NCBI GenBank assembly: GCA_963697755.1
Contig: CAVOPE010000007.1
Span: forward strand, 38,973-102,972
Source: an uncultured Gemmatimonadales bacterium
Lineage (GTDB): Bacteria > Gemmatimonadota > Gemmatimonadetes > Gemmatimonadales > GWC2-71-9
Length of the DNA stretch: 64,000 nucleotides
Direction of reading: 5' to 3'
The notes under the pieces were generated by a model, which worked only from the letters and a program-made list of their open reading frames with translations, did not search any database and had not been told where the DNA came from. Of this stretch, positions 1 through 64,000 are shown in pieces. How positions within the stretch are numbered: the stretch's first letter is position 1; every line of letters starts with the position of its first letter. The translations under genes and the position numbers were made by a program.

Positions 1-2
1 AC

Positions 3-512
3 GACCTCGAGCAACTGTATCAGACCACGTATACTGCCGTCGTCCGCTTCCTGTACCGCAAGGTCTGGGACGCCGAGCGGGCGGAGGACCTGGCGCAGGA
101 GGTATTCGTCCGCGCCCTGTCGCACCGGCCCGAGAAGCCTCGAGCCTGGGTTTTCGCGGTGGCGGCGAATCTGGCGCGGGACGAGGCCCGGGCGGCCATG
201 AGGCGCAAACGCCATCTGACCCTGCTGAAGGGTGATCCGATCGCCCAACCGACCATGACGCCGGCGGCGGATGACACGGTCGAGCGCGACGAGCAGATGG
301 CCTCGGTGCAGGAGGCCTTGAACACCCTGACCCCACGGGATCGGGAGATTCTCCTGCTCTGGGACGCGGGGCTGAGCTATCCGGAGATCGCCGCCCAGAC
401 GGGACTGGCGGTCGGGGCAGTAGGCACGACCCTCGCGCGGGCGCGCCGACGCCTGGTCGACGCGCACGACCGGCAGCAGATGCGAACGGGGACCGATGCG
501 GCACATTCCTGA
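3..512 (+). CDS. ECF RNA polymerase sigma-70 factor (5' end truncated by the window)
   Basis: Frame 3 is open from the window start: DLEQLYQTTY..WDAERAEDLAQEVFVRAL (region 2) ... GLSYPEIAAQTGLAVGAVGTTLARARRRL (region 4). It overlaps the downstream anti-sigma gene. Confidence 0.9.
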   Translation, partial: DLEQLYQTTYTAVVRFLYRKVWDAERAEDLAQEVFVRALSHRPEKPRAWVFAVAANLARDEARAAMRRKRHLTLLKGDPIAQPTMTPAADDTVERDEQMASVQEALNTLTPRDREILLLWDAGLSYPEIAAQTGLAVGAVGTTLARARRRLVDAHDRQQMRTGTDAAHS

Positions 513-1545
513 GGACGAGCTTCACGCCTATCTGGACCAGGGGCTGAGCCGGACGCAGTGCGTCGAGATCGAGAGCCATCTCGCCGACTGCCCGTCCTGC
601 CAGGCCGCCCGCGACGGCATTGCCGCGCTGCGGGATCGAACGACGGCGTTGCTGTCGCGCCTCGCGCCTCCGCGCGGGTTCCCGCTCGCCTTCGAGGTGC
701 TCAGGGATCGGGCCGCCGCGGCGGCGAACCAGCGGCGTCGCCGCCTGCAGGTGGCCGCATGGGCCGCGAGCCTGGTGGCCGCGGTCGGGTTGGGGTGGGG
801 CGCGAGCTCGCTGCTTCGGTCGGGCGAGCCGACAAAGGCGCCGACCTCCTCGGTCGCGACCGCCCCGACACCGTCCGCGCCGGTCGCTTCGGCTCCGACC
901 GTCACGCCGAGCGCCCCGGCCGCGCGCGAGGCCACACCGGCCCGTGCGGTGGCCGCGGTGCCGAGCCCGGCGCGAGATAGCGGCACCCCGCCCCGCGTCG
1001 TCCGCTCCCCGATCCGAGTGGCGGAAGCTGCGGAGTCGAGTGCCGCTGCGCGAAAGCGGGAGTCGGCACTGTCGGTGCTCGACCCCACCCCCGCGTTGGA
1101 GCTCACGCGGCTCGAGCGGCCCGCCGGCCGCTCGGATATCGAGCTGGGCGGGATGTGGCGGACCATGAGCTGGGACGGCGCCAAGGCCGAGGCCGGCGCC
1201 CGGCTGCCGCACATCGATGGGCTGCCGGTCGTGCAGGTGCAGGTCCAGAACGGGGAGCAGGGCGCGCGACAGGTCATGGTCGTGGCCCAGCAGCTCTCCT
1301 CCGGCCAGGTGATCCGCACCATTGAGGGACCGGCCACGGACGTCTCGCAGCTCCTGTCGCGCCGTGCCATGGCCGGCGTCGATTCCCTGGTCCTCCAGGG
1401 CGACACCAGCGGACTCGGCCGCGACCTCGATCACGCCATGGCCATGCAGGTCGGCGACCGGATGCTCGCCATCACCGGCGATCTGCCCTCCGACAGCCTG
1501 CGGGCGATGATCCGCCGGCTGAACGCGGAGATGCGGACGAAGTAG
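496..1545 (+). CDS. Zinc-finger (zf-HC2/ZAS) membrane anti-sigma factor
   Basis: N-terminal HxxxCxxC (HLADCPSC), one TM segment (WAASLVAAVGLGW), a Pro/Ala linker, and position directly after the ECF sigma gene. Confidence 0.85.
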   Translation: MRHIPEDELHAYLDQGLSRTQCVEIESHLADCPSCQAARDGIAALRDRTTALLSRLAPPRGFPLAFEVLRDRAAAAANQRRRRLQVAAWAASLVAAVGLGWGASSLLRSGEPTKAPTSSVATAPTPSAPVASAPTVTPSAPAAREATPARAVAAVPSPARDSGTPPRVVRSPIRVAEAAESSAAARKRESALSVLDPTPALELTRLERPAGRSDIELGGMWRTMSWDGAKAEAGARLPHIDGLPVVQVQVQNGEQGARQVMVVAQQLSSGQVIRTIEGPATDVSQLLSRRAMAGVDSLVLQGDTSGLGRDLDHAMAMQVGDRMLAITGDLPSDSLRAMIRRLNAEMRTK

Positions 1546-1563
1546 TCGCGCTCGGATGCCACT

Positions 1564-1607
1564 GAAAGCCGACGCCCCCCGAATCCGTTCGGGGGGCGTC
1601 GGCTTTC
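1564..1607. terminator. Bidirectional terminator hairpin between convergent genes
   Basis: Perfect 20-bp stem GAAAGCCGACGCCCCCCGAA-TCCG-TTCGGGGGGCGTCGGCTTTC. Confidence 0.85.
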
Positions 1608-1624
1608 GTGCCTCTCCGGGCTGC

Positions 1625-2996
1625 CTACGGTCGGGGTTTCCCGCGGCGCTCGATCGAATCCGGCGAGACGTAGTCCTTGGGCGATTCCTCATGCTCGAAC
1701 TCGGCCGACACCAGCGCGCTGACGTGGCCGCGCTCGCGCTCGAGCGTGATCTCGGCCAGCCGCGGCGAGATCATCGGGAAGTTACGCGCGAACAGCCAGT
1801 AGCTCAGCAGGTAGAGGCCGGCGAAGAGGAGCGTCGGCCCCAGCTCGGGCAGCTTGAAGACCGGTCCGGGCAGCGCGCTGACCGACGGCATGACCAGCAG
1901 ATACCGCTCGAGCCACAGCGCCACCAGGCTCACCACCGCGAAGAACCCCAGGGTCGCTCTGGTCTTTTTCGGCGCCACGCCGAGCAGCCCGAAGAACGGC
2001 ACCAGGAACATCCCGATGAACACCACCTTGGCGACCGGCAGCCAATGTCCCCACAGCCGGGCGAAGACGAATCCCGTCTCCTCGGGCAAGTTGCCGTACC
2101 AGATGACCAGGAACTGGGCCCACATGAGGTAGGTCCAGAACACCGTGAAGCCGAAGCACAGCTTGCCGAGATCGTGACGCTGCTTGGGCGACACCAGGTC
2201 CGTGACGCCGAGGTGCGACGCGCCATAGATCGTCATCAGCGCGAGCAGCATGTGCGCGCCCAGGAACGAGCCCATGAAGAAGAAGCCGCCGAGCAGGTTC
2301 GAGAACCAGTGCGGCTGCAGCGCCATGATGCCGTCGAAGGCGATCAGCGTGAGCACGATCGCGTAGAGCACCGCGTAGGTCGGGGCCAGCCGGCCGATGC
2401 GCTCCTGCTGCGCGAACTCGGCCTCCGTGCTGCCGTCGTACCCCCGGGTCCAGCGATCGAACAGCCCACGCCGGGAGGCGGGCACCACCGCGCGCACCGC
2501 GAGCATGTCCGGCACCAGGTCGGCGCGGATGAGTCGCCAGCCCACCAGCGTGAGCACGCCCAGGCCGATGAAGAGCCGCCCGAACATGAACGGGTACGAC
2601 AGCCAGACCGCCTTGCCGTGCTGCAGCTCGTGGGCGGCCGCCTGCATCGGCCCGTAGATCGCGGGATAGCCCGCGGCGAAGATCAGCCAGCAGGCCGAGC
2701 AGGGAGACCGGGAGGAACGCGGCCGAGGCGGACGCGAACCGGATGATCATGCCGGACCATTTCGCGTTGGTGATCTTCTGCACCGCGACGAAGGCCACGC
2801 TGCCGGCGGCCAGGCCCGTGAAGTACAGCCAGTTCACGTGGAAGAGCTGCCACGCCCGATCGGCGGTGTCCCCGAGCAAGGCGCCCACGAAGAGGATGAG
2901 ACCCAGGATGGTGAGTCCCGCGCCCAGGCCCAGGAACAGTTCGTAGCGGCCGGCCAGGGAGCGCTGGACCAGCCGCTCGTGCAGAGTCGGACTCAT
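1625..2996 (-). CDS. actF: Alternative complex III subunit ActF (one frameshift near 2688)
   Basis: MSPTLHERLVQ.. start overlaps the actE stop (ATGA). Polytopic membrane protein with HDLGKLCFGFTVFWTYLMWAQFLVIWYGNLPEET. The N- and C-terminal parts are in different frames. Confidence 0.85.
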
Positions 2997-3703
2997 CGGG
3001 GCCTCTCTCCGGTCGACCCGGTGGCGCTCGGCGCGGGCGGGATGCCGGCCGCGGCGCCCGCCGGCTCGGGAGCCAGCGGCACCTGGCCCTGGAGCTTGCG
3101 GATGTGGTTCACGATCGCCCACCGGTCGGCGGGCAGGTACACCTTGTCGCCATAGCGCGGCATGACGCCCCGGCCGTAGCGGATGATGCTGTAGATGTAG
3201 CCGTCACTGTAGCCGCGCGCCCGTCCCGTGAGCAGCGACGGCGCGCCGATCCGGGACGAGACCGGCCCCTTCGCGTCGCCGGCATTCCCGTGGCACACGG
3301 CGCAGTAGTTCTGGTACAGCGTATCGCCCGCCGCGTCCACCTCGCGGGGAATGACGGCCACCTCGGGGCCGGAGGGCCACGCCTTGGCTTCGGCGCCGGC
3401 GCCCTGGGCATAGGGATTCCGGAGGGCGTCGGCCGTGGTGGTCTTGCCGGTAGTCCACTCGGACGACCAGTCGGGCTCACCGCCGGTCACCGGCACGATG
3501 CCGGCCGGCGTATACCGCGGCACCGCGCTGGTCTGGTACGGGCGCACGTACTTGGCGTGGATCATGTGGTCGAACCACGGGATCACGTGCCAGAGGTCGT
3601 CAGGCGAGGGCACGCGGTTGTACCAGAAGTCGCAGCCCGTGGTCGAGAGCGTCAGGGCCAGCAGTAGCGCCCGCGCCACCGAGCGCGCCTCAGGCCGCCT
3701 CAT
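2993..3703 (-). CDS. actE: ACIII monoheme cytochrome c lipoprotein ActE
   Basis: Lipoprotein-like signal (..LTLSTTGC), one CAVCH motif, GRGVMPRY axial Met region, operon position. Confidence 0.85.
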   Translation of the reverse strand: MRRPEARSVARALLLALTLSTTGCDFWYNRVPSPDDLWHVIPWFDHMIHAKYVRPYQTSAVPRYTPAGIVPVTGGEPDWSSEWTTGKTTTADALRNPYAQGAGAEAKAWPSGPEVAVIPREVDAAGDTLYQNYCAVCHGNAGDAKGPVSSRIGAPSLLTGRARGYSDGYIYSIIRYGRGVMPRYGDKVYLPADRWAIVNHIRKLQGQVPLAPEPAGAAAGIPPAPSATGSTGERPR

Positions 3704-4217
3704 GGCGCACCTCCACCGCTCCGGCGGTCCGGAGCAGCTGCTCGATCGTCCGCATCTGGTCGCCCCCGGCGGGGACGAACACGCCGATGTGGTCGTCGCT
3801 GAAGCTCGGGTCATAGGCAATGCCGCGCTTGCCCATCAACACGGTGAACAGGGCCACGGCGGCGACCGTGCTGAGCGCGCCGAGCAGGATCGTGAGCTCG
3901 AAGGCGATGACGACGTACGGCGGGATCGAGGCGATGGTCTTGCCGCCCACCAAGGTCGGCCAGTCGAGCGACATCCAGATCGTCATCCCGAACCCGGCCG
4001 CGCAGCCCGTCAGGCCGCCGATCAGGGTGAAGAGGCGGACCGGGCTGACCGAGTGATCGAGCGCCTCCTCGATCTCGTGGAACGGCGCGGCCGAATAGAC
4101 CACCAGGTTCCGGTGCCCCCGCGCCCTCAGTGCGCGAATCGCCTCCGCCGCGGCGTCCACGTGAACGAAGGAGGCAAGGACACCGGGCGCCCGGCGGGCC
4201 GGCTTCACGAAGGCCAT
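3690..4217 (-). CDS. actD: ACIII subunit ActD (DUF3341)
   Basis: MAFVKPARR..; two TM helices, GGKTIASIPPYVVIAFELTIL and YDPSFSDD motifs; lies between actC and actE. Confidence 0.85.
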   Translation of the reverse strand: MAFVKPARRAPGVLASFVHVDAAAEAIRALRARGHRNLVVYSAAPFHEIEEALDHSVSPVRLFTLIGGLTGCAAGFGMTIWMSLDWPTLVGGKTIASIPPYVVIAFELTILLGALSTVAAVALFTVLMGKRGIAYDPSFSDDHIGVFVPAGGDQMRTIEQLLRTAGAVEVRHEAA

Positions 4218-5587
4218 CAGTGGTGCCCTCCCGCCCGCTTCCGCGGCATCGGGATCATCTCCTTGATCTCCTGGATCGCCACGACGGGAAAGCTCTTGGC
4301 GAACAGCAGGAACCACATCCCGAACCAGCCGAACGACCCCACGAGGATTCCCCAGTCCGCCCAGGTGATGTTCGGGTTCGACCAGGCCCAGGGGATGTAG
4401 TCGTTGCTGAGTGACGAGGCGATGATCACGAAGCGCTCGAACCACATCCCGAGATTGATGAAGATCGAGATGACGAACAGCGCCGTCAGGTTGGTGCGGA
4501 TCTTCCGGAACCAGAGGAGCTGCGACACGAAGGCGTTGCAGGTGATCATCGTCCAGCCCGCCCACCACATCGAGCCGAACGCGCGGCGGAAGAACGTGGT
4601 CTGCTCGAACGGGCTGCCGCTGTACCACGCCACGAAGTACTCCATCCCGTACGCGTAGAACAGGATCGTGCCAGTCAGCAGGGTCAGCTTGGCGAGATTG
4701 TCGAAGTGGTAGGCCGTGATCATGTGCTCGATCCGAAGCGTCCGGCGGAGCGGAATGATCAGGGTCATCACCATGCCGAGGCCCGAGTAGATGGCGCCGG
4801 CCACGAAGTACGGGGCGAAGATGGTGCCGTGCCACCCGGGGACGATCGACGCCGCGAAGTCCCAGCTCACCACCGAGTGCACCGAGAGCACCAGGGGCGT
4901 GGCGAGCGCGGCCAGGTAGAGGTAGGCGCGCGAGTAGTGGCGCCACTGGTTATCGGTCCCCTGCCAGCCGACCGAGGCCAGCGTGTAGACTGAGCGCCGC
5001 CAGCCGCTCACCTTGTCGCGGATGGCGGCGACGTCGGGAATCAGCCCGAACACCAGGAACGTCGAGCTGACCGTGAAGTAGGTCGAGATCGCGAATACGT
5101 CCCAGATCAGCGGCGACTTGAAGTTCGGCCACAGCCAGCGCTGGTTCGGGTACGGCAGCAGCCAGTAGAAGATCCACTGCCGCCCGATGTGGATGATCGG
5201 GAACAACGCCGCCGTCATGACGGCGAACACCGTCATGGCCTCGGTGGAGCGGTACACCGCCGTGCGCCATGGGCTCCGGAACAGAAACAGGATGGCGGAG
5301 ATCAGCGTCCCCGCGTGCCCGATGCCGATCCAGAACACGAAGGTCGTGATGTAGACGCTCCAGAAGATCGGCGGAGTGTAGCCGGCGTGCCCCAGGCCGT
5401 CCTTCACCAGGATGAGGAAGGTCAGCAGCCCCACCAGGAACAGCGCAACCGCGCCCAGCAGCAGCATGACGTAGCCGGTGGAGGGCTTCTCCAGGGTCGC
5501 GACGAGGTCACGGGTGACGTCCGCGTGAGTCTGGGTGAGCTCCAACTCGGGCTTCCGGGCGGCACTGGGACGTGCGACGACAGCCAT
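4217..5587 (-). CDS. actC: ACIII quinol-binding subunit ActC (NrfD/PsrC family)
   Basis: FVFWIGIGHAGTLISAIL, NFKSPLIWDVFAISTY and LVLSVHSVVSWDFA motifs. Confidence 0.92.
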   Translation of the reverse strand: MAVVARPSAARKPELELTQTHADVTRDLVATLEKPSTGYVMLLLGAVALFLVGLLTFLILVKDGLGHAGYTPPIFWSVYITTFVFWIGIGHAGTLISAILFLFRSPWRTAVYRSTEAMTVFAVMTAALFPIIHIGRQWIFYWLLPYPNQRWLWPNFKSPLIWDVFAISTYFTVSSTFLVFGLIPDVAAIRDKVSGWRRSVYTLASVGWQGTDNQWRHYSRAYLYLAALATPLVLSVHSVVSWDFAASIVPGWHGTIFAPYFVAGAIYSGLGMVMTLIIPLRRTLRIEHMITAYHFDNLAKLTLLTGTILFYAYGMEYFVAWYSGSPFEQTTFFRRAFGSMWWAGWTMITCNAFVSQLLWFRKIRTNLTALFVISIFINLGMWFERFVIIASSLSNDYIPWAWSNPNITWADWGILVGSFGWFGMWFLLFAKSFPVVAIQEIKEMIPMPRKRAGGHH

Positions 5588-5591
5588 TTGG

Positions 5592-8585
5592 TCAGGCCTC
5601 CACCGAATGCAGGACCTTGGCGAGGTAGGTGATCGCCGGCCGGACGTTGATCTCTTCCAGGACGTGATAGCCCCGGGGGTCCTGCTTGATCGCGGCGACG
5701 CGGCTCTCCGGGTTCTTGACGTCGCCGAAGACGATCGCGTCGGATGGACAGGCCTGGGCGCAGGCGGTGGTGAACTCGCCGTCCCGCACCGCACGACTCT
5801 CGAGCCGCGCCTGGTTCTGCGCGCCGCGGATGCGCTGGATGCAGAACGTGCACTTCTCCATCACTCCGCGCGCCCGCACGGTGACGTCGGGGTTGAGCTG
5901 GAGGTGGAGCGGCTCCGGCCAGGCGAGGTCGTTGTATTTGTACCAGTTGAAGTACCGCACCTTGTACGGGCAGTTGTTGGCGCAATAGCGCGTGCCGACG
6001 CACCGGTTGTACACCTGGCCGTTGAGACCGTCGGCCGTGTGATAAGCCGCGTAGACCGGGCACACCGGCTCGCACGGCGCGTTGGCGCAGTGCTGGCAGA
6101 GCATCGGGACGAAGCGAGCCTGGGCGCCTTCGCCGTCGGCTTCCCCGCCCTCCCAGTAGCGCTCGATCCGGATCCAGGTCATCTCTCGGCCCCGGAGGAC
6201 CTCCTGCTCGCCGACAGTCGGGATGTTGTTCTCGGCGTAGCAGGCGGTGACGCAGGCCTGGCACCCGGTGCAGCGGGCCAGGTCGATCGCCATGCCCCAC
6301 TGCGGGTGCTCGCGGGCGTAGTCTCCCTTGAGCGTCATCTGGTGCTGGGTCTCGCTCCAGCCCTTGAGCGCCTCCACCTCGAGCTCGGTGTTCACCTCGT
6401 GCTCGCCGTGCCCTTCCTCGAGGTACGCCTGCTTGACGGTGAGTCCCTTCTTGGCCGCCGCGAGCGGCATCGCCTCGGCGATGCCCCGACCGAGCTGTCG
6501 CGGCACGCCCTCAATCGTGGCGAGCCGGCGGAAGCCGCCGGTCTTCTCCAGCGTGACCCGAGTCGAGACATAGGGCAGGAAGTCGCCGGCGGGTGCGCCG
6601 AGCAGGTCCAGCGCGTTGGCCCCCCGGCCTTCAGCGAACGCCCCATAGGCGGTGTGCCCGAAGCCGAGCGGCATGCCGACCGCCTCGGCGTGCAGGCCGG
6701 GGTGGATATAGGCCGGGCCTTCGACTGCGCCGTGGGGCGAAATGAGACGAAGGATCTCGCCGTTCCGGATATCGAGGCGGCGCGCGGTCTCGGGGCCGAC
6801 CTCGACCCAGTGGTGCCAGGTGATCTTGGTCACCGGGTCCGCGTTTTCGAGCAGCCACGGCTTGTTCGTCCCCCGGCCGTCATGCAGCATGCCGTGCGGA
6901 TAGACGAGCAGCACGAACTCGCCCTTGCCCTCGAAGGCAGGCTTGGTGTAGCCCAGCTCCGACGCGCTCGGCGCGAGCGCCACCTCGGCGGCGGCGGACG
7001 CCTCGTCGAAGAGACCGCCCCGCTGCAGGGCCGAGCGCCAGAACTCGCCGGCGTCGCCCGCCTTGCGCTCGCCGGCGAGGCTCTCCCAGCGGCTTCGGAG
7101 ATGGGCCTCCCACGAGGGAGCCGTGAACTTGGCCAGCGCGCCGCCCGCCTTCTTGGCGACCTGCAGGAGGATGTCCCCCGCGGCGCGGGTGTCGAATACC
7201 GGCTCCATCACGGGCTGCATCAGGCTCCGCACCCCGGTGCGAGGCGCGAGATCGTCCCACCGCTCGAGCGCGTGGCTCTGCGGCAGCAGGAGGTCGCACT
7301 GGGCGGCGGTCTCGTCGAGGAAGAGCGAGGTCGAGATCTTGAACCCGACCTTCTTGAGCCTGTCCGCGAAGCCCGAGGCCTTGGGCAGCGCGTACACCGG
7401 GTTGGCGTCGTGCACCACGAGAAGCGCGACCTGCCCGCCGTCGATCGCCTTGGTCAGGTCGCCGAGCGCGCCGTAGCCATCGGCCGCGGCCAGGTCGGCG
7501 CCGAACTTGACGGTCTTGCCGACGTTGCCCGCGACGAAATTCAGCAGGTTGACCGCGGCACAGAGCTGAGTCGCGCCGGCGTGCTGCGAGCCGACGCCGC
7601 CGGCGACCGCCAGGCTGGGCGCCGCGGCCGCGAACTCGCGCGCGATCCGCTCGATCCGCTCGGCAGGCACGCCGGTCTCCTGCGCGGCCGCCGCGGGCGT
7701 CATCTTGGCGAGGCCGGCCGGGAGCGCCGCGCCGCGCGCCGTCGCCACGGCGTTGGCCACGGCGAGCGCCACGGCCGCCTCGGTGCCCGGGCGGACGGAC
7801 AGCCACTCGTCGGCGTTGAGGCCGGTCAGGTCCTGCCGCGGCGAGACGTAGACGAACTTCGCCACGTCGCCCTCACCGAACCCATGCGACGATGCGAAGC
7901 CGAGCTGGTGCTCCGTGGGGGAGAGCCAAGTGTCGAGGAAGTCGGCGCCGAACGACAGGATGTACTTCGCGCTCGCGAAATCGTGCGCCGGTAGCTGGTC
8001 GAGGCCGAACACCTGGCGATTCGCGGCGCGGATCGGCTCATGGTCGAACGGCTCCCAGCGCACCACCCGGCCCCCGGCCGCGCCAGCCCACTCGGCGAGC
8101 AGATCGGAGAACGTCCCGCGGCCCGCGCCGCTCAACACCGCGAGCTTTCCGCCCGCCTCGGTCACCTTGGCCGCGAATCGCGCGATCGCGTCGTCCCAGG
8201 TGATGGCGGTGAACTTGCCGTCCTGGCCCCGCGCCATCGGACCCTTGATCCGGCCCGGGTTGTACAGACCCTGGAGGGATGCCTGGCCGCGGGAGCACAG
8301 CTTGCCCTGGTTGGTCGGGTGCTCGGGATTCCCCTCGAGCTTGACCGCCCGACCCTCGCGCGTCCGCACGTGGAGGCCGCAGCCGGCCGCACACTCGGTG
8401 CAGGTGCTCGCGTAGAACGTCGAGACGCCCGGGATCTGGTCTTCGGACTGCACCAGGTACGGCACCAGTCGCTCGACGCTGCTCGTCGAGCAGCCCGAGA
8501 GCGCCAGCGCGCCGCCGCCCGAGGCGCCGAGCACCGTGAGGAACTTCCGGCGATCCATCCCCGATGGGGAGCTCACATCAGACAT
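5592..8585 (-). CDS. actB: ACIII subunit ActB (molybdopterin-oxidoreductase-like domain fused to Fe-S domain)
   Basis: Tat signal DRRKFL; CTECAAGC; C-terminal CTGCQACVTAC, CQHCANAPCEPVCP, CVGTRYCANNCPY and RGVMEKCTFC. Confidence 0.92.
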   Translation of the reverse strand: MSDVSSPSGMDRRKFLTVLGASGGGALALSGCSTSSVERLVPYLVQSEDQIPGVSTFYASTCTECAAGCGLHVRTREGRAVKLEGNPEHPTNQGKLCSRGQASLQGLYNPGRIKGPMARGQDGKFTAITWDDAIARFAAKVTEAGGKLAVLSGAGRGTFSDLLAEWAGAAGGRVVRWEPFDHEPIRAANRQVFGLDQLPAHDFASAKYILSFGADFLDTWLSPTEHQLGFASSHGFGEGDVAKFVYVSPRQDLTGLNADEWLSVRPGTEAAVALAVANAVATARGAALPAGLAKMTPAAAAQETGVPAERIERIAREFAAAAPSLAVAGGVGSQHAGATQLCAAVNLLNFVAGNVGKTVKFGADLAAADGYGALGDLTKAIDGGQVALLVVHDANPVYALPKASGFADRLKKVGFKISTSLFLDETAAQCDLLLPQSHALERWDDLAPRTGVRSLMQPVMEPVFDTRAAGDILLQVAKKAGGALAKFTAPSWEAHLRSRWESLAGERKAGDAGEFWRSALQRGGLFDEASAAAEVALAPSASELGYTKPAFEGKGEFVLLVYPHGMLHDGRGTNKPWLLENADPVTKITWHHWVEVGPETARRLDIRNGEILRLISPHGAVEGPAYIHPGLHAEAVGMPLGFGHTAYGAFAEGRGANALDLLGAPAGDFLPYVSTRVTLEKTGGFRRLATIEGVPRQLGRGIAEAMPLAAAKKGLTVKQAYLEEGHGEHEVNTELEVEALKGWSETQHQMTLKGDYAREHPQWGMAIDLARCTGCQACVTACYAENNIPTVGEQEVLRGREMTWIRIERYWEGGEADGEGAQARFVPMLCQHCANAPCEPVCPVYAAYHTADGLNGQVYNRCVGTRYCANNCPYKVRYFNWYKYNDLAWPEPLHLQLNPDVTVRARGVMEKCTFCIQRIRGAQNQARLESRAVRDGEFTTACAQACPSDAIVFGDVKNPESRVAAIKQDPRGYHVLEEINVRPAITYLAKVLHSVEA

Positions 8586-8603
8586 CGCGACTCCTGACCG
8601 GCG

Positions 8604-9191
8604 CTAGTAGTGGCACACGGAGCAGTCGCGCGAGACCTTCCGCTCGACGTGGCACGTGATACAAAAACCCATGTTGTTCACGTTGTTCACCTTGTAGACT
8701 TGCGGCATGCGGCTCACGTCGCCGTGGCAGGTAGTGCAGGCGTTGGGGCCCAGCGCCTTGATGTGCCGCTGGTGCGGGAAGTGGGCGTGGCGCGCGAGAT
8801 AGTGGACGCGCACCCACTCGACCGGCTTCTTGTCGGTCCAGGCCTGCCGCACCTTCTTGATCTCGGTCTTGGCACCGCTGTCGCTCCCGCTCACGACCAG
8901 GTGGCAGCCCATGCAGGTCTGCATCGACGGAATACCGGGCTCGGGCGACACCGCCACCGAGTAGTGGCAGTACTGGCACTGCATCTTGAACTGGCCGGCG
9001 TGGATGTCGTGGCGGAAGAAGATCGGCTGGCGAGGGCCCTTCAGCGATCCGGTATCGATGGTGGCGGGGGCCGTGATCGAGTCGGCGGGGCTCTTCGCCT
9101 GTTGGGCCTGCGTCGAAGTGCCTCCCACCACTAGGGCGGCCGCGAGCGCCGCGACGACGCCGCCGCCGACCACGAGAGCCAACGTACGCAT
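8604..9191 (-). CDS. actA: ACIII pentaheme cytochrome c ActA
   Basis: N-terminal TM and five CxxCH motifs (CQYCH, CMGCH, CTTCH, CITCH, CSVCH). Confidence 0.9.
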   Translation of the reverse strand: MRTLALVVGGGVVAALAAALVVGGTSTQAQQAKSPADSITAPATIDTGSLKGPRQPIFFRHDIHAGQFKMQCQYCHYSVAVSPEPGIPSMQTCMGCHLVVSGSDSGAKTEIKKVRQAWTDKKPVEWVRVHYLARHAHFPHQRHIKALGPNACTTCHGDVSRMPQVYKVNNVNNMGFCITCHVERKVSRDCSVCHY

Positions 9192-9226
9192 GATCGATCC
9201 CACGCTTAAAGAAGGGCCGAGCGCGC

Positions 9227-9244
9227 TCGTGAAATCATTCACTT
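9227..9244. promoter_or_regulatory. Rex-like operator upstream of actA
   Basis: TCGTGAA-ATCA-TTCACTT compared with the Rex consensus TTGTGAA-N4-TTCACAA. A candidate minus-strand promoter TTGTGT-N16-TATACT lies at 9315-9288. Confidence 0.5.
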
Positions 9245-9342
9245 GTGTGCGCGATCAGAAGAACGCGCCCGGCCGAGGGCGCGCCGAAGTATATTTCGCG
9301 CATCCGATTACACAACCCGACGAACGTGCCATTCCGACTTCG

Positions 9343-9873
9343 TTAGTCGGGATCTGATGCCTCACCGCCGGCGCGCCGCTTCGGCCGCACCTGCGGCACG
9401 CGGTGCGGCGTGGGCCGCTCCGCCAGCCATTCCGCCTTGCGGCCCGCCAGACGCAGAAAGCTCTCGACCGCCCGCTTGTCGTCCAGCGCCAGCCAGCACC
9501 ACTTGAGCGGCCCGGTGCGCTGACCCGCCTCGATGGCCCGGAGAATGTCGGCCGGCGCGCGGCCCGCCTTGCGCAGCCGGTCCTCTTCCGCGTCGCTCAT
9601 GGTGAACGTGGCCGAGAGTCCGTCGCCCACGACGTGCAGCCAGCAGAGCTTCCGGTTCCCCACCCCGTATTCCCACGCCCAGCGCCAGCTGGGGCCCATG
9701 TAGCGCACCGCCTCGGCGACGCCGGGGAGCGCCGTGAGTCCGTCGCGCAGTGCCTTGAACCGCGCCGCGGCCGCGGCGGGGAGATCCTTGCACGGCGCAG
9801 CGGCCGCCGGCTCGACGGTCTCGTCGGCGTAGCGGTTGGCGGACCAGTAGGCGCTCGATCGCCGTTGCATCAT
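9343..9873 (-). CDS. DUF3788-like protein
   Basis: ..YMGPSWRWAWEYGVGNRKLCWLHV.. and GPLKWCWL pattern resemble DUF3788. Confidence 0.55.
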   Translation of the reverse strand: MMQRRSSAYWSANRYADETVEPAAAAPCKDLPAAAAARFKALRDGLTALPGVAEAVRYMGPSWRWAWEYGVGNRKLCWLHVVGDGLSATFTMSDAEEDRLRKAGRAPADILRAIEAGQRTGPLKWCWLALDDKRAVESFLRLAGRKAEWLAERPTPHRVPQVRPKRRAGGEASDPD

Positions 9874-10685
9874 ATCGCGTCGTCCCCTGACGGATCTTCT
9901 GAGGATCTTCGTTGGACGGCGGCGTTCCCGCGAAGGGAGCGCCGACGCGCTGCAGATAGCGGGCGACCTCGATTCCCATCGCGCGCACCAGCGAGGCCTC
10001 GCGCCCGTCTAGGTCGGCACGGAAGACGATCTCCCGGAACGAGCGCATTACGCTCTCCGACCGGCGGGTCTTGAAGAAATCGATGGCCCAGAGCGCCCGG
10101 TGCCAGTCGTCGAACAGCTCCTCGAGCTGCGCCGACGTGGCGGGCGCCGCCTCGCGGCGCGGCGGCTTGAGCGGCGCGTCCTCGCCGCCGCGCGCGTTCC
10201 ACGTCTCGTAGCCCATGATCGCGACCGCCTGCGCGAGGTTGAGCGATGGGTGGCTCGGATTGGTGGCGATCGTGACGACGGTCCGGCACAGGTCCAGCTC
10301 GGCGTTGGTCAGACCGCTGTCCTCCCGCCCCGCGATGATCGCCACCGAACCGACCTCGAGGTCCCGCACGACCTCCGCCGCCGCCTCGCGCGGCCGGAGC
10401 GTGCGCCGCTTGGCCGCCCGCTCGCGCCCGGTCAGCACGAACGTGGACACGCAGTCGCCGATGGCCGCCTCGAGCGACGGCAGGATCTCGATCCGGGCCA
10501 CGAAGTCCGCCGTGTTGTGGGCGATGCCTTCAATGCGCCATGGATCGAACACCTCGGGGTCGACCAGCCGCATGCGGTCGATCCCGAAGTTGCGCGCGAT
10601 CCGCACCGCGCTGGCGATGTTGACGATGTCCTGCGGGTTGACCAGCACGAGGATGGGCGACGCAGCGGGCGTTCGCCGCCCCGAC

Positions 10686-10714
<29 letters not shown>
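9870..10714 (-). CDS. TrmJ/TrmH-family (SPOUT) RNA methyltransferase; true stop uncertain
   Basis: LVLVNPQDIVNIASAVRIARNFG, GREDSGLTNAEL and SLNLAQAVAIMGYE. As sequenced the frame reads on to 9362. Confidence 0.8.
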
Positions 10715-12149
<1,435 letters not shown>

Positions 12150-12151
12150 TC

Positions 12152-12610
12152 TCAGTCGAGGGGGCGCGCGAGCCGGACGCGCGACTTGTTGACGTACCAG
12201 CTCACGTCATCGGTATCGATGGCGAAGAAGATGCCGGCACCATTCAGGTAGTCGAGCGTGCGGCTCCGAGAAGGCGGCAGCTCGAACGCGGCCCGACCGC
12301 GGTATTCCGCCCCGCCCTGCGTCACCACCTCCAGCTCGATGTGCCGCGCCGCGGTGACGCGGTCCGGATCGGTCAGGGTGACCTGGTTCCGACACGAGAC
12401 CACGACGACCTGGGACTTGGGCACGAACGACACCGCACCCTCCAGGGTCAGGGCGAAGAAGGTGTCGTCCCGGTTCAGCATCTCGAGTACCGTTTCCGGG
12501 CCGGGTGGATAGGTCGGGCGCGCGTACAAGTGCAGGTCGCCCGCGAGGACGATGCCTTCCGCCAGTACGACTTCGGCGGGCACCTTGGTGGTGATTCCCC
12601 ACTCGTTCAT
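12152..12610 (-). CDS. Hypothetical protein with two tandem Sm-like (DUF6812-like) repeats
   Basis: Two similar halves (EVV..G....G ... LN....FFA ... V.KS.V). Ends 2 nt before pilT. Confidence 0.65.
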   Translation of the reverse strand: MNEWGITTKVPAEVVLAEGIVLAGDLHLYARPTYPPGPETVLEMLNRDDTFFALTLEGAVSFVPKSQVVVVSCRNQVTLTDPDRVTAARHIELEVVTQGGAEYRGRAAFELPPSRSRTLDYLNGAGIFFAIDTDDVSWYVNKSRVRLARPLD

Positions 12611-12671
12611 GGGCGTTGTCCGGGCGAGTTGCCGGAAACTGCGGACAGGCGGTCATCGCGGCAAGTGGGCA

Positions 12672-13559
12672 TCAGCCGCGAATCTCCACGCCGGCCAGGC
12701 GTTCGGTCCGGCGGATGGGGTCGAGATAGTCCGCGGTCTCGCCCAGCGCGAGCCGCGCGGCATGCAGCACCGCCGCGCAGCGCTCGATGAGCGGCCCTTC
12801 GACGCCGGTCTCGGTCAGCAGGCCGGTGGCGATCCCGACGTCCTTGTCCAGCAGCGCCAGCCGGAACGTGCGCGGCCACGTCCCGGTGAGGACCCGCTCG
12901 GGGACGAGGGTGTCGCTCACGAACGACCGGCCGCTCGAGGAGTTGATCACCTCGAGCGCGCGCCGGGCGGGGACACCCGCCTTCACCAGGGCCGCCATCC
13001 CTTCGCCCACCGCAATGATGTTGAGCGCGAGGAGGGCGTTGTTCACCGCCTTGAGCGCGTCACCCGCGCCGACCGGCCCCACGTGGTCGATCCGCTTGCC
13101 GAACGCGGCGAGCAGGGGCCGCGCCCGCTCGAACGTGGCGGAATCCGCCCCGACCATCACCGTGAGCGTGCCGGCCTCCGCGCCGTTGGTCCCGCCGCTC
13201 ACCGGTGCGTCCGCGAAGGCGACGCCAGACGCGGCGAGGCGCTCCGCGATCCGCCGCGAGGTCGGCGGATCGCCGGAGGTGCAGTCGAGCAGGAGAGCGC
13301 CGGGCCGGAGGCCCGCGAGCAGGCCGTCCGGCCCCTCCAGCAGGGACGCGACGTCGGCCGACGTGCCCAGACAGGTGATCACGACCTCCGCGGCGGCCGC
13401 GGCGGCGCGCGGCGTGGCGGCCACGGTGGCGCCGTGGCGCTCGGCGAACGCCCGGGCGCGCTCCGCGGTCCGGTTCCAGACGGTGAGCGGTCCCCGGCGG
13501 ACGAGGTGCGCCGCCATCGGGGCTCCGATGGCGCCGAGGCCGAGGAAGCCGACGTGCAT
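12672..13559 (-). CDS. 3-hydroxyisobutyrate dehydrogenase-family NAD(P)-dependent oxidoreductase
   Basis: GFLGLGAIGAPMA, DAPVSGG and GAGDALKAVNN motifs. Confidence 0.9.
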   Translation of the reverse strand: MHVGFLGLGAIGAPMAAHLVRRGPLTVWNRTAERARAFAERHGATVAATPRAAAAAAEVVITCLGTSADVASLLEGPDGLLAGLRPGALLLDCTSGDPPTSRRIAERLAASGVAFADAPVSGGTNGAEAGTLTVMVGADSATFERARPLLAAFGKRIDHVGPVGAGDALKAVNNALLALNIIAVGEGMAALVKAGVPARRALEVINSSSGRSFVSDTLVPERVLTGTWPRTFRLALLDKDVGIATGLLTETGVEGPLIERCAAVLHAARLALGETADYLDPIRRTERLAGVEIRG

Positions 13560-13652
13560 CGAGCGGACGTCCTTTCGGTGCGGAGTGGGAAGGAACGAGC
13601 GAATACTAGCGCGCCCGCAACCGGGCGGTACTGGGGTAAATTTGTGGCGACC

Positions 13653-14846
13653 ATGGGCGCGCGCATCCTTCACGTCGATCTGGACGCCTTCTTCGTCGAG
13701 GTGTGCCGCCAGCGGCACCCCGAGCTGCGCGACATCGAGCTGCTGGTGGTCGGCGGTCGCCGCGATCAGCGTGGCGTCGTCCAGTCTGCGTCCTACGGCG
13801 CCCGCCGGTTCGGCATCCACGCCGGCATGCCGATCGCGCAGGCGGTTCGCCTCTGCCCCCAGGCCACCTTCTTCCAGGGCTCGTTCCCGCACTATCGCGA
13901 CGCCTCGCACGCGGTGCGCCGGGTGCTGGAGCGGTTCTCGCCGACCGTCGTGATGGCCTCGCTCGACGAAGCCTACCTCGACTTCGCGGGCACCGAGCGA
14001 CTGCACCCCGTGTCGCTCCTGCCGGTGGCCGAACAGCTGCGCGACGCCGTGCGGGCGGACACGGGGCTCGACTGCAGCGTCGGGATCGGCCCCAATCGGA
14101 TGATCGCCAAGCTCGCGTCGGACGCGGCCAAGCCACGGGGTTTGATGGAGGTGCGCGCGGGGTGGGAAGCGGGGTTCCTGGCCGGCCTGGCGCTGAAGGC
14201 GATGCCCGGGGTCGGCCCCAAGACGGCGGAGCGCTGGGCGGAGCTCGGCCTGGTGGACGTGTGGCAGATCCAGCGGATGGAGGAGTCCGCGCTCGAGCGC
14301 CTGATCGGCCGGGAGGCGCGGGCGCTCAAGCGGCGGGCCGAGGGGTACGGCGGCACGACGCTGCGCGGCGACCGGCTGCCCCGCTCGGTCAGCCGCGAGA
14401 CCACCCTCTCCCGCGATCTCCGGGACCCCGTGGCGCTGGAGGCCACGCTGTCATTGCTCACGGCCCGCGTGGCGGGTCAGCTCCGGGAGGAGGGCCTCGT
14501 CGCCCGGACGGTCAGCCTCAAGCTGCGCCACGACGACTTTCACACGGTCACGCGGCGGCACACGTTCGAGATGGCGACGGACCTGGACGGCGAGCTCTAT
14601 GGCGCCGCGCGCGACCTGTTCCGGGCGGCCTTCGCCGACGTGCGGGACCGCAATCGCGGCGTGCGCCTCATCGGCATCGCGGCCACCAATCTGGGCGTCG
14701 CGGCGGAGGCGGACCTGTTCGAGGCGCCGGCGCGCCAGCGGCTGCGCGATCTTTCGGTAGCGGTGGATCACCTGCGCGAGAAATTCGGGTTCGGCGCCGT
14801 CACACCCGGCAGCGCGCTCCGCGCCCGGCGGCGCCCGCGCGAGTGA
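13653..14846 (+). CDS. dinB: DNA polymerase IV (Y-family)
   Basis: ILHVDLDAFF, SASYGARRFGIHAGMP, SLDEAYLD and KLASDAAKPRG. Confidence 0.93.
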   Translation: MGARILHVDLDAFFVEVCRQRHPELRDIELLVVGGRRDQRGVVQSASYGARRFGIHAGMPIAQAVRLCPQATFFQGSFPHYRDASHAVRRVLERFSPTVVMASLDEAYLDFAGTERLHPVSLLPVAEQLRDAVRADTGLDCSVGIGPNRMIAKLASDAAKPRGLMEVRAGWEAGFLAGLALKAMPGVGPKTAERWAELGLVDVWQIQRMEESALERLIGREARALKRRAEGYGGTTLRGDRLPRSVSRETTLSRDLRDPVALEATLSLLTARVAGQLREEGLVARTVSLKLRHDDFHTVTRRHTFEMATDLDGELYGAARDLFRAAFADVRDRNRGVRLIGIAATNLGVAAEADLFEAPARQRLRDLSVAVDHLREKFGFGAVTPGSALRARRRPRE

Positions 14847-14855
14847 TCGGCTCGG

Positions 14856-15524
14856 TCAGCCGCCGCGGTGCAGGTCCTTGTCCTCGAAGCGCAGGCCAAC
14901 CGTGCCGTCCGGCGCCGTGACCTGCGATCCCAGCTCGCGGAAGGTGGCCGTGCCGACACCGCGGGTCCACGCGCTCACCGTGCTGTTCTGGTAGAGCCGG
15001 TAGTAGCCGATAAACACCCGGCGGGCTCCGGGCCGCACCGCGCAGCCGCAATCCACCGCCCCTTGCAGGCCCGCATTCACCGTCACCCGGAGCAATTGCG
15101 TGCCGGCGTTGGTGACAAGCGGCGCGAAGTAGGCGCCGTCCGTAGTCCGGCTCGCCGCCCTGGCACGCACGGTGCCCGAGGGCCCTCGCAGGACCGTCGA
15201 TCCCCGCATCTCCTCGCCCATCGGCGTCCCGTTCGCCGAGAGCGGCCGCACCAGCTCCCACTGCGCCACCAGGGTCCGTCCCCGCGCCACCGGCAGTCGC
15301 ACGCTCGCGCCCGGCGCGACGCTACGCGGCGCGTCGTCGCCGACGCTGAGCCGCACCGGCGCGGCCAGTTCGTTGGTGAACACGAGCCGCGGCCGCAACA
15401 GCAGAAACACGCCCGCGCCGGCCGCCGCGATGAGCAAGACCAGGAGCATCAGCGCCAGACGTGGCACGCCCGGCGCGGCGACCGGCGGACCAGGCGTGGC
15501 GGCGTCGCGGTCGGCGATGGTCAT
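14856..15524 (-). CDS. Single-TM protein paralogous to the extracytoplasmic domain of the upstream kinase
   Basis: TM followed by AQWELVRP, FAPLVTN and DCGCAVRPG..IGYY, all shared with the kinase C-terminus. Confidence 0.75.
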   Translation of the reverse strand: MTIADRDAATPGPPVAAPGVPRLALMLLVLLIAAAGAGVFLLLRPRLVFTNELAAPVRLSVGDDAPRSVAPGASVRLPVARGRTLVAQWELVRPLSANGTPMGEEMRGSTVLRGPSGTVRARAASRTTDGAYFAPLVTNAGTQLLRVTVNAGLQGAVDCGCAVRPGARRVFIGYYRLYQNSTVSAWTRGVGTATFRELGSQVTAPDGTVGLRFEDKDLHRGG

Positions 15525-17290
15525 CAGCGGACGGGGAGGATCCCCTGGAGTGGGTTGCTCGGCCGGGCGCGCTGCCGGCGCGACGGCTCGTCATGCGGCG
15601 GCGTTGGCGGACGGATGAGCGACCGGTCGGTGACCGCGAAGACCACGGCGCCGCTGGTTGAATCGATTCCGGTCGGGTCGAGATGGAAGCGCCCGACAGC
15701 CCCGGCGGAGTCGCGTACCCGGACCTGACTCCCCGGCACGGCGGCGTAATAGCCGAGCCGGAGCGAGTCGCCCGGCGGGATGACGCAGCCGCACTCCGTC
15801 GTGTCCCGGCCGATGACGACCGAGGCGCTGACCGGCCGGCGCGAGCGGTTCACCACCATCGGCGAGAATCGCCGCCGCCCATCCCGCGCCGCGATGACCT
15901 CGCCGCGGATGTCGCCCCGGACCTCGTCGCTCGCGATGGTCCCCTCGAGGGCCGCGCCGAGCATTCGTCCGTCCGCGGTGCCCGGCCGCACCATCGCCCA
16001 TTGCGCCTCGAACGCCTGCCGCGGCCGGAGCGGGAGACGCAGGCTGTCACCGGCGCCGACGGTGACGGCGGTGTCGTCGAGCGTGAGCGCGATGGGCTCG
16101 GTGAGCCGGTTGTACACCAGCAGCGTCGGGTGCGCGGCCACCGGCACCGGCCGCGGGCGCACCGAAGCCCAGAGTGCTCCGACGGCCGCGACCAGGCCGA
16201 GCGCGACCATGGTCCGCCGCCGACCGATCGGCCGCCCCGCCGGGCGCACGGCGCGCGGCATCGCGGCCGTCGGCGTCTCGTCTTCCGACCGCGGCGAGTG
16301 CTCGCCGGACCGCGGCGTCGACGCCGCCCCCCGACCAGCGCGGAGCGCATCGAGCACGCCGCGGGCGTCGGGAAAACGATCGTCGGGATGCTTGGCGAGG
16401 CAGCGGACGATGACCGCGGAGAGCCACGGCGGAACGCGGTCGCGGGAGAGCGTCGCCATCGGCACCGGTTCGTGCAGATGGCGCGTCACGATCTCCTGCG
16501 AGTCGGCGCCCCCGAACGGCGGCGCGCCGGTGACCATCTGGAAGAGGACGACGCCCATCCCGTACACGTCGGTGCGGGCGTCGACGTCCTGGCGGCCGAG
16601 CGCCTGCTCGGGGCTCATGTAGAGCGGCGTGCCGACGATGTAGCCGGTCTGGGTGTGGCCGGCCGGCCCGTCCAGGTACTTCACGATGCCGAAATCCACC
16701 AGCAGCGGGCGCCCGGTGGTGCCGTCGATGAGGATGTTGTCCGGCTTCACGTCCCGATGGACCAGGCCGTGCTCGTGGGCGTGCTGCAGGGTCTCGAGGA
16801 TCGGCTCCGCGATGGCCAGGGCCCGCTCCACCGACAACGCGCCGTCGGTGCGCAAGAGCTCCGCCAGCGTACGCCCCTCGCAATAGGGCATCACGTAGAA
16901 GACCAGGCCCTCCGCCTCGCCGACGAAATGGATAGGCAGGGTGTTGGGATGGCTCAGGCGGGCGATGGCCCGCGCTTCCTGCTTGAAGCGCGCGAGCGTC
17001 GCGGAGCTCCAGGGGATGTCATCCCGCAGCACCTTCACCGCGAGCCGTCGGTGCAGGTCCTCGTCGCGTACCTCGTACACCTCGGCGAAGCCGCCCTGGC
17101 CCAGCAGCCGGACGACGCGGTAGTTCCGGCCGAGGGCGCGCGCGAGCGCCTCGGCTCGGCGGGGCACCACAGCCCGCGCCTGGGGGGCGAGGTGCTCGCC
17201 GCTGAACAAGGCGAGGCTGCCGGGACCGCACCGGGGACAATGTGTGGTACCGTCGGCCAGCGGCGCGTGGCAGGATGAGCAGACCAGCAA
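15524..17290 (-). CDS. Hanks-type Ser/Thr kinase (N-terminal Zn ribbon, TM, extracytoplasmic domain)
   Basis: CSSC..CPRC, LGQGGFAEV, AVKVL, HRDVKPDN, DFG, GTPLYMSPEQ and a TM segment. Confidence 0.92.
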   Translation of the reverse strand: MLVCSSCHAPLADGTTHCPRCGPGSLALFSGEHLAPQARAVVPRRAEALARALGRNYRVVRLLGQGGFAEVYEVRDEDLHRRLAVKVLRDDIPWSSATLARFKQEARAIARLSHPNTLPIHFVGEAEGLVFYVMPYCEGRTLAELLRTDGALSVERALAIAEPILETLQHAHEHGLVHRDVKPDNILIDGTTGRPLLVDFGIVKYLDGPAGHTQTGYIVGTPLYMSPEQALGRQDVDARTDVYGMGVVLFQMVTGAPPFGGADSQEIVTRHLHEPVPMATLSRDRVPPWLSAVIVRCLAKHPDDRFPDARGVLDALRAGRGAASTPRSGEHSPRSEDETPTAAMPRAVRPAGRPIGRRRTMVALGLVAAVGALWASVRPRPVPVAAHPTLLVYNRLTEPIALTLDDTAVTVGAGDSLRLPLRPRQAFEAQWAMVRPGTADGRMLGAALEGTIASDEVRGDIRGEVIAARDGRRRFSPMVVNRSRRPVSASVVIGRDTTECGCVIPPGDSLRLGYYAAVPGSQVRVRDSAGAVGRFHLDPTGIDSTSGAVVFAVTDRSLIRPPTPPHDEPSRRQRARPSNPLQGILPVR

Positions 17291-17478
17291 CGGCGGTTCT
17301 CCTATCGAAGCCCCGTAAAGCTTAACCCCGCCGTGGCCGGGCGGGAGGGCGGCGACACCGGCGACTGCTCGAGGACAGAGCGGTGCATGTTTGGCACAGT
17401 CTTGGTGATTTCATGCCATTACGAGGCCATATTTTGCACTAGTGGCCCAGACAAATTTGCCTAACCTGCACAATCGGC

Positions 17479-17507
17479 TTGACACCCACTGGATCGCCCC
17501 ATATACT
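17479..17507 (+). promoter_or_regulatory. Near-consensus sigma70 promoter of glnA
   Basis: TTGACA-N17-TATACT in an AT-richer intergenic region. Confidence 0.8.
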
Positions 17508-17710
17508 CCCCATCGTCGAACGCACTGATCCCCCGATGGCGAGACCGGGCATGCGCCAGCCAAACCGAAATCGCACTCTGCCCGACCGCGAGCCGCCCGG
17601 GGCGATGGCACTCTGCGCCGTGCCTCCGACGCCCCCGCGGCCCCCAGGCGACGCGGGGGCGTCCCGTTTGTAGTCGACGACCACCCTTTACCCCGAGCGT
17701 GAGAACCGCC

Positions 17711-19177
17711 ATGGCCACGACCGCCCGCACGAGTGCCCAGCAACGGATCACCCAGACGAGTGAGGTAGGCAAACTGCTCGACCTCATCCGCCAGGAGAAC
17801 ATCCAGGTGGTGGACGTGAAGTTCTGCGACCTCCCGGGCACCTGGCAGCACTTCTCCATCCCCGCGTCGACGCTGGACGAGGAGATGATCCGCGAGGGGC
17901 TGGGCTTCGACGGCTCGTCCATCCGCGGCTTCCAGGCGATCAACGAGAGCGACATGCTCCTGCTGCCGGACGTGTCGACGGCCTTCGTCGATCCGGTGCT
18001 CGAGGTGCCGACGCTCTCGCTCACGTGCGACATCTACGATCCGCTCACCCTGGAGCCCTATTCCCGGGACCCGCGGTTCATCGCGTTCAAGGCCGAGGAG
18101 TACCTGCGGACCACCGGCATCGCCACCGCGTCGTTCTGGGGCCCCGAGGCGGAGTTCTTCATCTTCAACAACGTCCGTTTCGATCAGAACGCGCACGAGG
18201 CCTACTACCACATCGACGCCGAAGAGGGGGTGTGGAACTCGGGGCGGAACGGCAGCAGTCCCAACCTGGGGCACCGGCCGAGACACAAGGAGGGCTACTT
18301 CCCCGTCCCGCCCGCCGACCGGCTGCAGGACGTACGCTCCAAGATCATGCTGGCGCTGATCAAAGCCGGGGTCCCGGTCGAGGTGCAGCACCACGAGGTG
18401 GCTACCGCTGGTCAGGCGGAGATCGACTTCAAGTTCGGCACCCTGGTCCAGACGGCCGACCGGCTGATGGCGTACAAGTACGTGGTCAAGAACGTCTGCC
18501 ACAACCTGGGCTACACGGCCACCTTCATGCCCAAGCCGCTGTTCGGGGACAATGGCTCGGGGATGCACGTCCACCAGTCGCTGTGGAAGGGCGACACGCC
18601 GCTCTTCTACGACGAGAGCGGCTACGCGCTGCTGTCGGAGACGGCCCGACACTACATCGGCGGGCTCATCGCTCACGCGCCTGCGTTGCTGGCCCTCTGC
18701 GCTCCGACAACCAACAGCTACCGCCGCCTGGTCCCTGGATTCGAGGCGCCGGTCAACCTGATGTACTCGGCGCGGAACCGCTCGGCGATCTGCCGGATTC
18801 CGACGTACTCGAGCAGCCCGAAGGCGCGGCGGGTCGAGTTCCGTGCGCCCGATCCGACGGCCAACCCCTACCTCGCCTTCTCGGCCCTGCTCATGGCCGG
18901 CCTCGACGGCATCCAGCGGAAGCTCGAGCCGCCCGCGCCGATCGACGAGGACCTGTACGAGCTGCACGACGAGCGGAAGGCGTCGATCAAGATGGTCCCG
19001 GGGTCGCTGGCGGAATCGGTCGCCGCGCTCGAGGCGGATCACGAGTTCCTGCTCAAGGGCGACGTGTTCACGTCCGACGTGCTCGACACCTGGATCACGA
19101 TGAAGCGCACCAAGGACATCGCGCCCATCAACCTGCGGCCGCATCCGTACGAGTTCTTCCTCTATTACGACGCGTAA
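17711..19177 (+). CDS. glnA: Glutamine synthetase type I
   Basis: [53 protein letters not shown] and DLY (adenylylation-site Tyr). Confidence 0.97.
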
Positions 19178-19278
19178 AGAGGACGGAGAGGACGGAGAGG
19201 ACGGACAGGGACTGCCGCTCGGACAGGGTTGCCCTGTCCGCCTCTCCGTCCTCTCCGTCTTCTCCGTCCTCTCCGTCT
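19178..19278. repeat. Palindromic element built from 9-bp tandem repeats
   Basis: (AGAGGACGG)x3, then inner hairpin CGGACAGGG-TTG-CCCTGTCCG, then (CCTCTCCGT)x4 with one variant copy. Confidence 0.85.
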
Positions 19279-19302
19279 GCTCCCCTCTGCTACATTTCTG
19301 CC

Positions 19303-20976
19303 ATGTCCAACCTCAGAAGCGCCGCGATCACCGCCGGCGTCCAGCGCGCGCCCAACCGGGCCATGCTCCGCGCCGTGGGCTTCGGCGACGCCGACTTCGG
19401 CAAGCCGATCATCGGTATCGCCAACGGCTACAGCACCATCACGCCCTGCAACGCGGGGCTCGACGTGCTCGCCGACCGTGCGGAGGTGGCGGTGAAGGCG
19501 GCCGGCGCCATGCCGCAGGTCTTCGGGACCATCACCGTCAGCGACGGCATCTCGATGGGCACCGAGGGGATGAAGTACTCGCTGGTCTCCCGCGAGGTCA
19601 TCGCCGACTCGATCGAGACGGCGTGCGGAGCCGAGAGCATGGACGGCGTCGTCGCGATCGGCGGGTGCGACAAGAACATGCCGGGGGCGATGATCGCGAT
19701 CGCCCGGATGAACATCCCGGCCATCTTCGTCTACGGCGGCACGATCAAGCCGGGACGCCTGGCGGGCCGCGACCTCACCGTGGTGAGCGCGTTCGAGGCC
19801 GTGGGACAGTTCAGCGCCGGCCGCATCGGCGAGAAGGAGCTGCTCGAGGTCGAGCGCCATGCCTGCCCCGGCAAGGGCTCGTGCGGCGGGATGTTCACGG
19901 CCAACACCATGTCGTCGGTGTTCGAGGCGATGGGCATGAGCCTGCCCCGGTCCTCCACCATGGCGGCCGAGGATGCCGAGAAGGCCGAGAGCGCCGCCCG
20001 CTCCGGCGAGGTGCTGGTGAACGCGGTGCGCCGGGGGATCCTGCCCCGCGCCATCCTCACGCGGCAGGCGTTCGAGAACGGGATCAGCGTCGCCATGGCG
20101 CTCGGCGGCAGCACCAACGCGGTGCTGCACCTGCTGGCCATCGCCCACTCGGCCGGGGTGCCGCTCGCGCTCGACGACTTCGAGGCGATCCGCGCTCGCG
20201 TACCCGTGCTGTGCGACCTCAAGCCGTCGGGCCGGTACGTCGCGACCGATCTGCACGCCGCCGGCGGAGTGCCGCAGGTCATGAAGATGCTGCTGGCCCA
20301 CGGCCTCCTGCATGGCGACGCGCTGACGATCACCGGCGAGACCATCGCGGAAAGCCTGCGGGACGTTCCCGCCAACCCTCGAGCCGACCAGGACGTGATC
20401 CGGCCATGGGCGCGTCCACTCTACGCGCAGGGCCATCTGGCCGTGCTCCGCGGCAACCTCGCGCCCGAGGGCGCGGTCGCGAAGATCACCGGCGTCAAGG
20501 AGCCCCGCATCACCGGGCCGGCCCGCGTGTTCGAGTCGGAGGAGGCATGCCTCGACGCCATCCTGGCCGGCCGGATCCGCCCGGGCGACGTCATCGTCAT
20601 TCGCTACGAGGGACCGCGCGGCGGACCGGGCATGCGGGAGATGCTGGCGCCGACCTCCGCGATCATCGGCGCGGGGCTGGGCGATTCGGTCGCCCTGATC
20701 ACCGACGGACGGTTCTCGGGCGGCACCTACGGGCTCGTGGTCGGCCACGTCGCGCCCGAGGCGGCGGCTGGCGGACCGCTCGCGCTCGTCGAGGAAGGCG
20801 ACCGCATCACGATCGACGCCCACGAACGCCTTCTCGCCGTCGACCTCGGCGCGGACGTGCTCGCCCGCCGGCGCGACGCGTGGACGCCGCCGGCGCCCCG
20901 CTACACCGCCGGCGTGCTGCTCAAGTACGCCCGTCAGGTCTCGAGCGCGAGCCTGGGCGCGGTGACGGATCTCTAG
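19303..20976 (+). CDS. ilvD: Dihydroxy-acid dehydratase
   Basis: [41 protein letters not shown] and [17 protein letters not shown] sits 6 nt before the ATG, so the mRNA may be leaderless. Confidence 0.96.
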
Positions 20977-21049
20977 CCCGGCGTCGGTCGGCACCCGGCC
21001 GAGGGTCGACCGGCCACACTCCGCCGCTCGAGCGAGCCTGAGCGGTCTC

Positions 21050-21688
21050 GTGGCCGTGATCTCGCTCGTGCTGTTCGTGGCGCTCGCGATCGCCGTCCAG
21101 GCGGGGTGGACCGAGGCGCTCGACGTCCGTCTCATGCTGGCCATCGGGACCAACCGTCCTGCCTGGGCCACGCGGCTCCTGCAGGCCGCGAGCGTGATCG
21201 GGTCGGGCGCCGTGGAGATCCCGCTCGGGCTGTTTCTCAGCTTCCAGCTCGCGCGGATCCGCCGACGCGGCGAATCGGCCGGGTACGCCTCGGCGGTGCT
21301 GAGCGGCTGGGCCGTGTCGGCGCTGGCCAAGCTCCTCTTTCGGCGCACGCGGCCGCACGTGATCCCTCGTCTGATGCGCGGCGCCGGCTGGCATTCCTTC
21401 CCCTCTGGCCACGCCACCCTCGCGCCGCTGGTGTTCGGGCTGGGCGCCCTCATCTGGGCGTCGCCCTGGTCCACGCGGACGCGCGTCGCGTTGCTGGCCG
21501 CAGCGGCGACGCTCTCCATCCTGGTGGCCTATTCGAGAGTCTACCTGGGCATGCATTGGCCGAGTGATGCCGCCGGCGGCCTGCTGCTCGGCACGGCCTG
21601 GGCGGCCATGTGGGTGTGGTGGTGGGAACGCACGAGGATCCTGGACCGACGGAGCAGCGCGCGACACGACCAGGACCGCGCCGCGTAG
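21050..21688 (+). CDS. PAP2-family membrane phosphatase
   Basis: KLLFRRTRP, SFPSGHA and SRVYLGMHWPSD motifs. Confidence 0.9.
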   Translation: MAVISLVLFVALAIAVQAGWTEALDVRLMLAIGTNRPAWATRLLQAASVIGSGAVEIPLGLFLSFQLARIRRRGESAGYASAVLSGWAVSALAKLLFRRTRPHVIPRLMRGAGWHSFPSGHATLAPLVFGLGALIWASPWSTRTRVALLAAAATLSILVAYSRVYLGMHWPSDAAGGLLLGTAWAAMWVWWWERTRILDRRSSARHDQDRAA

Positions 21689-21701
21689 CGCGGCGCCGCC
21701 G

Positions 21702-22794
21702 CTATACCGTCTCCTTCACCACCTCCCGCCCCGCGCGCACCAGCCCGGCCACGCGCTCCCCAATCGCCCGCGTGCCGAGCGTCGTCTCGCCCGGGCGGGC
21801 GATGTCGGGCGTCCGCGCGCCGGCGCTGATCACCGCGTCGACCGCCCGGTCGACCGCGTCGGCCGCCTCTAGTTGCTTGAGACCGTGGCGCAGCAGCATC
21901 GCCGCCGAGGCGATGGCGCCGATCGGGTTGGCGATCCCCTTGCCCGCGATATCGGGGGCCGAGCCGTGCACCGGCTCGAACAGCCCGGGACCATCCCCGA
22001 TGGAGGCCGAGGGGAGCAGTCCGAGCGATCCACTGAGCACGGCGGCCTCGTCGCTCAGGATGTCACCGAAGAGGTTCTCGGTGAGCAGCACGTCGATCGC
22101 GGCAGGCTCCGCGACGAGCCGCATCGCCGCGTAGTCGACGTACAGGTGCTCGAGCGTCACGTCCGGATAGCCGGACGCGACGCGCGTCACCGTCTCCCGC
22201 CAGAGCTGGGAGACCTCCAGGACGTTCGCCTTGTCCACCGAGGTCACCCGACCGCGCCGTCCCCGTGCCGCCTCGAACGCGACCCGGGCCACGCGCTCGA
22301 TCTCCGGGACCGAGTAGCGGAGGGTATTCACCGCCGCGTCCCGCTGCAGCGCGCGCGGCTCGCCGTAGTAGAGCCCGCCGAGCAGCTCGCGCACGATGAG
22401 GAGGTCCACGCCGTCGAGCCGTTCGGGGCGCAGCGGTGAGGCGTGCCGCAGCGCCCGGTGGACCACGACGGGCCGCAGGTTCGCGTAGGCGCCAAGGAGC
22501 TTGCGCAACGCGAGCAGCCCGGCCTCGGGGCGCCGGCGTCCTTCCGCCGTCGCCAGCGACGGGTGGCCGACGGCGCCGAGAAGGACCGCGTCGGCCTGCA
22601 CGACCGCGTCCGCGGTCGCCGCGGGGAGTGAATCGCCGGCCTCCGCCACGCCCGCCGCGCCTACAGCGTACGTCTGGCGTCTCGAGCGTCAGCCCGTGGA
22701 CGTCCGCGGCGGCCTGCAGCACCCGCACCGCCTCCAGGGTCACCTCGGGGCCGATACCGTCGCCCGGCAGGACCGCGATCACATAGCGGCTCAT
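21702..22794 (-). CDS. leuB: 3-isopropylmalate dehydrogenase (frameshift near 22670)
   Basis: [13 protein letters not shown] in one frame, then [19 protein letters not shown] and [12 protein letters not shown] in another. Confidence 0.92.
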
Positions 22795-23399
22795 GCGCCG
22801 GCTCCGCGCAGCTCGCCTCCCGCCGCCGCTCGAACGCCGCGATGCTCGGCTCATTCAGGAGGGTCTTGCCGATCTCGTCGAGCCCGCGGAGCAGCATGTC
22901 GCGGCGATACTCGTCCATTCCGAATCCCGAGTCGAAGCCATCGCCATCGCGCACGCGCTGCTCCACCAGATCCACGGTGAGCGTGTAGCCGGCGGCCTCG
23001 GCCCGGCGCGCGAGAACCTGTACCTGCGGCTCCGCTAGGACCACGGGCAGCAGCCCGTTCTGACAGCAGTTGTTGTAGAAGATGTCGGCAAACGACGGCG
23101 CGATGATCACCCGGAAGCCGTACTCAGCCAGCGCCCACGGCGCGTGCTCGCGCGAGACTGCCGCACCCGAAGTTGGCGCCGGTGATGAGAATCGATCGCG
23201 CCCGCGGCCTCGGGCCGATTCAGCTCGAAGCCGGGATTGGGCGACCCGTCGGGCAGGTAGCGCCAATCGAAGAACAGCGAGGGCCCGAACCCGGTGCGCT
23301 CGATCCGCTTGAGGAACTGCTTCGGAATGATCTGATCGGTGTCGACGTTCGCGCGGGGGAGCGAGACGGCGCGTCCGGTGTGCACGGAGAAGGCTGCAT
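22791..23399 (-). CDS. leuD: 3-isopropylmalate dehydratase small subunit (several frameshifts)
   Basis: [22 protein letters not shown] and [26 protein letters not shown] in different frames. Confidence 0.88.
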
Positions 23400-23557
23400 A
23401 CGCCCTTGGATAAATATGTCGAGCTGGGAGCGCCTGCTCGAACAAACGAGATTAAGTCACTTGTGGAAATCGTTGTTCTGCATAGTGTTAGCATCAATCA
23501 ACTAAAGTACATCAGAGGCCTGCATACGGCAGTCACACTCGCTGGATTTCGCGAGCA

Positions 23558-24982
23558 TCACCCTCGCATGTAGCTGCGCACGTCGACCAGTCGCCCTTCT
23601 ACGGCGGCCGCGGCCGCCATCATCGGACTCACGAGATGCGTGCGCCCGCCCTTCCCCTGCCGACCTTCGAAATTGCGATTCGACGTCGACGCGCAGCGCT
23701 CCCCCGGCCCCAGGATGTCGTCGTTCATACCGAGGCACATCGAGCACCCGGGATTGCGCCACTCGAAGCCCGCCTCGGTGAAGATGCGGTCGAGCCCTTC
23801 GAGCTCCGCCTGCGCCTTCACCCGCTGCGAGCCCGGCACCACCATCGCGCGAACTCCGCCCGCCACTTTCCTTCCCCGCGCCACCTTGGCGGCTTCGCGA
23901 AGATCTTCGATGCGGCGCGTTGGTGCACGAGCCCAGGAACACGCGGTCGACCTTGAGGCCCTCGAGCGGCGTGCCCGGGCGGAGCCCCATGTACTCGAGC
24001 GCCCGCGCGTACGACTGCCGGTCGGCCTCGGACGGCGCGTCGGCGGGATCGGGGATCCGCTCGGTGATCTCGGCCGTCATGCCCGGATTCGTCCCCCAGG
24101 TGACCTGCGGGCCCAGTCCCGCCGCGTCGATCGTCACGACCCGATCGTACTCGGCTCCGGGATCGGTTCGAAGCAGCTCCCACCCGCGACGCGCGTGTTC
24201 CCACGCCTGCGCGAGTCGGGGCCCTGGGCGGCCCTGCAGGTACGCGAAGGTGGTGTCGTCGGGTGCGACCAGGCCGGCGCGGGCGCCGGCCTCGATGGAC
24301 ATGTTGCAGACGGTCATCCGTCCTTCCATCGACAGGTTGCGGATGGCGTCGCCCGTGTACTCGATGACGTACCCGGTGGCGCCCTCGGTCCCGATGCGCC
24401 GGATGAGGGCGAGGACCAGGTCCTTCGCCGTGACCCCCGCGGCCGGCACGCCCGTGAATCGGACCTCCATCGTCTTCGGCCGCGCCTGGACGATGCACTG
24501 GGTCGCCAGCACGTGCTCGACCTCGCTGGTCCCGATCCCGAAGGCGAGCGCGCCGAACGCGCCGTGGGTCGACGTGTGCGAGTCGCCGCAGACGATGACC
24601 ATGCCGGGCTGGGTGAGGCCGAGCTCGGGGCCGATCACGTGCACGATGCCCTGCTCCGCGCTACTCGAGGTCGAACAGCTCGACCCCGAACTCCCGCGCG
24701 TTGCTCACGAGCGCCGCCACCTGGCGGGCCGCGATCTGATCGGCGATGGGAAGCCGGCGGTCGCCGGTGGGCACGTTGTGGTCGACGGTGGCCACCGTGA
24801 GCTCGGGCCGCCGCACGCGCCGTCCCGCGAGCCGCAGGCCCTCGAACGCCTGGGGGGAGGTGACCTCGTGGACGAGATGCAGATCGACGTAGAGCAGCGA
24901 GGGGCCAGCCGGGTCGGCTGCACTCCCGCCTCCGTCACGACGTGGGCGTCCCACACCTTGTCGACCAGGGTGCGCGAGGTGC

Positions 24983-24986
<4 letters not shown>
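23558..24986 (-). CDS. leuC: 3-isopropylmalate dehydratase large subunit (several frameshifts)
   Basis: [42 protein letters not shown] and [12 protein letters not shown] spread over four ORF fragments. Confidence 0.92.
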
Positions 24987-26059
<1,073 letters not shown>

Positions 26060-26074
26060 GGTCTCCGTCTCTCG

Positions 26075-26592
26075 TTAGATGTTCGCCGGCACGCTCGCGC
26101 CGGTCTCGGCCAGTCCGGTCTCCAGCGCGACGGCGCCGCTCCGCGCCACCTCCAGCACCTCGAACCGCTCGAGCGCGCGGATGCAGGAGAGCACGAACGC
26201 CTCCGAGCCGGTCATCTCGACGATGGTGGCCTCGGGGTTGTCGTCCACCACGGCGGCGTGGTAGAGCTGCACCACGTCGAGCAGCTCGCCGTAGCGCTCG
26301 CCCGTGGCGCGCACCTTCACCAGCGCCAGCTCGCGGGTGACCCCGTCGCGCGCGGGAAAGGCGACGGCGGCTCGGCACGCCCACCAGCTTCTCGCAGCTG
26401 CTGCACGGCCCGGTTGGCCGTGGCTTCGTCGGAGTGAATCATGATGGTCAGTCTCGAGACGCCCGGCGTCACCGTCGGACCGACGGCGAGGCTGCGTACG
26501 GGCAGGTTCCGCCGCCGGAGCAGTCCGACGGCACGGTTGAAGGTGATCAGACGATCCTCGAGCAACACCGTCACCGCGCGCATCGTGGTCAT
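26075..26592 (-). CDS. ilvN: Acetolactate synthase small (regulatory) subunit, frameshifted
   Basis: ACT-domain N-terminal part plus RELALVKV..IVEMTG..LEVARSG C-terminal part; lies between ilvB and ilvC. Confidence 0.8.
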
Positions 26593-28278
26593 GCGCTGAC
26601 GGTCTCCGACTCGATCGGCTCGCTGAGCGAGGCCCCCGGCGGGATCATCGGGAACACGTTGGCTTCCTGCTCGATGAGGAACTCGACCAGGACGGGACCC
26701 GCGTGGGCGTGGGCCGCGCGCAGCACCTCATCCACCTGCTCGGCGCGCTCCACCCGCCACGCCGGGATGCCGTACGCCTCCGCCAGGGCGACGTAGTCGG
26801 GGCTCCAGATCGGCGTCGCCGAGTAGCGGCGGCCGTGGAAGAACTGCTGCCACTGGCGCACCATGCCGAGGTAGCCGTTGTTGAAGATCGCCATCTTCAC
26901 CGGGATCTGCTCCTGCACCATCGTGGCGATCTCCTGCATGTTCATCTGGAAGCCGCCGTCGCCCGAGATGGCCCACACCGGCTCGCCCGGCCGCGCCAGA
27001 GTGCACGCCGATCGCCGCCGGCACGGCGAAGCCCATCGTGCCGAGCCCGCCCGACGTGATGTGGGTGTTGGGCCGCTGATAGCGGAACAGCTTGGCCACC
27101 CACATCTGGTGCTGACCCACGTCGGAGACGACGGTGCAACGCCCCGCGCTCGCGTCCTCGAGCGCCCGCAGGATGCCCTCGGGCGCCAGGTCGCCCTTGA
27201 AGCTGTCCACCCGCGGCCGCACGAAGCTCGCGATCTCGCCCCGCCAGGTGCCGCAGTCACGCGGCTCGATCGTCGCGAGCAGCTCGCGCAGGATCGTCCC
27301 GCGCGTCACCCACCAGACCGACCGTGACCGGCACGTTCTTGCCGATCTCCGAGGGGTCGAGCTCGATGTGGACGATCTTCGCGCCGCGGGCGAACGCCGC
27401 GAGGTTGCCGGTCACCCGGTCGTCGAACCGGAGCCCGATCCCGATGATGCAGGTCGGCCTGCTGGATCGCCCGGTTGACGTGCACTTCGCCGTGCATGCC
27501 GGGCATGCCCAGATGCAGCGGGTGCGACTCCGGGAACGCGCTGATCCCGAGCAGCGTGGTGATGACCGGTATGCCGGTCTGCTCGGCCAGGGTCTTGCAG
27601 CTCGTCGTACGCGTCGCCAGGATGACGCCGTGGCCGGCCATGATCAGCGGCCGCTGGGCGCGCCCGATGAGCCGGCTCGCCTCCACGATGGCCATCGGCG
27701 TCGGGCGGCCCACCAGCCCCGCGCGGCGGGCCTCCGGTACGCGCGGCGCCGGGTCCGTGTAGGCCAGCTTCTGGTTCTGCACGTCCTTCGGCACGTCGAG
27801 CAGCACCGGGCCGGGCCGACCCTCACGCGCCACGGCGAACGCCTTCACGCACCGCGTCGGCCAGCTCCTCCACGTCCTCGACCAGCCGGCTGTGCTTGGT
27901 GATCGGCTGGGTGATGCCGATGATGTCGGTCTCCTGGAACGCGTCGCGCCCGATCATTGCACGCGACACCTGGCCGGTGATGGCCACCAGCGGCGTGCTG
28001 TCCATGTGCGCGGTGGCGATGCCGGTCACCAGGTTGGTGGCGCCCGGCCCCGAGGTGGCGACGCACACGCCCGGGCGGCCGCTGGCGCGTGCGTAGCCGT
28101 CGGCGGCGTGCGCCGCGGCCTGCTCGTGCCGCACCAGCACGTGCCTGAGCGCCGGGTACTCGGGCAGGGCGTGGTAGAACGGCATGATCGCGCCGCCCGG
28201 GTACCCGAACATGAGATCGACCCCCTCGTCCAGCAGGGTGCGGCAGAGGATCTGGGAGCCGGTGAGCTGCTCCGCCAT
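26589..28278 (-). CDS. ilvB: Acetolactate synthase large subunit (several frameshifts)
   Basis: [50 protein letters not shown] and [23 protein letters not shown]. Confidence 0.92.
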
Positions 28279-29834
28279 CAGACGCCCCACAGTAGACGGC
28301 GTTGAGCGAGCTGGCCTCGAGGCGGTCCGCGTGGTGCGCCTTGTTGAGGGCATGCACCAGCGCGCGGGCGCTCGCCTCGACGATGTCGGTGGACGCGCCG
28401 TTCCCGGTGAGCGACTTGCCGTCCACCTTGACCTGGAGGAACACCTGGCCCACGCTGTCGCGTCCGGGCGTGAGCGAGCGGAGGGTCAGGCTCAGCACCT
28501 CGATCGGCCGCGTGAGGATCTCGCTGATGGCGGTGAACGCGGCCGCGATCGGGCCGTCACCGGTGCCCCGCGCCGACCGCTCGCCCGCCCACGGGCCGGT
28601 CATCCGTACCTCGGCGGTGGGGGTGATGCTGCCGCAGACGACCCGCAGGTGAGTGAGCTGGTATTCCTCGGGCGCATCGTGGAAGCTCTCGTGTACCAGC
28701 GCCAGCAGGTCCTCGTCGAGGATCTCGCGCTTCCGATCGGCCAGGGCGGTGAACTGCCGATAGACCTCCGCGAGCTGCACCTCGCTCAGGTCGTAGCCCA
28801 GCTCGCGGTAGCGTCGTTCGAGCGCGTGCCGGCCCGAGTGTTTGCCGAGCACCAGCGTCGAGCGCGGGATCCCGACCATCTCCGGCCGGATGATCTCGTA
28901 GGTGAGCCCGTTCTGCAGCATGCCGTGCTGATGGATGCCGGCCTCGTGGGCGAATGCGTTCCGTCCCACGATCGCCTTGTTGGGCTGCGGGAAGCTGCCG
29001 GTGAGGTAGGAAAGCAGCTGGCTGGTGCGGTAGATCTCGCGGGTCTCCACGTTGCACCGGAAGCCTAGCGCCGAGCCGCGCACGTGGCTCGCCATCACCA
29101 GCTCCTCCATCGCCGCGTTGCCGGCCCGCTCGCCGATGCCGTTCATGGTGCATTCCACCTGGCGCGCGCCCGGCCGCGATCGCGGCCAGGGAGTTGGCCA
29201 CCGCCAGTCCCAGATCGTCGTGGCAGTGCGCGCTCAGCACGACGCGGTCCGCGCCCGGGACCTTCTCCAGGATGTCCCGGAACATCCGGCCGTACTCCTC
29301 CGGCATGGCATAGCCGACCGTGTCGGGCAGGTTCACCGTGGTGGCACCCTCCTGAATGGCGACCTCGACGATCCGGCAGAGGAACTCGGGGTCGGTCCGG
29401 CTCGCGTCTTCGGCGCTGAACTCGACGTCGTCCGTGTACTGCCGGGCCTGACGGATGGCGGCTCGGGCGCGGGCCAGCACGTCCTCCCGCGTGGTCCGGA
29501 GCTTCTCCTTGATGTGGAGATCCGAGGTCGAGATGAAGACGTGGAGCCGGCCCCGCGCCGCGGGGCCGATCGCCTCGCCGGCGAGCTCGATGTCCCGCTC
29601 ATGGCAGCGCGCCAGCGCCGCCACGACCGGGCGCCGGATCTCGCCGGCGATCTGCTGGACGCTCCGGTAGTCGCCCTCCGACGCCGCGGGGAACCCGGCC
29701 TCCATGATGTCCACGCGCAGCGCATCGAGCTGGCGGGCGAGGCGGAGTTTCTCCTCGGGGGAGAGACTGTTGCCGGGCGCCTGCTCGCCGTCGCGCAGGG
29801 TGGTGTCGAAGATCAGGACGTCGGGGATTGCCAT
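28278..29834 (-). CDS. leuA: 2-isopropylmalate synthase (frameshifts near 29170 and 28292)
   Basis: [45 protein letters not shown] and a C-terminal regulatory domain. Confidence 0.93.
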
Positions 29835-29861
29835 AACGGGGTACCGGCTCGGCTGAAGGTG

Positions 29862-29897
29862 AAACGAAAAGCGCCGCGGACTTCGGGTCCGCGGCGC
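29862..29897 (-). terminator. Attenuator terminator of the leuA-ilv-leu operon
   Basis: mRNA GCGCCGCGGAC-CCGAA-GTCCGCGGCGC-UUUUCGUUU, between the leader ORF and leuA. Confidence 0.85.
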
Positions 29898-29928
29898 CGG
29901 GGCAGTCTGTCGAGACGTTGCTACTGTC

Positions 29929-30030
29929 TCACGTTGCTCGTGTTGGCACGCCGCGAACCCCTTGCTCACCGATAAGGCCGGTAAGCAACAGGCTAAGGAG
30001 CACGATGACGAGCGCGAGGCTGAGCAGCAT
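29929..30030 (-). CDS. Leu/Ile/Val-rich leader peptide (33 aa)
   Basis: [33 protein letters not shown]. 14 of the first 20 codons are Leu/Val/Ile, including CTT and TTG codons. Confidence 0.88.
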
Positions 30031-30095
30031 GGTCTGGGCTGTGGTCCTGATCGCTGGAGTCGCCGCCGGGCCGCTGCGGCACCGGCTATTTACAC

Positions 30096-30125
30096 AGGCT
30101 AACGTGCGGACCGTGGGGGTGTCAA
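30096..30125 (-). promoter_or_regulatory. sigma70 promoter of the leuA operon leader
   Basis: TTGACA-N18-TAGCCT on the minus strand. Confidence 0.65.
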
Positions 30126-30139
30126 GTGGGCGCCTCCGC

Positions 30140-30171
30140 TTGACATATTCATTGGCGTGAATAATAATCCA
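30140..30171 (+). promoter_or_regulatory. sigma70 promoter of gltB overlapped by an ARG-box-like operator
   Basis: TTGACA-N17-AATAAT. TGAATAATAATCCA (30158-30171) resembles the ArgR box core, and TATTCA-N6-TGAATA is palindromic. Confidence 0.65.
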
Positions 30172-30174
30172 TCC

Positions 30175-30243
30175 ATGAGCATGCTGCGTACGCCGGCCGA
30201 CGTCCTTATTGATCTCGCCCGCTCCAGGGGAGCGACCGGGTAA
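30175..30243 (+). CDS. Putative gltB leader peptide (22 aa)
   Basis: MSMLRTPADVLIDLARSRGATG*. The ATG lies at the predicted +1, and the 3' end is complementary to the 5' arm of the downstream terminator. Confidence 0.55.
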   Translation: MSMLRTPADVLIDLARSRGATG

Positions 30244-30268
30244 GCGAGCGATTTCGCGCACCATCCCC

Positions 30269-30297
30269 GGCCCGCTCCCACGAGGAGTGGGCCTTTT
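30269..30297 (+). terminator. Intrinsic terminator in the gltB 5' leader
   Basis: GGCCCGCTCC-CACGA-GGAGTGGGCC-TTTT, about 55 nt before the gltB ATG. Confidence 0.8.
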
Positions 30298-30352
30298 GCT
30301 TGCCCCGCATCGGCCTCTCCGGCCGCCAGGGGCGCTCACCGCAGGAGGTACC

Positions 30353-33300
30353 ATGGCCGCCCCTGGGCAGCGGATCCACCCGGCCGGTTCCCGTCCGACC
30401 GACCCCCGACACGCCGCGACCTCGGCCGACGAGGCGCTCGATCCCACGCGCGAGCACGACGCCTGCGGCGTCGGGTTCGTCGCGCACGCGTCGGGCGTGC
30501 GCTCGCACGAGGTCGTCTCCATGGCCTTGGCGGCCGTGGCCCGGGTGGCCCACCGCGGCGCCGCGTCGACGGACAACTCCGGCGACGGGGCGGGACTGCT
30601 GACCCAGATACCCCACCGCCTGTTCTATCGCGACGCCTATCGTCTCGGCCTGCATCTGCAGCCCGGCCTGCCGTTCGGCGTCGGCAGCTTCTTCCTGCCG
30701 CGCGAGCCGCAGGCGCTGGGCGAAGCCGTGGCCATGATCGAGACCGTGCTGGCCGAGGACGGGATCCCCTTCCTGGGCTGGCGCGACGTGCCCACCAATC
30801 CCGCCGCCCTCGGCCCCACCGCGCTCGCGTCGTGCCCGGTGATCCGGCAGGTGCTGGTGGGCCGCCCCGCCCTGGCGGCGGACGAGGAGCAGTGGGAGCA
30901 GTCGCTCTACCTCGCGCGACGAGAGATGGAACGACGCGCGGGCGAGCGCAACTTGCCCGGGTTCTACGCCTGCTCCTTCTCCTGCCGCACCCTCGTCTAC
31001 AAAGCGCTGCTCACCGGGACCCAACTCCCCGCGTTCTTCACCGACTTCAGGTATCCCGAGTACGAGAGCGCGATCGCGGTCTTCCACCAGCGCTACTCGA
31101 CCAACACGCTGCCGAGCTGGCCGCTGGCGCAGCCGTTCCGGCTGCTGGCCCACAACGGGGAGATCAACACCCTGTGGGGCAACCGGAACGCGATGACGAT
31201 GCGGCAGCCGATGCTGTCGTCGCCGATCTGGGGCAAGAAGATCGAGCGCCTGCGGGAGGTGATCTGGCCGGAGGGCAGCGACTCCGCAAGCCTCGACAAC
31301 GCCATGGAGCTGCTGACCCGGTCGGGGCGCGACGTGGTGCACACGTCGATGATGATGGTGCCCCAGGCGTGGGAGAAGTATGCCGATCTCGATCCGGCGG
31401 TGAAGGCGTTCTACGAATACCACCAGTGCGTGCTCGAGCCGTGGGACGGCCCCGCGGCCATCGCCTTCACCGACGGCGTACTCTGCGGCGCGTCGGTGGA
31501 CCGGAACGGCCTCCGCCCTTCGCGGTACAAGGTGCGCCGCGACGGGCTCGTGGTGTCGGGCTCCGAGGTCGGCCTGGTCGACCTCGATCCGCGCGAGGTG
31601 GTGGAGTGCGGCAAGGTTGGACCGGGCGAGGTCCTGGTCGTGGATACTCGCCGAGGCGAGGTCATTCGGAACGTCGATGCGAAGCGCGAGGTGGCGGGAC
31701 GCCGCCCCTACGCCCGCTGGGTCGCCCGCTACATGGCGACGCTCGCGCCCGATCCCGCGCGGGTTCCACCGGTGCACGCCGGCGAGGCGCTCACCCGGGC
31801 GCAACGCAGCTTCGGCTACGGGTTCGAGGACCTCCGGCTCGTGCTCGAGCCGATGGGCGGGACCGGCGCCGATCCGGTCTGGAGCATGGGCGACGACACT
31901 CCGATCCCTCCGCTCTCGGCGGTGCCGCAGAGTCTGTACGCCTACTTCCGCCAGCGATTCGCGCAGGTGACCAACCCACCGATCGACTCGCTGCGCGAGG
32001 CGATGGTGATGTCGCTCCGAATGCACCTGGGCCGCCGCGGCTCGCCGCTGCTCGAACGTCCGAGCTACGCCCGCATGCTCCGGCTCGAGCACCCCGTGCT
32101 GCTGGCCGAGGAGATGACGGCGCTCCGGAACGTGGCCGGCTTCTCGACCGTGACGCTCGACGCGCTCTGGGACACCACCCGCGGGCCGGACGGCCTCAAG
32201 CCGGCGCTCACCGCGCTCCGCCGCGCGGCGGAGCGGGCGGCGCGCCGCGGCGCGCACATCCTCATCATCAGCGACCGCTCGGCCGACGCGACCCGGGCGC
32301 CGATCCCGATGCTGCTGGCGATCGGCGCGGTGCGCCAGCATCTCGTCCACACCGGCCTGCGCGCACGCGTCGGCCTCGTCGCCGAGGCGGGCGACGCGTT
32401 CGACATCCACCACTTCGCGACGCTGATCGGCTACGGCGCCGAGGCGGTTCACCCCTGGCTGGCCCTCGAGTCCCTCGACGGCGTGTTCGGCGAGGGCCGC
32501 GAGCCGTCCCGGCGCGAGCGCGATGCCGACGCGACGCCGAGACCGTCGCCCGCGGAGGCACGACTCCAGTACCGCTCGGCGGCGGAGAAGGGTCTGCTGA
32601 AGATCCTCTCGAAAATGGGCATCTCCACGCTGAGCTCGTATTGCGGCGCCCAGATCTTCGAGATCCTGGGGCTGGGACACGAGGTCGTCAGCACCTGCTT
32701 CGCGGGCACCGCCTCGCCGATCGGCGGCATCGGCTTCGAGGAGATCGCCGAGGACGTGCTCACGCGGCACCGCGCGGCCCACCCCGCGACGGCGGAGGTC
32801 GTGTCCCTGCCCGACCACGGCCGGGTGCGCTTTCGCAAGGATGGCGAGGACCACGGCTGGGCCCCCCCGGTGGTGGTGGCGCTGCAGCAGGCGGTGAAGA
32901 CCAACGGCGCGGACGCGTATGGCGGCTTCCTGGTCAAGAACTCGGGCCGCCGACCCGCCGGCCCGCGCGATCTCCTGGCCGTCCGGCCCGGGACGCCGGT
33001 GCCGCTGGACGAGGTGGAATCCGCGGAATCGATCCGCACGCGGTTCGTGTCGTCCGCCATGTCGCTCGGCGCGCTCTCGCCGGAGGCGCACGCGACGCTC
33101 TCGATCGCCATGAACCGGATGGGCGCCCGCTCGAACTCCGGTGAAGGCGGCGAGGACCCGCACAACTATCACGGCTTCGCCAACGGCGACCGGGCCGACA
33201 ACCGGATCAAGCAGGTGGCGAGCGCGCGGTTCGGCGTCACCACCGAGTACCTGACCCGCGCCGAAGAGCTCGAGATCAAGATCGTGCAGGGCGCCAAGCC

Positions 33301-34987
33301 CGGCGAAGGCGGCCAGCTCCCGGCGCACAAGGTGACGGACCTGATCGCGCGTCTCCGGCATTCGGTGCCGGGCGTGGCACTGATCTCGCCGCCGCCGCAC
33401 CACGACATTTACTCGATCGAGGACCTGGCACAGCTCATCCACGACCTCAAGACCGTGAACCCGCGGGCTCGGGTGGGCGTGAAGCTGGTGAGCGAGACCG
33501 GGGTCGGGACGGTCGCGGCCGGCGTGGCGAAGGCCTACGCCGACTACGTCCTGATCGCCGGTCATAACGGCGGCACCGGGGCGTCTCCCCTCTCCTCGAT
33601 CAAGCACGCGGGCTCCCCGTGGGAGCTCGGGCTCGCCGAAGCCCAGGCGACGCTCGTACGGAACGGTCTCCGCCACCGGATCGAGGTCCGCACCGACGGC
33701 GGGCTCAAGACCGGGCGCGACGTCGTCATCGCTGCGTTGCTCGGCGCCGAGAGCTACGGCTTCGGGACGGCACCGCTCGTGGCCATGGGCTGCGCGATGG
33801 CGCGGCAGTGTCACATCAACACGTGCCCGACCGGGATCGCCACCCAGCGGGAGGATCTCCGCACCAAGTTCAAGGGCACGCCCGAGCAGGTCATCGGCTA
33901 CTTCACGCTGCTCGCCGAGGAGGTCCGGACGATCCTCGCTGGGATGGGTGCGCGCAGCCTGGACGAGATCATCGGCCGGAACGACCTGCTCCAGCGGGTC
34001 GAGCGGCCGGACGTGCCGCGGGCGCAGATGCTCGACCTGTCCATGCTGATGGCGCCGCCGGCGTTGGAGACCCCGCCCGGCCATCCGGCACCCGCCCGGC
34101 GGCGCACCGAAGCCCGGAACGACCGGCCCGGCGTGGTCTCGCTCGACGCCGAGATCCTGGCCGACCTCGAGCCCTATCTCGAGAGCGGGCTGCCGTTCTC
34201 GGGGAACTATCCGATCCACAATCACCACCTGGCGGTGGGCGCCCGGGTCGCCGGCGCGATCGCCGAGCTCCATGGCGACGCGGGGCTGGCGCCAGGCTCC
34301 GTCCGACTCCGCTTCACCGGCAGCGCGGGACAGAGCTTCGGGGCGTTCACCTGCCGGGGGATGCACCTTGAGCTGGAGGGCGAGGCAAACGACTACGTGG
34401 GCAAGGGGCTGAGCGGCGGCGAGCTGACCATTCGGCCGTTCCGGCGGGCCGCCTACGCGGACGTGTCGCATCAGCACCTGATCATCGGCAACACGATCCT
34501 GTACGGCGCCACCGCCGGCAAGCTGTTCGCGGCCGGACAGGCGGGCGATCGATTCGGGGTGAGGAACTCCGGTGCGGTCGCGGTGATCGAAGGGGCGGGC
34601 AACCACTGCTGCGAGTACATGACCAGTGGCATCGTGGTCGTGCTGGGCCGCGCCGGCCGTAACTTCGGGGCCGGGATGTCGAACGGTGTCGCCTATGTGG
34701 TCGACGAGGCCGGCACGTTCGAGACCCGGGTGAACAAGGACATGGTCGAGCTGAGTGCGCTCGACGAGACCGACATCGTCTTGCTGCAGCGGCTGGTGCG
34801 GGAGCACGAGGAGAAGACCGCCAGCCCGCGCGCCCGTCGCATCCTGGTTCAGTGGGACCAGTTCGTACCGCTGTTCCGCCGTGTGTCACCCAAGGGGGCG
34901 GAGGCGCTGGTCGCCGCTACGCGTGAGGGTTACCTGCAGTCCGCGGCGACTGAGCCCGAGCCGGTGCTGGCGCGCCGGAGCGCCTGA
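30353..34987 (+). CDS. gltB: Glutamate synthase large subunit
   Basis: AGGAGG RBS; HDACGVGF, HQRYSTNT, HNGEINTL, QGAKPGEGGQLP and CAMARQCHINTCPTG. Confidence 0.97.
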   Translation: MAAPGQRIHPAGSRPTDPRHAATSADEALDPTREHDACGVGFVAHASGVRSHEVVSMALAAVARVAHRGAASTDNSGDGAGLLTQIPHRLFYRDAYRLGLHLQPGLPFGVGSFFLPREPQALGEAVAMIETVLAEDGIPFLGWRDVPTNPAALGPTALASCPVIRQVLVGRPALAADEEQWEQSLYLARREMERRAGERNLPGFYACSFSCRTLVYKALLTGTQLPAFFTDFRYPEYESAIAVFHQRYSTNTLPSWPLAQPFRLLAHNGEINTLWGNRNAMTMRQPMLSSPIWGKKIERLREVIWPEGSDSASLDNAMELLTRSGRDVVHTSMMMVPQAWEKYADLDPAVKAFYEYHQCVLEPWDGPAAIAFTDGVLCGASVDRNGLRPSRYKVRRDGLVVSGSEVGLVDLDPREVVECGKVGPGEVLVVDTRRGEVIRNVDAKREVAGRRPYARWVARYMATLAPDPARVPPVHAGEALTRAQRSFGYGFEDLRLVLEPMGGTGADPVWSMGDDTPIPPLSAVPQSLYAYFRQRFAQVTNPPIDSLREAMVMSLRMHLGRRGSPLLERPSYARMLRLEHPVLLAEEMTALRNVAGFSTVTLDALWDTTRGPDGLKPALTALRRAAERAARRGAHILIISDRSADATRAPIPMLLAIGAVRQHLVHTGLRARVGLVAEAGDAFDIHHFATLIGYGAEAVHPWLALESLDGVFGEGREPSRRERDADATPRPSPAEARLQYRSAAEKGLLKILSKMGISTLSSYCGAQIFEILGLGHEVVSTCFAGTASPIGGIGFEEIAEDVLTRHRAAHPATAEVVSLPDHGRVRFRKDGEDHGWAPPVVVALQQAVKTNGADAYGGFLVKNSGRRPAGPRDLLAVRPGTPVPLDEVESAESIRTRFVSSAMSLGALSPEAHATLSIAMNRMGARSNSGEGGEDPHNYHGFANGDRADNRIKQVASARFGVTTEYLTRAEELEIKIVQGAKPGEGGQLPAHKVTDLIARLRHSVPGVALISPPPHHDIYSIEDLAQLIHDLKTVNPRARVGVKLVSETGVGTVAAGVAKAYADYVLIAGHNGGTGASPLSSIKHAGSPWELGLAEAQATLVRNGLRHRIEVRTDGGLKTGRDVVIAALLGAESYGFGTAPLVAMGCAMARQCHINTCPTGIATQREDLRTKFKGTPEQVIGYFTLLAEEVRTILAGMGARSLDEIIGRNDLLQRVERPDVPRAQMLDLSMLMAPPALETPPGHPAPARRRTEARNDRPGVVSLDAEILADLEPYLESGLPFSGNYPIHNHHLAVGARVAGAIAELHGDAGLAPGSVRLRFTGSAGQSFGAFTCRGMHLELEGEANDYVGKGLSGGELTIRPFRRAAYADVSHQHLIIGNTILYGATAGKLFAAGQAGDRFGVRNSGAVAVIEGAGNHCCEYMTSGIVVVLGRAGRNFGAGMSNGVAYVVDEAGTFETRVNKDMVELSALDETDIVLLQRLVREHEEKTASPRARRILVQWDQFVPLFRRVSPKGAEALVAATREGYLQSAATEPEPVLARRSA

Positions 34988-35162
34988 GTCACCGGGCGAT
35001 CTGGCGCGCGTCCGGGCCGGCTCTTCCAGGTGAAGGGCCGGCCCTGATGGCTTGCAGTCGGGAAACGGCGCGCCCAGCGGTCGCGTAGAGTGCGCTTGCG
35101 GGATTCCTCGAAGGCACCTGGCCCGCCGGGAGCATTCAGGTGCCCTGAGGTTTCACGTCGGT

Positions 35163-36709
35163 CTACTGAATCGTCGCTCCATACGTGAACGGCACCGCGG
35201 CGCCGTTCGCGTCGGCGATGGTCGGCATCAGCGTCGCCTTGCTCCAGCGGGTACCGAATCCGACGATGCTGATCGAGCCGGCGCTGCCGGAGCTGAGCGT
35301 GACCGGCACGACATTGGATCCGCCGCCATTCGACGGCGTGAGCGCCACCAGCGCTCGCCACGCAAATCCGTCCGCGCCGTCGAAAGCTGAGGGTGAGCGT
35401 TCCCCGGGCCCCGCCGGGCACGAACTCGACGAAGTTCGCCCCGAGTCCCCAGGGCGCCAGGTTGGCCACCTTCTTCGTGCTCGCCGTCACGCTCACTTCT
35501 ACCGGGTAGCTCGAATGCGTCGCCCGGATGCGGTTGTTCGGCAGCGGAATCAGCGACGCGGCATCCGTGGTGAAGTCCGAGATGCCGAGCAGGTACTCGG
35601 CCGGCGCGAACAGCTTCATGGCCTCCCAGGAGCCGCCGAACGCCACGCTCCGGACGGCATCCGCCGTGGTCCGTGTACGCGCGGCGAGCCAGATCCGCCG
35701 GGTCACGTCCGTCCCGTAGGTCTCGCTCAGGTAGTTCATGAAATAGGCCGAGCCGTAGACGTAGCGGCTGAAGATCGGCAAGTCCGGAGTCGACAGGAAG
35801 AACGGGAATGTACCAGTGCCAGTCGTTGATCCCGTCATAGACCGCGTCCTCCGCCCACGTCGCGTGCGACTCGAACAGCCAGCCCGACTGGAACACGTTG
35901 ATGTTGAACTGGCAGGCGTGCATGAACTCGTGGGCCTGGGTGACGCGGAGGGCGCCGAGCCGGATCGTCTCCGTGCCGGTCACGTCAAGGTCGTTCGGTG
36001 GGAAGCCGGCGAAATCGTTCTCGACCTCGATGTAGCCCGATGCGGTGCCGCGCGGCACGGGTGACGTCGCCAGGAGCTGCACGTTCTCCGGATAGGTTAC
36101 GCCGTAGAAGGCGAAGTCCCGATAGTAGACATGGAACTTGAGCCTCGGCGTCCCGACGGGCGCCGGGTAGCCGAGCTGGACCACTTCACGATTCCACACC
36201 TCTTCCCAGCTCCTCGCCGCCGCGTCGATGAAATCGGGGACGCTGTTCCGGTCCGCGTCCAGCGAGGGCACGGCGTTGTTGCCCTGGCGAGTGTAGTGGA
36301 GGACGTAGTGCTGGGTGGTGACGGAATCGCCGAGGTTGCCGCGCCCGTTGCGCCTGATGTCGAGAATCTCCTGTTTGGTGGACGCGCTCAGCTTGTCCCA
36401 ATCTCGCGCCATCAACACCATCGAGTACGTCGCGTCCTTGCCTTTGGCAGTGGACCGGTATTTGGCGGGCAGCTTGGCCGGGGCCGAGACCGCGTATTGC
36501 CGATAGCGGTTGGCGTTGTCGCGATCGACCAGGCCGGCGGCATAGTCGCCCTCGATCAGGTCGAGCGAGTTCTTTCCGTTGCCTTGGCCGCCGGCCGCGA
36601 ATGCGGGGCCGGCCGCCGACGGCGCGGTCGGATCATCGGCTCGGTCGAAGCAGGCAGAAAGGCTCAGGGAAGTCAGCAGGACGGCGCAGCACCACAGACG
36701 AGGGGACAT
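35163..36709 (-). CDS. Secreted zinc metalloprotease-like lipoprotein (MXAN_6640-like), two frameshifts
   Basis: Lipobox LSAC; RVTQAHEFMHACQ followed by WLFESHATWAED; frame changes near 35810 and 35385. Confidence 0.7.
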
Positions 36710-36962
36710 ACGGAGCTCCTGAACGGCGGAGGCATCGAGAGGTGATGAATGGCCGGCCCAGGGCTTGGAACTGGCGGCCTCAGAATCTGTGGCTCTCTCG
36801 GCTTTCGCGAAAGGAGCCGAAGGTCGCTGACCGACTCGGATTGAAACATCCATGCGGGTCCCCTGCAACAACTTGCGCCAGGTTTCTGGACAGGCCCCTC
36901 TTGCGCGAGGCGGTCCTCGGAAATAACTTGCTGGCCAGCAAGCAAGCCTCTCTGGAGCCGCC

Positions 36963-37646
36963 ATGCCCCAACGGATCGAGAAGGAACGCAACGCCGCCCG
37001 CTCCCGCGCCGCCATCCTCGACGCGGCCGAGCGGCTCTTCGCCGAGCGCGGCTACGACGCCACCAGCCTGACCGAGGTGGGCGCGGCGGCGGGCGTGAGT
37101 CGCGGCACCCCCGGCTACTTCTTCGGCAGCAAGGCGGAGCTCTACCGGGCCGTGCTGGACCGCGCCTTCGCCGAGGTGCGCGAGGCGGTCCGCGCCGGGC
37201 GCGCGCGGGCCCTCGCCAGCAGCCAGGGCACCGAAACGATTCTTGCGGGTGCCGTCTCCGACTACTTCGAGTTTCTCGCCGCGCGCCCCAACTTCATCCG
37301 TCTCATCGAGCGCGAAGCGCTGAGCGGCGGCGGCCAGCTCGAGGGCGTCGACCATCTGTCCGCCGGACAGGAGGCGCTCGCCGCGATCAGCGCCGAGCTC
37401 GGCCTCGACGACACCGAGTCGGGTGACGCGGCGCAGCTGCTGCTCAGCGTCATCGCCCTCTGCTGGTTCCCGCTCATTCACGCCCGCACGGTCGCGCCGG
37501 CCGTCGGGGTCGAGTTCCACGACACGGCGGACCTGGAGCGCCGCAAGCGCCACGTCGTGGATCTCGTGTTGCACGGCGTGCGCGGCCTCACCGCCCCCGC
37601 CGCCGCTGCTACCGCCACCCTTGCCGAGGCCGAGCGCCATGACTGA
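36963..37646 (+). CDS. TetR/AcrR-family regulator
   Basis: ILDAAERLFAERGYDATSLTEVGAAAGVSRGTPGYFFGSKAEL helix-turn-helix. Confidence 0.92.
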   Translation: MPQRIEKERNAARSRAAILDAAERLFAERGYDATSLTEVGAAAGVSRGTPGYFFGSKAELYRAVLDRAFAEVREAVRAGRARALASSQGTETILAGAVSDYFEFLAARPNFIRLIEREALSGGGQLEGVDHLSAGQEALAAISAELGLDDTESGDAAQLLLSVIALCWFPLIHARTVAPAVGVEFHDTADLERRKRHVVDLVLHGVRGLTAPAAAATATLAEAERHD

Positions 37647-39507
37647 CGTCCTGACCCCTCCGTCGAAACCACGGCGCACCGATCTGGCGACCGAGCAGGA
37701 GGCGCGCGAGGTCGCCGAGGCCGCCCGCGAGAAGGAGTGGGAGGCGCCCAGTTTCGTCCGCGAGCTCTTCGAGGGCTCCTTCCGGCTCGACCTGGTGCAC
37801 CCGTTCCCCCAGATGGATCCGGCCGACGTCGAGCGCGCGCGGCCCTTCATGGAGCGGCTCGAGCGCTTCCTGCGGGACCAGGTGGACAGCGATCGCATCG
37901 ACCGTGAGGGCAAGATCCCGGCGGACGTGATCCAGGGGCTGCGCGACCTCGGCGCGTTCGGCATCAAGATCCCGCAGGAATACGGCGGCCTCGGGCTGAG
38001 TCAGACCGGCTACACCCACGCGATGGGGATGGTGACCAGCGTGGACGGCAACCTGACCGCCTTGCTGTCCGCCGCCCAGTCCATCGGGGTCCCTCAGCCG
38101 CTCAAGCTGTTCGGCACGCCGGAGCAGAAAGCACGCTATCTCCCCCGCCTGGCCAAAGGCGCGATCAGCGCCTTCGCGCTCACCGAGAACAACGTCGGCA
38201 GCGATCCCGCGGCCATGAGCACGTCGGCCGTCCTTTCCACGGACGGCAGCCACTACGTCCTCAACGGCGAGAAGCTCTGGTGCACCAATGGCACCATCGC
38301 CGAGCTGATGGTGGTGATGGCGCGCACCGGGCCGAAGAAGATCACCGCCTTCATCGTCGAGACCGATTGGCCGGGCGTCGAGGTGGTGCAGCGCCTCCAC
38401 TTCATGGGACTGAAGGCGATCGAGAACGGCATCATCCGCTTCACCGACGTGAAGGTGCCGGCCGAGAACGTCCTCTGGGGCGAGGGGAAGGGTCTCAAGC
38501 TCGCGCTGGTCACGCTGAACACGGGCCGCCTCACGCTTCCCGCCTCGGCGGTGGCGGGGGCAAAGCGGTCGCTCCAATTCGCCCGGCGCTGGGCGGCGGA
38601 ACGGGTGCAGTGGGGGCAGCCGATCGGGAAGCACGACGCGATCGCCCAGAAGATCGGCCGGATGACGGCGGAGATCTTCGCCATGGAGGCGGTGGCGGAT
38701 CTGGCTTCGCTCATGGCCGACCGGGGCACCACCGACATCCGGCTCGAAGCCGCGATGGCCAAGATGTGGAACACCGAAGTGGGCTGGCGAATCGTGGACG
38801 ACACGCTGCAGATCAAGGGCGGTCGCGGTTACGAGACCGCGCAGAGCCTCCGCAGCCGGGGCGAGCGCGCGGACCCGGTCGAGCGGATGATGCGCGACTA
38901 CCGCATCAACCTCATCTTCGAAGGCTCGAGCGAGATCATGCGGCTGTTCATCGCCCGCGAGGCGGTGGACACGCACCTCAAGATCGCTGGCGCACTGATC
39001 GACCCGAAGACGCCGGTCAAGGTGAAGCTGGCCGCGCTGGTCCGCTCCGGCCTGTTCTACGCGACCTGGTATCCACGGCTCTGGTTCGGTCTCCGCGGCC
39101 GCTTCGGCTACGGGGAGTTCGGCGCGCTCGCGCCCCACGTGCGCTTCGTCGAGCGCGCGAGCCGGAAGCTGGCGCGCACGCTGTTCCACTGCATGGTGCG
39201 GTTCGGCCCCAGGCTCGAGAAGCGCCAGGCGGTGCTCGGCCGGCTGGTGGAGATCGGAGCGGAGCTGCTGGCGATCACGGCGGCGTGCAGTCGCGCGCAG
39301 GCCATGATCACGCGGGATCCGGCGAACCGCGGTCCGGTCGAGCTGGCCGACCTCTTCAGTCGCCAGGCGCGCCGCCGGGTGGAGGATCGCTTCGCCGCCG
39401 TGTTCGACAACGACGATGTCGCGGCCTACGCAGTGGCGCAGCAGGTCATCCGGAACGAGCATACCTGGCTCGAGCAGGGGATGGCGCGACTCGCGGACGA
39501 GCGGTAA
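37639..39507 (+). CDS. Acyl-CoA dehydrogenase (VLCAD/ACAD9-like)
   Basis: SAFALTE..GSD, LNGEKLWCTNG, LQIKGGRGY and RINLIFEGSSEI. Confidence 0.92.
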   Translation: MTDVLTPPSKPRRTDLATEQEAREVAEAAREKEWEAPSFVRELFEGSFRLDLVHPFPQMDPADVERARPFMERLERFLRDQVDSDRIDREGKIPADVIQGLRDLGAFGIKIPQEYGGLGLSQTGYTHAMGMVTSVDGNLTALLSAAQSIGVPQPLKLFGTPEQKARYLPRLAKGAISAFALTENNVGSDPAAMSTSAVLSTDGSHYVLNGEKLWCTNGTIAELMVVMARTGPKKITAFIVETDWPGVEVVQRLHFMGLKAIENGIIRFTDVKVPAENVLWGEGKGLKLALVTLNTGRLTLPASAVAGAKRSLQFARRWAAERVQWGQPIGKHDAIAQKIGRMTAEIFAMEAVADLASLMADRGTTDIRLEAAMAKMWNTEVGWRIVDDTLQIKGGRGYETAQSLRSRGERADPVERMMRDYRINLIFEGSSEIMRLFIAREAVDTHLKIAGALIDPKTPVKVKLAALVRSGLFYATWYPRLWFGLRGRFGYGEFGALAPHVRFVERASRKLARTLFHCMVRFGPRLEKRQAVLGRLVEIGAELLAITAACSRAQAMITRDPANRGPVELADLFSRQARRRVEDRFAAVFDNDDVAAYAVAQQVIRNEHTWLEQGMARLADER

Positions 39508-39568
39508 CGGCGCCCGCCAGCTCGAGCGCCCGATGTATGTTTAGAGCGACCTCTACCAGAGACGAGCG

Positions 39569-39961
39569 ATGGCGATAGCCGAAGGCAGGACGATTCCCTT
39601 TACCGGGCCCGAAGCGGTCGACGTCGGCGTCCTCGAGACGTTCGAGTACGCCGGGCCCGACCAGGAGATCGTGACCGAGACCCGCGAATTCAGCCCCGTC
39701 TGCCCCTACAGCGGCCTGCCGGACTTTGCCACGCTTCGGATCGCCTACACGCCGAGCGACCGCTGCATCGAGCTCAAGAGCCTCAAGTATTACGTCACCA
39801 GCTATCGCAGCGTCGGCATCTTCCAGGAGCACGCCACCGCCAAGATCGCGGAGGACCTCTTCGGGGTGCTCCGGCCGCAGCGGCTGACGGTCACCACGAT
39901 CTACAATACCCGGGGCGGATTCGACACCACCTGTTCGGTGACGTTGCCGAAGGCGGGCTAG
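39569..39961 (+). CDS. queF: preQ1 synthase (NADPH-dependent 7-cyano-7-deazaguanine reductase)
   Basis: EFSPVCPYSGLPDF, ELKSLKYY and RGG motifs. Confidence 0.92.
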   Translation: MAIAEGRTIPFTGPEAVDVGVLETFEYAGPDQEIVTETREFSPVCPYSGLPDFATLRIAYTPSDRCIELKSLKYYVTSYRSVGIFQEHATAKIAEDLFGVLRPQRLTVTTIYNTRGGFDTTCSVTLPKAG

Positions 39962-39978
39962 GCGACGGACATCGCGGC

Positions 39979-40055
39979 AGCGAAAAGGAGCGAGGGGTTG
40001 GGCAGCGCCACAAAACAACGCAGTGGCGCTGCCCAGCCCCTCGCTCCATTTCGCT
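39979..40055. repeat. Long inverted repeat (about 33-bp stem) between convergent genes
   Basis: AGCGAAAAGGAGCGAGGGGTTGGGCAGCGCCAC, an 11-nt loop, then GTGGCGCTGCCCAGCCCCTCGCTCCATTTCGCT. Confidence 0.8.
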
Positions 40056-40116
40056 CCAGCCTCTCGCTCGCGCGGCTCACGCACTCCGCGCGCCTCGCGG
40101 CCGGCGCGACCCGCGC

Positions 40117-41634
40117 TCAGTGCGTCGCCGCTACCGCCGCCGAGGGCCTGGTCGGCACCGCCTCGGGCTCGCGCTTCGGGCCACGCGGCAAGAGCTCCGG
40201 CAGGTTCGCCAGCTCCCACGCCGTCACCGCCATCACCGCCGAGGCCTGCTTGAGGTCGGCGGGCACCGCCTTGTCGTAGGTATCGCTCTGCGAGTGGTGA
40301 GTGTGGAAGTAGCCGCGGGGCAGCTGATCGAAGTTGAACCCGGGCACGCCGTAGGGCAGGAAGCTGAGGTGGTCGGTGCCGGACTTGGACGCGCTCCGGA
40401 CCGTGTCGGCACCGAGCGACGCCACCGGCGCCAGGAGCTGGTGCCAGAGGCCCTCGAGCTCGTCCCGGCCCTGGAGCGCCTGCCCGCGGATCGCGCCCGT
40501 CCCGTTGTCCAGCACCAGCACCGCCTGGATGCTGTCCGCCTCCGCGGCGTGCGCCGCGGCGTAGGCCCGCGAGCCGAGCAGCCCCTGCTCTTCCCCGCTG
40601 AACAGAATGAAGCGGATCGTGCGCTTCGGCTTGAGCCCCGACTGGGCGAGCGCGCGGGCCGCCTCCAGCACGACCATCGAGCCCGTGCCGTTGTCGGTCA
40701 CGCCCTGGCCGAGGTCCCAGCTGTCCAGGTGCGCGCCAAGGATCACGACCTGGCCCGGCCGCTCGATGCCGCGGAGCTCGGCGACGGTGTTCCACTGCTG
40801 CACCGGCGCGCGGCCGATCGTGTTCTCCGCCCGCCCTTGGATCCGCGGGCTCGCCCCGGCGAGGATCTGGCGCTCGAGCATCGCGTAGTCCTCGTGGGCG
40901 ATGACCAGGTTCGGCAGCGGCGCCACCCGGTTGGGCGAGCCGCTCATCGTCATCAGCCCGTGCTCCTTGGCGCCGTCCACCAGCGTGCCAAGGGCGCCCG
41001 CCGCCTTCAGGGCGTAGGGCAGGTCGAGCGCGTACTGCCGCCGGGCGAACACCGCGGCGGCGGACGTATCGGACGATGCCAGGTTCCGCAGCCGCATCGT
41101 CTCGGCAAGGTCCGCCGAGTCCTTCGCCGTCATCGCGGGGCCGTCAGTGTTCCAGACCGGAAACGCGGTGCGTGGCAGCACCCAGGCGCCGCGGACCTTG
41201 CCCTTGTTGGCCGCGAGGCTGTCCGGGGTGGAGAGGTCCACCTGCACGACCGGTCCCGTGAGCGTCTTGCCGCCGGTGCCCACCGTCCAGGCCCAGCTGT
41301 GCGCCGTCATCGCACGGGTGAATGGAGCCACCAGCCGGAGCGAGGCCGGGCCCCGCGCCCAGGTGACGCCGAAGGTGTACGGCTCGAGCGAGGCCGTGAG
41401 TCCATAGGCCCGGAACCGCTCGGCGGTCCAGTCGTTGGCCCGGCGCATCGCGGCGGAGCCCGAGAGGCGGGGCCCGATGATGTCGCTCATCTGGCGGAGG
41501 TTGGCCATCACCTCCGAGTGATCCATCGCCTGGGCGATGAGCGCGCCGGCCCCGGCGGTGTCCACGGCGGTCTGAGCCGGGAGCGTCGCCGGTGCGGCGG
41601 AGAGAAGCGCGAGAACGAGCAAACGTCGGCACAT
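40117..41634 (-). CDS. M28-family secreted metallopeptidase (carboxypeptidase Q-like)
   Basis: Signal peptide, IGPRLSGS, GAHLDSWD, DNGTGS, SGEEQGLLGS and HHSQSDTYDK. Confidence 0.9.
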   Translation of the reverse strand: MCRRLLVLALLSAAPATLPAQTAVDTAGAGALIAQAMDHSEVMANLRQMSDIIGPRLSGSAAMRRANDWTAERFRAYGLTASLEPYTFGVTWARGPASLRLVAPFTRAMTAHSWAWTVGTGGKTLTGPVVQVDLSTPDSLAANKGKVRGAWVLPRTAFPVWNTDGPAMTAKDSADLAETMRLRNLASSDTSAAAVFARRQYALDLPYALKAAGALGTLVDGAKEHGLMTMSGSPNRVAPLPNLVIAHEDYAMLERQILAGASPRIQGRAENTIGRAPVQQWNTVAELRGIERPGQVVILGAHLDSWDLGQGVTDNGTGSMVVLEAARALAQSGLKPKRTIRFILFSGEEQGLLGSRAYAAAHAAEADSIQAVLVLDNGTGAIRGQALQGRDELEGLWHQLLAPVASLGADTVRSASKSGTDHLSFLPYGVPGFNFDQLPRGYFHTHHSQSDTYDKAVPADLKQASAVMAVTAWELANLPELLPRGPKREPEAVPTRPSAAVAATH

Positions 41635-41712
41635 GAGGCAGAGCTTCCGTTATTCGGAGGGTTCAGGAATGTGGCGGTCGGCGGTGCCGCCGGACCGGAG
41701 CCTCGGCTCCGC

Positions 41713-42585
41713 TCACGATGACGGAGCGGACCCCGCTCGGGATTCAGCCGGTCGGCCTTCCGCGCTTGCGGGGTCGACCCGGACCAGCCGGGCGGCGAGG
41801 GCTCCGAAGATGGCCCGGTCGTCCGCCGCGGTCCAGGCGGCTGGAATCGCGCCGACTCCGGCTCGAGCTCCGAGGAAGGCCCCGGCGAGCCCCGCTCGCC
41901 CAGCCGCCGCCGGACCCCGAACCGCCAGTGTCACAAGGCCGCGCTCCAGCAGCGGCTCGTGATACGCCGCGCGCAGCGCGGCCTCAGCATCGTCGAGCGC
42001 CCGGCCCGGCAGGGAGGCCTCCAGCGTGCCTACCGCCCGCTCGGGGAGCGGCACCCGGCGCACCGCCGCCAGCAACGGCTCCGGCACCTCGTTGCTGCGG
42101 AGGGCCTCGATCACGTCCGGGACGAAGTCGCGCTTCCCCTGGAGGAACCGCGCAAGGGCGACATTCACGGCCACCGCGGACCACGCTACGATCGGCTCGG
42201 GGTGTGTCAGGGCGGCGACGTGGTAGGTCGCGCTCACGAGCACGCGCGGCGCGTCGAACGCGGCCAGCGCCACGGGGACCGTGCGCACCAGCGGATCGCT
42301 TCCCTCCCCGGCCGCGCGTGACGGCGGCGAGTCGTGCCGGGAGAGGTGCGCGAGCGCGACGCCGGTCTCCGGATCGATGTCGCCCGGGTCGGCGAGATGG
42401 CGCGCGACCCAGCGGTGGGCGAGCGCCTGGAGATCACGGCGTCCCGCGGCCAGCTCCTCGGCGAGTATCCGCATGAGCGCGAGGGCGCCGTCGCTCCCCG
42501 GCCCCCGCGCGAGGCCGCGCCCGGCCGCCAGGCCGACGAGCGCGCCCGCGGCGCGGAACCCGAGACTCGGCGCGGGGTTGGACAA
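41713..42585 (-). CDS. ADP-ribosylglycohydrolase-fold protein with degenerate motifs
   Basis: GALVGLAAG, LVRTVPVAL, AALTHPEP and LAGAFLGARAGVGAIPAAW. Confidence 0.75.
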   Translation of the reverse strand: MSNPAPSLGFRAAGALVGLAAGRGLARGPGSDGALALMRILAEELAAGRRDLQALAHRWVARHLADPGDIDPETGVALAHLSRHDSPPSRAAGEGSDPLVRTVPVALAAFDAPRVLVSATYHVAALTHPEPIVAWSAVAVNVALARFLQGKRDFVPDVIEALRSNEVPEPLLAAVRRVPLPERAVGTLEASLPGRALDDAEAALRAAYHEPLLERGLVTLAVRGPAAAGRAGLAGAFLGARAGVGAIPAAWTAADDRAIFGALAARLVRVDPASAEGRPAESRAGSAPSS

Positions 42586-42690
42586 TTCGTTCTCCTCGGA
42601 ATTCGGGTGGCGAATGGGACCCGGCTGAAGTTATACTCGGACGTTCGGTCCATGCCCACCCAGTCGCGCGACCCACGGAGGAGCAGGCTC

Positions 42691-43974
42691 GTGGCCAAAG
42701 AGACGCTCACGATCACGGACAACCGCACCGGCCGCAGCTACGAGGTGCCGATCGCGGACGAGACCATCCGCGCCACGGACCTCCGGCAGATCAAGGTCAA
42801 GGACGACGATTTCGGCCTGATGACCTACGATCCGGCCTTCATGAACACGGCTGCGTGCCGGAGCGCCATCACCTACATCGACGGCGACAAGGGCATTCTC
42901 CGCTACCGCGGCTATCCCATCGAGCAGCTCGCCGAGCGCGCCACCTTCCTCGAGGTGGCCTACCTGTTGGACCAGGGCGAGCTTCCCACCAGGGCCCAGC
43001 TCGACGAGTACACCAGGCAGATCAAGTTCCATACCTACGTCCACACCAACATCACCAAGTTCCTCGAGGGCTTCCGCTACAACGCCCACCCCATGGGCAT
43101 GCTGCTTGGCGTAGTGGGCGCGCTCTCGACCTTCTATCCGGACGCGAAGCACATCGACGATCCCGAGAACCGCGCCTTGCAGAAGGTCCGCCTGCTGGCC
43201 AAGGCGCCGACCATCGCGGCCTTCGCGTTCCGGCACTCGCGCGGGCTGCCCTTCGTCTTCCCGGACAACGATCTCGACTACATCGGCAACTTCGTCAACA
43301 TGACGTTCAGCATCGGCGGGCGGCACAAGCCCAACAAGGTGCTGCAGCGCGCGCTCGAGATTCTCCTGATTCTCCACGCCGATCACGAGCAGAACTGCTC
43401 CACGAGCGCGGTGCGCGGGGTCGGCTCGTCGCACGTGGATCCGTTCTCGGCGATCAGCGCCGGCATCGCCGCGCTGTACGGGCCGCTGCATGGCGGCGCC
43501 AACGAGGCCGTGCTCGAGATGCTCCACGAGATCGGGGACAAGAAGAACATCCCGAAGTTCATCGCGGAGGTGAAGGGCGGCGCCGGGCGCCTGATGGGCT
43601 TCGGGCACCGGGTCTACAAGTCGTACGACCCGCGGGCCAAGCTCATCAAGCGGGTGGCGGACGACGTCTTCAAGGAGACCGGGCTCAACCCCAAGCTCGA
43701 GATCGCACTCGAGCTCGAGCGGATCGCCCTGGAGGACGAGTACTTCATCAAGCGGAAGCTGTACCCCAACGTCGACTTCTACTCGGGACTCATCTACCAG
43801 GCGATGGGCTACCCCACCGAGTACTTCACGGTGCTCTTCGCGCTCGGGCGGATGCCGGGATGGCTGGCGCAGTGGGAGGAGATGCTGCTCGACAAGGACC
43901 AGAAGATCGCGCGCCCGCGGCAGATCTTCACGGGCCGTGACGAGCGTCCGTTCGTGCCCATCGAGAAGCGCTGA
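42691..43974 (+). CDS. gltA: Citrate synthase
   Basis: GGAGGAG RBS plus GTG start; [30 protein letters not shown] and YPNVDFYSG. Confidence 0.96.
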
Positions 43975-43981
43975 GGTCCCC

Positions 43982-45937
43982 ATGACCGACCAGCTCGACA
44001 CGCTCCTCCAGGAGCAGCGCCGCTTCCCTCCCACCGGCGAGTTCACCGCGCAGGCGAACGGCACGGCCGCCCTATACGAGGCCGGCGCGCGGGATCGTGA
44101 CGGGTTCTGGGCCGACCAGGCGCGGGCGCTGAGGTGGATCCGCCCCTGGGATCGCGTGCTCGACTGGCAGCTGCCGCACGCCAAGTGGTTCGTCGGCGGA
44201 AAGCTCAACGTGGCCGACAACTGCCTGGATCGGCACCTCGCCGGCCCGCTGCGCAACAAGGCCGCGATCATCTGGGAGGGCGAGCCGGGCGACCGCCGGG
44301 TGCTGACGTACTGGGACCTCGCCCGCGAAGTCCGCCACGCCGCCAACGCGCTCAAGCAGCTGGGCGTGAAGAAGGGCGACCGGGTGGCAATCTACCTGCC
44401 GATGGTGCCCGAGGTCGCGATCGCCATGCTGGCCTGTGCCCGGATCGGCGCGGTGCACTCGGTGATTTTCGGCGGCTTCTCGGCGGAATCGGTGCGCGAC
44501 CGGGTGAACGACGCCAAGGCCAAAGTGCTGATCACCGCCGACGGCGGATATCGCCGCGGACAGGTCGTGCCGCTCAAGCGGATGGCCGACCAGGCGATGG
44601 CGGAGTCGCCCTCGATCGAGCACTGCATCGTGGTCCAGCGCCGTCCCGGCGGGCCGGGCGACGAGTCGTTCGCCACGATGAAGGAGGGGCGCGACCACTG
44701 GTGGCATCGGCTGCTGGACGGCGTTCCGAGCGATTGCCCGCCGGAGCCGATGGACGCCGAAGACCTGCTCTTCATCCTCTACACCTCCGGCACCACGGGC
44801 AAGCCGAAGGGGATCGTGCACACGACCGGCGGCTACCTGACCCAGGTCGCCGCCACGACGAAGTACGTCTTCGACCTCAAGCCGACCGACGTGTTCTGGT
44901 GCACGGCCGACGTGGGGTGGGTGACGGGCCACTCCTACGTGGTCTACGGTCCGCTCGCCAACGGCGCGACCGTGCTGATGTACGAAGGCGCCCCCGACTG
45001 GCCCGAGCGCGACCGGTTCTGGTCGCTGATCGCGACCTACGGCGTCACCATCCTCTATACCGCCCCCACCGCGATCCGCGCCTTCATGAAGTGGGGCACG
45101 CAGCATCCCGCCAAGCACGACCTGTCGACGCTCCGCCTGCTGGGCAGCGTGGGCGAGCCGATCAACCCCGAGGCCTGGATCTGGTACCAGACGAACATCG
45201 GCGGCGGCCGGTGCCCTATCGTGGACACCTGGTGGCAGACCGAGACCGGCGGAATCATGATCACGCCGCTGCCCGGTGTCACCACCACGAAGCCCGGGTC
45301 GGCGACGACGCCGTTTCCTGGCGTGGTGGCCGAGCTGGTGGACAATGGAGGGAAGGTGCTGCCCAAGGGGGGCGGGTTCCTCACCCTGGCCGCCCCGTGG
45401 CCCGGGATGCTGCGCACGATCTACGGCGACGACCAGCGGTACCAGGAGACCTACTGGTCCCGCTTCCCGGGCCGCTACTTCGCCGGCGACGGCGCCAAGC
45501 TGGACGACGACGGCTACTGGTGGATCCTGGGCCGGGTGGACGACGTGCTCAACGTGGCGGGGCACCGAATCGGCACGATGGAAGTCGAGAGCGCACTGGT
45601 GGAGCACCCGGCAGTCGCGGAGGCCGCCGTGGTCGGGAAGGCCCACGACCTCAAGGGCCAGGCGCTCGCCGCCTTTGTGACCCTCAAGGACACCCACCAG
45701 GCGAGCGACGAGCTCAAGGATGATCTCAAGGCGCACGTAGCCCTGAAGATCGGTGCGATCGCCAAGCCGGACGACATCTTCTTCTCGGCCGATCTGCCGA
45801 AGACCCGGAGCGGCAAGATCATGCGCCGGCTGCTCAAGGACATCGCCGAAGGTCGCGCGCTGGGCGACACCACGACGCTCGCCGATCCGGGGGTGGTGAG
45901 CAAACTCAAGGACATGTACGAGTCACAGGAGGCGTGA
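43982..45937 (+). CDS. acs: Acetyl-CoA synthetase
   Basis: [21 protein letters not shown] and [12 protein letters not shown]. Confidence 0.96.
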
Positions 45938-46031
45938 CGGGAGCGCCGACGGCGAGAGTGGCTCGCGGGAACGAGTGATCGGGGAACGCCGAGGGGGACG
46001 CGGCGCGAGGCCGCGACGGTCTCCGACCCCA

Positions 46032-46060
46032 CCCCGCGCGGGCGGCTAGCCCGCGCGGGG
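46032..46060. terminator. Hairpin between convergent acs and speA
   Basis: CCCCGCGCGGGC-GGCTA-GCCCGCGCGGGG. Confidence 0.6.
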
Positions 46061-46065
46061 CGCAG

Positions 46066-47988
46066 CTACCCCACCGGGACGTCGCCCTCCAGATAGGTGT
46101 AGCCTTCCAGCCCCGCCACGAAGTCCGCGATGAAGCTGTTGGCTTCCTGGCGGCTGAGGTCCTTCGCGGCGTTCACCTTGCGGCGCCAGGTGGCCAGCAG
46201 GTCCGACGCATGGAACTGCACGTAGTTGAGCACCTCGGTCACGGTGTCGCCGTGGACCATGTCGGTGATCTCGTAGCCCTGCTCCGTGAGCCGCACGTGC
46301 ACCGCGTTGGTGTCGCCGAAGAGGTTGTGCAGGTCGCCCAGGATCTCCTGGTAGGCGCCGGTGAGGAAGATGCCCAGGATGTAGGGCTCGCCGTCGCGCA
46401 CCGGATGCAGCTCGAGCGACGGCTTGCCTTTCCGTCCTCCGGTGAACCGGTCGATCACCCCGTCCGAGTCGCAGGTCACGTCCTGCAGCGTGCCACGCCG
46501 GGTCGGCGGTTCGAGCAGCCGGTGGATCGGCATGATCGGGAACAGCTGGTCGATGGCCCAATTGTCCGGCAGCGACTGGAACACCGAGAAATTGCAGAAG
46601 TAGCGGTCCACCAGCTCCGCGTCGATGTGCGAGGCGATCTCGGGGAACGCCGCCCGATCCTCGCCCATGGCGCGCTGGATGACGTTGAGGGTAACCAGAT
46701 AGAGCTGGTCGGCCGCGGCCTTCTCCCGGAGCGAGAACACGCCGCTCGCGAAATACTCTTGGGCGCGCTCCTTGGCGAAGATTGCGTCGTGGAACACCTC
46801 CTCGATGCGATCCGCGCTCATCCCCTCCAGATTCTCGCCCAGCTCGACCAGGAGGGGGTGGGCGTCCTGCTCGAGCTGAGGCGCCACCGGCTCGATCTGC
46901 GACTCGACGTCGATCACGTTGATCAGCAACAGCGAGTGGTGGGCGGTGAGCGCGCGGCCCGATTCCGAGATCAGGTGGGGCATCGGCAGGCTTTCGGCCC
47001 GGCAGACGGCCCCGATCGTGTAGACCACGTCGTTGGCGTACTCCCGCATCGAGTAGTTCATGCTGGCGGGACGCGTGGACCGTGAGCCATCGTAGTCCAC
47101 CCCCAGGCCGCCGCCCACGTCCACGTGGGTCACGTCGAATCCCATCGCGCGCAGCTCGGCGTAGTACCGTCCGACCTCCTCCAGCCCCGCCTTCACGTAG
47201 CGGATGTCGGTGATCTGGCTGCCGAGGTGGAAGTGGACCAGCTTGAGGATGTCCTTCCGCCCCAGCCGCTCCAGCTGGTCCAGCAGCCGCATGAGCTCCA
47301 CCGCGCCGAGCCCGAACTTGGAGCGCTCGCCGCCACTCTTGGCCCAGCGGCCCGACCCTTCGGTGGCGAGCTTCACCCGCACGCCCGCGGTCGGCTGCAC
47401 GCCCATCTCGTCCGCCACCTTGAGCAGCACCTCGAGCTCGTTGAGCTGCTCGAGCACGATCATCACCGTGTGCCCGAGCTTCTGTCCCATGAGCGCGAGC
47501 CGCATGAACTCCTCGTCCTTGTAGCCGTTGCAGACGATGAGGTGGTTCGTGCTCTCGTTGAGCCCGAGGATCGCCTGAAGCTCCGGCTTGCTGCCGCACT
47601 CGAGGCCCACGCCGTGGGGTGCCCCGAACTCCACGATCTCCTGCACGACATGGCGCTGCTGGTTCACCTTCACCGGATACACCGTGGTGTAGGTGCCGCC
47701 GTACCCGAACTCCTTGATCGCGCTCGCGAACTCCGAGGCGAGCGACTGGATCCGGGAACGCAGGATGTCGGAGAAGCGGAGCAGGAGGGGGAGCCCGACG
47801 CCCTGGGCGTTCAGGTCCATGGCCAGCTGATAGAGGTCGAGACCGCGCTTCCGGTTCGCGTCGGGGTGCACGGTCACGTGCCCCTCGGGACTCACGCGAA
47901 AGTACCCGAGGCCCCAGCCGTTCATGTTGTACAGCTTCTCGGCGTCCTTGACGGTCCAGGTCGGCGGCGCGGCGGCGGTGGTGGCGAT
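46066..47988 (-). CDS. speA: Biosynthetic arginine decarboxylase (apparent ATC start)
   Basis: YPVKVNQQ, ECGSKPEL, HFHLGSQI, DVGGGLGVDY and DVTCDSDG. The conserved N-terminal W...A..LY lies upstream of the first ATG. Confidence 0.95.
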   Translation of the reverse strand: MATTAAAPPTWTVKDAEKLYNMNGWGLGYFRVSPEGHVTVHPDANRKRGLDLYQLAMDLNAQGVGLPLLLRFSDILRSRIQSLASEFASAIKEFGYGGTYTTVYPVKVNQQRHVVQEIVEFGAPHGVGLECGSKPELQAILGLNESTNHLIVCNGYKDEEFMRLALMGQKLGHTVMIVLEQLNELEVLLKVADEMGVQPTAGVRVKLATEGSGRWAKSGGERSKFGLGAVELMRLLDQLERLGRKDILKLVHFHLGSQITDIRYVKAGLEEVGRYYAELRAMGFDVTHVDVGGGLGVDYDGSRSTRPASMNYSMREYANDVVYTIGAVCRAESLPMPHLISESGRALTAHHSLLLINVIDVESQIEPVAPQLEQDAHPLLVELGENLEGMSADRIEEVFHDAIFAKERAQEYFASGVFSLREKAAADQLYLVTLNVIQRAMGEDRAAFPEIASHIDAELVDRYFCNFSVFQSLPDNWAIDQLFPIMPIHRLLEPPTRRGTLQDVTCDSDGVIDRFTGGRKGKPSLELHPVRDGEPYILGIFLTGAYQEILGDLHNLFGDTNAVHVRLTEQGYEITDMVHGDTVTEVLNYVQFHASDLLATWRRKVNAAKDLSRQEANSFIADFVAGLEGYTYLEGDVPVG

Positions 47989-48172
47989 GGTGAGTCTCCG
48001 GCGAAAGGTCGAGCGGAAAATGTAATGGGGTTGGGCCGCTGCCGCCCCGCCTCAGTAGCGCCGGCGCCACACCGCTCGAATCCGGTGCAGTCTGCAGTCC
48101 CTCGCACGCCTTGCAACCGCTGCTTTTTCAGACGTTTGCGACTCTGCGACACAGCGTCGCCGGCATCCGCCA

Positions 48173-48189
48173 CCGGCACGATCCTCGCA
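48173..48189 (+). promoter_or_regulatory. sigma54 (-24/-12) promoter candidate
   Basis: CCGGCACGATCCTCGCA has GG-N10-GC with a GGCACG core, about 75 nt before the ATG at 48263. Confidence 0.55.
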
Positions 48190-48262
48190 CTTCCGCCAGG
48201 CGTACCGCCCAATCAATTGACGTTCAGTTCTTGCACTATCCCTACGGTAAAAGGGGGGCAGA

Positions 48263-48928
48263 ATGGCCGCACCCAGTCTGATCGCAACCCGCCGGTTCTC
48301 GAGCCCGCTGCGTCTCCGCCTGCAGGTGCTGTTCGCCAAGGCGTTCGAGTCGCTCGCCGATACGTACCGTACGCAGGCCACGGAGTTCGTCCGCCGTCTG
48401 AGCGGACGGATGTCGGTCGAGGACGCGCTCGACCGGTATTTCAGAGAGGTGGGCGTTCCCCAGGCCATGGAGTCCACGGTCCGCGCCCGCGCGCTGATCG
48501 CACTCGCGCCGACGGCACGGGACGTTGCGGAGCCCGAGCCCCGCACCTCGGCCGGCTGGAGCCATCTCCGCCCGGACCAGATGATCGACGCCATCCGCCG
48601 CCGGGCGCAGAGTCAGGAAGAGACCAGTCTCGACTGCCGGATGGCGGCCTCAGTCTCGGACGAGGCAGTCGCCGCCACCCACGTGGCGATGGCACTCGAG
48701 ACCGTGGCGCTGCTGGAAGACGAGATGAGCGCGGACGACGCCATCATGCACTACGTCCGCTATTTCAACCTCCCGTCGATAGAGGCCCAGATCATCTTCC
48801 GCCGCACCCTGGCCGCGTGGGCTGAGCGCCATCCCGTCCGGGAGCCGGCGGCGGCGAGCGTGTGCGCGCCGGCTCCGGCACTGTCGTTCGGCCGGCGGGT
48901 CCCGCTCAGCCTCCGGGTAGTCGGCTAG
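48263..48928 (+). CDS. Hypothetical helical protein with an internal duplication
   Basis: Purine-rich RBS. Two similar segments (MSVEDALDRY / MSADDAIMHY). Confidence 0.7.
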   Translation: MAAPSLIATRRFSSPLRLRLQVLFAKAFESLADTYRTQATEFVRRLSGRMSVEDALDRYFREVGVPQAMESTVRARALIALAPTARDVAEPEPRTSAGWSHLRPDQMIDAIRRRAQSQEETSLDCRMAASVSDEAVAATHVAMALETVALLEDEMSADDAIMHYVRYFNLPSIEAQIIFRRTLAAWAERHPVREPAAASVCAPAPALSFGRRVPLSLRVVG

Positions 48929-48957
48929 CGGGCGCCGGCCGATCGGCCGGCGCCCGC
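48928..48957. terminator. Perfect 30-bp palindrome between convergent genes
   Basis: GCGGGCGCCGGCCGA|TCGGCCGGCGCCCGC. Confidence 0.6.
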
Positions 48958-48979
48958 GTGCACGGCCGCGGCGACGCAC

Positions 48980-49777
48980 TCAGCGTCCGGCCACCCGGAT
49001 CGGTCGAAATCGAGCCAGGGTCCGCGGGCCCCACAGGATCGTGACGATTCCTGCCGTGACGGCGCTCAGCACGCCGGTGAATCGCGGGTCGTAGTGTGAG
49101 CCCGAGTTCGGGAACAGCTGCCAGCAGAGATTGCTGACGGCGTGGTACAGGGAGGCGGCGACGACGCTCCTGCCCGCGTTGTTGTACAGCCAGACGATGA
49201 TGACCCGTGAGGCCACCGTTCCCAGGCACCACCAAGCGATCCAGCCTGGCGCCCGGTGCGCCTGGGCAAGCGGGACGACATGCCACACCGCCCAGACCAG
49301 GCCCAGCAGGATGCCCGCCCGCAGCGCGCTCCAGCGCTCCTGCATCCGTTCGGTGGCATAGGCCGACCAGCCCAACTCCTCCGTCAACGCGAGTACGAAG
49401 AACCCGAGGAACAATCCCGGCGCGGCCGCGATCGCGAAGTGCGGCTCCGGCAGCGGCTCCCCGAGCGCGCGCATCAGCGCGTACGCGACGACCGTCAGAC
49501 CCGGCATCAGCAGCACGATGGGCAGGTACCAGGCCTTGGGCGTGATGCGCCGGTAGTCCAGGGCTCGTTTCAACAGGGCGGAGAGGCCCGCGATCCCATT
49601 CTCACCGTACACCAGCACCGACGCCGCCACGAGCGGGCAGACCGCCTGCAGGGCGCTCACCGGGAGGCCCGGCAGGAGCTGCTTCGATCTCGTCGCGCCG
49701 AGGATCCAGAACGGAACCGACAGGGCGAACACCAGCAGGACGAATCGCAGCGGGGTCCCGGTGGTGCGGGCGGCCAC
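48980..49777 (-). CDS. CPBP (CAAX/Abi) family intramembrane metalloprotease
   Basis: LTEELGW, WAVWHVVP and LYHAVSN motifs in a multi-TM protein. Start uncertain. Confidence 0.85.
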   Translation of the reverse strand: MAARTTGTPLRFVLLVFALSVPFWILGATRSKQLLPGLPVSALQAVCPLVAASVLVYGENGIAGLSALLKRALDYRRITPKAWYLPIVLLMPGLTVVAYALMRALGEPLPEPHFAIAAAPGLFLGFFVLALTEELGWSAYATERMQERWSALRAGILLGLVWAVWHVVPLAQAHRAPGWIAWWCLGTVASRVIIVWLYNNAGRSVVAASLYHAVSNLCWQLFPNSGSHYDPRFTGVLSAVTAGIVTILWGPRTLARFRPIRVAGR

Positions 49778-49785
49778 GGCGGGCT

Positions 49786-50154
49786 TCAGGCGACGGTGAT
49801 CCGTGGCTCCTGTTCGTGCTCGCGCCACCACCAGGTCGCCCGGAACCCCTGGGCCAGGAAGTAGGCCACCGCGAGGGCCAGCGCGATCAGAATCGGCTGT
49901 CCCTGCCGCCAGCCGGCCTGCGCCAGCAGGCTCACCAGATACAGGAGCAGCGCCCCCGACGCGACCCAGCTGCGCTGGTTCATGCCGTGGCCTAGGCCCA
50001 CGACGATGATCGCGCCCATGAGCAGATTGAAGGAGAGGGAGAAGATCGCCCCCAGGAGCATGACGGTCGCGCTGCCGAGCGCGACGTACCACGCGCGCTG
50101 CACGTGGATGGGAGCCGTGTCTTCGGTGATCGGCCCTCGGATCAGGAGGTCCAT
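49786..50154 (-). CDS. Hypothetical membrane protein
   Basis: 122 aa with about four hydrophobic segments and an RBS. Confidence 0.6.
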   Translation of the reverse strand: MDLLIRGPITEDTAPIHVQRAWYVALGSATVMLLGAIFSLSFNLLMGAIIVVGLGHGMNQRSWVASGALLLYLVSLLAQAGWRQGQPILIALALAVAYFLAQGFRATWWWREHEQEPRITVA

Positions 50155-50175
50155 GTCGTCCCCTTGTCGCTCGGG

Positions 50176-51441
50176 TTATCCGGCCTGGGTGGCCAGTCGC
50201 GCGGCCTTGGTCATCAGGTAATCTCGCTCGGGCACGCTCATGGTGCGCTCCGCCGCCGTTCGGTAGTGCACGAGGGCCCGCTCACGGTCGCCCGCCATCT
50301 CGTGGAGATGGCCGCGCACGGCATCGAGTCGGTAATGCCCGGCCAGCTTTCCGTCCTGGTCCAGCGCCTGCACCAACTCGAGGCCCATCCGGGGCCCGTG
50401 GACCATCGCGGCCGCGATCGCGCGGCTCAGCGCCACCATCGGGTTGTCGGACATCCCCATGAGCAGCTCGTAGAGCGCGAGGATCTGGGGCCAGTCCGTG
50501 TCCTCGACTCGTCCCGCTTCGTCGTGCAGGGCCGCGATGGCGGCCTGGAGCTGGTACGCGCCGGCCGATCCGGTGGCGAGCGCCTCGGATACCAGCATGG
50601 TTCCCTCGCCGATCAGACCGCGATCCCACAGGCCGCGATCCTGCTCATCCAGCGGGATCAGCTCGCCGCCAGCCCCGGTCCGCGCGGCGCGGCGGGCATC
50701 GGTGAGCAGCATGAGCGCCAGCAGCCCCGCCACTTCCCCGTTCGTCGGGAGCAGCGCGCGCACCGCCCGGGTCAGCCGGATCGCCTCGTTGGCGAGATCG
50801 GCCCGCTGGAGCGCCTGCCCGACGCTGCTGCTGTACCCTTCGTTGAATATCAGATAAAGCACGTGCAGCACGGCGGCCAGCCGCTGGTCGCGCTCGTCCT
50901 CGGTGGGCAGGCTGAACGGGATCCGGGACGCGGTGATACTCTGCTTCGCCCGGCTGATTCGCTGGGCCATCGTCGGCTCGGGCACCAGAAACGCGTTGGC
51001 GATCTCCGCGGTGGTGAGCCCCCCTACAGCGCGAAGTGTGAGAGCGATCGCCGACGGGGCGGTGAGTGCCGGATGACAGCACATGAACAGCAGGACCAGC
51101 GTGTCGTCACGGTCCCCCGGCGCGTCGTCGTCCGCGGCCGGTGCGAACGGCGCCTCCGCCGCGAGCTGGGTCGCGACCACGTCCTCGCGCCGGCGCCGTG
51201 CCTGTTCGCTCCGCACATGGTCCGTGAGCCGGCGGACGGCGACACGGTAGAGCCAGCCGCTCGGGTTGTCCGGAATTCCTTCGACCGGCCACTGCGCCGC
51301 CGCCGCGATCAGCGCGTCCTGAACGGCGTCCTCGGCGGCAGCGAAGTCCTCGTGTCGCCGCGCGACGGCACCGAGGACCTTGGGCGCGAGCTCGCGCAGC
51401 AGAGACGGGAAGGAAGCGCCGGTGCTGGGCTCCGTGAGCAC
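50176..51441 (-). CDS. ECF42-like sigma factor with C-terminal extension (DUF6596/TPR)
   Basis: AEDAVQDA, LLFMCCHPAL, TMAQRISRAK, LYLIFNEGY and TDWPQILALY. Confidence 0.9.
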   Translation of the reverse strand: MLTEPSTGASFPSLLRELAPKVLGAVARRHEDFAAAEDAVQDALIAAAAQWPVEGIPDNPSGWLYRVAVRRLTDHVRSEQARRRREDVVATQLAAEAPFAPAADDDAPGDRDDTLVLLFMCCHPALTAPSAIALTLRAVGGLTTAEIANAFLVPEPTMAQRISRAKQSITASRIPFSLPTEDERDQRLAAVLHVLYLIFNEGYSSSVGQALQRADLANEAIRLTRAVRALLPTNGEVAGLLALMLLTDARRAARTGAGGELIPLDEQDRGLWDRGLIGEGTMLVSEALATGSAGAYQLQAAIAALHDEAGRVEDTDWPQILALYELLMGMSDNPMVALSRAIAAAMVHGPRMGLELVQALDQDGKLAGHYRLDAVRGHLHEMAGDRERALVHYRTAAERTMSVPERDYLMTKAARLATQAG

Positions 51442-51552
51442 GCCTCACCCTCATGAGTCGGAAAGACGCTCAGCCAACGCCGCCGGATACGATCCCGCGC
51501 TAGGCATGACGAGCCGGTGTCATGTCACCCACAGTATATCAGGACGCAGCCA

Positions 51553-51835
51553 TCACGATGGCTCTGGCTTCACCTCGATCCACGCCCAGGCCTCGTACGG
51601 CCCGATCACCGCCCTCAACTTTCGGCCCCCCGGCTTCACGCACCTAAGCCGGTAGCCCTTGTTCCGCCACGGGCGGGCACGGTCGAACTGCACGGCGGCC
51701 CCCGGTGGGTCGACACCGTCTTCGGGCACGAGGATGGCCGCCTGCACGGGGTGGCCGAGCGTGTCGAGCTGCGCACGCGACACCCAGCGACAGGATGAAC
51801 AGCGACAATGGCGATGGGAGACAAGTGACGTTCAT
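51553..51835 (-). pseudogene. Possible degraded or frameshifted small secreted protein
   Basis: Signal-like MNVTCLPSPLSLFILSLGVAC joins the QLDTLGHP.. frame only through a frameshift near 51775. Confidence 0.25.
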
Positions 51836-51909
51836 TCCCATGAATGATCGCCCACCTCTCCAAGGACACGTAAGGGGGTTTGATCAAGGAGGGTGCCGTG
51901 CGAGACAAA

Positions 51910-51941
51910 GCCCCTGCGGACCGAGGTCGCCGCAGGGGCTC
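51910..51941. terminator. Hairpin downstream of the YciI gene
   Basis: AGCCCCTGCGG, 10-nt loop, CCGCAGGGGCT. Confidence 0.55.
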
Positions 51942-51973
51942 TGAAGAAGCTGTCGGGGGAGCTTTCCCCCGGG

Positions 51974-52372
51974 CTACGCCTGCTCCGGGGGGGCGCTCAT
52001 CACCTGGCGCACCTCGATCGGAATGGTCATCGGCTTCCCCCCAGGCCCCGGCGCCGAGGAAGCCTTGGCCGCGATCTCGTAGGCGCGCTCCGGCCGGTCG
52101 ACCTCGACGATCCAATAGCCGGCGAGAAACTCCTTGCTCTCGGGGAACGGCCCGTCGGTTACCGCGGGCACCCCGCCCTTCCCCGTTCGCACGACCTTCG
52201 CTTGACCGGGAGGCGCCAGCCCTTCGGCGCCAAGCAGCTCTCCTGCCTTCGTGAGCTCCTGGTTGAGGCTGTGCATGAACGCGATGTGGGCCTTGAAATC
52301 CTCGGGGGCCCAGTCGTTGACCTTGTAGTCCCGAGCGCTGCCGGGAACGTGCATCATCAGCATGAAGCGCAT
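51974..52372 (-). CDS. YciI (DGPF) family protein
   Basis: MRFMLMMH..VTDGPFPESKEFLAGYWIVEV..IEVRQV. Confidence 0.9.
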   Translation of the reverse strand: MRFMLMMHVPGSARDYKVNDWAPEDFKAHIAFMHSLNQELTKAGELLGAEGLAPPGQAKVVRTGKGGVPAVTDGPFPESKEFLAGYWIVEVDRPERAYEIAAKASSAPGPGGKPMTIPIEVRQVMSAPPEQA

Positions 52373-52512
52373 GGTTCCGTCTCCTCTGAGGGTGTGGCGC
52401 CTTCCACGGCGCTGGTACAGAGAAGTCGGAGCCGGCGGCGCGTTCTCGACATTCCCGGGGACGGCCCGCCGGATCGAGGGCCACGTGCGCCCCCGATCCG
52501 ACGATAAGGCCT

Positions 52513-52797
52513 TCAGGACTTCGAGCGGGAGCTGGACCGCTTCCGCGCGCCACCGGCGCTCTTCCGCCGGGAGGACGATTTGGCCTTTCGGGGGACCTTC
52601 GCGCCTTTCTTCCGCGCCTCCGAGAGCCCGATCGCGATAGCCTGCTTGCGGCTCGTCACCTTCCCCCCGTGCCCGGACTTCCCCCGCCGCAGGGTGCCCT
52701 TCTTCCGCCGCCGCATCGCGCTCTCGACCCGCTTGCTCGCGCCCTTGCTGTATTTGCGGCCGCTCGACTTGCGAGAGGAAGTCTTCTTCGCTGCCAT
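52513..52797 (-). CDS. Small basic DUF6496-like protein
   Basis: GKVTSRKQAIAIGLSEARKKGAKVP motif; GGAGG RBS. Confidence 0.8.
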   Translation of the reverse strand: MAAKKTSSRKSSGRKYSKGASKRVESAMRRRKKGTLRRGKSGHGGKVTSRKQAIAIGLSEARKKGAKVPRKAKSSSRRKSAGGARKRSSSRSKS

Positions 52798-52937
52798 ATG
52801 TCCTCCGTGCAGAACAGGGTGAATCGACTGAGCCAACGCCCATGTCGGCTTCGCGGCACGCGCGCGGCGCGTGTCGCCGACGATTCTGCGGGAAGCGGCG
52901 CGGACGCGCAACGACGAGCATCACATCGCTGGACGCC

Positions 52938-53180
52938 TCAGGCCGGTCGCTCGCGCTTGAAGTAGTAGTGGACGCGCTCGACCACCGGCGCCACACCGAT
53001 GAGCTCCCACCCTTGGTCGCCGAGCGCGTTCAATTCCTGCTCCGACGGCAGCGACGAAGCGTCGCGGACGACGTCGCGATACTCCCAGCGAGCCACCACC
53101 GCGACCCAGGGCGGCTCGACCCGCCCGCCGGGGGTCGGGTGATGTGGCGGTGGAAACGGGATCTCGAGCTCGCGAATCAT
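52938..53180 (-). CDS. DUF4177-like small protein
   Basis: RWEYR..ELNALGDQGWELIGV..YYFKR; GGAGG RBS. Confidence 0.75.
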   Translation of the reverse strand: MIRELEIPFPPPHHPTPGGRVEPPWVAVVARWEYRDVVRDASSLPSEQELNALGDQGWELIGVAPVVERVHYYFKRERPA

Positions 53181-53224
53181 TGATTACCTCCCATGCTGTC
53201 GGCGCCGACGGCACGGCCGCCCGC

Positions 53225-54064
53225 CTAGTTCGGGATCGCGATGCTCTGGATCGACGCGACGACGTCGATCTCTCCCAGCAGGGTCGCGGCCCCGGTACTC
53301 AGGTTCATGGTGTACAAGTTGTTGATGCCGCTCGTGGTCATCGAGGCGTACATCACCCCATCGCCTCCGACGTCGAGCGCGGCACAGGGCGCGGTGACCA
53401 CACCGGTGGGCCCGATGGTGGCGACCTGCCCGGTACTCGGGTCGCTCATGACCACGAAGACGTCGAGCAGCCAGTCGATGCCATAGGCCGTCGGGCTGGT
53501 CCCCCCGATCACCGCCGTGGCGGCGAGGGCCGGCGCCTCGGCCGCGTTGGGATCGCCTGAGGCGTACGCCAGCACGGCATCCTCGGCGACGGCCTGCCCG
53601 CTGGCGGGATCCAGACGAAGGTTCTGGCCCGACTCGGCGCTCTGGAGCCGGATCCGATCGGTCACCGGGTCGAGCACCATGCCGAAGTGCTCGCCTTCCA
53701 CCGCGGGCGTGAACGCACCGCCGACCGCGGTGGCTGCCGCCGTGATGGTGTCCACCACGTACACCCGGCTGTCGGTCCCCACTCCATACAGCTTCCCATC
53801 CGACGGCCGAAAGTCGATGCCGACGATTCGGTCGCCATCCGGAAGGCCGGTGATAGGGAGCTTGCGATCCACCGTCCCCGGCGTGCCGCTGTGAAAGAGC
53901 TCGAAGTTGTCGGAGAGATCGACGGCGTAGATGGTCTTGCCGGTCGACGGGGGATTGGGGCCACTATTGTCGTCGCCGCCGCAGCTCGCGAGGAGCGTCA
54001 AGGCGACGATGAGCTCGGGCGCCGCGTGAGGCGAGCGGTGGGTCTTCGGCAGAGCCATCGGCAC
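53225..54064 (-). CDS. DUF4394-like lipoprotein
   Basis: Lipobox LASC; IVGIDFRPSDGKLYGV, DPVTDRIR and GQNLRLDP. Confidence 0.8.
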   Translation of the reverse strand: MPMALPKTHRSPHAAPELIVALTLLASCGGDDNSGPNPPSTGKTIYAVDLSDNFELFHSGTPGTVDRKLPITGLPDGDRIVGIDFRPSDGKLYGVGTDSRVYVVDTITAAATAVGGAFTPAVEGEHFGMVLDPVTDRIRLQSAESGQNLRLDPASGQAVAEDAVLAYASGDPNAAEAPALAATAVIGGTSPTAYGIDWLLDVFVVMSDPSTGQVATIGPTGVVTAPCAALDVGGDGVMYASMTTSGINNLYTMNLSTGAATLLGEIDVVASIQSIAIPN

Positions 54065-54313
54065 ACCTCGTGATGATCCTAGGAGTTGTCGATCCTCAGC
54101 TGTTGACGGTTACGGAGCGTGCGGGGACGTCCCAGGTCCGGCCAGACCGATGCGGCACGTGCTCGCGCGCGAGCACGTGCCGGTCCTGCACCGCAGCGGC
54201 GGGAGATGGGTCGGTCATGTCCGGACTCGAGACCCATCGAATATCGCACCGGGTGTCCGGACTCGGCACCTCCCGTCCGAAACCGGCGTCCGAGCCCGGG
54301 CGTACGGCCTGAC

Positions 54314-54937
54314 ATGCCCCGCCTCACGTTCCTTTTCGGCTCCGGCGCGACGGTGCTGGTCGCGCTCGCCGCGGCGACGCGTGGACGTCCCTCCCCCGAG
54401 CGGCTCGTGGACTCGCGCGACGGGTATGCCTACGCCGTGGTCAGCATCGGTGGCGTGCGCTGGTTCGCCGAAAACCTCCGGTTCAAGACCCCGGACAGCC
54501 GCTGCTACGAAGCGGACGAGGCGAACTGCGCGGACCATGGCCGACTGTATCGACTGGACGACGCCCTGCAGGCGTGTCCGGCGGGATGGCGGGTACCCTC
54601 GGAGGAGGATTGGCGGCACCTGGAGCGCGCGCTGGGCATGACACACACGGAGATCGGCAAGGAGCGAGGCCGGGGGGATCCGGTCGGGCGGCGCCTCAAG
54701 TTCGGCGGAGACACGGGCTTCAACGTGCGGTACTCCGGCTGGATAGATCCCTACCGCGCCGACAGCTCGATCGCGATGGGCCGGAACGCGGCCTGGTGGA
54801 CCTCGACGTCGGGCCCGCCGGACGACTCGTCTGCCACCGTGTGGCACCGCGACGTCGCCACCAGCCGCAACTCGATCTGGCGGTCGCCGGTGAACGTCAC
54901 CTACTGGTTGTCCGTGCGATGCGTGGCCGAGCGGTAA
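54314..54937 (+). CDS. FISUMP (Fibrobacter succinogenes major paralogous) domain protein
   Basis: DSRDG..Y..V.IG..WFAENL, GRLY, CPAGWRVPS..W and SVRCV. Confidence 0.85.
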   Translation: MPRLTFLFGSGATVLVALAAATRGRPSPERLVDSRDGYAYAVVSIGGVRWFAENLRFKTPDSRCYEADEANCADHGRLYRLDDALQACPAGWRVPSEEDWRHLERALGMTHTEIGKERGRGDPVGRRLKFGGDTGFNVRYSGWIDPYRADSSIAMGRNAAWWTSTSGPPDDSSATVWHRDVATSRNSIWRSPVNVTYWLSVRCVAER

Positions 54938-54944
54938 TTCGCCG

Positions 54945-55841
54945 CTACGGTATCGCGCTCACCGTCCCGAGCCCCGCGTACATGTAGCGCTCGCCGAACA
55001 GCCGCCTCAGCGCGGCGAAGGCCGGCTCGCCGGTACAGTGTCCCGGAGCGATCCCGTCCAACCCCCACGTATCGTGCAGCGCGGTCGCGACGCGCGCCAC
55101 CGCGGTATCCGGGCTGGTCACCAGGTGCAGCCCACCGAAGATCAGGTGCACGTGGTCGCCCCAGGCCCTAGTGGCGTTCAAGATCGTCTCGATGCCGGGA
55201 TGGGAGCATCCCACCAGCACGACCAACCCCTTGGACGTCCGAATGACGAGCGACAGCTCCCGCAGCTCCAGGGTGCCGGGCGTCTTGGAGATGGTCGAGA
55301 CGAGCGCGATGCCAGGCGCGACTTCCGTGAGCGTGTCTACCCAGCGGAAATTTGCCGCGGGCCAGGGCGTCCCGGATCGGAGCTCGGAGGGCGGAGTCCC
55401 GTCGAAGTACCGCATCGAATCCGCGAGGGTGGAGTCGCGGCGGTAGAACGTGCCGGGGCGACTGCCGCCGAACACGCCGAAGGGCTCTGCCGGCGCGTAG
55501 ATCGGGACGTGCGGGTTCACCCGCAGCAGGTAGTTCAGTCCCGACGTGTGGTCGCCGTGGCGGTGGGAGATCACGACGAAGTCCAGCCGCCGCAAGTCCA
55601 CGCCGAGCGTCCGCACGTTGCGCGCGAACACCTCGGCGTTGTTGCCGGTGTCGAACAGAATCCGCTTCCCCTCGTACTCCACCAGCGCGGCGAAGCCCCA
55701 GTCTCGGGTCAGATCCCGACGGGTGCCGAACGCATCGTACAGGATCGTCACGCGGTTGGTGGTCGCCCCGGGCACCGGATGCGTCGCCGGAAGCGGCGGC
55801 GACGCCGTGAGCAGAGCACACAGCAGTCCGTGAAGCCACAT
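54945..55841 (-). CDS. Secreted MBL-fold metallo-hydrolase
   Basis: ILFDTG, SHRHGDHTSG, GCSHPG, GGLHL and PGHCTG. Confidence 0.88.
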   Translation of the reverse strand: MWLHGLLCALLTASPPLPATHPVPGATTNRVTILYDAFGTRRDLTRDWGFAALVEYEGKRILFDTGNNAEVFARNVRTLGVDLRRLDFVVISHRHGDHTSGLNYLLRVNPHVPIYAPAEPFGVFGGSRPGTFYRRDSTLADSMRYFDGTPPSELRSGTPWPAANFRWVDTLTEVAPGIALVSTISKTPGTLELRELSLVIRTSKGLVVLVGCSHPGIETILNATRAWGDHVHLIFGGLHLVTSPDTAVARVATALHDTWGLDGIAPGHCTGEPAFAALRRLFGERYMYAGLGTVSAIP

Positions 55842-55887
55842 CGATCCACCCTCCGAAATCGAGGTCGCCGCCGCCGGGGCGGGGCCT

Positions 55888-56385
55888 TCAGCCCACCCGC
55901 GTGCCCGGTTGGGCGGCAAATCCCTTCACCGCGGCCCTTCCGAGCCAGGCGAACAGCGCCAGCACGAGCAATTGGGTCAGCAGGAACGGCGGCTCCTTCT
56001 GGGTCGGGGCGGCGACGATCAGCGCCGGCATCCGCCGGAACAGCTGCGCGACCAGCACGAAGACGTTCAGGTAGAGCGCGACCACCGCGCCGACCACGTA
56101 GACCGTGCGCCAGCCGCCGGCGAGATGCTTCCAGTACCGGGCGGCGATCACGACCGGCAGGATGAGGAGCGAGAGGATCCCCACGCCGTGCGACGGCATG
56201 AAGGTCACGAACGGAAAGCCGAAGCCCGTGACATTGGTCAGGACGGTGGTCGCCAGGAAGATGCCGGTCCACCCGTCCAGTCGCTTGCCGGCGACCAGTC
56301 CGCCGGCGACGACGCTCCCCGCCAGGATCCCAACGAGGCTCAGCAGCACGTGGATCAGCGTGAACGTCGTGATGTCGAAGATCAT
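55888..56385 (-). CDS. Hypothetical multi-TM membrane protein
   Basis: FTLIHVLLSLVGI..TNVTGFGFP..YLNVFVLVAQLF..PTQKEPPF; ATGA overlap with the upstream kinase. Confidence 0.75.
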   Translation of the reverse strand: MIFDITTFTLIHVLLSLVGILAGSVVAGGLVAGKRLDGWTGIFLATTVLTNVTGFGFPFVTFMPSHGVGILSLLILPVVIAARYWKHLAGGWRTVYVVGAVVALYLNVFVLVAQLFRRMPALIVAAPTQKEPPFLLTQLLVLALFAWLGRAAVKGFAAQPGTRVG

Positions 56386-57992
56386 GAAGGCGTCCTGGTT
56401 GAGGTGAGGGTAGTCATTGGCCTCAGCGGCTGGTGGGTCGTCCACCACTCCCGCGCGCGATCCTGCGTCCACGCCCCGGCGCCCTCTACCTCGGCGAGCC
56501 GGCTGGACAACTCGCGCGCCGATTGCGGCCGGTCCGCCGGGTCCTTGGCCAGACACGCGAGCACCAGGCGATCGAGCGCCGGCGGAATCGGCCCGCCGGT
56601 GCGGGCCGAGGGTGGCGTCGGCGGCGTCTGGGCGTGCTTGAGAAGCAGGCCGATGGGCGTGTCGGCGGTGAAGACGTACTGTCCGGTCAGCAGCCAGTAG
56701 GCGACGCAGCCAGTGGCGTAGATGTCGGCGCGTCCATCCAGCGGCGCCCCAACGGCCTGCTCGGGGGCGATGAACGCGGGCGTCCCCTGCACCGCGTTGT
56801 CCTGGGTCTCGCCGGGTCCGGCGCCCGCGTCCTCGCGGGCGCGCTTGACGATGCCGAAATCCAGGACCTTCACGAAATCGTACTCCTCGCCATAGCGGCA
56901 GAGGAAGATGTTGGCGGGCTTGATGTCGCGATGGACCAGCCCGCAGGACTCCGCCTCCGAGAGCGAGTGGCACACCTGGCGCAGCAGGTACACGGCGCGG
57001 TCGGCCGGCTGCGGCCCATAGCGCTGGAGCAGCGAGTGGGCGTCGAGGCCGTCGAGCAGCTCCATGACGTAGTAGAACGCACCGTCGGCCGCGACGCCGA
57101 AGTCGAACAGCTCCACGGTGTGAGGCGAGCGGAGGCGGGCGATGACCTGGGCCTCGCGCTCGAACCGCCGGATCGCATCCTCGGAGACGCCGGGCCGCCC
57201 ATCCTCCCTGAGCGCGGGCCGGATGAGCTTGATCGCGGCGGGCCGCGCCAGGAGGCGGTGGCGGGCGCGCCATACCTCTCCCATGCCCCCTTGCCCCAGC
57301 TTCTCCTCCAGCTGGTAGCTCCCGAGCTCGCGCGCACGCTTGACCTCGGTGCCCAGGCCGTAGATCACCCGAGAGCCCACGTACGCCATCCCGGCCACGA
57401 GGAGGTAGGGAAAGACGAGCCAGAAGAAGAACTGCGCCGGTTCGGGACGGAAGTCGGGGGCTCGCGTCGCCATCATCAGGCCGACGATCACCGGCACGGC
57501 ACTGACCGACGCCAGGGCTGCCGCCGCCGCCCGACGAGGAGAGGTCGGTACGACGATGGTGAACAGCACGGTCCACACCCCGACCCATGACAGCCCCAGC
57601 GTACGTCCGCCCATCTGGAGCCCCACGGGGTCGTTGAACTCAGAGGCCGCAATGCCATAGCTTCCCGCGACCTCGAACGCGAGCCCGAGCTTCATCGCGG
57701 TCGCCAGCGAGACCCGGCCGGAGCCGAGCACGGCCGCCACCAGGAGCGCCATGGCGATCGCGATCACGCTCGGCCCCCACTGGAGAAAGCCGCTGACCAG
57801 CAGCACCCGGTCCGCCGGGGACAGCAGCATCGGGAAGATGCTGGCCATGAAGAACGTGAACGCGTACAGCAGCGCGAGGATGCGGAGCCGCTCGGCGGAC
57901 TGGCCGAGCAGGTCGGCCGGGAGCGGTGATGAGGCCCCGCGCGAGTCGGCCGACCGCGCGTCGGGGCGCATCAGGGTGACGGGCTCCTGCAT
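56382..57992 (-). CDS. Ser/Thr kinase with N-terminal multi-TM domain
   Basis: About six TM segments, then LGQGGMGEV, AIKLI, HRDIKPAN, DFG and GTPAFIAPE. Confidence 0.92.
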   Translation of the reverse strand: MQEPVTLMRPDARSADSRGASSPLPADLLGQSAERLRILALLYAFTFFMASIFPMLLSPADRVLLVSGFLQWGPSVIAIAMALLVAAVLGSGRVSLATAMKLGLAFEVAGSYGIAASEFNDPVGLQMGGRTLGLSWVGVWTVLFTIVVPTSPRRAAAAALASVSAVPVIVGLMMATRAPDFRPEPAQFFFWLVFPYLLVAGMAYVGSRVIYGLGTEVKRARELGSYQLEEKLGQGGMGEVWRARHRLLARPAAIKLIRPALREDGRPGVSEDAIRRFEREAQVIARLRSPHTVELFDFGVAADGAFYYVMELLDGLDAHSLLQRYGPQPADRAVYLLRQVCHSLSEAESCGLVHRDIKPANIFLCRYGEEYDFVKVLDFGIVKRAREDAGAGPGETQDNAVQGTPAFIAPEQAVGAPLDGRADIYATGCVAYWLLTGQYVFTADTPIGLLLKHAQTPPTPPSARTGGPIPPALDRLVLACLAKDPADRPQSARELSSRLAEVEGAGAWTQDRAREWWTTHQPLRPMTTLTSTRTPS

Positions 57993-58112
57993 ACTATGAC
58001 TCCGAGGGGATTGCCGGTAATGTAGCGGCAAACCGAACCACGGGACGTCAGTCCGAGCCTTGTCGCCGCCCGGACCGGCATCACCGCCGGCAGGCTCGGG
58101 CTCTACCTGGCT

Positions 58113-58400
58113 GCCGTGTACTTCGCGCGGCAGGATCGGATGGACTTGGTGATGACCATCGCCGTGGGGTCGAGCATTCAAGTCGCCCTGCTCACCGCGC
58201 CGGTTCTCGTGCTCATATCCTGGGCGATGGGCACGCCGACGAACCTGGTGTTCTCGAATCCGCTCGAGCTGATCGCGGTGGCGGCCGTGGCGTTCGCGGT
58301 CAACGCCATCGCCCAGGACGGGGAGACCAACTGGTTCGAGGGCGTGCTCCTGCTCTCGGTCTACGTGGTGCTCGGCCTCGCCTTTTTCTTCGTACGCTGA
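58113..58400 (+). pseudogene. C-terminal fragment of a Ca2+/H+ antiporter (CaCA/Cax)
   Basis: AVGSSIQVALL.APVLV and DGETNWFEGVLLL.VY. The N-terminal ~70% is absent, and the divergent kinase starts about 120 nt upstream. Confidence 0.8.
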
Positions 58401-58434
58401 CGGGCAGGTCCCCGGCCGGCGATCGGGCGACCGC

Positions 58435-58668
58435 TCAGGCGTGATCGGCGACAGTCGAGACGCCTTCCTCCCGGGCGCAGTGGGCACAGCAGAAGAACGT
58501 GGCGTTCGCCTCGATGCCGTGTCCGATGACCTTGCAGCCGCAGTGCTCGCAGACGGGCGCCAGCAGGGAGATGGCGCATTCGAAGCTGTCGAACGTGTGG
58601 GTTCGGCCCGCGGTGACCACCTGGAAGGCCAGGTAATAGTCGTTTCCGCAGACTTCACAGATGGCCAT
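58435..58668 (-). CDS. Small Cys-rich metal-binding protein
   Basis: CEVC, FDSFEC, CEHCGC and FCCAHC in 77 aa; GGGAGG RBS. Confidence 0.8.
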   Translation of the reverse strand: MAICEVCGNDYYLAFQVVTAGRTHTFDSFECAISLLAPVCEHCGCKVIGHGIEANATFFCCAHCAREEGVSTVADHA

Positions 58669-58821
58669 GGGAGGCCTCCCTTCGGGAGGGGCAGCCGGGA
58701 GCGGCCCCCGCGCAAGAAAGCGCGACTCCGGCCGGGTGGTGCGGCCGAAGTCGGGCAGCATTACTTCGATACCTTCGCCGATCGGCCGCCCACGGCGGCC
58801 AGGGCCGAGCGCCAGGCCGTC

Positions 58822-58968
58822 CTAGACCGTGCGCCGACCGCTGAAGAAGTTGATCAGGAAGACCACCAGTGCCACCACCAACAGGAGGTGGATCAGGCCA
58901 CCGGCCACGTGGAACACCGCCCAACCCAAGATCCACGCGATCACGAGAATAGCAGCAAGCCAGATCAT
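58822..58968 (-). CDS. Lmo0937/DUF5670-like small membrane protein (48 aa, not in the ORF track)
   Basis: MIWLAAILVIAWILGWAVFHVAGGLIHLLLVVALVVFLINFFSGRRTV*; GAGG RBS. Confidence 0.85.
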   Translation of the reverse strand: MIWLAAILVIAWILGWAVFHVAGGLIHLLLVVALVVFLINFFSGRRTV

Positions 58969-59110
58969 AGATGCCTCGGTGTACGGGTGAGCGTGCCGGT
59001 CCAGCCGTCACCCACGATACGGCGATCTTGATCGACAGTCCGTGATGTGACCCACGTCCCCGGTGTGCAGCGGGCGGCTCGTCCTGCCCCGCCCGGCCGC
59101 TCGGCGAGGC

Positions 59111-59950
59111 TTACGGCGGCGTGCCCAGCAGTCGCTGGGCCTCGGCATAGGGCCATGCCTCCTCCGCGAATCCGAAGGTCCCGTGGTCGGCGATCTCGCG
59201 CGCGGCCCTGAGGAAACCGCCCAGCGCCGCGCGGCTCAGCGCCGATCCCACGCTGATGCGCCGGACGCCGAGCGCGGCGAGTTCCGCGACCGAGAAGGCC
59301 GCGCTCTTGAGCCCCATCACGACATTGACCGGCCTGCGCACCGAAGCACAGACCGTCCGAATGTCCTCCGCGCGCGTGAGACCGGGGGCATACAGGGCGT
59401 CGGCGCCGACAGCCTCGAAGGCCTGCAGACGCCGGATCGTGTCGTCCAGATCGGGCCGCCCGTGCAGGAAGTTCTCGGCCCGGCCCACGAGCACGAAGGG
59501 GAACGGCAGGGCGTGGGCCGCCTCCACCGCAGCGGCGATCCGCTCGACGGCATGCTGGAAGTCGTAGAGCGGACGACGAGGATCGCCGGTGGTATCCTCG
59601 ATCGACCCGCCGACCAGGCCGGCGATCTCGGCCGCCAGACGAATCGTCTCGGCGGCCGTCTCCGGGGCGGCGCCGAAGCCGTTCTCGAGGTCGGCGGCCA
59701 CCGGTAGGGGGGTGGCATCCACGATCGCCTTCGCATTGGCCAGCGTCTCGCTGCGCGACACCAGCCCGGCCCCGTCGGCACGCCCCAGGGTGAAGGCCAG
59801 ACCGGCGCTCGTGGTGGTGAGCGCCTCGAAGCCCAGATGCGTCAGGATGCGGGCAGTGCCCGCGTCCCACGGATTCGGGATGACGAACGCGCCGGGGCGA
59901 GCGTGCAAGGCTCGGAAGGCTTCCGCCTTCTGGGCTTGTGACGTGGGCAT
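59111..59950 (-). CDS. Isocitrate lyase/PEP mutase family protein
   Basis: PNPWDAGTAR, ADLENGFG, GGSIED and GRAENFL. Confidence 0.88.
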   Translation of the reverse strand: MPTSQAQKAEAFRALHARPGAFVIPNPWDAGTARILTHLGFEALTTTSAGLAFTLGRADGAGLVSRSETLANAKAIVDATPLPVAADLENGFGAAPETAAETIRLAAEIAGLVGGSIEDTTGDPRRPLYDFQHAVERIAAAVEAAHALPFPFVLVGRAENFLHGRPDLDDTIRRLQAFEAVGADALYAPGLTRAEDIRTVCASVRRPVNVVMGLKSAAFSVAELAALGVRRISVGSALSRAALGGFLRAAREIADHGTFGFAEEAWPYAEAQRLLGTPP

Positions 59951-59960
59951 TCGCGCTGCC

Positions 59961-60779
59961 TCAGCCGCGGCCGGCGGACGCGCGGGTCATGAGCGAGAGT
60001 ACGGCGTCGATGATCGTGTCCGGACGCTTCTCGGGCACGTCGTGGTTGGAGCCCTCAGCCACCACCAGCCGCCGCCCTGGCGCGCCTCGGGCGATTGCGT
60101 CGTGGCTGGCGCGCCAGGCCCGGTCGATCTCGTCCTTCTTCCACCACGCCTCGCCCGCGGTGATGACGACTAGTGGCATCCGCAGGCCGGCATCGCTCGC
60201 GTCCACATCGTGCGCCAGACCGCGGAACGTGCTCACCATGCGAGCCACGGCCGTGTCCGTGGCGGTCGCAGGATGCTCGATGTGGGGCACCGTCGAATAC
60301 ACGAAGTCGCCCGTGGCCCGCACGAAACGCTGGTTCATGGGATCGACCAGCACGAGCCCGCACACGTGGTTCGAATACAGGTGCGCCTGCAGCAGCGTCA
60401 GCAGACCGCCATACGAGTGACCGACGACGATCCGGTCCGAGGGCGTCCGCAGCCGCTCGAGCGCATCGTTGAGCTGCTCGACCTGCTGCCGCGGCGTCAG
60501 GTCCGCCGGCCCAGTTCCGCTCCCGCCGAACCCCGCCCGGTCGTAGGCGACCACCGTTGCCCCCGTACGGCTCGCCAGCGCCTCATCCACACCCGACCAC
60601 GCTCCGAGCGAGGCTCCACCGCCGGATTCCATGACGATGGTGACCGGCTTCGTGCCGCGGTACACCATCAGGTGCATGCGGTAGCCGCCGACGTCGACGA
60701 GGGTGTCCAGCGGAGTGGGGTGCCGAAGTGGTGTGCCGGCGCTGTGCAGAAAGAGGAGGGCTACTGCTGCGATGGTCAT
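59961..60779 (-). CDS. Alpha/beta hydrolase
   Basis: YDRAGFGGS, GHSYGG nucleophile elbow and a C-terminal His (SNHDV). Confidence 0.88.
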   Translation of the reverse strand: MTIAAVALLFLHSAGTPLRHPTPLDTLVDVGGYRMHLMVYRGTKPVTIVMESGGGASLGAWSGVDEALASRTGATVVAYDRAGFGGSGTGPADLTPRQQVEQLNDALERLRTPSDRIVVGHSYGGLLTLLQAHLYSNHVCGLVLVDPMNQRFVRATGDFVYSTVPHIEHPATATDTAVARMVSTFRGLAHDVDASDAGLRMPLVVITAGEAWWKKDEIDRAWRASHDAIARGAPGRRLVVAEGSNHDVPEKRPDTIIDAVLSLMTRASAGRG

Positions 60780-60854
60780 GGTCGAGGCTCCCGCCGAGTG
60801 TGTGTCCGGCCTACGGTGGGGGCCCTCCGGGGGTTTCGCGCGCCGCCGGCTCCT

Positions 60855-61641
60855 TCACTTCATCGCTGCCTCCGGCAGGACCTGGAGCAGCACGGTCGGG
60901 CGCACGGAGAGCTCGCCCGTGAATGGCCGGCTGTAAGCGGCGATCAGCACGACCGCGGCCGCGACACCGGTGGCGAAGATGGTGAGGATGATGCGGTTGG
61001 CCGCGCGATTATCGCTGTGCACCATGGCGACCGCGGTCAGGGTGAGCGCGGCCTGAACCAGGAGGGCCGTCCATTTCACCCAGTTGATGGACGACCGGCT
61101 CAGGATGACCCGCTGCCGGCGAGTATCCAGCGCGGTGCCGAGCGCCGCGACCATCTCGCGCTGAGCGGCCAGCTGTCCCGGGTTCTCCGGCTGGAGTGAC
61201 AGCGCCAGCCGCAGCGCGTCCACCATTCGCGGCGGTGCGATCGTCAGGGTGGCGTTGCCGCCGTGCCATGGCGGGCCATTCCTGGGTGACCGCATCGTGG
61301 ATGTAGCGGCGGAGCAGGTCGCGGAGCCTGGCATCGACGTCGCCGGGGAACGCATCGCCCAGAAGATCGACCGCGCGGAGCGCGCTCGCCTCCCGGTTGA
61401 CCGCGGCGCCCGCCCTGTCGGCGTCGCTCCAGACCTGAGCGGCCAGGAAACCGACAAGCAACGCGAAGATGACGGAGAGCGGCGGAAGCACGCCGGGAGA
61501 GATTCCCTTGAACGCACGCGCGCGCTCCCCGACGGCGAGCGCGGTGATCAGCAGGTACAGCGCCGCGGTAAAGGCGTAGACAGCCCCGAGGATGAGGACG
61601 GCCATCCCCGTCACCGGCAGGCTGAGAAGCCAGTCGCCCAT
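60855..61641 (-). CDS. DUF4239/bestrophin-like membrane protein (frameshift near 61260)
   Basis: FALLVGFLAAQVW..REASAL..EWPAM and a C-terminal YSRPFTGELSV in two frames. Confidence 0.7.
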
Positions 61642-61888
61642 GATGCCTCCAAAGACGCGTCCGATGCGGCCGACATGGATATCCCGGCCGCCTCAAAGAT
61701 CTGCTCTGGTCGCCCTGGCACAAGGCCTCGATCGAGTTGCGCGGTTTGCCGCCGAATCCGCGCCGTCTCAGGGAGCACGCACGAAGAGCGCGTGGAACTG
61801 ATCCGGCGCCCCTGGCCCCTCTCCCCCAAACGCCACCCGCAGCGAATCTCCGGACAACGCCGCCAAGTCCGAACGACTGGTACAGCGA

Positions 61889-61972
61889 TCATGCGATGCG
61901 CCTCGTGGGATCGGCGTAGGCCCACCGGAACGGCTTGGCGGTCTTGTTGTACTGCTTGATGTATCGCATCAG
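61889..61972 (-). mobile_element. IS630-family transposase C-terminal remnant
   Basis: Translates as LMRYIKQYNKTAKPFRWAYADPTRRIA*, the typical IS630 C-terminus (YN..AKPF.W). The rest of the gene is absent. Confidence 0.65.
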
Positions 61973-62054
61973 CGACCGCTGGCGGCCCTATAGAAGGGGA
62001 TGCCACCGGTGAAGGGTCTCGTGATGCGGCCGACTCGGGCTAACAAGCCCAATG

Positions 62055-62604
<550 letters not shown>

Positions 62605-62641
62605 TACGCGAGAGTACCGCCGATGGGGTAGACGAGCAAGG

Positions 62642-63334
62642 TTAGCCCGCGGTCGCCTGGCCGAAGACGTCCGCCTGCGGGTCCCAGAACGCGTCGTGAA
62701 GTCCGACCCGGCCAAAGATCCGGCGCATCTCGTCTGGAGCCGGGCGCCGGGCATCCGGCTCCAGCCGCGTTGCGTACCACGCCACGGCCAGCTCCCAGAG
62801 CTGGCTCATCCGCACGAGCGGCCGCGGCGGCACGCTGCGCGCCTCGCACCACACTTTCACCTGTTCTTCCGACCGGAAGAAGAGCATCGCGCTTCAGGTG
62901 AAGACGAGATCCTCCCACCAACGGGCTGCCGGCACCAGACAGTGAAACAGCCAGGTGCTGGGCTCTGGACCAGCGATGCCGACCTCCAGCCGGAGCGGTT
63001 CGCCCGACTGCCCGCAGCGCGAGCGAACGACCCCGTCCTGGTGGAGCGCGGCTGGGATGCCGAGCGCGTCCCAGGCACAATTGGCGAAGTAGGACCGGCG
63101 GCCGACCTCGACGATATGCTGGGTGGGAACCCCGGAAAACGGAGGCGCCATTCGGATGGCCTCGCCATCGGGCTCGAGCAGCAGGACGCGATCGGCCCGC
63201 AGTCGTGCGTAGGTCTCCCGGACGTCCTCGCGGGAGCAGCCAAGCGGCCCCGCCACGTCGCCGAGCTCCGGCGGCTCGCCCGTTCTTGCGAAGTGGCGAT
63301 ACACCGCCAACTTCACTTGCGTCTCGAAGTCCAT
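62642..63334 (-). CDS. MerB-like organometallic lyase, probable selenoprotein (in-frame UGA at 62896-62894), 230 aa
   Basis: N-terminal HTH-like domain, FANCAWDAL (MerB CxxD), then DLVFT-UGA-SAMLFFRSE in one frame; SECIS-like hairpin follows the UGA. Confidence 0.8.
62861..62893 (-). promoter_or_regulatory. Bacterial SECIS-like element
   Basis: After the UGA: 12 nt, then stem UUCUUCC, loop GGUC, stem GGAAGAA. Confidence 0.7.
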
Positions 63335-63356
63335 TGGCGCCTCATTCGGCGCTGCA

Positions 63357-63815
63357 TCATCGGGCCCGGCGCAAGCGGGTCAGCACGCGGTCCAGTGACG
63401 CGGCGAATGCCCGCTTGGTCTGGGCGTCGTAGGGCGGCGGCCCGCCCGTCACCATCCCGGAGAGCCGCGCCTGCTCCATGAAGTCCCGCACCGAGAGCCG
63501 CTCTCCGATCGTGTCGGCGGTGTGCTCCTCGCCGCGCGGGTCGAGCACGGCCACTCCCTTGGGGACGAGCTGCGCCGCCAACGGCACATCCTGCGTGACC
63601 ACGAGGTCGCCCGCGTCGACGTGGGCCGCGATGTACTGATCCGCCACGTCGGCGCCGCCATCGACCCGGACGGCACTGACCAGCGGATTCCCGGGCGGCG
63701 TCTGCAGCCGCTGGTTCGCGACCAGGACGACCTCCACTACGAGTCGTTTGGCCGCGCGGAACACCAGGTCCTTCACGTCTCTCGGCGCGGCATCGGCATC
63801 CAGCCAGATTCTCAG
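63357..63815 (-). CDS. YaiI/YqxD (UPF0178) family protein; apparent CTG start
   Basis: RIWLDADAAP, LVANQ, DVADQYI, DLVVTQDVPLA and GGPPPY. Confidence 0.88.
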   Translation of the reverse strand: MRIWLDADAAPRDVKDLVFRAAKRLVVEVVLVANQRLQTPPGNPLVSAVRVDGGADVADQYIAAHVDAGDLVVTQDVPLAAQLVPKGVAVLDPRGEEHTADTIGERLSVRDFMEQARLSGMVTGGPPPYDAQTKRAFAASLDRVLTRLRRAR

Positions 63816-63848
63816 CCCGGCCTCGCTTCCCCGTGAGGAGTCCTGGAA

Positions 63849-64000
63849 TTACCCTGTCGGCGGCCGTCCCCGTCGAGCTCGAAGCAGACTGATACCAGCC
63901 GCCACCAAGCCGGCGAGCAGCAACGGATAGATCAGCAGCAGGTCGATCCGGATGTTGCATTCTCCGCCGCACAGCCAGCGCTGCCGCATGCCCGTCTCAT
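63849..64000 (-). CDS. Small membrane protein, 5' end truncated by the window
   Basis: ..ETGMRQRWLCGGECNIRIDLLLIYPLLLAGLVAAGISLLRARRGRPPTG*. Confidence 0.6.
   Translation of the reverse strand, partial: ETGMRQRWLCGGECNIRIDLLLIYPLLLAGLVAAGISLLRARRGRPPTG

Follow-up and report, generated by a model that had tools for sequence, protein, structure and literature searches.

A candidate leader-peptide attenuator upstream of the glutamate synthase gene gltB in Gemmatimonadales

Classical transcription attenuators, exemplified by trpL, leuL and the ilv leaders of Escherichia coli and Salmonella, consist of a promoter-proximal ORF, four complementary RNA segments and a terminator, and a stalled ribosome selects the antiterminator. 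Leader-peptide attenuation is textbook knowledge for pathways that synthesize the very amino acid that is sensed.

More specific precedents come from several lineages. The leu leader contains rare Leu codons (PMC1183508), and the ilvB1 leader of M. tuberculosis manages with only four regulatory codons, LVVI (PMC13236596). Leaderless leader peptides, 14 in number, have been predicted in Deinococcus deserti (PMC4007540), and Cys-responsive leaderless short ORFs have been reported for mycobacteria (10.1101/834739); the Cys uORFs of M. smegmatis are described as acting by translation attenuation and not through an intrinsic terminator (PMC13236596). Accounts of glutamate synthase regulation normally centre on DNA-binding regulators; the gltBDF operon of E. 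coli, for example, is controlled by Lrp, IHF, Crp and ArgR, hence by DNA-binding proteins at the promoter (PMC1784095). Full-text literature searches and term look-ups in the accessible parts of attenuation papers retrieved no described leader-peptide attenuator of gltB.

The locus described here lies in a stretch of 64,000 nucleotides from an uncultured Gemmatimonadales bacterium, the whole of which is referred to as the window. Its gltB gene, whose reading frame has no internal stop, is preceded by the following elements:

30140..30168, plus strand: predicted sigma-70-type promoter (TTGACA at 30140-45, 17-nt spacer, AATAAT at 30163-68)
30175..30243, plus strand: predicted leader uORF, 22 codons closed by a TAA stop, translation MSMLRTPADVLIDLARSRGATG
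30205..30219, plus strand: putative stall window, CTT ATT GAT CTC GCC (encoding L I D L A), which occupies codons -12 to -8 counted from the stop
30217..30225, plus strand: segment 1, GCCCGCTCC, duplicate of the terminator 5' arm, pairing with segment 2 (weakly) or segment 4
30228..30240, plus strand: segment 2, the antiterminator strand, GGGAGCGACCGGG, made of the final uORF codons
30244..30265, plus strand: variable spacer, apical part of the 2:3 hairpin
30266..30279, plus strand: segment 3, CCCGGCCCGCTCCC, able to form the antiterminator with segment 2 or the terminator with segment 4
30269..30302, plus strand: predicted intrinsic terminator, stem 30269-78 / 30284-93, loop CACGA, tail TTTTGCTTG
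30302..30333, plus strand: post-terminator hairpin, inner stem 30311-15 / 30321-25, invariant loop TCTCC
30344..30348, plus strand: Shine-Dalgarno sequence GGAGG of gltB, invariant in 3/3 leaders
30353..34987, plus strand: gltB, glutamate synthase large subunit, 1544 aa (Pfam GATase_2, Glu_syn_central, Glu_synthase, GXGXG)

This arrangement is likely to represent a transcription attenuator of the ribosome-mediated (leader-peptide) kind, with gltB under its control. With the classical attenuators it shares a short ORF, four segments, a terminator ahead of the structural gene, an antiterminator that would be selected by a stalled ribosome, and rare Leu codons. It differs from them in its target, which is glutamate synthase and not the pathway of the amino acids encoded by the leader, in the lack of Glu and Gln codons with only about three scattered candidate sensor codons, and in its start, where an ATG at the predicted +1 stands without a Shine-Dalgarno sequence; moreover, it matches no Rfam leader family, its segment 1 copies segment 3, and its 1:2 helix is weak. 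The ilvB1 attenuator resembles it in the high-GC host, the short uORF, the few BCAA codons and the role of the ribosome position in setting antiterminator or terminator, but belongs to a BCAA biosynthesis operon and is backed by SEnd-seq and reporter data, whereas the putative target of the present leader is gltB. The leaderless ORFs of Deinococcus and mycobacteria have a start codon that coincides with the transcription start and lie upstream of a metabolic gene, and the gltB uORF would resemble them in this; in contrast to them, it belongs to another phylum and its start is predicted from promoter geometry only. The parallel with E. coli gltBDF is that glutamate synthase would follow the global amino-acid status and not glutamate alone; the difference is that there DNA-binding proteins act at the promoter, with an Lrp control that is insensitive to leucine, whereas the control by the gltB leader would be encoded in cis by an RNA and read by the ribosome.

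All elements on which a preliminary description had based its attenuator proposal are present, namely the TTGACA-N17-AATAAT promoter, the ATG at the expected +1, the 22-codon uORF (exactly 30175-30243), the complementarity between 30228-40 and 30266-79 and the intrinsic terminator before the gltB RBS. The promoter matches the consensus at 11/12 positions and is the sole promoter-like site in the interval 29000-31500 (shuffled sequences: mean 0.2, sd 0.6). The ATG at 30175 follows the -10 box so closely that its A is the 7th nucleotide past it, and the same position is occupied in one of two related genomes compared below, designated L001, while it is the 10th in the other, L003; the spacing between -10 box and uORF ATG is thus 6-9 nt in 3/3 leaders. 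The counterpart promoter of both relatives is TTGACG-N17-AATAAT. This geometry suggests that the gltB leader transcript is probably leaderless, and with a start at or adjoining the ATG the uORF would probably be translated as a leaderless mRNA. The program-made ORF listing gives the uORF frame from an upstream GTG (30157..30243). A -10-like box 5-8 nt before the start was found at 5/1071 candidate gene starts of the window compared with 18/3619 of any ATG or GTG, and this lack of enrichment does not indicate leaderless translation as a usual mode in this organism.

Promoter, short ORF and terminator also add up to a self-contained unit some 125 nt long, and RNAs derived from attenuators are reported to act in trans (PMC6614838). 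The region could accordingly be an autonomous small transcription unit, i.e. a gene for a small protein or an sRNA with a constitutive terminator, so that gltB would be unregulated and expressed by leak-through or from an unrecognised promoter. We regard this as improbable. The gap between terminator and gltB comprises just 50-60 GC-rich nucleotides in 3/3 leaders and none of them contains a promoter-like site between the two; transcription of gltB therefore requires read-through. In addition, segments 1 and 2 within the ORF, with their duplication and complementarity, would serve no purpose in such a unit, and its putative product is a peptide with a poorly conserved N-terminal half that has no Pfam match. 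Three further ORFs that overlap the region, 29929-30576 (minus strand), 30099-30281 (minus strand) and 29918-30160 (plus strand), are taken as spurious, since their best Pfam hit has an E-value of 0.29.

The comparison with upstream regions of related genomes, proposed in the preliminary description, rests on the two close relatives L001 and L003, both Gemmatimonadales MAGs found among the best 80 gltB-locus matches listed. The layout of promoter, uORF and terminator was located independently in all three leaders, and in each of these Gemmatimonadales genomes the uORF ends directly past the antiterminator strand, with an intrinsic terminator lying between this strand and the gltB RBS; this architecture is beyond chance as judged from the aligned leaders, which are mutually related members of one order and do not represent independent samples. 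Segments 1-4 show pairwise identities of 42/47, 44/47 and 41/47 in the three comparisons (segment 1: 8/9, 8/9, 7/9; segment 2: 11/13, 13/13, 11/13; segment 3: 14/15, 14/15, 13/15). Outside these strands the spacer (12/22, 9/23, 8/23), the loop (3/5, 2/6, 1/6) and the tail are scrambled, and the 4-fold degenerate sites of gltB are only 55% identical. The near identity of the segments against this variable background indicates that strong selection acts on precisely those strands that pair. About 94-96% of the cells are paired in both alternative structures, and shifting the partners by 1-3 columns lowers this share to 31-58%. Compensatory changes amount to 0 pairs in the 2:3 and 3:4 helices of these three leaders with their nearly invariant strands; the helices are supported by sequence conservation, not by covariation.

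Conservation of this kind, which resides chiefly in RNA strands while the encoded residues vary (A/V, S/P, R/L/T, T/A), would also suit a conditional terminator that works by RNA alone or with a factor, resembling a riboswitch or bound by an RNA-binding protein, and in which the uORF is incidental and untranslated. The second conserved hairpin with an invariant loop 3' of the terminator fits such an element, as does the absence of any indication that the window is rich in leaderless genes. Nevertheless, we assign it little probability, because an ATG at the predicted start, a frame that withstands indels and a stop are retained in 3/3 leaders. The uORF counterparts encode 23 aa in L001 and 28 aa in L003, each opening with an ATG close to the promoter and closing with a stop directly past segment 2, and the frame stays intact through indels of +1 and +6 codons with TAA, TAA and TAG as stops. 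A synonymous exchange from GCG to GCC in the L001 uORF disrupts one pair, which fits a coding constraint and argues against such an element. Furthermore, strong conservation is confined to the complementary strands and no further conserved region resembles a ligand pocket. Rfam scans of the leaders of the window, L003 and L001 yielded no family at the gathering threshold, the best hits being sub-threshold matches to terminator-like sRNAs, and known riboswitch and leader families (Leu, Trp, Thr and His leaders, the glutamine riboswitch and others) were rejected on this basis. The same variation of the residues encoded by segments 1 and 2, with retention of the RNA strands, led us to reject an arrest peptide (C-terminal R-S-x-G-A-x-G) as the main reading.

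The alternative pairings of the leader-peptide attenuator can be read directly from its strands. The terminator stem at 30269-30293 has 10 pairs, 8 of them G-C, a loop of 5 nt and the tail TTTTGCTTGC; all 10/10 pairs are kept in 3/3 leaders, one of them as G-U. The isolated 2:3 helix is predicted at -26.4, -33.7 and -33.1 kcal/mol and the 3:4 terminator at -20.3, -22.3 and -25.3 kcal/mol (window first), compared with -6 to -10 kcal/mol for the weak 1:2 helix, and the variable spacer stacks atop the 2:3 helix in the folds of L001 and L003. Segment 1, the copy of the terminator 5' arm within the uORF, had not been mentioned in the preliminary description. Since segment 1 copies segment 3, it can likewise close a terminator with segment 4: segments 2 and 4 are both complementary to the GCCCGCTCC motif, so that segment 4 has two possible partners, segment 3 or segment 1.

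Three states of the leader follow from the proposed mechanism. In the naked RNA, the 2:3 helix would form and segment 1 would pair with segment 4 atop it, and this nested 1:4 hairpin would presumably cause termination. With a ribosome at or near the stop, segments 1 and 2 would be masked, the 3:4 helix would form and transcription would again terminate. A ribosome that stalls while its A site is still about 9-11 codons short of the stop would mask segment 1 and leave segment 2 free; the 2:3 helix would then form ahead of the synthesis of segment 4, which would remain partnerless, and RNA polymerase would enter gltB. Folding with a ribosome mask is consistent with this sequence of events, as an A site at codons -12 to -9 gives, in 3/3 leaders, a 2:3 core probability of at least 0.91 at the stage when segment 4 has yet to be made. 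Once segment 4 is present, the terminator is the preferred equilibrium fold at most stall positions, with a margin of about 1-9 kcal/mol, and in L003 it wins at all of them, so read-through would hinge on a putative kinetic trap. The folding energy of the whole leader is unexceptional (z -1.57; 14/200 shuffles fold at least as well). L003 has three weak points, a mismatch in segment 1 (C opposite A), a weak T-tract (TTTCGTTGG) and an ATG 9 nt past the -10 box.

The amino acid signal is less evident than the architecture, and the attenuator proposal of the preliminary description stands with respect to its uORF, antiterminator and terminator, not with respect to the V-L-I-D-L motif and the AGG codon as sensors. 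The codons named there are rare in the gltB gene of the window (CTT 1/149 Leu, ATT 3/59 Ile, AGG 2/137 Arg), but neither is conserved: V-L-I-D-L corresponds to T-A-L-A-K-L-V in L001 and L-L-K-K-L-I-V in L003, and AGG is replaced by CTG and ACG, respectively. What the leaders share is the composition of the positions at which, according to the model, a stalled ribosome would mask segment 1 and leave segment 2 free. Codons -12 to -8 encode L-I-D-L-A, L-A-K-L-V and K-L-I-V-A, and Leu, Ile and Val account for 9/15 residues of these stall windows versus 8/58 elsewhere in the peptides (Fisher p 6e-4, for a window chosen post hoc in related leaders) and for 21% of gltB. Codons for Glu and Gln, the product and substrate of the enzyme, are absent from 3/3 gltB leaders. 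CTT makes up 4/10 Leu codons in the gltB leaders and 10/27 in the leuA leaders described below, compared with 10/358 in the gltB coding sequences. The richness of the stall windows in Leu, Ile and Val together with the rare CTT points to low charged Leu (BCAA) tRNA as the most likely signal. Sensing of Leu/BCAA by the gltB leader is plausible, with the composition of the leaders leaving us evenly divided, and the full reading, an attenuator plus a Leu/BCAA signal, might just as well be right as wrong.

The evidence from the architecture would support to the same extent a uORF-dependent attenuator with a different signal, such as a general slowing of the ribosome, a shortage of any amino acid, Arg, or translation of the uORF itself. 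Each stall window contains just 3 BCAA codons, which are not in tandem, and the whiB7 gene is induced by ribosome stalling in its uORF (PMC13236596). For Arg in particular, E. coli gltBDF is repressed by ArgR while the control by Lrp is insensitive to leucine (PMC1784095); moreover, the Arg codon CGC within segment 1 is invariant in 3/3 leaders, and a second Arg near the N-terminus is maintained through CGT, CGC and CGA. A sensor at the invariant CGC is nevertheless disfavoured, since a ribosome whose A site holds this codon already covers 5 nt of segment 2 and the probability of the 2:3 core drops to 0.00 in 3/3 leaders, and the N-terminal Arg is too distant upstream for masking segment 1. 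A signal other than BCAA would also leave unexplained the enrichment of CTT that is common to the gltB and leuA leaders, and we consider it rather unlikely.

The divergent leuA-ilv-leu operon has a leader of its own, which was absent from the preliminary description and consists of two elements:

29929-30030, minus strand: leuA leader ORF of 33 aa with 10 Leu, ahead of leuA (ATG at 29834)
29898..29870, minus strand: leuA leader terminator, within the control region 29870..30030, kept in L001 and L003

It is a clear Leu-rich leader-peptide attenuator of textbook type, present in the same three genomes, which indicates that this lineage uses leader-peptide attenuation, and it served as an internal control for the gltB leader. 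The leuA leader and the gltB leader have in common the intergenic control region, the style of the terminator, an antiterminator strand encoded towards the 3' end of the leader ORF, and the use of rare CTT and of CTT-ATY; they differ in that the leuA leaders contain 8-10 Leu codons and a predicted 5' UTR of about 55 nt, whereas the gltB leaders contain 3-4 Leu codons and no predicted 5' UTR. If low charged Leu (BCAA) tRNA is the signal, GOGAT would be co-induced with the separately attenuated leuA-ilv-leu operon.

A more detailed version of the preferred reading, which we put forward tentatively and on balance rather doubt, is a 'double-lock' attenuator whose leaderless peptide would read Leu/BCAA-tRNA via rare CUU-type codons and would constitute, together with the leuA leader, a bidirectional and protein-free BCAA control region. 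In the double lock, the 3' arm of the terminator could close on either of its duplicated 5' arms, one in the uORF and one downstream, and read-through would require that both are blocked together, with the ribosome covering segment 1 and segment 2 occupying segment 3.

The distribution of the gltB leader was surveyed with a covariance model of the attenuator in the window and the 80 loci (599,879 bases). Only the three leaders score (111, 109 and 88 bits), and the next match (E 0.0049) corresponds to the opposite strand of the hairpin in the window itself; the model hit no further copy within the window, nor any in the 78 gltB loci of other phyla. A blastn comparison of the leader with the PLSDB plasmids returned no match. 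A terminator scan of the 400 nt 5' of gltB in the 80 loci, in 4 of which no start codon was located, detected at least one terminator-like hairpin in 15, including L001 and L003. Of the other hits, two were inspected and set aside: the hairpin of locus L069 sits after the stop of an upstream ORF, and locus L005 (Chloroflexota) combines a 24-codon uORF with a hairpin 77 nt before gltB, yet its fold is no better than that of shuffled sequences (z +0.92).

The gltB attenuator opens no new class of mechanism and looks like a classic amino-acid-sensing switch on an unusual gene. If the proposal is true, central nitrogen assimilation would join the processes under ribosome-mediated attenuation, with a cross-pathway wiring in which BCAA charging governs the supply of the amino-group donor, and the leader would represent a first example of a cis-regulatory RNA in the little-studied phylum Gemmatimonadota. 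The layout with a duplicated arm, if true, would offer attenuator models a useful variant in design.

A minor observation concerns the post-terminator hairpin, the stem of which shows one G-C to C-G swap among the leaders and the TCTCC loop of which is complementary to the Shine-Dalgarno sequence of gltB.

The preliminary description had proposed a uORF-based attenuator of the glutamate synthase gene gltB. Promoter, uORF, terminator, complementarity and gltB ribosome-binding site are all present at the positions listed below, which confirms the observation; the interpretation is partly supported.

Features of the gltB leader and of the divergent leuA leader in the window
30140-30168, plus strand: predicted promoter, TTGACA at 30140, 17-nt spacer, AATAAT ending at 30168 (consensus scan, 11/12)
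30175-30243, plus strand: uORF, translating to MSMLRTPADVLIDLARSRGATG and a stop
30217-30225, plus strand: pairing segment 1
30228-30240, plus strand: pairing segment 2
30266-30279, plus strand: pairing segment 3
30284-30293, plus strand: pairing segment 4
30269-30293, plus strand: terminator-like hairpin, 10 pairs (8 G-C), loop of 5, tail TTTTGCTTGC
30344-30348, plus strand: GGAGG, Shine-Dalgarno sequence of gltB
30353-34987, plus strand: gltB, 1544 aa, with GATase_2, Glu_syn_central, Glu_synthase and GXGXG domains
29929-30030, minus strand: leuA leader ORF, 33 codons, 10 Leu (3 of them CTT)
29898-29870, minus strand: leuA terminator, preceding the leuA ATG at 29834

The consensus scan detected a single promoter-like site in 29000-31500 (average of 0.2 sites in shuffles), and the seventh base past its -10 box is the A of the uORF start codon ATG at 30175. 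Between the terminator and gltB the scan found no such site in the window or in L001 and L003, the gltB loci of two Gemmatimonadales MAGs, so that gltB expression must pass through the leader terminator. ORFs overlapping the leader region on either strand had no Pfam match, and the Rfam scan of the leader returned no family up to its threshold; it matches no curated RNA family.

Querying genomes with residues 1-500 of GltB gave 593 confirmed relatives. Among the best 80, which were kept, only L001 (87% identity) and L003 (74%) are close; the remaining 78 are 38-51% identical and belong to other phyla, and the attenuator element was not found in their gltB loci. On this basis the window would itself belong to Gemmatimonadales, and the conservation evidence comprises three genomes of one order. 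L001 and L003 both exhibit the whole arrangement: a divergent leuA preceded by a Leu-rich leader, back-to-back -35 boxes, a predicted promoter (TTGACG-N17-AATAAT) and a uORF that stops right after segment 2 (MNAALRAPVTALAKLVRSLGAAG in L001, MPNVTRPTCPNTKLLKKLIVARPTGATG in L003). After a variable spacer follow the terminator, another hairpin, GGAGG and finally gltB. The distance from the -10 box to the ATG is 6 nt in L001 and 9 nt in L003. At 4-fold degenerate sites of the first 600 gltB codons all three pairs are just 55% identical (180/326, 149/269, 151/273), which indicates that neutral positions are saturated. Segments 1-4, in contrast, agree at 42/47, 44/47 and 41/47 positions, whereas the spacer (30244-30265; 12/22, 9/23, 8/23), the terminator loop (3/5, 2/6, 1/6) and the terminator tail (6/11, 7/11, 6/11) are scrambled. 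This pattern argues for selection on exactly the four pairing strands. Paired cells amount to 95.8% in 1:2 + 3:4 and 95.2% in 1:4 + 2:3 across the three leaders, and fall to 31-58% with the partners shifted by 1-3 columns; among these three nearly invariant sequences no pair has changed on both sides in either structure, so that covariation speaks neither for nor against the helices. A Chloroflexota gltB locus (L005, 2809-2925) contains a candidate 24-codon uORF (MLTMERVRRPHTGGGSVLVRARGT) that stops shortly ahead of a hairpin with TTTTGTG, located 77 nt upstream of gltB; shuffled sequences fold at least as well as this region (z +0.92).

Two copies of the motif GCCCGCTCC are present, one in the uORF as segment 1 and the other in segment 3, where it belongs to the terminator 5' arm; the motif is complementary to both segment 2 and segment 4. 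The copy inside the uORF had escaped the preliminary description. Given the duplication and the two complementary segments, the free leader is predicted to fold as a nested hairpin, with 1:4 around the antiterminator 2:3, as an alternative to the terminator 3:4.

Predicted folding energies (kcal/mol)
1:2: window -9.7, L001 -7.2, L003 -6.4
2:3: window -26.4, L001 -33.7, L003 -33.1
3:4: window -20.3, L001 -22.3, L003 -25.3
nested 1:4 + 2:3: window -47.3, L001 -53.7, L003 -49.9

To model the ribosome, the three leaders were folded with 28 nt masked about every A-site position in turn (codons are counted back from the uORF stop). When it is absent or far upstream, the model predicts the nested hairpin in the window and L001 and 3:4 in L003; either fold leaves segment 4 in a helix adjoining the T-tract, from which we infer that transcription would terminate. 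A ribosome anywhere from codon -7 to the stop would cover segment 2 and let 3:4 form (P ~1.0 in all three leaders). Stalling with roughly codons -11 to -9 (in part also -8) in the A site would mask segment 1 and leave segment 2 free to form the 2:3 core, whose predicted P in a transcript ending at segment 3 is 0.99-1.00 for -11 to -9. For the same transcript it drops to 0.64, 0.66 and 0.02 with the A site at -8; at -12, a position that leaves segment 1 unmasked, it is 0.91-0.99. After addition of segment 4 the modelled equilibrium returns mostly to the terminator, by 1-9 kcal/mol, and the antiterminator survives only in L001 with the A site at -11 and -10. Read-through would therefore need a kinetic trap, as in classical attenuators, and this is the weakest computational point of the model. 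With the signal left aside, a ribosome-mediated attenuator ahead of gltB is quite probable.

Several features suggest that the uORF is coding. The promoter-proximal ATG and the frame are kept in all three leaders despite length differences of +1 and +6 codons, as is the stop (TAA, TAA, TAG), and a conserved Arg near the N-terminus is encoded by CGT, CGC and CGA. A synonymous GCG to GCC change in L001, which disrupts one 2:3 pair, likewise speaks for coding. Against a role of the peptide sequence as such, residues within segments 1 and 2 vary (A/V, S/P, R/L/T, T/A), and the N-terminal half of the peptide is weakly conserved. A retained frame and stop with variable residues fits a leader in which the act of translation matters rather than the peptide made. 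A -10-like box 5-8 nt before the start is not enriched at gene starts of the window (5/1071 candidate starts vs 18/3619 of all ATG/GTG), and we infer leaderless initiation of the uORF from promoter geometry only. Leaderless leader peptides have precedents in Deinococcus deserti (part of PMC4007540) and mycobacteria (part of 10.1101/834739); literature searches on Gemmatimonadetes and leaderless, or Gemmatimonas and transcription start sites or promoters, yielded nothing relevant. Two long ORFs, at 62604 (minus strand; TTGCTC-N17-TACTCT-N6-ATG) and 19303 (plus strand), have a start codon 6 nt past a TANNNT box and are candidate leaderless genes, the motif not being enriched overall in the window.

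The minus-strand neighbour is a leuA-ilvB-ilvC-leuC-leuD-leuB cluster. Its leader, likewise missing from the preliminary description, looks like a textbook leucine attenuator of the classical kind, with an antiterminator strand encoded by conserved R-G-V-P codons of the leader ORF. This element (29870-30030) is kept in L001 (about 1993-2145) and L003 (about 2490-2643) and has no Rfam match. The back-to-back -35 boxes of the two leader promoters form an inverted repeat, TGTCAAG-N12-CTTGACA (30120-30145; spacing 12-20 nt in the three loci), a possible site for a common regulator. leuA is interrupted by one frameshift at about 29169-29170, where tblastn with the L003 LeuA changes frame at residue 221, and ilvB, leuC, leuD and leuB give Pfam matches that are incomplete or distributed among several ORFs (21700-28300). 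The adjoining 4.6-kb gltB is intact; either assembly indels or a decaying operon for branched-chain amino acids (BCAA) would account for this.

The V-L-I-D-L motif, on which BCAA sensing had been based, did not withstand comparison of the three leaders, and neither did the rare AGG codon. Codons -12 to -8 read L-I-D-L-A, L-A-K-L-V and K-L-I-V-A. Leu/Ile/Val account for 9/15 codons in this proposed stall window vs 8/58 among the other leader codons (Fisher p 6e-4) and for 21% of gltB (binomial p 1.3e-3). Among Leu codons, the rare CTT makes up 4/10 in the gltB leaders, 10/27 in the leuA leaders and 10/358 in gltB. In each of the leuA leaders the run of Leu codons ends in CTT-ATY, which two gltB leaders out of three contain as well. 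Being post hoc and drawn from related sequences, these excesses are suggestive of the signal. The leu leader is known to contain rare Leu codons (part of PMC1183508), and in M. tuberculosis ilvB1 four regulatory codons suffice for a functional BCAA attenuator (part of PMC13236596). General stalling or Arg are alternative signals; in E. coli, ArgR represses gltBDF, and control of these genes by Lrp is unaffected by leucine (part of PMC1784095). Glu or Gln codons are absent from the three gltB leaders. Overall, the chances that gltB has such an attenuator and that it responds to Leu or BCAA are about even.

With uORF, terminator and mutually exclusive antiterminator the gltB leader resembles classical leader-peptide attenuators, but it lacks codons cognate to the controlled pathway. 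Literature searches combining gltB or glutamate synthase with leader peptide, attenuation, uORF, Term-seq or riboswitch revealed no described gltB attenuator, and neither gltB nor glutamate occurs as a word in the available part of Naville and Gautheret 2010 (PMC2965389). The working mode is a known one; noteworthy are the duplicated-arm layout and the unusual target gene.

gltB appears to be monocistronic in the window, since 34988-37015 contains no gltD (small-subunit) gene and its ORFs on either strand lack Pfam matches. A further hairpin (30302-30333; inner stem 30311-15 / 30321-25) lies between the terminator and gltB. Its stem shows one G-C to C-G swap among the three genomes, and its loop TCTCC (30316-20), inside CCTCTCCGG, is invariant in all three and complementary to the gltB Shine-Dalgarno sequence GGAGG; it may exert an extra translational or stability control on gltB.

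Follow-up and report, generated by a model that had tools for sequence, protein, structure and literature searches.

A predicted stand-alone MerB-fold selenoprotein, cut at its UGA codon by annotation, in soil bacteria of many phyla

Introduction

It is established for MerB that an aspartate protonates the leaving carbon, and environmental surveys normally count MerB-type demethylation through mer operons and full-length merB calls. A MerB-like selenoprotein, SaoL (NF040728), has been described from Clostridioides difficile and other anaerobes, where it is part of the SAO locus; its CU motif lies about 50 residues from the C-terminus, its locus comprises nine genes and is found in anaerobes only, and other metals are stated to bind at the site of MerB itself (Haft and Gwadz, bioRxiv 10.1101/2022.07.06.499078). 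In the available portions of a 2026 review of prokaryotic selenoproteomes and of a 2022 review, SaoL is the only MerB-related selenoprotein. The texts of BSepDB, deep-Sep and Peng 2016, supplementary tables aside, contain neither 'MerB' nor 'mercur', and full-text literature searches brought up no second MerB-related selenoprotein family, although one may be listed in supplements.

Here we analyse a gene in the genome of an uncultured Gemmatimonadales bacterium, within a stretch of 64,000 nucleotides (GCA_963697755.1 CAVOPE010000007.1:38973-102972; hereafter the window). A sequence-only reading of the window had proposed that two ORFs conceal a single stand-alone MerB-like lyase, in which the second catalytic cysteine is selenocysteine (Sec).

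Results

A MerB-like gene interrupted by one in-frame UGA

Both ORFs are on the minus strand and share a frame: one of 146 aa at 62894-63334, which ends in TGA, and one of 81 aa at 62642-62887. Only TGA (62894-62896), AGC and GCG separate them, exactly as the sequence-only reading had it. This TGA is the sole in-frame TGA of 62642-63334. Translation of TGA as U gave 230 residues including ...YFANCAWDALG... and ...WWEDLVFT-U-SAMLFFRSEE..., thereby reproducing the joined protein with the ANCAWDAL and WWEDLVFT-U-SAMLFFRSEE motifs that had been pieced together earlier. The features of the gene are as follows.

62642 to 63334, minus strand: whole coding sequence of the predicted Sec-containing MerB-like protein, 230 codons, from ATG (63334-63332) to TAA (62644-62642).
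62894 to 62896, minus strand: UGA codon 147, predicted Sec, opposite the catalytic Cys159 of MerB; the TGA column is kept, with Cys in full-length relatives.
63068 to 63079, minus strand: codons TGT GCC TGG GAC of Cys86-Ala87-Trp88-Asp89, equivalent by alignment to MerB Cys96...Asp99.
62864 to 62881, minus strand: SECIS hairpin, starting at UGA +12 nt, with synonymous-site conservation, pairing and compensatory changes.
63340 to 63343, minus strand: GAGG, Shine-Dalgarno-like, 5 nt upstream of the ATG, as read from the sequence.

Positions 62894-62896 are unchanged in contigs from three DNA runs belonging to three studies; in run X5, an 802-nt contig spans 62823-63600 with a single change, located elsewhere than the TGA. 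Run X1 may derive from the sample of origin. For the upstream DUF188 gene, TGA serves as an ordinary stop (63357-63359). RNA run X15 gave contigs in the RibD_C gene (62400-62605) but none on the lyase-like gene, for whose expression this run is uninformative. The same interval, the 5' part of the RibD_C gene, was matched at 90-99% identity by very many contigs of soil runs, one RNA run included, and is therefore common to many related organisms.

The host genome encodes the selenocysteine machinery

The host genome (4.55 Mb in 14 contigs, 91% complete, contamination estimate 3.8%) was searched for selA, selB, selC and selD, and all four are there. The tRNA-Sec gene (selC) scored 67.5 bits and was assigned the anticodon tca by ARAGORN, while selA (503 bits), selB (284 bits) and selD (368 bits) all exceeded their cut-offs in the genome profile search. 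Of 36 genomes sampled within the genus, 34 have selA.

The genome encodes tRNA-Sec twice, at C1:78224-78321 (minus strand) and at C12:28-124 (plus strand); the two genes are 94% identical, and the DNA adjacent to them is 73% identical between the two contigs. Contig C12, 18 kb long, may be DNA of a related organism that was binned in, or a diverged duplication. ARAGORN also called a permuted tmRNA of 706 nt at C8:715703-716408, besides a standard tmRNA at C14:315723-316087; the 706-nt call may be a false positive.

The UGA is conserved and has cysteine counterparts

Ten further genomes of the genus (a count that includes the unpublished genome G003, used only as one more TGA-form genome) carry the gene at 37-73% identity, each with TGA at the same column. 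A pattern scan over GTDB, with one genome per species, matched at least 600 stretches, of which at least 584 were confirmed; TGA occupies the column in 80 of the best 80 confirmed loci. A scan of JGI metagenomes, seeded with three Cys-form sequences (alignment A5), returned at least 598 stretches with at least 446 confirmed, and the best 80, in which the TGA was inspected, comprised 79 TGA and 1 TGC. Among the sampled loci Sec forms greatly exceed Cys forms in number, at 79 TGA to 1 TGC in the best 80 metagenome loci.

Cysteine stands at the Sec column in all 19 Cys-form rows of a 73-row family alignment (A3, 54 Sec and 19 Cys rows), and likewise in the mer-operon paralogues L031, L032 and L034. 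The residue preceding U or C in A3 is T in 67 rows, A in 5 and P in 1. Among the best 150 representative database relatives, 65 reach at least 195 aa, and many read ...T-C-x-T.... Homologues with Cys or UGA at this column, which the sequence-only reading had named as a check, were found in the genus, in GTDB, in metagenomes and among database relatives. Three full-length database relatives (P0002, P0125 and P0132) have W at the Sec column, probably because TGA was read as Trp when their genes were called and not because they are real Trp variants.

The median dN/dS was 0.230 for codons 148-224 versus 0.234 for codons 1-146 (300 random pairs from 62 loci), and was 0.240 past the UGA when the hairpin codons were excluded. 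Purifying selection acts equally on the codons that follow the TGA and on those that precede it. One relative within the genus, in G017 (L030/L033, contig C12:2808-3457 of that genome), has a 1-nt deletion a few bases past the TGA that puts its C-terminal part out of frame, reflecting either a pseudogene or an assembly error.

A conserved hairpin follows the UGA

The hairpin UUCUUCC/GGAAGAA with a GGUC loop, previously noticed 12 nt past the UGA, is indeed there and is conserved with compensatory changes. Its 5' arm UUCUUCC (62881-62875), loop GGUC (62874-62871) and 3' arm GGAAGAA (62870-62864) form a stem of 7 bp. The hairpin is present in the minimum-energy fold, with an energy no better than that of shuffled sequences (z -0.47 for 81 nt and z -0.22 for 45 nt); since folding energy alone is not significant, the case for it rests on conservation and covariation, both of which are strong. 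Across 80 loci, the stem codons for the first and second Phe both read UUC in 80/80, and CGG, UCG and GAA are kept in 79/80, 77/80 and 72/80, versus three or four different letters at third positions outside the stem. In an alignment of 89 rows (86 distinct), 98.3% of 602 cells are paired, compared with 45-72% when the 3' partner is slid.

Compensatory change was seen at two of the seven pairs in the 89-row alignment: the closing C-G is replaced by A-U in L079, L084 and L096, the last of which encodes Arg-Ser by AGG-AGU and not by CGG-UCG, and the basal U-A is replaced by C-G in four rows. In the metagenome locus L170, the closing pair is U-A in place of C-G. The 17-nt hairpin core occurs once in the genome, and the SECIS is among the most sequence-invariant parts of the gene. 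Because the FFRSEE motif is itself conserved, part of this nucleotide conservation reflects protein constraint. On the metagenome contig L171, the sole Cys-form (TGC) among 160 wide loci, FRDDEH replaces FRSEE after the Cys; the DNA reads CGG GAC GAC GAG and the hairpin is gone, in this single Cys-form DNA (n=1).

An additional lower helix, in which ACCUG (taking in the UGA) would pair with CNGGU, was considered and rejected, with 71% of cells paired and no convincing covariation. An Rfam search of the hairpin region matched no family and gave only two chance miRNA matches (E 5-9). In the E. coli fdhF element, a bulged U is an important SelB determinant, and the loop G and U also take part in SelB binding. 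The K-12 record confirmed the earlier statement that GGUC occurs in the fdhF loop: the apical GGUC lies at +22 to +25 there and at +23 to +26 here, whereas the stem described here is a perfect 7-bp helix without a bulged U.

The product is predicted to adopt the MerB fold with Sec at a catalytic position

The joined protein matches the Pfam MerB family (PF03243) at 100.9 bits (E 6.3e-29), above the gathering cut-off of 27 bits, with residues 66-187 aligned to profile positions 1-125 of 126. Among NCBIfam models, the MerB equivalog spans residues 6-192 at 54.3 bits against a cut-off of 193, and both canonical models, NF009710 and NF033555, are missed (54.3 versus 193 bits and 49 versus 200 bits); the best E-value to canonical MerB models among the 73 family members is 1e-18. 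No model of NCBIfam release 20 is approached by any of the 73 members. A sequence search of the PDB placed MerB2 (5c17, E 6.5e-8) at the top, followed by MerB.

In the alignment to 3f2g and 5c17, U147 falls opposite MerB Cys159, and Cys86 and Asp89 fall opposite Cys96 and Asp99, so that two of the MerB catalytic positions are there as Cys86 and Asp89 and the third is encoded by UGA. [quoted passage not shown] The AlphaFold2 model, built from the 73-row alignment, has a pLDDT of 96.1 and a pTM of 0.92. In a Foldseek comparison against the PDB, all 11 matches with E up to 0.001 are MerB or MerB2 chains (TM 0.57-0.71, target-length normalised), followed by weak matches to the winged-helix regulators LexA, DtxR/IdeR and MntR (E 0.04-0.2).

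C86, W88 and D89 are invariant in 9/9 rows of the Sec-form alignment A1. In A3, C86 is present in 72 and D89 in 62 of 73 rows; 10 of the 11 departures from Asp89 fall among the 19 Cys-form rows and the 11th is in a row unassigned to form, so Asp89 is kept in at least 53 of the 54 Sec rows. The residues found in place of Asp89 are Cys in six rows (giving CxxC), E in two, and G, N and S in one each. Such replacement in the Cys-form branches hints, at the level of sequence, at different chemistry or metal binding. By analogy with MerB, the product would be a cytoplasmic MerB-fold enzyme of 230 residues with the putative triad Cys86/Asp89/Sec147. We consider it very probable that the protein is a true selenoprotein of MerB fold; organomercurial lyase activity as such, which the likeness to MerB suggests, we hold to be slightly more doubtful than probable.

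The gene is widespread across phyla and is truncated by annotation

By record title, the best 80 GTDB loci carry at least 11 phylum labels, namely Gemmatimonadota, Acidobacteriota, Verrucomicrobiota, Chloroflexota, Eisenbacteria, Planctomycetota, Ignavibacteria, Calditrichaeota, Omnitrophota, Bacteroidota and Alphaproteobacteria, and several of these loci sit on contigs of 1-4 Mb. In a quick maximum-likelihood tree (IQ-TREE), the family, with its 54 Sec and 19 Cys rows, and the mer-operon MerBs of the genus fall on opposite sides of a branch supported at 99%. Phyla are interleaved inside a cluster of 43 Sec rows, which in this quick tree fits horizontal transfer as a single gene. The same tree implies at least four changes between Sec and Cys, of which the starred branches force only one. 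The sequence-only reading had placed the novelty of the gene in its lineage and context; with at least 11 phylum labels it is no oddity of one lineage but a very widespread family.

Among the best 120 database relatives, 118 stop at the TGA as 146-residue products, entered as 'hypothetical protein', 'Alkylmercury lyase', 'organomercurial lyase' and the like, bearing out the suspicion that automated annotation splits the gene. The same gene, cut at the UGA by annotation, is present in hundreds of soil bacteria of many phyla.

The gene stands alone and the host genome lacks mer genes above cut-off

The gene begins 22 nt past a DUF188/YaiI gene and ends 37 nt ahead of a RibD_C gene, all on the minus strand, with a Bestrophin-like gene as a further neighbour. 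A search for a conserved neighbour in the 80 GTDB loci found no cluster of non-overlapping ORFs in more than 6 of the 80. Neither a DUF188 nor a Bestrophin-like gene was found adjoining the 16 remaining genus loci or any of the 80 wide loci, and a RibD_C gene is near in 2 of the 80 wide loci. An apparent cluster of downstream membrane genes in 42 of 80 loci was discarded as overlapping out-of-frame ORFs that single linkage had joined to a handful of real genes. Only three of the 80 loci (L069, L076 and L078) are followed by a DUF1440-like gene, which in L087 lies 2.9 kb off.

The earlier observation that merA, merR, merT and merP are absent from the window extends to the whole 91%-complete genome, in which no MerA, MerT, MerR or MerP scored above its NCBIfam or Pfam cut-off; the best MerA match reached 373 bits against a cut-off of 454. 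Within the genus, MerA exceeds the cut-off in G009, G022 and G023. The TGA form occurs in 11 genomes of the genus, of which G022 alone has MerA over the cut-off, on a different contig. A classical mer cluster is present in G009, where contig C370:40225-46706 encodes MerA (569 bits, over the cut-off) followed by two Cys-type MerB paralogues (L031 and L034) within 5 kb; G009 has no Sec-form copy.

Discussion

We consider it likely that the locus is one gene encoding a MerB-fold Sec enzyme that cleaves a carbon-metal(loid) bond outside any mer operon, and that the gene moves between phyla on its own. For Sec insertion, catalysis, substrate and the fate of the metal product we infer the following course. 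At UGA147 the downstream hairpin would bring in SelB with Sec-tRNA(Sec), Sec would be inserted and 83 more codons translated. By analogy with MerB, the Sec147 selenolate and the Cys86 thiolate would then bind the metal of an organometallic compound, and Asp89 would protonate the leaving carbon, cleaving the carbon-metal(loid) bond. As substrate, the default guess is methylmercury or another organomercurial, and the metal would be released by some route without MerA. As there is no MerA to take Hg(II) off a Se-Hg adduct, mercury turnover is uncertain, and so is the choice of substrate. The most specific form of the proposal, an as yet undescribed, widespread family of soil selenoenzymes acting as mobile stand-alone Sec organometallic lyases on methylmercury or other carbon-metal(loid) bonds with no mer operon, is put forward tentatively, as a possibility that we rate below the lyase activity itself.

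Several other explanations were weighed against a Sec-containing lyase. The strongest of them, though improbable, is a MerB-fold selenoprotein that is no lyase and uses its Cys/Sec ligands for binding, trafficking or sensing of soft metals (Hg, Cd, Cu, As), with an N-terminal winged-helix-like domain that might act in regulation. It would fit the lack of MerA or any other conserved partner to strip tightly bound metal, the weak winged-helix matches below MerB in Foldseek, and the binding of other metals by MerB at its site, as stated in the SaoL report (bioRxiv 10.1101/2022.07.06.499078). It would also fit the Cys-form relatives, which often have C, E, N, S or G at Asp89, so that not every branch of the wider family needs the proton donor. 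The Sec forms, however, keep the catalytic positions including Asp89 (9/9 in A1, at least 53/54 in A3), and canonical MerB, which is an enzyme, has the same N-terminal domain, its model spanning residues 6-192. Far less credible is that the TGA is a true stop and that the 146-residue protein assembles with a re-initiated 81-residue protein, leaving no residue at the Cys159 position. Public gene calls do give the 146-residue product, and 79 of the best 80 GTDB loci have an ATG at +9 to +11, directly after the TGA and two codons, with which re-initiation could also fit. Yet the Sec-form loci L104, L027, L028 and L029 have ATC or ATT in place of this ATG and hence no start codon, the two codons in between encode residues that Cys forms also have there (S/G/A, then T/N), and full-length relatives carry Cys exactly at the TGA column; nor would a true stop account for the GGUC hairpin, placed as in fdhF, or for the full set of Sec genes. 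An error of sequencing or assembly, or a pseudogene, we regard as the least probable explanation of all, one already refuted within the reach of sequence data: the G017 relative with its deletion just past the TGA speaks for it, but TGA recurs at 80/80 and 79/80 independent loci (the best 80 of each longer list), which excludes a sequencing error, contigs of three runs from three studies show it unchanged, and both halves of the gene are under purifying selection.

Equally to be weighed is orthology to SaoL, a reading that we find a shade less credible than a true stop. The two proteins share the PF03243 fold, Sec at the MerB Cys159 position and the Cys...Asp pair, database entries that end at the UGA and the lack of a classical mer operon, and the SaoL model weakly matches 70 of the 73 family members (best E 2.3e-19). 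However, NF040728 reaches only residues 32-118 of this protein, at 43.7 bits against a cut-off of 140, the motif is T-U here and C-U in SaoL, and 83 residues follow the Sec here versus about 50 there. SaoL belongs to a nine-gene locus (SaoB, SaoC, SaoP, SaoT and others) of strict anaerobes, whereas the present gene stands alone, with no SAO neighbourhood or any other conserved neighbour, in soil MAGs under at least 11 phylum labels (among them Gemmatimonadota, Acidobacteriota, Verrucomicrobiota and Chloroflexota). Profiles of SaoB and SaoC found no match in the genome, in a search in which the control genomes were silent too. The earlier link to SaoL therefore holds for a MerB-like selenoprotein and fails for an orthologue.

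If the predicted lyase is active, surveys of mercury or organometal detoxification potential in soil miss an enzyme, the known selenoproteomes of Gemmatimonadota, Acidobacteriota, Verrucomicrobiota and Chloroflexota fall short, and the 18-nt SECIS, which hardly varies, can serve as a simple marker with which to find and correct such genes. Current annotation is blind to the family because its copies are cut at the UGA. The family also provides a natural Sec/Cys pair for asking what selenium contributes to carbon-metal bond cleavage. Should the lyase reading be true, organometals would be turned over by a route so far overlooked, and soils would hold a major use of selenium that has likewise gone unrecognised.

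Taken with canonical MerB (EC 4.99.1.2; PDB 3F0O/3F0P, and MerB2 5C17), the protein shares homology over the whole length, the predicted fold and filled positions of the triad, but it has Sec for Cys159, is roughly 20% identical and scores under the equivalog cut-offs. Its host genome is without merA, merT, merP and merR over cut-offs, and the mer cluster of the genus (G009 C370) uses separate Cys-type MerB paralogues. Judged by cut-offs, motif and context, the sequences thus appear to form a distinct, very widespread, stand-alone clade of Sec-containing MerB-like proteins, neither canonical MerB nor SaoL.
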